Assembly (NCBI GenBank): GCA_031425655.1
Contig: JANPJS010000124.1
Coordinates: 1-39,470 of the forward strand
DNA: 39,470 nucleotides
Source of the DNA: Abditibacteriaceae bacterium
GTDB lineage: Bacteria > Armatimonadota > Abditibacteriia > Abditibacteriales > Abditibacteriaceae
Direction: 5' to 3'
The notes under the pieces were generated by a model, which worked only from the letters and a program-made list of their open reading frames with translations, was not told the origin of the DNA and searched no databases. The position numbers and the translations under genes were made by a program. This document shows, in pieces, positions 1 through 39,470 of this stretch (its first letter is position 1; every line of letters starts with the position of its first letter).

Positions 1-196
1 TGAAGGCGGAGGGATGAAGGCGGAGGGATGAAGGCGGAGGGATGAAGGCGGAGGGATGAAGGCGGAGGGATGAAGGCGGAGGGATGAAGGCGGAGGGATG
101 AAGGCGGAGGGATGAAGGATGAAAGTTGGCGCTTCGCGCCGTTGGATTGCGCGCCGCAGGCGCTTTTTCATCCCTCATCCTTCCGCCCTCATCCTT
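1..196. repeat. Palindromic element with tandem-repeat arms (GGATGAA/GGCGGAG family), left arm expanded
   Basis: 8 exact copies of TGAAGGCGGAGGGA at 1-112 (cut by the window edge), then TGAAGGATGAAA. An imperfect inverted arm TTTCATCCCTCATCCTTCCGCCCTCATCCTT lies at 166-196. The spacer holds two triloop mini-hairpins (128-140, 151-163). Confidence 0.9.
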
Positions 197-258
197 TGCA
201 TTGCCGCAAGGCGTGTGTTAGCCTGATTCGGGCGATTTTTAACAGTGAGTTGCACGCC

Positions 259-717
259 ATGACTATGGAAAACCCGCCGGTGGACTGGGACGAACAAGTG
301 CAGTTTCTGCGCGGTTTGGCGCACATCGTGCGCGATGAAAACCTCAGCGAATTGTCGCTGGAAAGCGGCGGCGTGCGCCTCAGTTTGAAAAGCGCCGCGC
401 CCGGCGCGACAGTTGTTGTGGCTCCATCCGCAGCGCCGCTGTCAGGCGTTGCCGCCGCGCCGGACAGCGGCCTTGTGCCGGTAGTTTCGCCGATGGTGGG
501 CGTGTTTTATCGCGCGCCCTCGCCCAACGACCCGAATTTCGTGGAAGTCGGCGACAGCGTGAGCATCGGGCAGGTTATCGGCGTGGTCGAGGCGATGAAA
601 GTCTTCAACGAAATCGTCAGCGAAATTGAGGGCACCGTCGCGGAAATCGTCGCGCAGAACTCCGAATTGGTCGAAACCGGCGCGCCACTCGTAAAAATTC
701 AGGTGGTTCGGTCGTGA
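259..717 (+). CDS. accB: Biotin carboxyl carrier protein of acetyl-CoA carboxylase
   Basis: SPMVGVFYRAPSP motif, EAMKV biotinyl-lysine motif and an Ala/Pro linker. Start moved to ATG 259 (or 265) because the ORF-track start lies inside the repeat. Confidence 0.93.
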   Translation: MTMENPPVDWDEQVQFLRGLAHIVRDENLSELSLESGGVRLSLKSAAPGATVVVAPSAAPLSGVAAAPDSGLVPVVSPMVGVFYRAPSPNDPNFVEVGDSVSIGQVIGVVEAMKVFNEIVSEIEGTVAEIVAQNSELVETGAPLVKIQVVRS

Positions 718-826
718 GGTGGTTCGGTGGTTAAACGGTAATCACTGGGCGCAAGCAAGCAAAATGCTCTTCACCGTCAACTTTTAGCGACTGCAACCAC
801 CGAACCACCTCACGACCTAACCACCT
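701..826. repeat. Palindromic element with 8-mer-unit arms (GGTGGTTC family)
   Basis: AGGTGGTTCGGTCGTGAGGTGGTTCGGTGGTT (701-732) pairs with AACCACCGAACCACCTCACGACCTAACCACCT (795-826) at 31/32. The left arm contains the accB TGA. Confidence 0.92.
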
Positions 827-832
827 TTCACT

Positions 833-2119
833 ATGAAGATTAATATTGGCATTTTAGGACTGGGCACAGTCGGCTGCGGCACGTTGGACGTGCTGCAACG
901 CAACGCTTCCATCATCGCGCCGCGCGCGGGCTGCGAGATTTGCGTCAAGCGCATCGCTACCAAAACGCCCGGCAAGGCGCGTCCGATTGACGTAGATTCT
1001 TCCCTTATCACCGGCGATGTCAACGAGATATTAAACGACTCGGATATTCATATCGTGGCCGAACTCATCGGCGGCGTCGAACCGGCGCGCGATTATGTGA
1101 TGCGCGCCATCGCCGCTAAAAAATCGGTCGTGACGGCCAACAAAGAACTGATTGCCAAACACGGCGTAGAAATCGTGGACGCGGCGGAAAAAGCCGGCGT
1201 GGATTTTCTCTTCGAGGGCAGTGTCGGCGGCGGCATTCCCTTGATTAATCCTTTGCGCGAAAGCCTTGCGGCCAACCGCATTCTCGAACTGACCGGCATC
1301 GTCAACGGCACTACCAATTACATCCTCACCAAAATGACGCGCGAGGCCAGCAGCTTCGACGAAGTGCTGCACGAAGCCCAAACGCTCGGCTACGCCGAAG
1401 CCGACCCGACGGCGGACGTGGAGGGCTTCGATTCGATGTATAAACTGGCGATTTTGGCCAGCATCGCCTTCAATACGCCGATTAACATCAAACACATTCA
1501 ACGCGAAGGCATTCGCGGCGTCACGGCGCGCGACATCGAATATGCGCACGAACTCGGTTTCGTCATCAAATTGGTGGCTTTAGCGCGGCAGCACGACGAT
1601 GGTGGATTGGAACTGCGCGTGCATCCGGCGCTGTTGCCCAAAGAGCATCCGTTGGCGAATGTCAACGATGTCTTCAACGCGGTTTTGGTGCGCGGCGACG
1701 CCGTCGGCGAAGTGATGTTTTACGGTCGCGGCGCAGGGGCCGGGCCGACGGGTTCGGCGGTTGTCGGCGACATCATCGAAGCGGCGCGCAATATCGCATC
1801 GGGCGGGCGCAACCGCTTGCATCACGAGCCGGCGCACGCGCCGCAAATGAAGTTGTTCGACGAGTTCGCCACACGCTTTTACGTGCGCACGCAAGTGCCT
1901 GACCAACCCGGAATGCTGGCGCAAATCGCCACGGTTTTCGGCGACAAGGGCGTGAGCTTAGAAAGCATCGTGCAAAAGAAAACCGATGGCGGCGTCGCGG
2001 AAATCGTATGGATGACGCACCGCACTTCGCAGCGCGACATGAACCGCGCCTTAGCCGAATTCGAGCGTATCGAAGCCGTGCGCGAAGTCTCGTCGCTACT
2101 GCGCGTCGAGGGAAATTAA
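833..2119 (+). CDS. hom: Homoserine dehydrogenase with C-terminal ACT domain
   Basis: GLGTVG Rossmann motif, VVTANK, NGTTNYILTKM, LGYAEADPTADVEG, GAGAGPTGSAV and ACT motif DQPGMLAQI. Confidence 0.97.
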   Translation: MKINIGILGLGTVGCGTLDVLQRNASIIAPRAGCEICVKRIATKTPGKARPIDVDSSLITGDVNEILNDSDIHIVAELIGGVEPARDYVMRAIAAKKSVVTANKELIAKHGVEIVDAAEKAGVDFLFEGSVGGGIPLINPLRESLAANRILELTGIVNGTTNYILTKMTREASSFDEVLHEAQTLGYAEADPTADVEGFDSMYKLAILASIAFNTPINIKHIQREGIRGVTARDIEYAHELGFVIKLVALARQHDDGGLELRVHPALLPKEHPLANVNDVFNAVLVRGDAVGEVMFYGRGAGAGPTGSAVVGDIIEAARNIASGGRNRLHHEPAHAPQMKLFDEFATRFYVRTQVPDQPGMLAQIATVFGDKGVSLESIVQKKTDGGVAEIVWMTHRTSQRDMNRALAEFERIEAVREVSSLLRVEGN

Positions 2120-2123
2120 CAGC

Positions 2124-2232
2124 AATTTTGAGTTTTGAATTTTGAGTTTTGAGTTAATATCTCGTCTCGGAAGCAAAACTCGGTCGTGAATCCTGTGGAA
2201 ACTCAAAACTCAAAACTCAAAACTCAAAACTC
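2124..2232. repeat. Palindromic element with heptamer arms (TTTTGAG/CTCAAAA family)
   Basis: (TTTTGAG/A)n at 2124-2155 and (AAAACTC)n at 2199-2232 in inverted orientation. Same family as 29309-29380. Confidence 0.92.
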
Positions 2233-3310
2233 TTATGTTTGGCGTGGTCTGATTGAAGAGTTTCGCGCGTATTTGCCGGTTAGCGAAAGCACGCCGGTTA
2301 TCACGCTGCAAGAAGGCAACACGCCTCTAATTCCCGCGCCGCGTCTGGCGGCTGTCATCGCGCCGGATGTGGACTTGTATCTCAAATTCGAGGGCGCCAA
2401 CCCGACCGGAAGTTTCAAAGATCGCGGCATGACGATGGCGGTTTCCAAAGCCGCCGAAGACGGCGCCAAAGTCGCCATTTGCGCCTCGACCGGCAACACC
2501 AGCGCCAGCGCGGCGGCTTATTGCGCCGTCGCGGGCATTCGCTGCGTGGTTTTGCTGCCGCAGAACGCCATCGCGCTGGGCAAATTGGCGCAAGCTTTGG
2601 TGCAGGGCGCGACGGTTTTGGCTATCGAAGGCAACTTCGACGACGCCCTGAAAATCGTGCGCGAATTAACGGACACGCATCCGATTTCGATGCTCAACTC
2701 GCTCAATCCGTATCGCATCGAAGGCCAGAAAACCGGCGCCTTTGAAGTTTGCGAATTTTTAGGTGTGGCGCCCGATTACCACGCGATTCCCGTCGGCAAC
2801 GCCGGCAACATCACGGCTTATTGGAAGGGCTACAAAGAGTATCACGCGATGGGCCGCATCGCTTCGCTGCCGAAAATGATCGGCTTTCAGGCTGCCGGAG
2901 CCGCGCCTCTGGTGCTGGGACATGGCGTGGACAAGCCCGAAACTGTAGCCACAGCGATTCGCATCGGCCATCCGGCGCGCGGCGAAGAAGCCTTAGCCGC
3001 GCGCGACGAAAGCGGTGGCCTGATTGATTCCGTTACCGATGAAGAGATTTTGTGGGCGCAAAAAATGACAGCTTCGCTGTCCGGCGTATTCGGCGAACCG
3101 GCTTCGGCCTCGCCCTTAGCGGGCCTGAAAAAGCTGTCCGACGCCGGTTATTTCCGACAGGCGCGCGAAGAATTGGGCCGCAAGCCGGTCGTGGTTTCGA
3201 TTGTGACGGGCCACGGCCTCAAAGACCCGAATACCGCTATTCAAATCGGCGGAGAACCAATTGTTTGCCCCGCGAACAACGAAGCGGTGCTGCGTGCGAT
3301 GGGTTTTTGA
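2186..3310 (+). CDS. thrC: Threonine synthase
   Basis: EGANPTGSFKDRG PLP-lysine motif, CASTGNTSASAAAY, PVGNAGNITAYW and TGHGLKDP; follows hom. Start is GTG 2186 or 2195. Confidence 0.96.
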   Translation: MNPVETQNSKLKTQNSYVWRGLIEEFRAYLPVSESTPVITLQEGNTPLIPAPRLAAVIAPDVDLYLKFEGANPTGSFKDRGMTMAVSKAAEDGAKVAICASTGNTSASAAAYCAVAGIRCVVLLPQNAIALGKLAQALVQGATVLAIEGNFDDALKIVRELTDTHPISMLNSLNPYRIEGQKTGAFEVCEFLGVAPDYHAIPVGNAGNITAYWKGYKEYHAMGRIASLPKMIGFQAAGAAPLVLGHGVDKPETVATAIRIGHPARGEEALAARDESGGLIDSVTDEEILWAQKMTASLSGVFGEPASASPLAGLKKLSDAGYFRQAREELGRKPVVVSIVTGHGLKDPNTAIQIGGEPIVCPANNEAVLRAMGF

Positions 3311-3330
3311 TTCGCTTTTGCTCCGCTGCG

Positions 3331-4446
3331 TCACTCGGAATAAGGCACAACCACGTTGTCATCGCGCGTGAGCAGTCGAAGAAATTTCGGGTGCAGAAAA
3401 AGTTTTTCTTTGCCAAACGATTTCTCCTGCAACACGCCGATGGCAACCAATTGTTTGAGATAGCGTGAAGCCGCCTGCCGTTTGGCAATGCCCGCCGGCT
3501 CCAAATCGCCGATGCGGCAATAAGGTCGCTCGAAAATCAGGTTCACTAACTCATGGCTGTAAATGCCCGGTGCGGCGTGGCGCACATAAGCGCTGGTTTG
3601 CGCCGCTAAATCACGAATCGCCGCGATTTTAGCGGTCGTCCAGCGCGCGGTTTCTTCGACGCCCCGAATCATAAAAATCAGCCATTCTTCCCACGACTGC
3701 TCGGCGGTTACGGCCAGCAAGAGCCGGTAATATTCGCTTTTGTGGCGAATGATATAACGGCTGAGATAAAGAATCGGCAGCGTCAGCAAATTCTCCTGAA
3801 TTAAAAACAGGCTGTTCAATACCCGCCCGGTGCGACCGTTGCCGTCGGTGAAAGGATGAATGGCCTCAAACTGATAATGCGCGGCAGCCATGCGAATAAG
3901 TGGGTCAAATTCGCTTTGCTCGTGCAGGAACTTTTCCCAGTTCGCTAACAACGTCCGCAATAAATCTTCGCCTTCGGGCGGCGTGTAAATCACCGCGCCA
4001 CTGGATTCAAGCACCAACTGGGTGCCCGGCACGCGGCGCACCCGCATCTCTATCCCGCGAATCCGACTGCATATGCTTTCCGTCATGCCGGTATGAATGG
4101 GAAGCTGCTGCAAGGCTCCATAGCCTTCTAAAAGCGCCTGACTATAACGCAGGGCTTCTTTGGTCGCCAAGTCGGTCGGGCCTGCCTGTCCCAAATGCTG
4201 AAACAAACGGTCGGTCGTGGTCACGATATTCTCAATTTCCGAACTGGCCTGCGCTTCCAACAGCGGCAAAGTGTTAATGAGAATCGCCTGATTGGGAATC
4301 AGTTCCGCCGCCTGTTTTAGCTCGCCCAACGCGGCCCGCGCCGTGATGCACTGTCGCAAGACCGCCTTTGTCTCGATGTCCTGAGCCGGCGGCAGTGGTT
4401 TCAGTTCGTTGTAAGGTCGTTCAGGATGCCATACGGACGTTTTCAT
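3331..4446 (-). CDS. Fic-family AMPylase, class II type (N-terminal inhibitory motif, C-terminal HTH-like region)
   Basis: Canonical [12 protein letters not shown] catalytic motif and SSEIEN inhibitory motif. Start set to ATG 4446 ([13 protein letters not shown]). Confidence 0.93.
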
Positions 4447-4465
4447 GTTTACGTTTTCTCGTTTT

Positions 4466-4542
4466 AGCGACACGTTTTCAGCTTATGTCGTTGTCAGCGA
4501 CACGTCAAGATAACGTATCGCTGTTTCGCGCTTTGAGCGACA
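4466..4542. promoter_or_regulatory. Putative operator array upstream of fic
   Basis: AGCGACA at 4466, 4496 and 4536, with inverted variants TGTCGTT (4486) and TATCGCT (4516). This gives two AGCGACA-N13-inverse dyads 30 bp apart. Confidence 0.55.
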
Positions 4543-4714
4543 TGAAATCGGCGCCAAGCCGATTATCGCCCGCCGAATCACGCAGCCGTTTTGCGCGCGA
4601 TGGGTTTTGAATCACGACAACCAAAAAGCGCCGCGTGAATTGGCATCTATCCAGACAGCCGCGTGCGATAGCTTAGCTCCGCCCCAACTGTGCTATCAGG
4701 GAGTCAAACATTTT

Positions 4715-5632
4715 ATGCGTTTGACTCCTTTTTGTTTCCTGCTGATTCTCACCATTTCATGTTCAATGGCCGCACAAAGCCAAATGTCCTTGCCCGCCGC
4801 CGCGTCGTTTTCCTCCGACAGCAAAAGCGCCGCGCGCAAGCGTGTGCAAACTTTGAAAATCACTTCGACGCGGCTCAAGCGCGACGTGAGCTTCAATTTG
4901 CTGCTGCCGCTGGATTACGAAACCGCCGGGTTGCGCTATCCGGTGCTTTATCTGCTGCACGGCTCCTACGATAATCACGAGTCGTGGAATCATAAATCCG
5001 GCGCGGCGGCTTTGCTTTCGGGGCTGCCGCTGATTGTGGTCATGCCCGACGCCGCGATGTCGCGCTACGTCAATTCGCCGCGCGGCGGGCCGTATGCCGA
5101 TTTTTTCGCACAGGAATTGGTGCCGCACATTGACCAAACTTATCGCACCATCGCGCGGCGCGAAGGGCGGGCACTGTGCGGTCTTTCGATGGGCGGCTAC
5201 GGCGCGTGGCGACTCGGACTTGATGCGCCGCAAAACTTCGTGGCGGCTGCCTCGCTTTCCGGGTCGTTTGAATGGGGCGAAACCGGCTTCGAGCCTTCGC
5301 GCTATCGGGAGCGCGCCGTCGCTCTTTACGGCGGCGATGGGCCGGAGCAGGCGAAATTGCTCGAAGCCGACCGCTTATGGCTTCACGTCCAGAAAAATGG
5401 CGGCGGCGCCGAATGGAACGGCCCTGCGCTTTACTTTTCCATCGGCAACGACGACTTTCTGCTGAGCGCCAACCGCTCGATGCGAAGTCGCCTCGAAGAT
5501 CGCAGAATTCCCTTTGTTTATGCCGAAAATCCCGGCGAACACACCTGGGATTACTGGAACAAGCATCTGCGCGACGCCATGACCTTTCTCATGCTGCACC
5601 TTGCAGCGCCAGTCAAAGCGGAGCCATTATGA
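4715..5632 (+). CDS. Secreted alpha/beta-hydrolase esterase (XynC/tributyrin esterase-like)
   Basis: YPVLYLLHG, nucleophile motif GLSMGG and catalytic His in GEHTWDYW. A signal-peptide-like N-terminus starts at ATG 4715 with GGAG upstream. Confidence 0.88.
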   Translation: MRLTPFCFLLILTISCSMAAQSQMSLPAAASFSSDSKSAARKRVQTLKITSTRLKRDVSFNLLLPLDYETAGLRYPVLYLLHGSYDNHESWNHKSGAAALLSGLPLIVVMPDAAMSRYVNSPRGGPYADFFAQELVPHIDQTYRTIARREGRALCGLSMGGYGAWRLGLDAPQNFVAAASLSGSFEWGETGFEPSRYRERAVALYGGDGPEQAKLLEADRLWLHVQKNGGGAEWNGPALYFSIGNDDFLLSANRSMRSRLEDRRIPFVYAENPGEHTWDYWNKHLRDAMTFLMLHLAAPVKAEPL

Positions 5633-6828
5633 ATTTCATGTTTTACCGCCGAATCCTGCTATTTTGCGCGCTGATAATGCCTCAATTCGGCTACGCGGCG
5701 GAGTCTCCGAAGGTTTTTCTTATGAATTCCAGCCCAGCCAAAGCGCGCCTCGCGGCGGGCGATGCGGTGCTTCAACCAGCGCTCAAAAAACTCATCGAAG
5801 ACGCCGACAAAGCCTTAAAACTCAGCCCGTTTTCCGTGATGGACAAGAAACTGACGCCGCCTTCGGGCGACAAGCACGATTACATGAGCCTCGGCCCGTA
5901 TTGGTGGCCCGACCCGAACAAACCCGGCGGCAAGCCTTATATTCGGCGCGATGGCGAAAGCAACCCCGAATCGAAAAACAACGATACCGACCGCCCTGCG
6001 CTGGAAAAAATGCGCGCTGCTGTAGAAACGCTGTCGCTGGCCTATTATTTCAGCGGCAAAGAAGCGTATGCCGAACACGCCGCGCGTTTGCTGCGTGCGT
6101 GGTTTCTCGACGCGGCGACGAAAATGAACCCGCATCTCAATTACGGGCAGGCGATTCCGGGCCGCATGGACGGGCGCGGCATCGGCATTATTGATACGCG
6201 CAATCTGCCCGCGATGTTAAATGCCGTGGCGCTGCTCGAACCTTCGCCGTCGTGGACAAAAGACAATCAAGCGGGCCTGATCCGTTGGTTCGAGGCGTAT
6301 TTGAACTGGCTCCTGACCAGCAAAAACGGCAAGGACGAAGCCGATGAGCACAACAATCACGGCACTTGGTATGATGTGCAAGTCGCGGGCTTCGCGCTTT
6401 TCGTCGGCAAGGCGCAATTAGCCAAACAAACCATCGAACACGCCAAAACGCGCCTCGCCAAACAAATCGAGCCGGACGGACGCCAGCCGCACGAATTAGC
6501 GCGCACCATCAGCTTTTCTTACAGCACGATGAACCTGATCGCTTTCTTCGAGTTAGCAGTGATGGGCGAAACTCTCGGCGTGGATTTATGGCGCTACGAA
6601 ACCAAAGATAAACGCGGCCTGCGCGCGGCGCTCGATTATTTGGCGCCTTACGCCGATTCGCAAAAAGCGTGGCCGCATCCGCAAATCGGCGGCAAGAGTT
6701 ACCACATGGCGCTGCTGCCGCTGCTCAAACGCGGCGCACGAGCTTACGGCGACGCCCGCTACCAATCGCTCATCGAAAAACTGCCGCAAGACGAAGCCAT
6801 TTCGCATCGCGCGCAACTGCTTTATTAG
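5629..6828 (+). CDS. Alginate lyase family protein (PF05426-like), secreted
   Basis: DKHDYMSLGPYWWP, NNHGTW (compare AlgL NNHSYW) and DGRQPHELARTISFSYS motifs; signal peptide. ATGA overlap with the esterase stop. Confidence 0.85.
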   Translation: MNFMFYRRILLFCALIMPQFGYAAESPKVFLMNSSPAKARLAAGDAVLQPALKKLIEDADKALKLSPFSVMDKKLTPPSGDKHDYMSLGPYWWPDPNKPGGKPYIRRDGESNPESKNNDTDRPALEKMRAAVETLSLAYYFSGKEAYAEHAARLLRAWFLDAATKMNPHLNYGQAIPGRMDGRGIGIIDTRNLPAMLNAVALLEPSPSWTKDNQAGLIRWFEAYLNWLLTSKNGKDEADEHNNHGTWYDVQVAGFALFVGKAQLAKQTIEHAKTRLAKQIEPDGRQPHELARTISFSYSTMNLIAFFELAVMGETLGVDLWRYETKDKRGLRAALDYLAPYADSQKAWPHPQIGGKSYHMALLPLLKRGARAYGDARYQSLIEKLPQDEAISHRAQLLY

Positions 6829-6842
6829 CCGCAAATTTCGCT

Positions 6843-7322
6843 GTGAAAACCTTTCATTATTTTGCTCCGGCGCCCGAAGAGCAGCGCGGCTTCGTGATGC
6901 AATTTTTAGGCACGCTGCTGGGATTGGGCGTGGCGGCGTGGCTGTTTTTCCATTCGCAGGATGCCGGTTTTCGCGCCATGCTGGGTGGCGCTGCCTTAGC
7001 ACTATTCTGGCAACTGGGCCGCGCGGCGTGGCAACTTGAGCAAAAAGCGCGACGCGCGCAAAACGCCATTATTAGTGTGGACGAAAGCGGCTTGCACCTC
7101 ACCGACAGCGCCGGAAAATCGCAAAGCGTAACTTGGGACGAAATTCAGGAATTGGGCGTTAAAGGCGGACGCCTCGCCGTGACGTGGCCGGGCGGCAGTT
7201 TCGCCGTCGGCTCGCGCGAAATCGAAGACGGCATGACTTTGGTGCGTTTAGTCATGAATCGCGGACAGGACGAGAAGCCGCCGCGCGCGAAATCGAATTT
7301 CATCCCGTTAGAGCCACTTTAG
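6843..7322 (+). CDS. Hypothetical membrane protein (2 TM helices plus small beta domain)
   Basis: GTG 6843 just after the lyase stop, two hydrophobic segments and host-like codon usage. The stop TAG lies in the next repeat arm. Confidence 0.65.
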   Translation: MKTFHYFAPAPEEQRGFVMQFLGTLLGLGVAAWLFFHSQDAGFRAMLGGAALALFWQLGRAAWQLEQKARRAQNAIISVDESGLHLTDSAGKSQSVTWDEIQELGVKGGRLAVTWPGGSFAVGSREIEDGMTLVRLVMNRGQDEKPPRAKSNFIPLEPL

Positions 7323-7464
7323 GATTTCAACACAAAGAACACAAAGGAATGCACAAAGAGGCACAAAGGTTTTGTGGAAGCGGCAATTCACATTCATTTC
7401 CTTTTTCAAGCTCCATTGTGCCTCTTTGTGCATTCCTTTGTGTTCTTTGTGTTGAAATCCTAAA
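7318..7464. repeat. Perfect 49-bp inverted-repeat element built from CACAAAG-core units
   Basis: 7318-7366 is the exact reverse complement of 7416-7464, with a 49-nt spacer and four CACAA(AG) cores per arm. Confidence 0.97.
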
Positions 7465-7473
7465 ATGCAATGC

Positions 7474-8331
7474 ATGACTTTCAGCGATTTGAAACCGGCG
7501 CACAGCGGCAAAGTGCGCGACATTTACGAAGCCGGAGAAAACCTTATTATTGTGGCCTCGGATCGCATTTCGGCCTTCGATTGCATTCTGCCGACGCCGA
7601 TTCCCGATAAAGGCAAGATTCTCACGCAGTTATCGCTGTTTTGGTTTGAGAAAACCCGGCACATCCTCGAAGATCACCTCATCAGCGCCAATGTCAACGC
7701 TTATCCGGCGCCGTTTAACGCCTTTGAAAGCGAACTGGGCGGGCGCTCGATGCTGGTGAAACGCGCCGCTGTTTTGCCGATTGAATGCGTGGTGCGCGGC
7801 TATTTGGCCGGTTCGGGCTGGAAAGAATATCAAAAAACGCAAAGCGTCTGCGGCGTTGCCTTGCCGCCCGGTTTGCGCGAAAGCGACAAGCTGCCCCACC
7901 CGATTTTCACGCCGACGACCAAAGCGCAAGCCGGCCACGATTTGCCGATAACGTGGGACGAAACCGTCGAACTCATCGGCGAAAATCTGGCAACGCAGGC
8001 GCGCGATGCTTCGCTGGCGCTTTATTCATGCGCCGCCGATTACGCGCGCGAAAAAGGCATCCTCATCGCCGATACGAAGTTTGAACTGGGGCTGCACGAT
8101 AGCAAGTTGATTCTCGTGGACGAGGCGCTCACGCCCGATTCGTCGCGCTTTTGGGATTTATCGAATTACCAGCCGGGCCGCGCGCAGGATTCGTTCGACA
8201 AGCAATTCGTGCGCGATTATCTCGAAACCCTCGATTGGGACAAAACGCCGCCCGCTCCGCCGCTGCCGCCCGAAATCGCCATCGGCACATCGGACAAATA
8301 CCGTGAAGCGTTGACGCGGTTGACTTCGTAG
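7474..8331 (+). CDS. purC: Phosphoribosylaminoimidazole-succinocarboxamide (SAICAR) synthase
   Basis: SGKVRDIY, SDRISAFD, IECVVRGYLAGSGW, ADTKFELG, DEALTPDSSRFW and SFDKQFVRDYL. Confidence 0.97.
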   Translation: MTFSDLKPAHSGKVRDIYEAGENLIIVASDRISAFDCILPTPIPDKGKILTQLSLFWFEKTRHILEDHLISANVNAYPAPFNAFESELGGRSMLVKRAAVLPIECVVRGYLAGSGWKEYQKTQSVCGVALPPGLRESDKLPHPIFTPTTKAQAGHDLPITWDETVELIGENLATQARDASLALYSCAADYAREKGILIADTKFELGLHDSKLILVDEALTPDSSRFWDLSNYQPGRAQDSFDKQFVRDYLETLDWDKTPPAPPLPPEIAIGTSDKYREALTRLTS

Positions 8332-8398
8332 GGACACGCGGGTGCCCTCTGGGCCGGCGCGTGTCCACCAAGTTGGACACGCTGTAGCGTGTCCCTAC
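8328..8398. repeat. GTAG-family REP doublet (REPIN-like)
   Basis: GTAG-GGACACGCG..CGCGTGTCC followed by the inverted GGACACGC-TGTA-GCGTGTCC-CTAC. The GTAG supplies the purC TAG. Confidence 0.88.
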
Positions 8399-8399
8399 A

Positions 8400-9374
8400 A
8401 TGCTCGACCTCTCACTTCTGCCTCCGGCCTCCAAAATTCTCGTCGCCGTGTCGGGCGGCGCCGATTCTCTGGCGCTTTTGCTGGCGTTGCGACAAGCCAA
8501 TTTTGAAATCGTCGTCGGGCACGTCAATCACGGACTGCGCGGTGCGGAAAGCGATGGCGACGAGCAATTCGTGCGCGAGCTTTGCGAGCGCGAAAATATC
8601 GCATCCGATGCACGGCGTGTGCGCTGCGCCAATTCGGGTGAAGACGCCGCGCGCGAGGCGCGTTACGCGGCGCTGAGCGAAATGGCGCGGGCGCATCACT
8701 GCGCGATGGTCGCAACCGGACACACCGCCGACGACGTGCTGGAAACCATTCTCATCAACTGGCTGCGCGGTGCCAGCATCGCGGGCTTGGCCGGCATTCC
8801 GCCACATCGCGCTTTGGATAACGACTTGGTTTTGGTGCGTCCTCTGCTGAACGCCACGCGCGAAGAAACGCGCGAGCTTTGCCGCGCGGCGGGCTGGAAA
8901 TGGCGCGAAGATTCGACAAACGAAAGCGAGATTTACACGCGCAATCGCGTGCGATTACTCTTGCCGCAAATCGCCGCAGCCGCGCGCGTTCCGGTTCAAC
9001 AGTTAGCGCGGCAAAGCGCACGCGCGGCGCTTTTGTGGCGTGAAGATAACGAATTATTGAATGAAATCGCGCGCGAAAAGCTGGCTTTGCTGACGCTCGA
9101 ACAATCGCAGGATTTGCTGGTGCTGAACGCCGTGCGTTTCGTGCAATTGCCGCCGACGCTGGGCCGCCGAGTTTTGCGTTTGGCGGCGCAAAATTTAAGC
9201 GCAGAGGCACGCGAAATCGGCAGTGAGCCTATCGAATTGGCGCGCCGTCACATCGCGGAATGCGGGCGGCACGCTGTCTGGCAATGGCCGGGCGGCGTCA
9301 GCGTCGAATGGACGGGCGCCGCGTCGGGGAACCGTATTCGCGTGCGGTTCGTTAGCCAAGCGACTTCGCAATAG
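8400..9374 (+). CDS. tilS: tRNA(Ile)-lysidine synthase (short form)
   Basis: AVSGGADS PP-loop, HVNHGLRG, AREARY, TGHTADD, RPLL and EDSTN..YTRNRVR; lies upstream of ftsH. Confidence 0.94.
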   Translation: MLDLSLLPPASKILVAVSGGADSLALLLALRQANFEIVVGHVNHGLRGAESDGDEQFVRELCERENIASDARRVRCANSGEDAAREARYAALSEMARAHHCAMVATGHTADDVLETILINWLRGASIAGLAGIPPHRALDNDLVLVRPLLNATREETRELCRAAGWKWREDSTNESEIYTRNRVRLLLPQIAAAARVPVQQLARQSARAALLWREDNELLNEIAREKLALLTLEQSQDLLVLNAVRFVQLPPTLGRRVLRLAAQNLSAEAREIGSEPIELARRHIAECGRHAVWQWPGGVSVEWTGAASGNRIRVRFVSQATSQ

Positions 9375-9490
9375 GGTTTTGGGTTTAGGGTATTGGGTTG
9401 TAAGGGGTTGTTGGATGCGATTTAAGCGAGGCGCCCGACTTTGGTTTAGGGTTTGAGGTGTTCTTCAGACGCAACACCCAACACCCGCAA
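9372..9490. repeat. Degenerate heptamer-arm element (GGGTTTT/GGGTATT ... CAACACC)
   Basis: TAGGGTTTTGGGTTTAGGGTATTGGGTTG (9372-9400) starts at the tilS stop. A weak inverted arm CAACACCCAACACCCGCAA lies near 9472-9490. Confidence 0.6.
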
Positions 9491-9520
9491 TAGATTGCTT
9501 AGAACACAAATTGCAAAGCT

Positions 9521-9560
9521 TTAGTTCAGGGCATGGTTTTGAACTGATATAATTTCAAAA
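9521..9560 (+). promoter_or_regulatory. Putative sigma70 extended -10 promoter of ftsH with overlapping dyads
   Basis: TGaTATAAT at 9545-9553, overlapped by dyads AGTTCA-N11-TGAACT and TTTTGAA-N10-TTCAAAA. Confidence 0.6.
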
Positions 9561-9683
9561 GGCGCGATTGTCATACACAGCGCGCCGCATCTCACGATTG
9601 TTCAATCACTTCGCAGAATCTGCTCTTCGCGCTCGGCATTTTGAGCTTCGCTTGGCTGTTTTTGCGTTGTCTGGGAGCGTATT

Positions 9684-11642
9684 TTGGCAACACAACGATT
9701 ATTTAAGGCCGTGCTGTTTTTGGTGGGCTTCGTGTTCATCCTGAGTATGTGGTTCGGCAAAGGCATGACCGGCGGCACCGTCAACGAAACGATGCCTTAT
9801 AGCGACTTTTACGTCAGCTTGGTCGGCAAACAGGTCGCGTCGGTTCTCATGTCGGAAAACACGGCGCGCGTCAAGATCAAGGGCAAAGACAACGTGCTTT
9901 ACACGGTGCAATTGCCACCGATGAACCGCGAAAACCTGATGGTTGAACTCGACAAGGCCGCGTTGCCGACCGAAAAAAGCGGCGGCGGCACCAAAGTCGA
10001 ACACAAGCCCAGTTTTCTGAGCGGGCCGGTCGCGGCTATCGCTTCGATGCTGCTGCCGGTCATTTTCTTCGTGGCCTTCTGGATGTTCATTTTGCGCCAA
10101 AGCCAGGCCGGCGCCGGCCAAGCCATGAACTTCGGACGCAGCAAAGCCAAACGCTTGTCCGACTCGCAGCCGAAAGTGACTTTCGCCGATGTCGCGGGCG
10201 TGGACGAAGCCAAGCAGGAATTGCAGGAAATCATTGACTTCCTCAAGCAGCCCGAAAAGTTCCAGGCGTTGGGCGCCAAAATCCCGCGCGGCGTGCTGCT
10301 GCTGGGCAATCCCGGCACCGGAAAAACGCTTCTCGCGCGGGCCGTAGCAGGCGAAGCCGGTGTGCCGTTCTTTCACATTTCGGGTTCGGACTTCGTGGAA
10401 ATGTTCGTCGGCGTCGGCGCTTCGCGCGTGCGCGATTTGTTTGAGCAGGCCAAAGCGCATCGTCCGGCCATTGTCTTTATTGACGAAATTGACGCCGTAG
10501 GCCGTCATCGCGGCGCCGGTTTAGGCGGAGGCCATGATGAGCGCGAACAAACGCTCAACCAGTTGCTCGTCGAAATGGACGGCTTCGATCCCAATGCCGG
10601 CGTGATTCTCATGGCCGCGACCAACCGTCCCGACGTGCTTGACCCCGCTTTAACCCGTCCGGGCCGCTTCGACCGCCAGATTATCGTGGACAATCCCGAT
10701 TCCAAAGGCCGCCGCGAAATTTTAGGCGTGCATTCCAAAGGCAAACCGCTGTCGGAGGACGTTGACCTCGAAGTGATGTCGAAGCGCACCGCAGGCTTTA
10801 GCGGCGCCGACTTAGCCAACCTTGTCAACGAAGCGGCGCTTTTAGCGGCGCGACGTAACAAACAGCAAATCGGCGGCGCGGAGTTCGAGGAATCCATCGA
10901 GCGCGTCATCGCTGGGCCGGAGCGCAAAAGCCGCATCATTCAAGAGCGCGAAAAAAGCATCATCGCTTATCACGAAGTCGGCCACGCTTTGCTGGGCAAG
11001 CTGCTGCCAAACACCGATCCGCCGCACAAAATCACGATTCTGCCGCGTGGCATGGCGCTTGGCTACGTGCTGACTTTGCCGAACGAAGACACGTTTTTGA
11101 TGAGCAAATCGCAGATGATTGACCGCATGACGGCGGCTTTAGGCGGTCGCGCCTCAGAGCAGCTTGTGTTCAACGAAGTGTGGACAGGCGCGCAGAGCGA
11201 CTTGGAAAAAGTCACCGATATGGCGCGGCGCATGGTCTGCGACTTCGGCATGAGCGAAAACCTCGGCCCGCTGACGTTGGGCCGTCGCAACGCCCCGGTA
11301 TTTTTGGGCCGCGACTTCCACGAAGAGCGCAATTACTCGGAAGAAGTGGCGGCGAAAATTGACGTGGAAATCCGCAACATCGTGGACACCTGCTACGACA
11401 AAGCCATAACTTTGCTCGGCGACAACCGCGAATTGATGGATCGTCTGGTGCAAATCCTGCTGGAAAAAGAAACCATCAACGCCGAAGAGTTGGATCGCAT
11501 CATTAACGGCGACCCGGAGCCGCCGGCCTTAACGCCGAGCGAGCCACCGGCCCCACCCGCCGCGCCTGCTATTAACGAAGCCGAGAAGAAGAAAGAGCGC
11601 CCGGCGCCCGGCTTCCCGCAACCCGGCTTAGCCGGAGCGTAA
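9684..11642 (+). CDS. ftsH: ATP-dependent zinc metalloprotease FtsH
   Basis: Two N-terminal TM helices, Walker A GNPGTGKT, pore motif FVEMFVGVG, Walker [12 protein letters not shown] motif and HEVGH zinc site. TTG start. Confidence 0.98.
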
Positions 11643-11649
11643 AAGACGC

Positions 11650-11697
11650 AAAACAAAGCGGCGTCCCAAGTTCAATCTTGGGACGCCGCTTTGTTTT
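11650..11697. terminator. Bidirectional intrinsic terminator
   Basis: AAAACAAAGCGGCGTCCCAAG-ttcaat-CTTGGGACGCCGCTTTGTTTT between convergent genes. Confidence 0.9.
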
Positions 11698-11709
11698 ATT
11701 GGCTAACAT

Positions 11710-12126
11710 TCATCGCGACGGAATTCCAAATGGCGGAATTTGATGCAAAAATCCGAGACAACCAACTAAACCCGATAAAACCAGACCTATCCATGTGAAA
11801 AGAGCTGTCCTACGGATGTTGGTTTTGCCCACATACTTTCCATTTTCGATTCCCGCCAGTTTATTTACGCCACAGCAAAACAGTGTAGGAATAATAGGAA
11901 ATAAGAAAATTTCGACTAAGCTATGCTCCACAATTTGAAGTCGCCCAAGAGCAGTAGCGGCGAGTAGATAACTTAGTTCATCATCTTCAAGTGAATTCAC
12001 TAATGGAACAAGGCTCATCAAAATCCCACTGCTGATAACCACGATCATATTCAGCAGATAAATAGAAGCAACATTTATCCTTTTAATCTGGCTCTGAGAT
12101 ATTGGAGCAAAATTCATCAAATTCAC
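11710..12126 (-). CDS. Low-GC hypothetical membrane protein (about 3 TM helices)
   Basis: Open frame across a visibly AT-rich patch with hydrophobic segments. GTGA overlap with the upstream gene stop; alternative ATG 12117. Confidence 0.6.
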   Translation of the reverse strand: MNLMNFAPISQSQIKRINVASIYLLNMIVVISSGILMSLVPLVNSLEDDELSYLLAATALGRLQIVEHSLVEIFLFPIIPTLFCCGVNKLAGIENGKYVGKTNIRRTALFTWIGLVLSGLVGCLGFLHQIPPFGIPSR

Positions 12127-12878
12127 CTTCCCGTTAACAACCTATCGCCCAAAGCGTGCGGCAAATTGGCGTCGTAGATCGCGCGGCGGGCGGCGTGCCA
12201 ATCGTAGTCAATAGCTTCGATAAGAATGGTGTTTTCGTCGGAGTCGAAGATAGCGAAGCGCGCTTGCGGATTGCCGTCGCGCGGTTGGCCGCACGAGCCG
12301 GGATTGACCAAAAAGCGCCAGCCCGGCTCCAATTCAAATTCGCCGCCTTCGGGCAAAGCGGCTTCCTCGAAATCCTGCCACGACAGATTGCCGTCTTCCA
12401 CTTGCGCGCAATAAGCGATGGCGCGGTGCGTATGGCCGAAAAAGCAAAGCTCGTGGCTCATCAGGCGCATCGTGGCAGCGGCGGTTGTGGCATCGAGAAT
12501 GTATTCTTCCCACGGCTGGCGCAGGCTGCCATGCACGGCTTGCAAATGCCATTCGGGAAATTCGCGGGCGCCGGGCAAGGCGCGCAGCCAACTCGCGTTT
12601 TCGGAAGTGAGCTGGCGGCGTGTCCACAGCGCCGCCGCTGCTGCCGCGTCGTTGAACCACGACAAATCAATTAAACCCAGCGCCGCCGCGTCGTGGTTGC
12701 CCGACAAACACTCAGCTTTGGCCTCGCGCAGCATTTCGCAGCATTCGTTGGGATGCGCGCCGTAGCCAACCACGTCGCCCAAGCACAAAATCGCGTCGTA
12801 ACGGTCGCGCGCGGCTTCAAAAACCGCTTCCAGCCCGAAGCGATTGCCGTGAACGTCCGACAAAATGAGAAGGCGCAT
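12123..12878 (-). CDS. Calcineurin-like metallophosphoesterase
   Basis: SDVHGN, LGDVVGYG, GNHD, HGS, GHTH and NPGSCGQPRDG motifs. Start ATG 12878. Confidence 0.93.
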   Translation of the reverse strand: MRLLILSDVHGNRFGLEAVFEAARDRYDAILCLGDVVGYGAHPNECCEMLREAKAECLSGNHDAAALGLIDLSWFNDAAAAAALWTRRQLTSENASWLRALPGAREFPEWHLQAVHGSLRQPWEEYILDATTAAATMRLMSHELCFFGHTHRAIAYCAQVEDGNLSWQDFEEAALPEGGEFELEPGWRFLVNPGSCGQPRDGNPQARFAIFDSDENTILIEAIDYDWHAARRAIYDANLPHALGDRLLTGR

Positions 12879-12921
12879 AGCTTTAATAATCTTCGGGCAA
12901 AAGCACACACCCGGCAAGACG

Positions 12922-12957
12922 CACAAAAGCGGAGCGCAAATGCGCTCCGCTTTTGTG
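12922..12957 (-). terminator. Intrinsic terminator ending the GT2/TPR operon
   Basis: CACAAAAGCGGAGCGCA-aa-TGCGCTCCGCTTTTGTG, just downstream of the 12969 stop. Confidence 0.8.
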
Positions 12958-12968
12958 GTTTACGTTCG

Positions 12969-15900
12969 TTAAAACCCGATGGAAATGCCGCCGGTGATGT
13001 CGTTGGAGTCGAACGACGGGCCGCGCACGATGCCGCCTTCGATGAACAAACGAATCAAATCGGTTAAATCGTGCTGCACGAAGCCGAACAGCGTGTCGGA
13101 CGGGCGATTGATGCCGCCCAAACCGGCGCTGTCGCTCAGAGGATGCGAGGCGAAAATACCGTAGCGCGTGCGTCCTTGCGTTTTGACGTAATCGGCCAAG
13201 ACCGCGAAGGTTTTGTATTGCTGCGGCGTGTAGTAAAACGTCGCGGGCGGCGCCAAAAAGCGGGTGTCGTCGCGGGTGTAGCCTATTCCTATGCGCAGCG
13301 AAGGATTGGTGGGCCGCAGACGATAATACAGCGCCGGACTCAGCGTAGTGCGATTATTGCCGTCGGAATACTTGTAATGGCGGCCTTCCAAAGACGCATC
13401 GAAATGCGAAGCCAGAGGCCATTCGATGCCCGCAGTCAGCACGCGCGCCGTAATTCCGGCGTTGGTCGCGCCCAGCGATTCGATGATTTCGCGGCGAGCC
13501 AGATTCATGTAATAACGCTTGCGAAAGCCGCTCGATTTTTCGATCATCAGGTCGTAAAGCGTGCGATCCGGCGCGATGGCATATTGCACGCGACTGAGCA
13601 GCAAACGCGCTTGAACCGAGCCGAAATTGCGGCCCAGCATCAGGCTGTAGCTGCGCCGCGACTGCCAGAATCCTTCGTCTTCGTAGCGCCCGTCGCGCGC
13701 ATAAACACCGATGGTGCCGGCGCGCGTGCGAAAGGTCGGGCCGCCGCCGTATTCGGTCAGGCGCACGTTGTTGGTATCGGTGTAGCGCCGCGCCGATAAG
13801 TCGAGCGACGGGCCGGTTTCGCGGCGCAGTTCGCGCAAGGCACTGAGCGCACGCTGCTGTGCGTAGCCGCGCTGCGAAAGCTGCACGGCTTTCTGGTAAT
13901 TATCTTTGGCATCGAAGGGCTTGGTATAACGCTGCACTTCGGCTAACGCGTAATACGCGCCGGGATCGCCGGGACGAGCCGCAATCACGGCGTTGAGTTC
14001 GGCTTCGGCTTCGCGTGTGCGCCCTTGATAGCCTAAAACGCGGCCCAGTCCGAAGCGGGCGTCCAGGCTGTTAGGATTGTTAGGATCGTTCTTAAGCTGC
14101 GTGTATTGCTTGATGGCGTCTTCGCGCAGCGAGCGCTCGCCGGAGTTGGTTTCGGCTTCGGCGAAGGCGAAGCGCGCTTCCAGATTTTCGGGATGCTTTC
14201 CGACAATCGAACGCAGCGCTCGCACCGATTCACGATGCATTCCGGCATAGCCGAGCGCCTGTCCGCGATCAATGGCTAAAGCAATATCGTCGGGATTGGC
14301 CTTGATTAGCTCGTCGTAAATCGCAATGGCTTTGGTGTATTGCCGGGAATAAACGTAGGCTTCGGCCAAGCCTGTTTTCGCGCGGCGATCTTCGGGAATG
14401 GTTTCATAAAGTGCGATGCTTTCCGCATAACGCCCCATGCGCGCTAAGGTGTCGGCTTTAGCGATGCGAGCGCTCGCGTTTTGCGGATTATCCTGCAAAA
14501 CGCTGTCAATGACCTTCAGCGCATCGTCGCCCCGGCCCGAATAAGAAAGCACAAGGCCAAGTTCGACGCGGCCTTTCTGATTTTGCGGGTCTTTTTCCAA
14601 AGCCTGACGATAAAGACGGATGCTTTCTTCGTATTGCTTGTCGTAGCCCAGCACTTCGGCCAGTCCGAATTGGGCCGTCAAATCGTTGGGCGCCAGTTCG
14701 AGGGCGCGTCGCAAATCGGCCATTGCCAACGGAATTTGCTTGTTTTGCCCGCGCAAAATGCCGCGCTCGGTGTAAGCCGGCGCATAAAGCGGGTCGGCGT
14801 CCAGAACTTGATTGACTTCGACCAGAGCTTCGGCATAACGCCCGCTGTAGCGCAGCACACGCCCTAATTCGACGCGCGTCGGCAAGTCTTTCTGGTTGGT
14901 GGCCAACGCCGAGCGATAAAGCTTAATCGCTTCGGGCCAGTTGCCGTGCCGCGCCACGACATCGGCGAGTTCGACTTGGCCTTGATAATGATTCGGCTCG
15001 ATTTCCAGCAGCTTACGATAAAGCGGCTCGGCCAGTTCTTCGCGCGATGAGTAATTGTAAACCCGCGCTTTGCCCAAAAGAACGCTGGTGTCCTTTGGAT
15101 CGGCGGGCAGGGAGTCCCACACGATCAAAGCTTTGTCCCATTCGCGCAACTGCGTCAGCACTTCGGCGTAATTGCGCGCGATGAGGCCATCCTGAGGCCA
15201 ATCCCGATGGGCGCGCTCCAACAATTGCTCGGCTGCTCGGTAATTGCCCTGATAATAATAAACGCGCGCCTTGCCCACCATCGCATCGGCGTCTTTAGGA
15301 TCGGCGGCGATCAGCACGTCCCACGCCGCCAGAGCTTTGTCCCAATCGCGCGAAGCCGTGAGAGCCTCGGCGTAGCCACGCGCGATAAAGGGATCATCGG
15401 GCCAATCGCGTTTTCCGCGCTCCAACAGTTGTAACGCCATCGCATAGTTGCGCTGATTGATAAACGCCTGACCGAGCGCGATGTAATTTTCCGCAGCGGG
15501 CTTTTCGGGCAAAGCCGCGACGATGGCTTCGATTTCCTTCGCGGCTTCTTCGGGGCGATTGTTATCGTCCAACAATTGCGCGTGCAGCACGCGCGCCTGC
15601 AAATTATTCGGCTCCAAAGCTAAGGCTTGCTCCGATTCGACCAGAGATTCTTGAAAACGCCGCAAACCTCGCAGCGATTGCGCTAATCCCAAGCGCGACT
15701 GAAAATCAGCCGGAGTTAGCAAAGTGGCGCGCTTGAAAAAGTCGGTGGCTTCGGAGTAGCGTTGCTGACGACGGCGAATCTCGCCCAAACCTCGCAAGGC
15801 CGTCGCTTGGTCAATGATCGAAGCCGGCGGCGTGGGTTCGACAGTGTTTGGAACTACCGTCGGCGCCGGCTCGGTTGTCGCCGGAGGCAGCGTCGTTTCC

Positions 15901-16406
15901 GGCGTGACAGGAATCGGAACTTCGACGGGAGGTGCTACCGTAGGCGCGGTGGCCGTGGGCGGCGTAAGCTCCGGCAGCGGGTTTTCGGGCGGCGCGGCGA
16001 CGACGGGCGCGGTGGCTGTCGGCGCCGGTGCTGTCGGCGGCGCTATTTCGCCGGAAGGCGTGGCCTGAACCGGCACTTCCAACAACGACGGCGCATTTGG
16101 GTCGGTAGCAACGCTTGCGACAGGCCCATCGGCGCTGACGGCGATGAAGCGACTGCCCACGCGCGGCGTAGCGATGCCGATGCGTGTTACCGGCTTCGGT
16201 TTTTTCGCAGTGCGGCGCCCGGCGCGGTTTTTCGCGTGATGCGTGACGCGCGCCTTGGAATGGCTGCTTTTGCGCGCCGGACGCGCTTCCGACGGCAGTG
16301 CCGTAGCGACTACGGCGCTGGTGACGGCGATCAGCACGACGCGGCGCGCGGTGCCGCCGGTAAGAATGCGTTGTATGGACGACGCCTGGCTTTGGCTGGG
16401 CATCAT
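12969..16406 (-). CDS. TPR-array protein with predicted C-terminal outer-membrane beta-barrel (BcsC/PgaA/PelB-like architecture)
   Basis: Signal peptide (RRVVLIAVTSAVVATALPSEA), Pro/Thr linker and many 34-aa TPR units. The last ~280 aa have alternating beta-strand patterns and end in GGISIGF. Start uncertain (16403-16469). Confidence 0.8.
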   Translation of the reverse strand: MMPSQSQASSIQRILTGGTARRVVLIAVTSAVVATALPSEARPARKSSHSKARVTHHAKNRAGRRTAKKPKPVTRIGIATPRVGSRFIAVSADGPVASVATDPNAPSLLEVPVQATPSGEIAPPTAPAPTATAPVVAAPPENPLPELTPPTATAPTVAPPVEVPIPVTPETTLPPATTEPAPTVVPNTVEPTPPASIIDQATALRGLGEIRRRQQRYSEATDFFKRATLLTPADFQSRLGLAQSLRGLRRFQESLVESEQALALEPNNLQARVLHAQLLDDNNRPEEAAKEIEAIVAALPEKPAAENYIALGQAFINQRNYAMALQLLERGKRDWPDDPFIARGYAEALTASRDWDKALAAWDVLIAADPKDADAMVGKARVYYYQGNYRAAEQLLERAHRDWPQDGLIARNYAEVLTQLREWDKALIVWDSLPADPKDTSVLLGKARVYNYSSREELAEPLYRKLLEIEPNHYQGQVELADVVARHGNWPEAIKLYRSALATNQKDLPTRVELGRVLRYSGRYAEALVEVNQVLDADPLYAPAYTERGILRGQNKQIPLAMADLRRALELAPNDLTAQFGLAEVLGYDKQYEESIRLYRQALEKDPQNQKGRVELGLVLSYSGRGDDALKVIDSVLQDNPQNASARIAKADTLARMGRYAESIALYETIPEDRRAKTGLAEAYVYSRQYTKAIAIYDELIKANPDDIALAIDRGQALGYAGMHRESVRALRSIVGKHPENLEARFAFAEAETNSGERSLREDAIKQYTQLKNDPNNPNSLDARFGLGRVLGYQGRTREAEAELNAVIAARPGDPGAYYALAEVQRYTKPFDAKDNYQKAVQLSQRGYAQQRALSALRELRRETGPSLDLSARRYTDTNNVRLTEYGGGPTFRTRAGTIGVYARDGRYEDEGFWQSRRSYSLMLGRNFGSVQARLLLSRVQYAIAPDRTLYDLMIEKSSGFRKRYYMNLARREIIESLGATNAGITARVLTAGIEWPLASHFDASLEGRHYKYSDGNNRTTLSPALYYRLRPTNPSLRIGIGYTRDDTRFLAPPATFYYTPQQYKTFAVLADYVKTQGRTRYGIFASHPLSDSAGLGGINRPSDTLFGFVQHDLTDLIRLFIEGGIVRGPSFDSNDITGGISIGF

Positions 16407-16475
16407 AAGGCTTTCGACTCCTTGAAACTTCCCGTCATGGACAATTACTTCGGGCTTACGGCCCCGCACTGTCGC

Positions 16476-19400
16476 TTACTGAGTGGGTTTAACCGACTTC
16501 TGGGCATTCGCCGCAAAATCACGGAAGGCGCGGCGTGTATTTTCGGTGAGCGCATCGCCGCTGCCGGGCACGCGCCGGAATAATTGCACCACGCCGGCTT
16601 CGGGCAGCGGATATTTGGCGGCTTTCAGAACTTCGAGGAACAAGCGCTGCGCGTCGTCGAGCAAATTGCGGTCGAGATAAACCTGCGCCAATTCCAGCTT
16701 GACCGTCATATCGTCCGGCGCCCGCAAAATCAAATCCTGATATTCTTTGATGCTTTCGGGCACTTGGCGCGCGTAATACAAGTTGCGAGCGAGGCCCAGG
16801 CGCGCCTGCAAATTTTCGGGGTCGCTTTCCAATACTATGCGATAATTCTGCACCGCTTCGGGGAACTTGGAGCGCGTGCCAAAAACCTCGGCGAGACCTA
16901 AACGCGCCTGCGCGTTGCCTGCGTTTTTGTCGAGAGCCTCGCGGTAAACGATTTCGGCGTTGTCGAAGCTGGCCTCGGTGCGGTCGCGGCGCAACGCGAG
17001 GGTTGCACTCAGAATCCTCGCCGAAACATTGCCCGGCTGCCGAGTCAGCACGTAGTTCACTTCTTTATGCGCGGCGTCGAATTCTTTGCGTCGAATCAAG
17101 GCTTCGACCAGTTCAAGACGCGCCTCGTGTAAATCAGGATTATCTTGCAAAACGCGCTTGTAAAGCTCGTAGGAAGCTTCTTCATGACCGCTGTCGCGCA
17201 CCGCGTTGGCGACTTTGAGCGCGTCTTCGGGCCGTCGCGCCCCGCTCTGCGTGAGATGGCCCAGCAGACGCCCGGCTTCTTCCGTCGCGCCCGCAGAGCG
17301 CAGTGCATAGAACAAGTTCAGCGCGTCGTCAGTGACTTCCAAAGGCATCGCTTCAATTTGCCGCGTCAATGCCGCCGCGCGCTCCTTCTGATCCATGCGC
17401 GCCGCAAGAGTAGCTTGCAATAGCAGCGCGGCTTGATTGGCCGGATCGCGCTGCACGACACCTGTAATCAGCGGCTCGGCGTCCGTATAAAGCTCCTGCC
17501 GCATCAAGGCGCGCCCAAACGCCAGAGCGATTTTGTCGTCGCCCGGCGTCAGTTTCATGGCTTCTTCGTAAGCCGCGCGAGCTTCCGCCGAATGGCCGAG
17601 TTTCACTTCCAAATCGCCGATATTGGCCAACGTCGCCGCGCGGGCACGCGGCTCAGTCTGCAATTTGAGCAACTCTTGAAATGTCGTCAAAGCCGCGCCG
17701 GGCTGCTCGCCAATCTGCGCGATGCCGAGCATATTTAAGGCTTCCGCGTTGGCCGGCTGCTCTTTGACTAACGGCCCCAAAATGCCCAGCGCCTCGCTGT
17801 AGCGATGCGCGATAGTGAGCGCGCGGCCTAAGCCCAAACGCGCTTGTTCCGAGTTCGGCGACATTTGCAGCGCCTGCTGGTAAACCGGAATCGCCGATTC
17901 GCTTTGGCCGGCGAATGTCAAAGCATCGCCCAAGCCGATTTGCGCCGCCAGATTCGCCGGATCGCGCACTAAAACGCCGCGATAAACCGGAATCGAGTTG
18001 GCGTATTCGCCGCTCCAACTCAGCAGATTCGCCAGACCAATCATGGTGCGCTGCGATTCGGGATCAAGCGCTAAGGCCTGATTAAACGCTTCGCGGGCGC
18101 GCGGGTCTTTGGCGAAAGTCAGGGTTTCGGCGTATTCCGTCCATATAGAGGCGTTTTTGGGCGCGATGCCCAACGCCATGCGATAAAAACGCGCCGATTC
18201 TTCGTAGTTTTTGGCCCATGACATCACTTGCGCCGCCTGCAAAGCCGCGCGGAGGTCGCGTGGTTTTTTGGCGAGAATGGCCGCGTCAAGCTGCGCGGCG
18301 CGGTCGTATTGTTTGTCGAACGCATACGAATCGGCCAGACCGCGCAACGCTTTTGCATCGCCGGGATGCGCCCTTAAATACTGCTCGTAGCCGCGAATCG
18401 CTTCGGGGTAACGCTTCAAGATCATCAGCGATTCGGGGATGCCCAGAGCAGCGTAAGTGTTGGTCGGATCAATCGCATACGCCCGCTGATAATTGGCCAA
18501 TGCGGCGGAGAAATTCCGGGCCTTCATCGCTTTGCCGGCCTGATTCACCCACGGCCACGCCGCCGCTTTGCGCTTGCGGGAAACCAATGCGGCTGCGCTC
18601 ACTTTTGTAGCTGCGCTCACTTTCGCGGCGCGCGGTTTGGCTTTTGGCTTCGCTTTGGCCTTGACCGGCGCCGTTTTGGCGCGCGGGATAGGAGGATAAA
18701 CGATTTTCGCCTCGGCTGGAGGTGCCATCGGCTGCGGAGCAATGGGCACTAACGCGGTGCCGTTGTCGGGAGCCGGTGCCTCTTGCAGAACCGGAACGGC
18801 ATTATCGCCGGGAGCCGGCGCTATTGGCTCCGTCACGGGAACGAGTGTTTCGTCAGGCGCCGGGTTGGGCGCCGTGACTTCCGCCGGTGCCGAGGCTGCC
18901 GGAATCGGCGGCGTATTGATGTCTTCGGGAATCAAAGCCGGCGCGACCTGCGACGAAACACGAATCATCGGGGCGGGAATGGTAATCGCCTGCGAAGCCC
19001 TGCGAACCGCCAACGTCAGTTGCGAGACAATTAAGGGCGTATTGGCAATCAGCGTCGAGCTTTTATTGAAAGATACAGGCCGAGCTAACGATGGCGGCAC
19101 TTTAGCTGTTTTCACAGCCGGTTTCGCGCGAAGCGCAGCCAGTCGAGCGGCATCCGCGTTTGTTTTTTTGGACTTTTTATGCGATGTGCCAACAACTGCG
19201 TTAATCAGTGCCGCAGTTTTAACTTTGATGGGCGCAGCAGCCATTTTCGCGGGTGCAGTCACTGTTTTAGCGACTTCGGCAGGCGCGTTTAACGCCGCAA
19301 GCATGGGCTGTGCCGCCGGATTGCCGGAATCGTGGCCGAAAGTAACCAGATTGCGCTCGCCCAAAGTGCTGTGCGCAACAGTGAGTTCACGCGTTTTTGT

Positions 19401-20504
19401 CAGGGCGAGGCGCGCTTCGCGGTCGTCGGGCGCGGCATCTAACAAAGCCGTCCAAGCAGTGGCTGCATCGTCCCATTCGCCGCGCGCGGTGTGCCATTGC
19501 GCGCGTTCGCGCTGCGCCTGCGTCCATTGCGGCGCGAGTTCGGTGGCGCGGCGAAATTCTGTCGTCGCCCACGCCTGCGCTTCGGGCAAATAGGCCGATA
19601 AAGCGGCCATTTGACGCGCTCGCGCGAGAGCCACACGCGCTTCTTCTCCAACGCCCGCCGGAGCCGAGGGCAGGGCCGCGCCCGCCATCGCGTTATCGTC
19701 GGCGATGGGAACGGAGTTCAAATCTTCGGGAACTTGCGTCGTTGAAGCCGCTTCTCCGGTGCCGTTATCGGTTATTACGCCCAAAGCGCTGCGAATCTCT
19801 TCGGCTGTCGCGCCGCGCTTCGCAGCAATGCGAGCCGGCGCCACACTGGGGCCGAAGACGGCTTTGGCCGGCTTGGAATCGCTTAATCTGAAGTCAGGAA
19901 TGCGGGCGCCGGCAGGCCGGGTTTGCGCGGAAGTTCGCAGCGTCACCAAATCGGACTGTGCGGCCCGCGAATCAACGCCAAAACTCACCAGAGAAATGTC
20001 CTTCCACGGCGAAGTTCCAGGAAAGGCGCCGGCCCAACGCCGGACGCGTTCAATTTCGAGTCGCGCTTCGCGGTCGGAAGGCCGCAGTTGCAAAACTGCC
20101 TGCCATGCCGGGGCCGCTGCGTTCCACAGGCGGCGCGAGCTATGCCAACGCGCTAAAGCGCGCCGTGCTTCGACCCATTGCGGAGCGACTTCTATCGCCT
20201 GACGGAGCGCCGCTTCAATCTGAAGCGGCGCGGCATCGCCGGAGCGAACATCACGCTGCAAGCGCTGCGCGCGTGCGAGCGCGGCCATTGCGGCTGCCGG
20301 CACATTGGCTTTTGCGGGCGCTTTTTTGGTGGCTTTAGCCGGGGCCGATGCTGCGCTTTTAGCCGCATTGGCCGCGCTGAGCGGCATCAGCAACGCCGAA
20401 GACGCCAAAAGTAACGGCGCCGACGAAGCCGTCAGACGGCGAGAAGTGCGAGGCGCGCGATGCGGTTTCTGGGAATGAATAACAATCACCTCTCGTGAGG
20501 ACAT
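16476..20504 (-). CDS. Giant exported TPR protein with long Ala/Pro/Lys-rich linkers
   Basis: Signal-peptide-like PLLLASSALLMPLSAANA, two N-terminal TPR modules, a low-complexity middle and a long TPR array in the C-terminal half. Start uncertain. Confidence 0.8.
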   Translation of the reverse strand: MSSREVIVIHSQKPHRAPRTSRRLTASSAPLLLASSALLMPLSAANAAKSAASAPAKATKKAPAKANVPAAAMAALARAQRLQRDVRSGDAAPLQIEAALRQAIEVAPQWVEARRALARWHSSRRLWNAAAPAWQAVLQLRPSDREARLEIERVRRWAGAFPGTSPWKDISLVSFGVDSRAAQSDLVTLRTSAQTRPAGARIPDFRLSDSKPAKAVFGPSVAPARIAAKRGATAEEIRSALGVITDNGTGEAASTTQVPEDLNSVPIADDNAMAGAALPSAPAGVGEEARVALARARQMAALSAYLPEAQAWATTEFRRATELAPQWTQAQRERAQWHTARGEWDDAATAWTALLDAAPDDREARLALTKTRELTVAHSTLGERNLVTFGHDSGNPAAQPMLAALNAPAEVAKTVTAPAKMAAAPIKVKTAALINAVVGTSHKKSKKTNADAARLAALRAKPAVKTAKVPPSLARPVSFNKSSTLIANTPLIVSQLTLAVRRASQAITIPAPMIRVSSQVAPALIPEDINTPPIPAASAPAEVTAPNPAPDETLVPVTEPIAPAPGDNAVPVLQEAPAPDNGTALVPIAPQPMAPPAEAKIVYPPIPRAKTAPVKAKAKPKAKPRAAKVSAATKVSAAALVSRKRKAAAWPWVNQAGKAMKARNFSAALANYQRAYAIDPTNTYAALGIPESLMILKRYPEAIRGYEQYLRAHPGDAKALRGLADSYAFDKQYDRAAQLDAAILAKKPRDLRAALQAAQVMSWAKNYEESARFYRMALGIAPKNASIWTEYAETLTFAKDPRAREAFNQALALDPESQRTMIGLANLLSWSGEYANSIPVYRGVLVRDPANLAAQIGLGDALTFAGQSESAIPVYQQALQMSPNSEQARLGLGRALTIAHRYSEALGILGPLVKEQPANAEALNMLGIAQIGEQPGAALTTFQELLKLQTEPRARAATLANIGDLEVKLGHSAEARAAYEEAMKLTPGDDKIALAFGRALMRQELYTDAEPLITGVVQRDPANQAALLLQATLAARMDQKERAAALTRQIEAMPLEVTDDALNLFYALRSAGATEEAGRLLGHLTQSGARRPEDALKVANAVRDSGHEEASYELYKRVLQDNPDLHEARLELVEALIRRKEFDAAHKEVNYVLTRQPGNVSARILSATLALRRDRTEASFDNAEIVYREALDKNAGNAQARLGLAEVFGTRSKFPEAVQNYRIVLESDPENLQARLGLARNLYYARQVPESIKEYQDLILRAPDDMTVKLELAQVYLDRNLLDDAQRLFLEVLKAAKYPLPEAGVVQLFRRVPGSGDALTENTRRAFRDFAANAQKSVKPTQ

Positions 20505-20651
20505 CACGATAAAACGGATAGCCCGGCCCGATTTCAAGCCATCGGACGCCTGCGGCAAATTTGGTTTGACTTTAACTTAACCGACTTGCTGCTGCTACCG
20601 CGAATCGCTGGGAAAGCGCAGCGCACACGCAGCGCACACAAGGTTTTATAA

Positions 20652-20682
20652 GAGAGCGCAACGGCGGGGCCGTTGCGCTCTC
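20652..20682 (-). terminator. 14-bp intergenic hairpin (weak terminator or mRNA-stability element)
   Basis: GAGAGCGCAACGGC-ggg-GCCGTTGCGCTCTC just after the GT2 stop, with a poor U-tract. Confidence 0.5.
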
Positions 20683-20690
20683 CGGCCACT

Positions 20691-23600
20691 TTAACCCGCA
20701 TAGCGAATCGCGTTTTCGCTCGTGAAAACATTCTGCAACACGGGTTGGTAATAGTTCCAATAATACTGCATGGAAAACGGCCCAAACCGATTACCTAAGA
20801 AATAAGCGATGCCGCCCGTCGAAGGCGCGAGTTCGGCAAAACGCGGCACCAGCGAATAATCGGCAGTATCGCCCGCGAAATACAGCGAACGCAGTGCGCC
20901 CGTCGAACTATCGCCTTCACGCGCTGCCACAAGCGCCGGCAACGTGATTTCGTAGAGATTCGGATTGGTTTTGTCCTGCACCACCGAGTTCGGCGGGAAT
21001 CCGGCGTCCAGCAAGCGTTTCGCCGCCTTCTCCTGAATGCGCAGCTTATACCAGGCCAAAGTGCGCGAGCCGGGCAAAGCCTCTACTACGTCGAACCAGT
21101 AGTGATACGGCACCTTCTGCGCGACGTTTTTCAACAAGGGATCATCGGCCACGCCTTCCTTGCCCGATTTGTGAATCGCCGCCAGATCGTTGATGCTGCC
21201 TTCGCCCAGTTCCTCTTGCGTGATGACAATCGGTTCGGAGAAAGGATTGTCTTCGAGCGACTTTGTTTCCGGGTTGTAAACCTGACTGGCGCCGTCGCGA
21301 TAGAACACAAAACCGGGGCCGCTCGGCTCGATGTTGGGACGGTCGGGATAGCGAGCGCGCAGCGAAGTCAGCACGCTTTTCCACATCTGGTAATCGTATT
21401 CGCGCTCTTCTTCAAAGTGATCCACGAAGCGACCATACCAGCCGCGATATTTGACGTGTAGCATTTTGGCGACCTGCTCCTGCGCCTGCGCGCCGGGCTG
21501 TTTAGCCTTATAGTCACGCGCCAATACACCAAGTTCAGCGAGCTTTTGCTTGTGGCGCTCAATGCGCGCTTTGGTGCCGTCGGCGCCGTTAATCTGCTCC
21601 AGCATCATTTGTTCGCCGGCTTTGTTGCGGTATCTGCGCGCTAAAGCCAAGTCGCGTTCGCGCTGCGGCAACTCTTTTTCCTGCAAATACTTCAAGCCCG
21701 CCTGCGTTTCCTTCAATCCACGCTGCACAAGAGCGACTTCGTTATTGTCGGTGAACTGCGTCGCATTGCTGACTGAGTTCCACTCGCCGATGAGCAAACC
21801 GTTGTTTTCGTAGAATTTCTTGATGACCGGCACGTCTGTTTGCAAAATGCCGCGATTTGGATTGCGATAGCGCACATATTTGCCGCGCTTGTAATCGTAT
21901 TCGACGAACTCGCCCGTCGTATCGGCTAAATAGAGCACGCCGGGAGTGGCCAAATCAGTAGGCAAAGGGCGGTCCGTGCCCTCGTAAATCAATTCATTCT
22001 GATTGTCGGTGCCGGCTTCCACGGCGGTTTTGTCGGAACCGGCGTCTTCCTGAATTTCTTTTGCGACCGGCTGCTGACCTTCGCCAATTTCCGGCACGAA
22101 ACCGAAGTAATCGCGCGCAAAATTGTAAGGCGACTGCGAACCGCTGCCATCAGGATAAATCTTGCCGTTCTGACGCACTTTCAGGAAGTTCAGAGTCCAC
22201 GTCAGAGCGCGATGTTCTTGATAATCGCGGCCCACGGTGCGATCCACCATGTAGACATTGACCGGCGTAACCGGACTCGTCGCCCAATGCGCCATCGTCA
22301 AGCCCGCCGCGAGCATACCGACAAGCGTCAGCAACGCCAAACCAAGCGCCAAATGTCCGGCTCCCGACGTGCGCCGCGCCGTTGCAGGCGGCGGAGTCAC
22401 GCCGCCCACGCGCGTGACCGGCACATTACCCACAGCGGTCGGCGTGGATGTCGTAGCGGGTGCGTCGAAGTAGCGCTCCTGCTGCCGTGCCGAGACGCTG
22501 CGGTTCAAACGAAAAATGCCGGACAGCAAAAAGACGTGATACAGCGCCCACAGCGAGTTAATGAGAATTGCCGAAGTGTTTTTATCGTAGCCGCTGACGT
22601 AGCGATAAATGCCGTAAACAAACGCGATAGCTGAGATAATCAGCATCAGCAGTTGCGGCCACAGCGCCAGCCAGTTCATGCGCCCGCTTTGGCCTTTGGG
22701 CGTCACGCCGAAGGGCCGCGTCACGCCGAAAAAGCCGGAAATCGCACCGACGATGTGAATCGGGAAGCACAAGAAGTTGGCTTGTTGGCCGAGCAGCATA
22801 TCGGTCAGGCGATAGCCGCGCTGTTCCATGCCCATGTAAAACATATTCATCGAAAAGATGAGATAAGGAACGAACAGCATTAAATACGTGAACACGTCCT
22901 GCCGCAGCGGCTTGACGCCGAAGAAAATGTAAAGCAGCGGCAAGATCATGAAGATCAGGTTGACCAGGCCAACCCAGTAATAAGTGGTGGACAGCGAATA
23001 TTCCCACCACTGCCCCAAACGCAAACGCTGCGGCCCGCCGAAGAACGCCTTGAGCAAATTCCAGCCGTTCTTGACGCTGCCGAACGCCCAGCGCTTTTGC
23101 TGTGTGAAATAAGCATCCAGCGTTTCCGGCCCCAGACCGTAAACATAGACCTGATTATAGTAGGCCGAATCCCAGCCTTTAACGTGCAAATTGATCGAAG
23201 TCGCAAGGTCTTCGGTGACCGTCGAATCGTCCATGCCGCCGACATCAAGCAGCGCGGCGCGGCGCGCGATGAAGTTGGTGCCGCAGCAAAACGCGGCGCG
23301 CGAGTAGCTTTTGCCTTCGCAAATGTATTCGTAAAACACGTTCTGCTGGCGCGCCGCCGCCAAAGCCACGCCCGAATGCTCGACGTTGGCGTAATGCTGC
23401 GGCGTCTGCACGAAGGCAAGGCGCGGATTTTCTTCGATAATCGGCACAAGATCGCGCAAAAAGTTGTGGGCCGGAACCGCGTCGGCGTCGAAAACGGCGA
23501 TTAAACCGGCGTCGGTTTCTTGCAAAAACTCGTTGATGGCGCCCGCTTTGTAGCCTTTGCGACTGGTGCGCTGACGGCAGCTTACGCCGTAGCGCGCCGC

Positions 23601-24188
23601 AATCTCGCGCATCGCCTGGCGCGATTCTTCGCGTGTGGAGTCGTCAAGGATAATAATTTCCTTGTTGGCATACTCCATATTCACAAGGGCGGCGACGGTT
23701 TCTTCGACGACTTCCGCCGGCTCGTTGAAAGTAGCAAGAACACAGGCCACTTTCGGCCCGACTTGCGGCGTGAAAGCGCGTCGCCGCACTTCGTTGTAGC
23801 CCCACGACGCTTTGACCATCGAGTTCGCATAGCCCATGCTATGAATCATGATGTAAAGCGTGCCCAGCATCAGAAAAACCGATGCGATGCGATCTACGAG
23901 GGAATAGCCCGGCGCCAAAAACGCCTGCGCCACGAAGAGCATATAGAACAGCATGAACGACGCCGCCAGCCACGTAAAAGCCAGCAAACGCTTGCGCGTG
24001 GGCGTCATTGGCGGACGCGAAGTGCCGGGAACCGCAGCGCCGCTTTCGGCGAATAAAGTCCGCTCGCCTTGTCGCTCGCGCACGCGGCCCGCGACGGGAA
24101 TCGCAGCCACGCCGCCCGGCGCTGTGCCTTCGGGAATTGCGCCGCCTTCAGTCTCAGGCCGGCGCGCCTCTGGATTTTCAGTCGCCAT
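20691..24188 (-). CDS. Cellulose-synthase-like processive GT2 fused to a ~530-aa C-terminal extracytoplasmic domain
   Basis: TFNE, DDS, KAGAIN, FDAD, QTPQ, FCCGT, TED and QQKRW (D,D,D,QxxRW) motifs, with TM helices on both sides. No PilZ motifs seen. Confidence 0.9.
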   Translation of the reverse strand: MATENPEARRPETEGGAIPEGTAPGGVAAIPVAGRVRERQGERTLFAESGAAVPGTSRPPMTPTRKRLLAFTWLAASFMLFYMLFVAQAFLAPGYSLVDRIASVFLMLGTLYIMIHSMGYANSMVKASWGYNEVRRRAFTPQVGPKVACVLATFNEPAEVVEETVAALVNMEYANKEIIILDDSTREESRQAMREIAARYGVSCRQRTSRKGYKAGAINEFLQETDAGLIAVFDADAVPAHNFLRDLVPIIEENPRLAFVQTPQHYANVEHSGVALAAARQQNVFYEYICEGKSYSRAAFCCGTNFIARRAALLDVGGMDDSTVTEDLATSINLHVKGWDSAYYNQVYVYGLGPETLDAYFTQQKRWAFGSVKNGWNLLKAFFGGPQRLRLGQWWEYSLSTTYYWVGLVNLIFMILPLLYIFFGVKPLRQDVFTYLMLFVPYLIFSMNMFYMGMEQRGYRLTDMLLGQQANFLCFPIHIVGAISGFFGVTRPFGVTPKGQSGRMNWLALWPQLLMLIISAIAFVYGIYRYVSGYDKNTSAILINSLWALYHVFLLSGIFRLNRSVSARQQERYFDAPATTSTPTAVGNVPVTRVGGVTPPPATARRTSGAGHLALGLALLTLVGMLAAGLTMAHWATSPVTPVNVYMVDRTVGRDYQEHRALTWTLNFLKVRQNGKIYPDGSGSQSPYNFARDYFGFVPEIGEGQQPVAKEIQEDAGSDKTAVEAGTDNQNELIYEGTDRPLPTDLATPGVLYLADTTGEFVEYDYKRGKYVRYRNPNRGILQTDVPVIKKFYENNGLLIGEWNSVSNATQFTDNNEVALVQRGLKETQAGLKYLQEKELPQRERDLALARRYRNKAGEQMMLEQINGADGTKARIERHKQKLAELGVLARDYKAKQPGAQAQEQVAKMLHVKYRGWYGRFVDHFEEEREYDYQMWKSVLTSLRARYPDRPNIEPSGPGFVFYRDGASQVYNPETKSLEDNPFSEPIVITQEELGEGSINDLAAIHKSGKEGVADDPLLKNVAQKVPYHYWFDVVEALPGSRTLAWYKLRIQEKAAKRLLDAGFPPNSVVQDKTNPNLYEITLPALVAAREGDSSTGALRSLYFAGDTADYSLVPRFAELAPSTGGIAYFLGNRFGPFSMQYYWNYYQPVLQNVFTSENAIRYAG

Positions 24189-24842
24189 CAGAACCCCTTA
24201 AAAGTCTAAAAATTATGCTTTGAACCGCTTACGGTTACTCCAGCTTTACTCATTCTCAATATCGTTTAACTACGCAAAAGCAGCCCTGCAACGCAGAGCG
24301 CAATCTTATATATATAAACACATTTACCCACCGAATGACGGCGAAATAAAGGCAAACGTCGTTTGGGAAACTTTCAAAATCAATATCTGAAAATTGAATC
24401 GCCGCGTCTTGCAACATTCTTGCAAGTCTGAGGCGCCGCATGGAAATAGCCGAGTCGCAGGCTTACTGCAAATGACACGCCCTATCTTACAAAACAAAAG
24501 ACAAGATATGGATACAGAACTCGTGATGAACGTTATTCCACAATGTAGCCCGCCGACGCGTGCGCCGCAATGTTCCGAGATTTCCTCATCGCTCGGCGAC
24601 TATTGTTGTGTTCTTTTTTCAATAAAAACACTATCGGTAAAAAAGCAAAAATGATAATCTAAAGCCACCGAAATCTATATTGTGCCTCGCTTGTAGCGCA
24701 CAGAAGATTTCCGCACGTTCATCGCTTGTTTTGCCTATCGCACGCCGGGGCATCCTTAATGTATTCAAGCCGCGAAAAGCCTCCTAACGCACGGAAAAAT
24801 CGGTGGAGCACAACCTCTCCTCACAATCGCCCCGTCATTGAT

Positions 24843-26174
24843 ATGCCCTATTTGCATTCTGAGGATGATCCCACCCTGTCGGAAAAAGCCACGCCTGTAG
24901 CTAATAACCGCAGAGTATCTAAGGCGCTGCGCGGAGCGCCTCGGCAATGGCATTTGTCGGTCGTGCCCAACGATTTGGATCGGCTGCGCGACCATCCCGA
25001 TTTCGATGTTCACGGCGACCGCGCAGCCGATGATCTGAGCGGCACCGTTTTGCCCGCGCAGGCTCTCACTGAAAACGACCGCGAAGCACTTTATCGCTTA
25101 GAATTGCTCCGCATCTTTCGCCAGCGACTGCGCTTTGCCGCCGCTTTAGCGATGTTCATGATTCCATTTCTGGCTTATGTGAACGCCCGGCTTTTGCCGG
25201 CCACACAGCAAGAAGTAATTCTCACGTATTTTGTGCTATTCGGCGTTGCTCTGGTGACGCGTATGTTTTTCTGGCGATTGTCCACGCTCTGGCACGCGCG
25301 CTTCTTGTCACTTTTGGGCTACACGCTTTACGCAGTCGGATGCGGCGTCATCGTGGCGCTGATGGATCAAAACCATTTTGAAAACCAATTTCTCATTTAT
25401 TACTCCCATAACTATTTGATGATGTCGGCGCTGCTCTTGCCGTTCAGCGTGTGGGAAACCCTTGTCGTCGGGCTGATCGTGATGGTTTCGCTGGGCTGGT
25501 CGGCGTGGTGGGCGCCGCAGCGGGGGATTCAATACTTTTATGAGTCGCACTTGTTCATTCTTACGATGACGATGGGCTTTGTGCTGTGCGTGGCGAATTT
25601 CCAATCGCTGCTGCGCCGCCGCGCTTTCGACGCAGCCTTCGATTTGGCGCACAGCGCGGCCAAATTGGGCGAACTTTCCACCACCGACGTAGTGACGGGC
25701 GGCTTCAACCGCTTGCAAGTCGAAAAAAACCTCGCCGTAGAAATGGCGCGAGCCGCACGTTTCGAGCGGCCTCTTTCGCTTTTGATGTTCGACTTGGATA
25801 ATTTCAAAATCGTCAACGACACGCACGGTCACGCGGCGGGCGACGAAATTTTGCGCGAAGTCTGGCATTGCGCGATGGATACGGTGCGCGAAATTGACAC
25901 CGTGGCGCGTTACGGCGGCGACGAATTTCTGATCGTGCTGCCCGAAGCCGGCGCGCCCGACGCTCAGGCCATCGGCGAGCGATTGCAAAGCGAAGTCACC
26001 GCGCGTTTAGGTGCGCGTTTTGGCGCCAACAGTCCCGAAGCCGGCGTGACGCTGTCCATCGGCATCACATCGTTTCACGACCGCGAACCGTTGCCCATCG
26101 AGCAGCTTATCGCTCGCGCCGACGACCGCCTTTACGAAGCCAAACGCGCCGGCAAAAACCGCATCGCGCTTTAA
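24843..26174 (+). CDS. Membrane-bound diguanylate cyclase
   Basis: About 5-6 TM helices, DLDNFKIVNDTHGHAAGD, I-site REID and RYGGDEF. Start uncertain (24726-24843). Confidence 0.93.
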   Translation: MPYLHSEDDPTLSEKATPVANNRRVSKALRGAPRQWHLSVVPNDLDRLRDHPDFDVHGDRAADDLSGTVLPAQALTENDREALYRLELLRIFRQRLRFAAALAMFMIPFLAYVNARLLPATQQEVILTYFVLFGVALVTRMFFWRLSTLWHARFLSLLGYTLYAVGCGVIVALMDQNHFENQFLIYYSHNYLMMSALLLPFSVWETLVVGLIVMVSLGWSAWWAPQRGIQYFYESHLFILTMTMGFVLCVANFQSLLRRRAFDAAFDLAHSAAKLGELSTTDVVTGGFNRLQVEKNLAVEMARAARFERPLSLLMFDLDNFKIVNDTHGHAAGDEILREVWHCAMDTVREIDTVARYGGDEFLIVLPEAGAPDAQAIGERLQSEVTARLGARFGANSPEAGVTLSIGITSFHDREPLPIEQLIARADDRLYEAKRAGKNRIAL

Positions 26175-26656
26175 ATCTCCAATTCGCGCACCATATTGAA
26201 CGACCTGCCGCCGGTGCGATTGCGCTTTTCGCTGCTCGACACCGTGATAAAACCGGCCCGTTCGTAAAGTCGCACCGCCGGACTATCACCGCGCACATTG
26301 AGCGAAATCGCCGGATGCACGCCGCGCGCCGATTCGATGATCGCATTTATTAAAGCGGTGCCGATGCCCTGCCCTTGCCACGCCGGCAAAACCGCGATAG
26401 CCAATTCCGGCACTTCGTCGCGCACCCAGCCGAAGCCTTTGTCTGCGCCTGCCCACAAACGCAGCCACGCCGCGCCGACAGCTTGCCCGTTTTGCTCCGC
26501 CACGAAGCCCGCATCGCCGGCGCGGCCCCAATTCGCGGCGTAGCGCGCTAATTCCGGATTAGCGCGCACCGTTTCAAGCACTTTTTCGTGCGCGGCCAAC
26601 ATTAGAAATTGCCAGATCAAAGGCTCGTCGCCGGAAAGAAGAGGTCGTATTATCAT
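26171..26656 (-). CDS. GNAT-family N-acetyltransferase
   Basis: Acetyl-CoA motif ELAIAVLPAWQGQGIG and SLNV..DSPAVRLYERAGF. Confidence 0.92.
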   Translation of the reverse strand: MIIRPLLSGDEPLIWQFLMLAAHEKVLETVRANPELARYAANWGRAGDAGFVAEQNGQAVGAAWLRLWAGADKGFGWVRDEVPELAIAVLPAWQGQGIGTALINAIIESARGVHPAISLNVRGDSPAVRLYERAGFITVSSSEKRNRTGGRSFNMVRELEI

Positions 26657-26814
26657 CGCTCACTTTGGAATGGAACACGGCGGCTTCGCCGACACGGAAA
26701 CAGCCACGGATTTCCGCAGATCAATCCAGAAAACCGTGTAAATCCGTGGCTGTTTCTGTGAAATCCTTGCTGTGCTGCTTGCACGCAGCGTTACAGAAAG
26801 GGAAAATTTCAACC

Positions 26815-27219
26815 ATGATGGAAATAAATACAAGCCAAGAATCCAACGTCTCATATAAATTGGACTGGCAAGATTTAAATCAGAGGCATCGAGCTTACTC
26901 AATATGGCTGAAGACTAATATTCTATGTATCACTGTGATACTTTTCTTATGTCGGCTTGAATCTCCAAACTACCTACTCTATTCTTTTCTCGTCTGCGTG
27001 GTCTCAATTGGAGTTGGGCAACTCGTTTGGAGCCGATTGATGGCTTTTTGTTGTCCACGTTGCGGTAGGCTTCTTTTTCGGACTTCAATCATTTACAAAG
27101 CTCCTCAAGGTGGTCTGATAAAGATTCTAAAAACGGCATGGAGTAAACCGAATCATCCAGCGTTTAAGCGTTCATGGCGTAACTGTGATCACTGCCACCT
27201 TCCTATAAAATACAATTGA
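26815..27219 (+). CDS. Low-GC cargo protein: two TM helices plus CPRC...CDHC putative zinc ribbon
   Basis: ATG 26815 after GAAAGGGA; AT-rich; opposite strand to its neighbours. Confidence 0.7.
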   Translation: MMEINTSQESNVSYKLDWQDLNQRHRAYSIWLKTNILCITVILFLCRLESPNYLLYSFLVCVVSIGVGQLVWSRLMAFCCPRCGRLLFRTSIIYKAPQGGLIKILKTAWSKPNHPAFKRSWRNCDHCHLPIKYN

Positions 27220-27236
27220 TGATTGATAGTCCTCAA

Positions 27237-27284
27237 CAAGCAGCCCAACAAAGCGCTGCACCTCAACGCCTACCGCTCCGAACG
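27237..27284 (+). other. Truncated integron attC-like site
   Basis: GCCCAAC (RYYYAAC) follows the cargo stop, then AAAGCGCTGCACC. CAAGCAGCCCAAC is complementary (11/13) to GCTGTGCTGCTTG (26769-26781) at the cargo start. Confidence 0.55.
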
Positions 27285-27369
27285 ACACGGATTTCCGCAG
27301 ATCAATCCAAAAAACCGTGTAAATCCGTGGCTGTTTCCGTGAAATCCGTGTTCCATTACAAAGAATCTG

Positions 27370-27837
27370 TCAGGAAAGCCCCGCAAAAAAGCGCCGCGCT
27401 AAGACGACGGCGGCGAAATCGTCAACGGGTTCGGGCGGCATTTGTAGCGACAGCGGCAAGACGCGGCGCCAACCGCGCGGCGGATGCGCCTGCCAGTAAA
27501 GCGTGCGCGCTTCGAGCGTCGAGCCGCTTTCGTCCACCACGAAAATCTGCGCCTGCGGCAGCCACTGGGCGATGCGCTCCTGCCATTGGCGCGATGAAGT
27601 CGAATCGCCAAGCACGATAAGCGAAATCGCGTGTTCGCGCGCCCAAAGTGCCAGCACGCTTTGCACTTCGCTCACAGGCGCAACGCAGCGCCGCAAAGCC
27701 ACGCCATCGCGCCCGACAAGCGCCAGACCGCATTTTTCGCGGCCCGGATCGAAAGCGAGAACAACTTCGGGAGGCGGGAAGCAGGAGGCGGGAGGCAGGG
27801 CAGTTTCGGAGCGAGGAGCGCGGTTCGGCTTGCTCAT
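27370..27837 (-). CDS. YqgF/RuvX-like RNase H-fold nuclease
   Basis: VLAFDPGREKCGLA, IVLGD, VDESGSTLEAR and VDDFAAVVLA motifs. The N-terminus contains heptamer-derived LPPASCFPPP. Confidence 0.85.
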   Translation of the reverse strand: MSKPNRAPRSETALPPASCFPPPEVVLAFDPGREKCGLALVGRDGVALRRCVAPVSEVQSVLALWAREHAISLIVLGDSTSSRQWQERIAQWLPQAQIFVVDESGSTLEARTLYWQAHPPRGWRRVLPLSLQMPPEPVDDFAAVVLARRFFAGLS

Positions 27838-27841
27838 CGAG

Positions 27842-29305
27842 TCACAACTCCGGCGTGACGACCTCGAAGCGCACGCGCAGTTGATCAATGGCGCTGATGT
27901 CGGCATCGGCAACTAAGCGCACTTTGACGGACTTTTTAATTTCTTGAATGCGATGCAGCGCCTCGAAAAGGCGCTCGTTAGTGTCTTCAAAGAAAAACGG
28001 CTCGCTCTTTTCTGCACGCAAATAGGGGCTGACGCCGCGTGAGCGCGCCAGTCCTTCGGCATCGCTAAGGAGACGAAAGAGTTGCCCGAAAATGCGAACG
28101 TCGCTCTGACTGCCGTCTACAGTGCTTTCAGCCAAAGTTTCACCACGCGCCAGCACCAAACGTGCCGGCACCGGCACCAAGGCGGCCTGAATTTCGGGTT
28201 CGGACAGTGCGTGGTTGCGCGTCGAGATCACGCGCACCGAAACGTCCACCGTAAACGTCGTTAAATACTTGGCAAGATCGTCAATAATTTTATTGGTCGG
28301 TGGCATCGAGCCATCAGGTATCACCAAACGTAAGGTGCGTTTGGAATCAGCCTCAGAAATCACGCGCGACACGCCATCTACTAATTTGCGGAGTTGTATC
28401 GTTGTGTCAGCGATGCTGGTGCGCGGCGTGATAGTGCGTTCGTCGAAAATCCAGCCCGCTAAAACCGATGTATCAAAGGTTGCCAACTGGTTTCTTACCA
28501 ATTGCAATTGTTTGATTTCTTTTTGAACTCTTTTTTGCTCTTCCTCCAATCGCGCGACTTCCTCAAATTTCCCTTTGGCCTCTTTGAGAAACCTTTTGGT
28601 CTCCGTGAAGAAGCTTTTTTTGGCGCTAGTCTCATCAGCTTTCGCTTTGTCAGCCGCTGCCTGCGCTGTCTTTGCCGCTGCTTCTGCGCGGTCCAGTTGT
28701 AAGTTGAGTTTGGCGAGTCGGGTTTTCGCACCGGTGAGATTACGATTAACATTGTCCAACTGCTGTTGCTTGCTGCTCAGATTGCGCGCCGCATTTTTGG
28801 CGCGGAGATTGGCGTTGCTTTCGCCCAAACGCGCCAAACGCTCCTGAGCCTTCGCCGCTTTGAGATTGGCTTGCTCGGATTTCAGATTCGCCGCCGCGTA
28901 TTTTAAGTCCCGCTTGGCTTCGCTGGCCGCTTTTTGAGCGATGGCCTCTTGCTTTTGGGCCTGCGTTGTGGCTTGTCGAGCCTGCTCGTTTTGCAATTTT
29001 AGCGCGCTTTGCTCGTGGCGTAGCTGCTTGTTATCTGCGCGCAACAAAGTGTTGGCAGCGCGTTCTTCGTCGTAGTGCAGAAGGGCGCGGCGCAGGCCGC
29101 TGTTGACGAGCAGCAGCGTAGCGAGCGTGAAAAACATGATGCCCACGCTGGAAATCATGGTAATCAGCGTGGCGGTCTGGCGCGGTCGCAAGCCAAACAG
29201 CGTCACGCGCTTTTTGCCCAGCTTTTTACCCAAATTGTCGGCCCAGTAAGCGATTACGCAAGTGGCAATCGTCAAACCGAACAAGAGAAAAAGGGGAGTG
29301 GACAT
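27842..29305 (-). CDS. DUF3084-like membrane-anchored coiled-coil protein
   Basis: IAYWADNLGKKLGKKRVTLFGLRPRQTA motif, two TM helices and a long coiled coil; lies between lptB and the yqgF-like gene. Confidence 0.85.
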   Translation of the reverse strand: MSTPLFLLFGLTIATCVIAYWADNLGKKLGKKRVTLFGLRPRQTATLITMISSVGIMFFTLATLLLVNSGLRRALLHYDEERAANTLLRADNKQLRHEQSALKLQNEQARQATTQAQKQEAIAQKAASEAKRDLKYAAANLKSEQANLKAAKAQERLARLGESNANLRAKNAARNLSSKQQQLDNVNRNLTGAKTRLAKLNLQLDRAEAAAKTAQAAADKAKADETSAKKSFFTETKRFLKEAKGKFEEVARLEEEQKRVQKEIKQLQLVRNQLATFDTSVLAGWIFDERTITPRTSIADTTIQLRKLVDGVSRVISEADSKRTLRLVIPDGSMPPTNKIIDDLAKYLTTFTVDVSVRVISTRNHALSEPEIQAALVPVPARLVLARGETLAESTVDGSQSDVRIFGQLFRLLSDAEGLARSRGVSPYLRAEKSEPFFFEDTNERLFEALHRIQEIKKSVKVRLVADADISAIDQLRVRFEVVTPEL

Positions 29306-29308
29306 GGG

Positions 29309-29380
29309 AGTTTTGAGTTTTGAATTTTGAGTTTTGAGTTGAGCTGTTAACTCATAATTCAAAACTTAAAACTCAAAACT
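29309..29380. repeat. Palindromic heptamer-arm element (TTTTGAG family), second copy
   Basis: AGTTTTGAGTTTTGAATTTTGAGTTTTGAGTT, an 8-nt spacer, then AACTCATAATTCAAAACTTAAAACTCAAAACT. It fills almost the whole lptB-DUF3084 gap. Confidence 0.92.
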
Positions 29381-29383
29381 TCA

Positions 29384-30169
29384 TCAGCGCCGGCGCGGTT
29401 CGCGGCCTTCGCCGAAGTAAACGCGGCGCGCGTGTTCGTCGGCCATTAGTTCATGCGACGTGCCTTCGGCGATGACTTTTCCATCATAGAGAATGTAGCC
29501 GCGATCTACGATGTCGAGCGTGGCCTGCTCGTGATGGTCAGTAATGAGAATGCCGATGCCACGGTCGCGCAAATGCAGCACGATTTCCTGAATTTCCAAG
29601 CGCACAATCGGGTCAATGCCCGTGAAAGGCTCGTCGAGCAGAATAAAATGCGGATCGGTGGCTAAAGTGCGCGCGATTTCCACGCGCCGCCGCTCGCCGC
29701 CCGATAATTTCATGCCTAAAATGCGGCGTTTCTTAAGCAAACCGAACTCGGCCAGCAGTTGCTCAACGCGCACGTCTTGCTCGGCACGCGATAATGGCAT
29801 CAATTGAAGCACCGCGCGCAGATTGTCTTCGGCGCTGAGCTTGCGAAAAACCGACGCTTCCTGCGATAAATAGCCGATGCCGGCCCTTGCGCGCTGATGC
29901 ATCGGCCAGTGCGTGATGGTTTGATCGCCTAAGCTCACCACGCCGCCATCGGCGGGCACCAAACCCATAATCATGTAAAACGAGGTGGTTTTTCCGGCGC
30001 CGTTGGGGCCGAGCAAACCGACGACTTCGCCGCGATGCACTTCGATGGAAACGCCATCCACGACCAGGCGCCCGCCATATTGCTTGCGCAGCTTGCGCGC
30101 GACGATAGCCGCCGGAGTGCCGTCCGGCAGCAGAAGATTCGACGAGTTTTCTACGGAAGAAGCGGCCAT
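29384..30169 (-). CDS. lptB: LPS export ABC transporter ATPase
   Basis: GLLGPNGAGKTTSFYMI, GIGYLSQEASVFRKL, LSGGERRRVEIAR, LLDEPFTGIDP and ITDH. Confidence 0.95.
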   Translation of the reverse strand: MAASSVENSSNLLLPDGTPAAIVARKLRKQYGGRLVVDGVSIEVHRGEVVGLLGPNGAGKTTSFYMIMGLVPADGGVVSLGDQTITHWPMHQRARAGIGYLSQEASVFRKLSAEDNLRAVLQLMPLSRAEQDVRVEQLLAEFGLLKKRRILGMKLSGGERRRVEIARTLATDPHFILLDEPFTGIDPIVRLEIQEIVLHLRDRGIGILITDHHEQATLDIVDRGYILYDGKVIAEGTSHELMADEHARRVYFGEGREPRRR

Positions 30170-30181
30170 AATTGGTGCTGA

Positions 30182-31495
30182 TTAAAAATCGTCGAGCTGA
30201 ACCGGCACGTCAATTTCGACCGGCGCGTTGGGTAGCCCGTAGAAAGCGAAGTTCCAACGCTGCGCCGGATCGTCAGCGCCGGGCTTGTAAATCAAAACGG
30301 CGCGGTCGCCGGAAAACTTGTTTTCCTTTGGCGCAACCGCCGGATTCGCTCCGACATTCTGCGCCGGCAAGCGATAAAAGCCGCGCACGTTGCCCGCGAA
30401 AACCAGTTGGCTTTTCACCAGTGTCGCTACAGCGGAATCGGCTTCGACTTCGAGATATTCCGGGCGCAGCGATGCTTTGTCGGACGTGGCCTTCTCCGGC
30501 GCGGGAACGGCTTTATCCTGCCTCAAATCGAGCTTTACTTTGGCGCGACCGACGGTTTTGATGAAATCGAAATCGCCGCTGGCGTTGCGCGCAAGGGAAA
30601 TTTCTTCGGCGGCGACATCGAACTTCTGCGCTGTGCCGGTCGAAACCGCGTGCGCATCACCGATAAAGCGCGCCGTGCCTTCGCTCTGGCGCACGACGGC
30701 GCGGCGCGCAGTCACCACGACGGCGCCATTCAGCAAATTATCGGTGCCGGCAACCGCATCGGCAGGTCTGATTTCCAAGCGCACGCCGCGCGTGCCGCCT
30801 TCCACGTCGGCGCGGATGCCGTCTTTTTGCTGACGAATCACAGCACTTTGCGCCGCGATAATGACTGGGCCACGATTCGATACAACGGTCGTGGGTTCGC
30901 CGGCAACAGCCGGAGGCGGCGGCAATTCGATGCGCACACCGTCGGCGCCGCCTTCGATGTTGGCCATCAGCGCCTCCGCCGCGCCGGGCCGCGAAGTCAG
31001 AATTACGCTTTCGCCGCGCAGCGTGTTTTTCATTCCGCCCACGACTTGATACCAGCCGTCCACACCGCCGCGCAGCGTCAGCACACGCGCCCCGGCATTA
31101 GCTCCCGCGACCGCGCGCTCTAACGTGGCGTTGTTGCATTTGGCTTCGATGCGTGTGGCCGGGCCGTCTTTTTGAGGCATCGTAACCGCGAAATTGACGC
31201 CGCCCGCAGCCGTGACTTTGGTGAATTGGCGTTTGTCGTCGAAACCGACTTCGATTTTAGGCGCGGCCACGTCAAGCTGAGGATGCGAGATGCGCGCGGA
31301 CTGCCCGGCACAGCCTTCGAGGCGCAGACCGGTTTTGCCACCCCATTCGCCTTCCACGACGCACGCGGAAATTTTGACAACCGCGCCATCCGCCGGCCTG
31401 GCGTTTTGCGCGCTCGCCGGAACGGGAGAGTAAAAGCAAACGCTGCCCGGCAAAGCAACCAGCAGCGCGAGAGACAGAAAATTTCGTTTTTTCAT
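30182..31495 (-). CDS. Exported beta-rich protein, enlarged LptA/OstA-like
   Basis: Signal peptide, repeated AxGGV/FxGNV beta motifs, and position directly upstream of lptB. Confidence 0.65.
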   Translation of the reverse strand: MKKRNFLSLALLVALPGSVCFYSPVPASAQNARPADGAVVKISACVVEGEWGGKTGLRLEGCAGQSARISHPQLDVAAPKIEVGFDDKRQFTKVTAAGGVNFAVTMPQKDGPATRIEAKCNNATLERAVAGANAGARVLTLRGGVDGWYQVVGGMKNTLRGESVILTSRPGAAEALMANIEGGADGVRIELPPPPAVAGEPTTVVSNRGPVIIAAQSAVIRQQKDGIRADVEGGTRGVRLEIRPADAVAGTDNLLNGAVVVTARRAVVRQSEGTARFIGDAHAVSTGTAQKFDVAAEEISLARNASGDFDFIKTVGRAKVKLDLRQDKAVPAPEKATSDKASLRPEYLEVEADSAVATLVKSQLVFAGNVRGFYRLPAQNVGANPAVAPKENKFSGDRAVLIYKPGADDPAQRWNFAFYGLPNAPVEIDVPVQLDDF

Positions 31496-31542
31496 GGTGA
31501 ACAAAGCGAAAAGGACGTGATTCGCCGCGACTTTCAGGATAA

Positions 31543-31690
31543 CAGACGGCGGACGGCGGACGGCGGACGGCGGGAGACAGTCAATAAGTGCGGGAAAAGA
31601 GTTTGGCTTTTCGTGCCAAGTCTTACGTTCCTTACTGCCGACTGCCTCCTGCTAACCGCCTCCCGCCGTCTGCCTCCTGCTAACCGCCTC
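31543..31690. repeat. Palindromic heptamer-arm element (GACGGCG / CTGCCTC family)
   Basis: (GACGGCG)x4 from 31545, with a degenerate inverted arm at 31631-31690 that abuts the upstream gene stop. Confidence 0.85.
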
Positions 31691-33539
31691 AAAATAAGTC
31701 TTTGCCGTGCAGCGTTTTCACGCTGATGGTGCCTTCTACACCGCTGATGCGTGCTCGCTCTAACTTCAAATCGGCGACGAGAGTTTTGCCGCGCAGAACG
31801 CCGCCGCCTGCGTCGTGAAGCTCAATACCACCGTCCGCCGACACTTTGCCTTTCTTGCCGGCGCCTTTGTCGTAGCGGACGTGCGGCGCGTGCAGCGAGC
31901 TGCCGTTGGGATGTCTGACTACGACATTGCCGGTTAAATCGGCGCGGTGCCCGGCATCGTCGGCGTCGAAGCGATTGGCCGAAAGCGCAAGATCGGCGCG
32001 CTGGGCGCGCACGCCGCCCGTCGCCGTGATGCGCCCGCCGCCCCACGTTACATTAGCCGCGCGCACCGTGCCGCTGGCGTTTTTCGCCGTCACGCCGCCC
32101 GACGCCAGCACGCGCAACGCTTTTTTGTCGCCGAGATTTGTGGCCTGCGCCCGCGCCGCCGTCACCGTCAAGTCGCCTTGACGCAGCGTCATGCCACCCG
32201 ACACCAGCACGCGCAACGCTTTTTTATCGCCGAGATTGGTTGCATTGGCACGCGCCGCCGTGACGGTTAAATCGCCTTGATGCAGCGTCACGCCGCCCGA
32301 AGCCGTGGCGCGCAAGGCGCGATCCAGAACGTCCATGTGCCCGGCGCGCAGCGTGGTGTTGCCTTTGGTGAGCAGAACGCCGCCCGAAGCCGTGGCTCGC
32401 GCGAAATCATCGAACGAATCCACGCGCGCCGCGCGGATGGACACGTCGCCTTTGGTGATAAGCACATCGCCCGACGCACTGGCGCGGCTCATGCTGCGCG
32501 TGGCCTCGGCGCGGGCGGCGCGCAGGCTCATGTCGCCTTTACGCAGCGTCACGCCGCCAGACGCGACGGCGCCTTGCAAACGATTGTCGCACTCGATGCG
32601 CGCGGCGCGCAGCGTGCCGTCGCCCTGCGTTAAAGTCACGCCGCCTAAAGCCGTCAGACGGCCCGCGCTCCAGTTGTAATTCACGCTTTGCGCTTGCGCC
32701 CGGCCCTGCGGAGAACGCGCCGTGACGCCGCCCGACAATGTGCCGCTTTTGCCGCGAATATCGGCGTCCAAACGCGCGCCGGTCAGCGTTGTGTCGTCGT
32801 GCTGCGCCGTGACGCCGCCTTCGGCCAGCACGCGCCCGCTTTGCCAATTCAGCGTTGCTTTGGCCGCGCCAATCGTGCCCTGCGGCGCTTTGGCAAGCAC
32901 GCCGCCGGAAACTTGCGCCGTGGCGAGCGCCACATCGGCGTCGAGGCGTGGCGCTGAAATCTGCACCGCTGAGGCGCCTTGTCCTTGCGTCATCGTCACG
33001 CCGCCGTCGGCGATTAAGCGGCGCGTGGTTACGTTTATGTCGGCGCGAGGCGTGGTTAATGTCACCGGGCCGGCGCCGATTTTCGCGCTTTTGGTGGCAA
33101 CGGATGCCGGCACAACGGTCGTGGCCGTCACGCCGCCCGACAGCACGAGGCGTATTTTTTCGTCGGGCGTGCGCGTCATTTGCATTTTGGCGCCCTGAAG
33201 TCGCGTTTGCGGCTGGCCGTCTTTGTAAAGCGTGGCGCGGGCGCCGGTCATGGTGATGTGCGAAGTGCCGTCGGCGTCGGTGCGAACCTGACTTTTTGCG
33301 GCTCCCACCGACCACAAAGGCCGCCCCTGCGCGTCGGGGCCGCTCAGTTCGGCGCCCATCGCCGAAGCGTTGCCTAAGGCATCCAGCATTTCATCGCCGA
33401 CCTTCTTTTTAACGTCCTTGACGGTTTTTTTAAGGCGGTCTTGCGCCATGTCGCGCGTGGCGTTGCGCAGCGCCGTGAAGACGACAAAAAGCAGTGCCAC
33501 CAAGCCTGCGAAGATGAAGATATTGCGACGTTGATTCAT
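31689..33539 (-). CDS. LptC-like membrane-anchored protein with about 15 tandem beta-jellyroll repeats
   Basis: Single N-terminal TM, GRPLWSV motif and repeated AxGGVTLxxGDxTLxAxR units; lpt gene context. Confidence 0.72.
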   Translation of the reverse strand: MNQRRNIFIFAGLVALLFVVFTALRNATRDMAQDRLKKTVKDVKKKVGDEMLDALGNASAMGAELSGPDAQGRPLWSVGAAKSQVRTDADGTSHITMTGARATLYKDGQPQTRLQGAKMQMTRTPDEKIRLVLSGGVTATTVVPASVATKSAKIGAGPVTLTTPRADINVTTRRLIADGGVTMTQGQGASAVQISAPRLDADVALATAQVSGGVLAKAPQGTIGAAKATLNWQSGRVLAEGGVTAQHDDTTLTGARLDADIRGKSGTLSGGVTARSPQGRAQAQSVNYNWSAGRLTALGGVTLTQGDGTLRAARIECDNRLQGAVASGGVTLRKGDMSLRAARAEATRSMSRASASGDVLITKGDVSIRAARVDSFDDFARATASGGVLLTKGNTTLRAGHMDVLDRALRATASGGVTLHQGDLTVTAARANATNLGDKKALRVLVSGGMTLRQGDLTVTAARAQATNLGDKKALRVLASGGVTAKNASGTVRAANVTWGGGRITATGGVRAQRADLALSANRFDADDAGHRADLTGNVVVRHPNGSSLHAPHVRYDKGAGKKGKVSADGGIELHDAGGGVLRGKTLVADLKLERARISGVEGTISVKTLHGKDLF

Positions 33540-34303
33540 GAAAGGAAACGATATTTGAGCAGCGTCCACGCGGCGCGCAGGCCATCGTGGACGATGCGGA
33601 TTTTCTTGCCTTCGAGTTCGCTGCGCGGATGATACGACACGGGAACTTCGTAAATACGCACGCCGCGCCGTCGCAATCGCGCGGGAATCTCAAAATCAAG
33701 TTCAAAGCCGTTGCCTCGCAGCGGCAGCGATTGCGCCAGGTCGCGGCGCATCAGTTTGTAACAAGTGGCCACGTCCGACAGAGGCGAAGCGTAAAGCACG
33801 CGAAAGAGCAGCGAAAGCCCGATGCGTCCATAGTAAAACGAAGTGCGCGTCTGAGCGCTGCGTGCTTCACTTCCGCGAATCAAGCGCGAACCGAAAACTA
33901 CCTGCCGATTTGCGCCCTTTTCCGCGACGGCGAGCAGTTTCAGATAATCCTGCGGATCGTATTCGAGATCGGCGTCCTGCACGATGACCCACTCGCCGCG
34001 CGCCAGTTGAAGAGCGCGCCGCACGCTGGAACCTTTGCCGCGATTCGCTTCCTGAAAAACAACGCGCAGACGCCCCGCGCCGCTTTCAGGCTCCGCAACG
34101 CCTTCGTCCAACATTGCTTGCAGGGTTTCGCGCGTGCCGTCGGTGGAGCAGTTGTCCACGACGATGATTTCCATATCGAGCGGCACCGCTTGAACGCGCC
34201 GCAAAATCTCGCGCAGCGTGGTATTTTCGTTATAAACCGGCATCAGAACGCTGAGTTTGAGCGGAGGCTGGGGGTTGGAGGCTGGGGGCTGGAGAATTGG
34301 CAT
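33536..34303 (-). CDS. GT2 polyprenyl-phosphate glycosyltransferase (DPM1/ArnC-like)
   Basis: SVLMPVYNE, VDNCSTDGT, NRGKG, QDADLEYDP, GSR and DVATCYKL. Confidence 0.92.
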   Translation of the reverse strand: MPILQPPASNPQPPLKLSVLMPVYNENTTLREILRRVQAVPLDMEIIVVDNCSTDGTRETLQAMLDEGVAEPESGAGRLRVVFQEANRGKGSSVRRALQLARGEWVIVQDADLEYDPQDYLKLLAVAEKGANRQVVFGSRLIRGSEARSAQTRTSFYYGRIGLSLLFRVLYASPLSDVATCYKLMRRDLAQSLPLRGNGFELDFEIPARLRRRGVRIYEVPVSYHPRSELEGKKIRIVHDGLRAAWTLLKYRFLS

Positions 34304-34316
34304 ATGGCACTTGCTT

Positions 34317-35615
34317 TTAAACCAGAGTCCGCCACACGAAAATGTTGAACAGCGCCAGTGCAAGCAACGCAAGGCCGAAAATCAGCGCGGCGATGCTGCG
34401 GCTGCGGCTCGGCAAAAGCGCGCTCCACGATGCGGCGCCCAGCACACAAATCGGCAGCAGCGCCGGATGAAGATAGCGCGCCTGCGCGCCCGAAAAATGC
34501 GCGTAGGCAAATTGCGCCCAACCGAGCGCGACTAAAAGCACGCCGAAACTCCACCAGCGCGCCGCGAAAGCCGTCGCGTCATTGCACAATGACGCATTAT
34601 TGCGCCAACGCAGCGCGCCCAGCACCGTAATCACTGTCGCCAGCGCGCAAATCGCCGCGAAAGGCAGCAATTCGCCGGGCAGCGGTTTGGGCGATGACGC
34701 CAGCGGACGAATGGCGTTGACGGCGCTGTCCGGGCCGCCGAAAAAGCCCCACGTTGTGCAAAACAGAATCAGCAGCAAGCCACGCGCGTATTGAATGAAA
34801 CTCAACCCGGCCTGCTCGTGAAAAATCTGGTAGCCGGGCGTGCCTGCCGTCGCTGCCTGCGAGAACGCCGTCCAGCCGAGCGGATCGCCGTAAAGCATTT
34901 GATTCCGCACAAAAAGCGGCAGCGCGACGACGAAAGCCGTCAATGCCAGCAGTCGCATCCCCACCCAACCTCCCCCGGCAGGGGAGGAGTTCTCCCCTCC
35001 CTCCGGGAGGGGCCGGGGGAGGGTGAAGGCCGCGCCAAACGCCGCAACGCTGACCGGCAGCGTCGTGGTTTTCGTCCACAAACCCAGTCCGACGCAAAGC
35101 CCGGCCAAAAGCGCATCGCGCGTCGTCCAACCCACACCGGCGCCGCGCGCAATGAGATAAAACAATGCGGCACACCAGAATCCGGCTAAAGCGTCGTTGC
35201 CGCCCGCCGCGCTGACGCCAAGATGCAACGGCCAAACCGCCGCTATGCCCATCGCCAGCAGAACTATATCTTCGCGTTCGGGAAAAAGACGCCGCGCCGC
35301 CGCACCGATAAAAAGCAGCACGCCTAATCCGCACAACGCCGAAACCATTCGGCAAAAAATAAACACGCCATCGCCGGGCAAGAGCGCGCCCGGCGCGCAG
35401 AGTGCGTAATACAACGGCGGCTGATGAAATTCGTAGCCGTAGCCCGGCGGCGGTGCGCCCGTAAAAACCGGCAGCGCGCGGTGTTCGGCGATGTAGCGCA
35501 CGTAATCAATGTGCGCGGCTTCGTCAGGCGCGGCGCGCGGCGGGACGCGCATAATCAGCGCCGCCACGAGCGCAAAATAAAGCGCCAGAATGAAATAAAA
35601 TCGCTTATCGGGCAT
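34317..35615 (-). CDS. GT-C fold membrane glycosyltransferase (ArnT/PMT-like)
   Basis: PDEAAH after TM1, HQPPLYY, NDAL, GLWTK and QARYL; polytopic. Confidence 0.8.
   Translation of the reverse strand: MPDKRFYFILALYFALVAALIMRVPPRAAPDEAAHIDYVRYIAEHRALPVFTGAPPPGYGYEFHQPPLYYALCAPGALLPGDGVFIFCRMVSALCGLGVLLFIGAAARRLFPEREDIVLLAMGIAAVWPLHLGVSAAGGNDALAGFWCAALFYLIARGAGVGWTTRDALLAGLCVGLGLWTKTTTLPVSVAAFGAAFTLPRPLPEGGENSSPAGGGWVGMRLLALTAFVVALPLFVRNQMLYGDPLGWTAFSQAATAGTPGYQIFHEQAGLSFIQYARGLLLILFCTTWGFFGGPDSAVNAIRPLASSPKPLPGELLPFAAICALATVITVLGALRWRNNASLCNDATAFAARWWSFGVLLVALGWAQFAYAHFSGAQARYLHPALLPICVLGAASWSALLPSRSRSIAALIFGLALLALALFNIFVWRTLV
34959..35025. repeat. In-frame CCCC/GGGG palindromic element inside a CDS
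   Basis: CCCCACCCAACCTCCCC..GGGGAGG..CCCCTCCC..GGGAGGGG..GGGGGAGGGT, translated as TLPRPLPEGGENSSPAGGGWVG. Confidence 0.85.
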
Positions 35616-35658
35616 AAATAACTCATGTTACGCAGTGGGTTATGGTAGGCGGTGCAAA

Positions 35659-35849
35659 GAGCCGCTACGCGGCTCGCCCCTCACCCTAACCCTCTCCCCA
35701 AAACGCTTCGCTGGGGAGAGGGAACCCGGCTCAAAGGCTTCGGCGCCGCGCAAACGAGATCAAGTGTCAGCCTCCAGTCCCCTCTCCCCGACTGGGGAGA
35801 GGGCGGGCGCCCTTTGGGCAGGAGTGAGGGGCGAGCGACGAAGTCGCTC
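35659..35849. repeat. Intergenic nested palindromic element (CCCCTCACCCTAACCCTCTCCC family)
   Basis: Outer inverted repeat GCTCGCCCCTCAC/GTGAGGGGCGAGC, two inner CCCTCTCCCC..GGGGAGAGGG hairpins and flanking triloop hairpins. Confidence 0.9.
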
Positions 35850-35898
35850 TTCGCTTATCACACTCCACTGCGTAAGGTCAATGAATAAGCCGCAAGTG

Positions 35899-37890
35899 CT
35901 ACGGATTGGCAACGATTTTCAAGACACGACAGCCGCGCGCTTCAAAAATCTGCTCCAACAGGCCGCGCGCGATAGCATCTTGCATCGGGCCGACCGGTGG
36001 GCCGCCGAAAGCGGGCGGGTCGCATGAAAATACGTGCGTGGCGTTTTGAGCGCGCAAAGCGTTCACGAAACCGGCGCCGTCGCGGATTTTTCCATAGTCA
36101 ATCAGGTTGTTGTGCGGGTCGTCGGCCCAGAAATAATCGCGGTCGAGATAATAAGTGCGCGGTTCGCCATAAACCGCGAAGCGCGCCGTTGGCGGCGTCT
36201 TCTCCGAGGCCCAGCGCATCGCGGGATACGGCCCAAAAGTGCGAGATAGATAATCGTGCGGCGTTTCCTGCCCAAAAATCACGCTAAAACTGCGCCGGGC
36301 ATTCCAACCCGTGACGAGCGGCGCGAAGCAAAACCACAGCACCAAAGCTGCGCCCGCCGTGTATTTCAACAATGCGCCGCGATTCAGGAATTTGTCGGCC
36401 ATCCAGCCGCAAGGCAGGCACCACAAGGCGAACGCGGGAATTAAATAGCGCACATATTGCCCGGTCAGGAACCAAAATAGGCCATAAAACGCGAAGCTCC
36501 AACCCAGAAAACCGATCAGCCACGGTTTGCGCCACACGAAAATCATCGGCAAGCCAAAAGCCAGCAAAGCCGGGCCGACGACGGTCGAAAACACCAGTCC
36601 GGGCGTCTCGAACATCCCTTCGTGCGGCGAAATCGGCGGCAAATTGCTCGTCGGCCACCACGGCATTCCTTTCATCACCGGCTGCTTTTCGCCGTTGGGC
36701 AGCACGTTGGTGTAAAAGCCGATATTTATCGGCGCCATCGCCACGCGCCACGGTGCGGCCAACAAATCTTCCCAGCCGCGCCCGAAACCGAATTTCTTCT
36801 GATCTTCCGTGTATTGACGCGCCATCTCCGCCGACCAGTTTTTGCCGCCGAAGATTTCATAAGCGAAGGGATAAACCGGATTTCCCGTCCACGCCGCGTT
36901 GCGCGCATACCAACCGCCACCGATAACAAGCGCCAACAGCGTTGCGCCGAGCAGAGGCTTGATTTGCGCCCTCCCCACCTGCCCGCAAGCGGGGAGGGAT
37001 TTCGCCGCCATCGTGCCCAAAATCCACAAACCGAGCCATGCGAAAGTCAGCACGCCGAGATATTTGGTGCCCATGCAAAAGCCACAAAACACGCCAAAGG
37101 AGATCAGCCATTGCTTTTCGCCCGTCGTTTTCCAGTTGGCGAAGCAAAGATAAGCCAACAGCACGAAGGCAGTGAGGCCAAGATCAATATAAGCCGTGCT
37201 GGCTTCCGCTTGCACGATGGGAATCGAAGCGAAAAGCGCGGCGGCCAGCAGTCCGGCACGCAGCGACAAATGCCGTTTGCCGATAGCCACGAGCGCCGCA
37301 CAGCACAGCGGCAGCATCAGCCAGTGGAAAAGCTTGGCTAAAACCGGCCCGCGCAACGCCAATCCCCACATGAAAAGCATATCCATCGTGAAGGGAAAGT
37401 AAGAATGATGATCGTAAGGCAACTCGACGATTTGGCCGTGTCGCAAATACTGCTGCGGCACGGCGAGGTGATACATCAGCGAATCCCATTCGCCGCCCGA
37501 CGGCGGCACCAGCGTCAGCACGAAGGTGAACAGGCAAACGGCAGCGAGGTAAAGCGCGAGAACGAGATTGAGGCCGCGAAGAGAGCCAGAAGCACGGACT
37601 ATTTGCTTTAATCCACCGACAGCTTTTTGCCTCCGTTGAGGATTGAACCACCCAGCAGCAGTGCCCAGCAATATACCGGCTGGAATAATAACAGCGGCTC
37701 GTATGGCTCCCATGCTGCCAACCCAAACAGCGACTCCCAACAGCCCCAACAAAAGTCCTACGCCGGTAACAATTTCCCCGGAAAAATTTGAGTGGTCAGA
37801 ATCATCATTTTGAGCAGATTGCATACAAGCGCACAGCAGCAACAGCAGCAAAATCAATCCGAAGATCGCAACATCGGCCAGATAGGGCAT
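35899..37890 (-). CDS. Large GT-C-like polytopic membrane glycosyltransferase
   Basis: WDSLMYHL, YIDLG, GTKY, WYARN..TGNPVYPF and QYVRYLIP motifs; many TM helices and a C-terminal soluble domain. Confidence 0.78.
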   Translation of the reverse strand: MPYLADVAIFGLILLLLLLCACMQSAQNDDSDHSNFSGEIVTGVGLLLGLLGVAVWVGSMGAIRAAVIIPAGILLGTAAGWFNPQRRQKAVGGLKQIVRASGSLRGLNLVLALYLAAVCLFTFVLTLVPPSGGEWDSLMYHLAVPQQYLRHGQIVELPYDHHSYFPFTMDMLFMWGLALRGPVLAKLFHWLMLPLCCAALVAIGKRHLSLRAGLLAAALFASIPIVQAEASTAYIDLGLTAFVLLAYLCFANWKTTGEKQWLISFGVFCGFCMGTKYLGVLTFAWLGLWILGTMAAKSLPACGQVGRAQIKPLLGATLLALVIGGGWYARNAAWTGNPVYPFAYEIFGGKNWSAEMARQYTEDQKKFGFGRGWEDLLAAPWRVAMAPINIGFYTNVLPNGEKQPVMKGMPWWPTSNLPPISPHEGMFETPGLVFSTVVGPALLAFGLPMIFVWRKPWLIGFLGWSFAFYGLFWFLTGQYVRYLIPAFALWCLPCGWMADKFLNRGALLKYTAGAALVLWFCFAPLVTGWNARRSFSVIFGQETPHDYLSRTFGPYPAMRWASEKTPPTARFAVYGEPRTYYLDRDYFWADDPHNNLIDYGKIRDGAGFVNALRAQNATHVFSCDPPAFGGPPVGPMQDAIARGLLEQIFEARGCRVLKIVANP

Positions 37891-37910
37891 AAAAGCGCAC
37901 GCTCACGAGA

Positions 37911-38006
37911 TCAAAACAGGAACAATTTCAACGCGGCGGAAAAGAACGCGCCGAAGCACAAAACGAGGAAGGCAGCAGCTAAAAAGTCTTTGAATTGTGA
38001 GGACAT
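37911..38006 (-). CDS. Possible 31-aa single-TM peptide (below the ORF-track cutoff)
   Basis: MSSQFKDFLAAAFLVLCFGAFFSAALKLFLF* fills the gap between kdsC and the GT-C gene. Confidence 0.35.
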   Translation of the reverse strand: MSSQFKDFLAAAFLVLCFGAFFSAALKLFLF

Positions 38007-38051
38007 ATTCGTAGGGACGGAACCTGTTACGCCCGATTTTGCGCCCGCCGA

Positions 38052-38639
38052 TTAACGCTGCAAATTCTCCGGCGGCGAATAATCGGCGCTTTCATGCTCA
38101 TGTGAGAACCGGGCAAGGAGCTGTGCCCAGTGGCCCTGCGCCTTTAAAATGTGTTCGATGACTTCGCGCACCGCGCCGCGCCCGCCCATCGCCTGCGTGC
38201 GATAATCGGCGCGCTCGACAACTTCCGGCATAGCGTCGGCGACCGCCACCTTCAAGCCGCAGGCCGCGAAGGCCGGCAAATCGGGAAAATCGTCGCCGAT
38301 GAAACAACATTCATCGGGCGTGATTTCCAACTGCGCTTGCAAATCGCGCAAAGCGGCGAATTTATCGGCGCAGGCCAGCAGGCAAAAATCCAATCCCAGT
38401 TCCTCGAAACGCTTTTGCACCGTCGGCGAGGCGCGACCGGAAATCCAAGCGATTTTCAAACCGGCGCGCTTGGCCGCGACGAGCGCGAAACCGTCGCGCA
38501 CATGAAAGGTTTGCCAGAGGTGGCCTTCTTCGTTGAAAGTCAGACCGCCATCAGTCAGCACGCCGTCCACGTCTATCGCCAGCAGCTTAATCGCCGCCCA
38601 GCGCGCGGCGGGAATAACATCGGGAATTTTTTCGGACAT
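38052..38639 (-). CDS. kdsC: KDO 8-phosphate phosphatase (HAD family)
   Basis: DVDGVLTDG, FHVRDG, ISGR, IGDDFPD and GGRGAVREVIEHIL. Confidence 0.9.
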   Translation of the reverse strand: MSEKIPDVIPAARWAAIKLLAIDVDGVLTDGGLTFNEEGHLWQTFHVRDGFALVAAKRAGLKIAWISGRASPTVQKRFEELGLDFCLLACADKFAALRDLQAQLEITPDECCFIGDDFPDLPAFAACGLKVAVADAMPEVVERADYRTQAMGGRGAVREVIEHILKAQGHWAQLLARFSHEHESADYSPPENLQR

Positions 38640-38644
38640 GGTTG

Positions 38645-38712
38645 CTTGATGCTGGATTCTTGATGCTGGATTGACCACGTTTCTTATCACGCATCAAGAA
38701 TCCAGCATCAAG
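38645..38712. repeat. Palindromic heptamer-arm element (TTGATGC/TGGATTC family)
   Basis: CTTGATGCTGGATTCTTGATGC (38645-38666) is the exact reverse complement of 38691-38712. Confidence 0.9.
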
Positions 38713-38751
38713 TATTTTACCGGCTCGGCGGCGCATCCGGCTAAAATACTT
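38710..38751. promoter_or_regulatory. Putative symmetric divergent promoter
   Basis: AAGTATTTTA..TAAAATACTT dyad gives TAAAAT on both strands. The + strand hexamer ends 7 nt before ATG 38755. Confidence 0.5.
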
Positions 38752-38754
38752 CGC

Positions 38755-39330
38755 ATGAACTTCGTGTATTTCGACGTGGAAACCAAACGCTTGGCCGATG
38801 AAGTCGGCGGCTGGAGCAATATCGAGCAATTGGGCATCGCCGTGGCCGTGACGCTTTCCAGCCGCGATAATATCTTCCGCGTTTACCGCGAGAACGAAAC
38901 CACAGCTTTGCTCGATGAGTTGCGCGCCGCCGATTGTGTCGTCGGGTTCAACTCGCGCGGCTTCGATTTTCGCGTGGTGCAACCGTTCGTTGACTTCGAT
39001 TTGCGCGGTTTGCCCAACATTGACTTGATGATAGACCTCAAACAAGTGCTGGGTTTTCGCGTGGGATTGGACAATGTCTGCGCCGCCACGCTGGGTCAGG
39101 GCAAAAGCAGTCACGGCACCGAATCGGTGCAATGGTGGCGCGATGGGCGCGAAAACGAAGTCATCGAATACTGCAAGCAAGATGTGCAGCTTACGCGGCT
39201 TTTGCATGAATACGGTGCGACACATCAGCACGTTTTCTACATGGACAAAAAAGGCGCGAAGCGCACCGCAACCGTGCCGTGGTCGCTGACGGCCATCGCC
39301 AACGCCCCAGCGCAAGGCTCGCTCTTTTGA
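38755..39330 (+). CDS. RNase H-like DEDD exonuclease domain protein (YprB/RNase_H_2-like)
   Basis: YFDVET, VVGFNSRGFD, LDNV..ATLG and EYCKQDV motifs. Confidence 0.85.
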   Translation: MNFVYFDVETKRLADEVGGWSNIEQLGIAVAVTLSSRDNIFRVYRENETTALLDELRAADCVVGFNSRGFDFRVVQPFVDFDLRGLPNIDLMIDLKQVLGFRVGLDNVCAATLGQGKSSHGTESVQWWRDGRENEVIEYCKQDVQLTRLLHEYGATHQHVFYMDKKGAKRTATVPWSLTAIANAPAQGSLF

Positions 39331-39432
39331 TGTCGTAACGATTTGCCGGATTCGTTTATACCAGTTTCGAGATTGCGACCCAGCGCGTTCGTTTTCACCA
39401 TAGCAAATAAAGGAATGATGTCTACACGGGCG

Positions 39433-39470
39433 TGTCATTCCGACCGGAGCGAGGCACGAGCGCAGTGGAG
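39433..39470. repeat. Probable left end of another palindromic element (TGTCATTCCG family), cut by the window edge
   Basis: TGTCATTCCGACCGGAGCG..GCGCAGTGGAG resembles GTCATTCC-type REP-like ends as I recall them. The partner arm is not visible. Confidence 0.45.

What the first reader, a model, noticed from the sequence alone, without database searches (positions are those of the whole stretch)
26669..27357. Palindromic mini-element that appears to have captured an integron-like gene cassette
Seen: a 12-bp outer inverted repeat encloses two 62-bp direct repeats (60/62 identical), each partly palindromic with CACGGA cores. Between them lies a low-GC ORF on the strand opposite to its neighbours. 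The ORF is preceded by GCTGTGCTGCTTG and followed by the complementary CAAGCAGCCCAAC-AAAGCGCTGCACC. Established: integron cassettes begin at GTTRRRY and end at a complementary RYYYAAC that opens the attC. Inference: removing one direct repeat plus the cargo leaves a normal empty element. A cassette therefore seems to have been inserted into the element with duplication of its core, outside any integron and with no integrase or transposase in the window. This could be an undescribed route of gene capture.
Basis: partly seen in the sequence, partly recalled or inferred. Interest (0 to 1): 0.82.

Follow-up and report, generated by a model that had tools for sequence, protein, structure and literature searches.

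The report
Integron cassette lodged in palindromic repeat
A stray, now immobile integron gene cassette sits inside one copy of an abundant hairpin-shaped DNA repeat; similar cassette-in-repeat junctions at two other sites suggest the integron enzyme uses this repeat as a landing site, while the flanking duplication looks like an ordinary recombination scar of this genome.

Summary
The anatomy is real. The outer element is one of 192 loci of a dispersed palindrome whose arms elsewhere enclose a GxxExxY nuclease gene (the scan has reported that family in other genomes). The cargo is a real, decayed cassette of this genome's own integron (IntI on another contig): it starts at the element's G|TT and ends in a 34-bp attC stub. 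The duplication is not an element property: 29 gene ends here carry the same scar (median 75 bp; earlier scan notes on this genome said so, retested), and one cassette (C24) has stub plus duplication with no element. What may be new: cassette starts fall on the same element unit, AAAT(C)CGTG|TT, at a second site here (C94) and in a relative (G003), where a whole attC joins the element's end at G|TT. Best model (0.6): IntI inserted the cassette at an attG-type site in the palindrome; additive recombination of DNA from a related strain then cut the attC and left the duplicate. Nothing shows that loaded elements move as units. New variant of SALIN/attG insertion; three clear cases in two genomes.

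The parts
26171..26656 (-). GNAT acetyltransferase gene, left neighbour
   Evidence: abuts the YqgF-like gene without element or cassette in G001 and G003
26663..26680 (.). Left outer inverted repeat (12-bp core 26669-26680 plus 6 bp of flank)
26669..26769 (+). Left, nearly complete copy of the dispersed palindrome (model positions 1-101 of 108); lacks only the last 7 bp
   Evidence: 70.3 bits; inner stem 26693-26713 / 26740-26760
26705..26769 (+). Direct repeat, copy 1; carries all three differences from copy 2
26769..26792 (+). Cassette start: decayed R' core (G|CT where G|TT is expected) and conserved leader, in register with the G|TT of the element's outer unit
   Evidence: leader score 15.4; register
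26815..27219 (+). Cargo ORF, 134 aa, two hydrophobic segments (about 27-48 and 53-78) and two CxxC motifs (80, 124): probably a small membrane protein with a zinc ribbon (inference)
   Evidence: no family or alignable homologue; unnamed look-alike clusters at 0.94-0.95 by language-model features
27235..27280 (+). Cassette tail and attC stub: R'' AAC at 27247-27249, 34 bp of the left arm, 3' half missing
   Evidence: fails as a whole attC (8.6 bits, E 1.1)
27281..27357 (+). Right, 5'-truncated copy of the palindrome (model positions 27-108), joined directly to the attC stub
   Evidence: 65.3 bits
27286..27350 (+). Direct repeat, copy 2, ending at the G of the intact G|TT
27346..27363 (.). Right outer inverted repeat (12-bp core 27346-27357 plus flank)
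27370..27912 (-). YqgF/RuvX-like gene, right neighbour (true start probably about 45 codons into this ORF)
   Evidence: Pfam hits below cut-off

Best explanation
Three layers. (1) A copy of a dispersed, gene-less palindrome of the GxxExxY-linked family entered the junction between the YqgF-like and GNAT genes (shown: family, loaded copies, empty site in relatives; how it moves is unknown). (2) The lineage's integron integrase inserted a cassette at the G|TT of the element's unit AAATCCGTG|TT, a non-attI (attG-type) site (shown: IntI, cassette signals, register, recurrence; inferred: that IntI made the joint). (3) That cassette-bearing allele was added to a chromosome holding the empty element by one homologous exchange plus one illegitimate joint (one-sided recombination, or single crossover of a recircularised fragment). 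The illegitimate joint fell inside the attC, removed its 3' half and left the resident element's core behind as the second repeat (inferred from the same scar at other loci). The result is a fixed cassette that can no longer be excised by attC recombination, only lost by recombination between the repeats.
For: Element: 192 merged loci, 136 internal and complete; the same arms enclose a GxxExxY gene at 2 loci here and 1 in G003; site empty in 2 of 3 same-genus genomes, rearranged in the third. Integron: IntI 428 bits against a cut-off of 265, 69 attC profile hits. Recurrence at the same unit: C94 (leader 21.5, attC cut 6 nt after AAC) and G003:C21 (SMI1/KNR4 cassette starting at AAAAATCCGTG|TT, whole attC joined at G|TT to the element's terminal TTCTATT). 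The unit has 78 sites in elements against about 40,700 G[AT]T sites outside long ORFs; two hits among 12-30 dispersed starts have P 0.0002-0.002 (motif chosen after seeing the cases, so optimistic; G003:C21 came from an unbiased adjacency scan). Scar: 88 two-copy repeat-bracketed inserts; at gene ends 29 to 1 keep the upstream copy in the intact gene, median 75 bp, 90% identity, insert 409-4852 bp; in 22 ungapped pairs 77 of 131 differences are at third codon positions, as for two alleles that diverged under selection. Of 90 such inserts 4 hold a cassette start and 3 of the 4 end in an attC stub abutting the second copy. Precedent: GWT attG insertion and SALINs (10.1101/2022.09.11.507474); 109-950-bp duplications from single crossover of recircularised DNA (PMC3240628).
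Against: The left joint reads CCTTG|CT, two changes from CCGTG|TT, and resembles the ...CTT|GTT end of some attI-like sites, so it could be a microhomology joint. Counting whole elements and not the unit, enrichment is weak: P(2 or more) 0.08-0.34 under an intergenic null. Element GTT sites are not attI-like as a class (12 of 787 above the 99th percentile; this site 80-85th), while the C94 context does score at the 99th, so C94 might be an attI fragment fused to an element. Only 1 further case in 26 family genomes by six patterns and 1 in 138 relative attC loci; none in 94 metagenome or 5 genome-collection pattern hits. No close strain was found, so donor and recipient alleles are not observed. 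Classical HFIR usually deletes and does not duplicate (PMC3240628). Stub plus repeat in 2 of 14 truncated against 0 of 24 whole terminal attC is not significant alone (P 0.13).
Confidence: 0.6

Rival explanations
1. One local event: IntI exchanged one strand at the element's G|TT, and during replicative resolution the new strand stalled in the attC hairpin and switched to the empty sister copy of the element, giving stub and duplication at once, without foreign DNA.
For: The two copies are mutual nearest neighbours at 95%; left arm of copy 1 and right arm of copy 2 pair 21/21; 3 of 4 cassette-bearing scars end inside attC (P about 0.004-0.012 by length); single-strand exchange at attG sites is shown (10.1101/2022.09.11.507474).
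Against: At C24 and C94 the repeat starts 60-160 bp upstream of the cassette start and the copies differ like alleles of two lineages (82% and 77%; 5 synonymous to 2 non-synonymous codons at C94); 86 of 90 such scars have no cassette start; the clean case G003:C21 has no repeat.
Confidence: 0.2
2. One reading: the palindrome, mobilised by its GxxExxY nuclease, captures cassettes with duplication of its core and carries them as loaded units.
For: The arms naturally hold a gene in the loop; cassettes recur in the element; the element is absent at the orthologous site in relatives.
Against: Cargo enters at a G|TT in the right arm, not where the GxxExxY gene sits; no cargo occurs twice; duplication is absent in G003:C21 and extends into the host gene at C94; the same scar is common without elements.
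Confidence: 0.1

Closest known systems
SALINs and attG-site insertion (Loot et al., bioRxiv 10.1101/2022.09.11.507474; parts 1 and 3-6 of 6 read, supplements not seen)
   Same: Single cassette far from intI; start at a GWT triplet; IntI available in trans; loss of the attC could fix the cassette, as the paper suggests.
   Different: The attC is cut, so IntegronFinder-type models would miss it; the target is a repeated palindrome unit used more than once; a 65-bp duplication is not a product of attC x attG recombination.
Additive one-sided recombination: HFIR and single crossover of recircularised DNA (PMC3240628, passages); displacement arrays at T6SS/rhs loci (PMC5361080, passages)
   Same: One homologous end, one illegitimate joint, resident sequence pushed downstream as a short duplicate.
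   Different: Here the displaced piece is a repeat core, not a gene end; classical HFIR mostly deletes; donor not observed.
MITEs and the integron mobilization unit (IMU) (PMC3184786, passages)
   Same: Small gene-less inverted-repeat element in many copies, associated with integron DNA.
   Different: No target-site duplication (113 of 121 without a flanking repeat of 2 bp or more); IMU uses two whole elements around an integron piece and transposes, whereas here one element is split by the cassette.
REP/REPIN with RAYT (PMC3184786, passages) and the GxxExxY-armed palindromes noted earlier in this scan
   Same: Intergenic hairpins with a rarer gene-carrying form between inverted arms.
   Different: The carried gene is GxxExxY (TIGR04256/PF13366), not a Y1 transposase; no paper found describing it as an element.

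Membership tests
Integron cassette (this lineage's attC class) | Starts at G|TT core (R') | tested here: inconclusive
   Reads G|CT; leader otherwise conserved, score 15.4 where clear starts score 20-31; 5 of 7 core positions complement R'', as in 2 of 21 intact cassettes (16 of 21 have 6-7)
Integron cassette (this lineage's attC class) | Single promoterless ORF ending just before R'' AAC | tested here: met
   ORF stop 27219, AAC 27247; length and GC like array cassettes; promoter absence not tested
Integron cassette (this lineage's attC class) | Complete attC able to fold (R'', L'', L', R') | tested here: not met
   Left 34 bp only; covariance model 8.6 bits, E 1.1; stub does not pair with what follows. 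It is a cassette remnant, not a mobile cassette
SALIN (attG insertion) | Single cassette with no intI nearby; integrase in trans | tested here: met
   IntI only on C103
SALIN (attG insertion) | Insertion at GWT with target split cleanly and a whole attC | tested here: not met
   GWT register met in copy 2, but attC cut and target duplicated; met at G003:C21 for the attC side
SALIN (attG insertion) | IntI-catalysed joint | not testable with these tools
   needs a recombination assay
MITE / IMU | Terminal inverted repeats | tested here: met
MITE / IMU | Target-site duplication | tested here: not met
   113 of 121 complete copies lack one
MITE / IMU | Ends shared with a transposase-coding IS | tested here: inconclusive
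   The gene found between the arms is GxxExxY; 6 Y1 transposase loci exist but their flanks were not examined
GxxExxY-armed palindrome | Same arms enclose a GxxExxY gene elsewhere | tested here: met
   2 of 9 PF13366 loci in this genome and 1 in G003 have these arms; most of the other 7 have different palindromic arms
attC-like hairpin substrate (element as synthetic attC; criteria from PMC7439510, passages) | Paired AAC/GTT R box plus unpaired central spacer and two extrahelical bases | tested here: inconclusive
   Outer AAC pairs with GTT in the folded empty form, but the stem has a side hairpin, and I saw no canonical extrahelical bases (judged by eye)
Additive recombination scar | Short direct repeat of resident DNA bracketing a foreign insert, sharp joint at the start of the second copy | tested here: met
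   65 bp, 95%, 516-bp insert, inside the range of 29 gene-end scars
Additive recombination scar | The two copies come from different lineages | tested here: inconclusive
   Shown as codon bias for gene-end scars; not testable for a non-coding 65-mer without close strains

The most novel reading that the evidence does not exclude
The GxxExxY-linked palindromes are recurrent chromosomal landing pads for integron cassettes: IntI prefers the G|TT of their AAATCCGTG|TT unit, and because the element stands at about 190 gene junctions it spreads cassettes into operon borders and supplies portable homology that lets such alleles be added to related chromosomes, where loss of the attC fixes them. This would be the first natural, repeat-encoded attG hot spot that my searches could find.
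Probability: 0.4. Interest if true: 0.65.

Novelty: new variant of a known kind. Interest (0 to 1): 0.45.

Why it matters
attG insertion was mapped in E. coli with laboratory cassettes; which natural sites attract cassettes, and how solo cassettes become fixed, is open. A defined 11-bp unit in an abundant repeat gives a direct test of target preference, and attC stubs of 6-60 bp show that attC-model surveys undercount solo cassettes. If the preference fails, this is an ordinary decayed cassette inside an ordinary recombination scar.

Tried and rejected
Cargo homologues: none by word search (4 candidates), phmmer over 1.84 billion proteins (3 weak hits to long repeat proteins), Pfam, NCBIfam or in the genome; so 'homologues in cassette arrays' could not be tested. 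Rfam: only chance hairpin hits. Reads: no RNA holder listed; joints skipping the cargo in the source run carry other letters and match other element copies, so they are not an empty allele; runs X2-X4 do not cover the locus. Pattern searches for more hybrids: searches found none (hits were ordinary attC sites or chance) and were too strict, since they missed C94 and G003:C21; searches recovered only G003:C21; metagenome (94 loci) and genome-collection (5 loci) hits had no element or attC profile match. Model searches of five relatives showed no listed element within 1 kb of a listed attC, but 189 of 339 element rows were not listed. For G013 and G017 only 30 of 160 attC hits were fetched, for G003 30 of 34. 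C3 (element left part, G|TT, weak leader 10.3, low-GC membrane ORF, no attC seen) is kept as possible only and not counted. Rejected: element as general attI mimic; IntI cut at the stub joint (joints at C24, C94 and here are not in AA|C register); an attC 3.6 kb from the GNAT gene in G002 is unrelated. In one search the 14 'truncated' sites include at least one false anchor (C69) and decayed whole sites; many 'truncated' labels are variant whole sites. Literature searches for the element or for cassette-in-repeat targeting; none described it; the library lacks most subscription papers, and the supplements of the bioRxiv paper (imprecise excisions, attG motifs) were not seen and may bear on the motif.

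Full report
Observation. The window is contig C124 of a 5.98-Mb genome. A contig of the probable source run spans both joints unchanged. The two repeat copies are each other's nearest neighbours among 192 element loci; 4 of 40 sampled elements have a neighbour that close.

The element. A profile finds 192 loci, 136 of them internal and complete; it also occurs in all five relatives searched. It has terminal inverted repeats but no target duplication (113 of 121). At two loci here and one in G003 the same arms enclose a GxxExxY gene; most of the other seven PF13366 loci have other palindromic arms. I saw this before opening the scan's notes; they report the family from at least 20 genomes. Two searches found no paper on it as an element. 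In G001 and G003 the YqgF-like and GNAT genes abut with neither element nor cassette; in G002 they are apart.

The cargo. The genome has an integron integrase on C103 (TIGR02249, 428 bits) and 69 attC profile hits in arrays and solo sites. The cargo's tail and the next 34 bp match the left half of these attC (38/43, E 5.7e-9; alignment), but the site fails as a whole attC. The leader matches that of array cassettes, with G|CT for G|TT. The G is the last base of repeat copy 1; the same base in copy 2 is followed by TT. So the cassette begins where an integrase would cut the element's outer unit. The protein has no alignable homologue; two hydrophobic segments and two CxxC motifs suggest a membrane zinc-ribbon protein (inference).

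The duplication. Self-comparison gave 319 direct-repeat pairs; after dropping multi-copy, element and attC pairs 88 remain; 29 have the upstream copy as the end of an intact long gene, 1 the reverse, 2 both, 56 neither. Median repeat 75 bp, 90% identity, insert 930 bp; the window's 65 bp, 95% and 516 bp fit. In 22 ungapped pairs 77 of 131 differences are at third positions, which points to alleles of two lineages and not to copy-and-decay. At C24 a phosphomannomutase gene end, an attI-like site, a cassette, a 60-bp attC stub and the displaced gene end give the window's layout without any element. Of 90 inserts tested, 4 hold a cassette start and 3 end in an attC stub at the second copy. Passages of PMC3240628 show that single crossover of recircularised DNA gives such duplications while classical HFIR mostly deletes; PMC5361080 (passages) invokes one-sided recombination for displaced genes. 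I cannot separate these two routes.

Recurrence in the element. At C94 a carbonic-anhydrase-like gene end is followed by the left part of an element, a cassette starting at AAAATCGTG|TT, an attC cut 6 nt after AAC, then the displaced gene end and a complete element; three same-genus genomes have no element there. In G003:C21, found by scanning 138 attC loci of six relatives for adjacent elements, a SMI1/KNR4 cassette starts at AAAAATCCGTG|TT and its whole attC joins the element's terminal TTCTATT at G|TT, with no direct repeat; the piece between the element's two GTT sites is missing, as two integrase events would give (inference). C3 is a weaker candidate. Against: counted by whole elements, two hits among 12-30 dispersed starts have P 0.08-0.34 under an intergenic null; counted by the unit, P 0.0002-0.002, but the unit was chosen afterwards. 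Element GTT sites are not attI-like as a class, though the C94 context is. No further case came from pattern searches of 27 family genomes, metagenomes or the genome collection; these patterns are strict and lineage-specific.

Mechanism. Most likely (0.6): element first, IntI insertion at its G|TT second, additive recombination third, leaving a fixed cassette. Shown: family, loaded copies, empty site, integrase, cassette signals, scar class, recurrence. Inferred: the integrase step and the foreign donor at this locus. Rivals: a single local event with template switching during resolution (0.2); element-driven capture (0.1); microhomology joints only (0.1).

Comparison. It works like a SALIN made by attG insertion (10.1101/2022.09.11.507474; parts 1, 3-6 of 6 read) but fails membership on the whole attC. 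It is not a MITE or IMU (no target duplication; PMC3184786, passages). Whether the element is used as a double-stranded site or as a hairpin is open: its outer AAC pairs with GTT, but I saw no canonical extrahelical bases (criteria from PMC7439510, passages). The family name Abditibacteriaceae comes from the earlier notes, not from a call of mine.

Verdict. Real; mostly explained by known processes; one testable new element, a repeat unit that may be a natural attG hot spot (probability 0.4). New variant of a known kind; interest 0.45.

Noticed in passing
G000, 21 dispersed cassette arrays: About 16 of 21 arrays away from intI begin at an attI-like site (TGCGG..TAAT, five bases, G|TT), several with the inverted partner box; only C211 keeps a trace of the intI start region and only one intI exists. 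These CALINs are attI-headed, not random attG insertions; the motif also looks like an extended -10 promoter box (recalled).
   Followed up: partly
G000 genome-wide: At least 29 genes have a short displaced copy of their own 3' end beyond a 0.4-4.9-kb insert, with 29:1 polarity and third-position-biased differences.
   Followed up: partly
G000:C14:3965: A solo cassette starts about 12 bp after what looks like a tRNA 3' end (judged by eye).
   Followed up: no
L274:760-875 (G003:C21): The left end of the element is replaced by an inverted copy of about 20 bp of the cassette leader, suggesting a template switch; a ParE-like gene pair lies upstream.
   Followed up: partly
G000 elements and attC sites C12, C29, C211: A short module (CCCAGAGGG type) is nested in arms of many elements, in the variable part of some attC sites and in other GxxExxY arm families: a smaller repeat that enters hairpins.
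   Followed up: no
G000 PF13366 loci: Nine GxxExxY genes, most with their own distinct family of palindromic arms.
   Followed up: partly
L311 (G011:C1:2377262): Apparently truncated attC followed by a 65-bp repeat (82%) of DNA 650 bp upstream: a possible further stub-plus-duplication case.
   Followed up: no
G000:C143:4717-5198 and C172:519-719: Pairs of attC-like sequences on opposite strands close together.
   Followed up: no
window 27770-27797 and 29300-29362: Short heptamer-type tandem repeats at gene starts (GGAGGCG type; the TQNSKLK-coding type), in an lpt-like gene cluster.
   Followed up: no
G000:C235:5714-7832: Another gene-end scar whose insert holds a DNA-methyltransferase-like and a restriction-enzyme-like ORF (judged by eye).
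   Followed up: no
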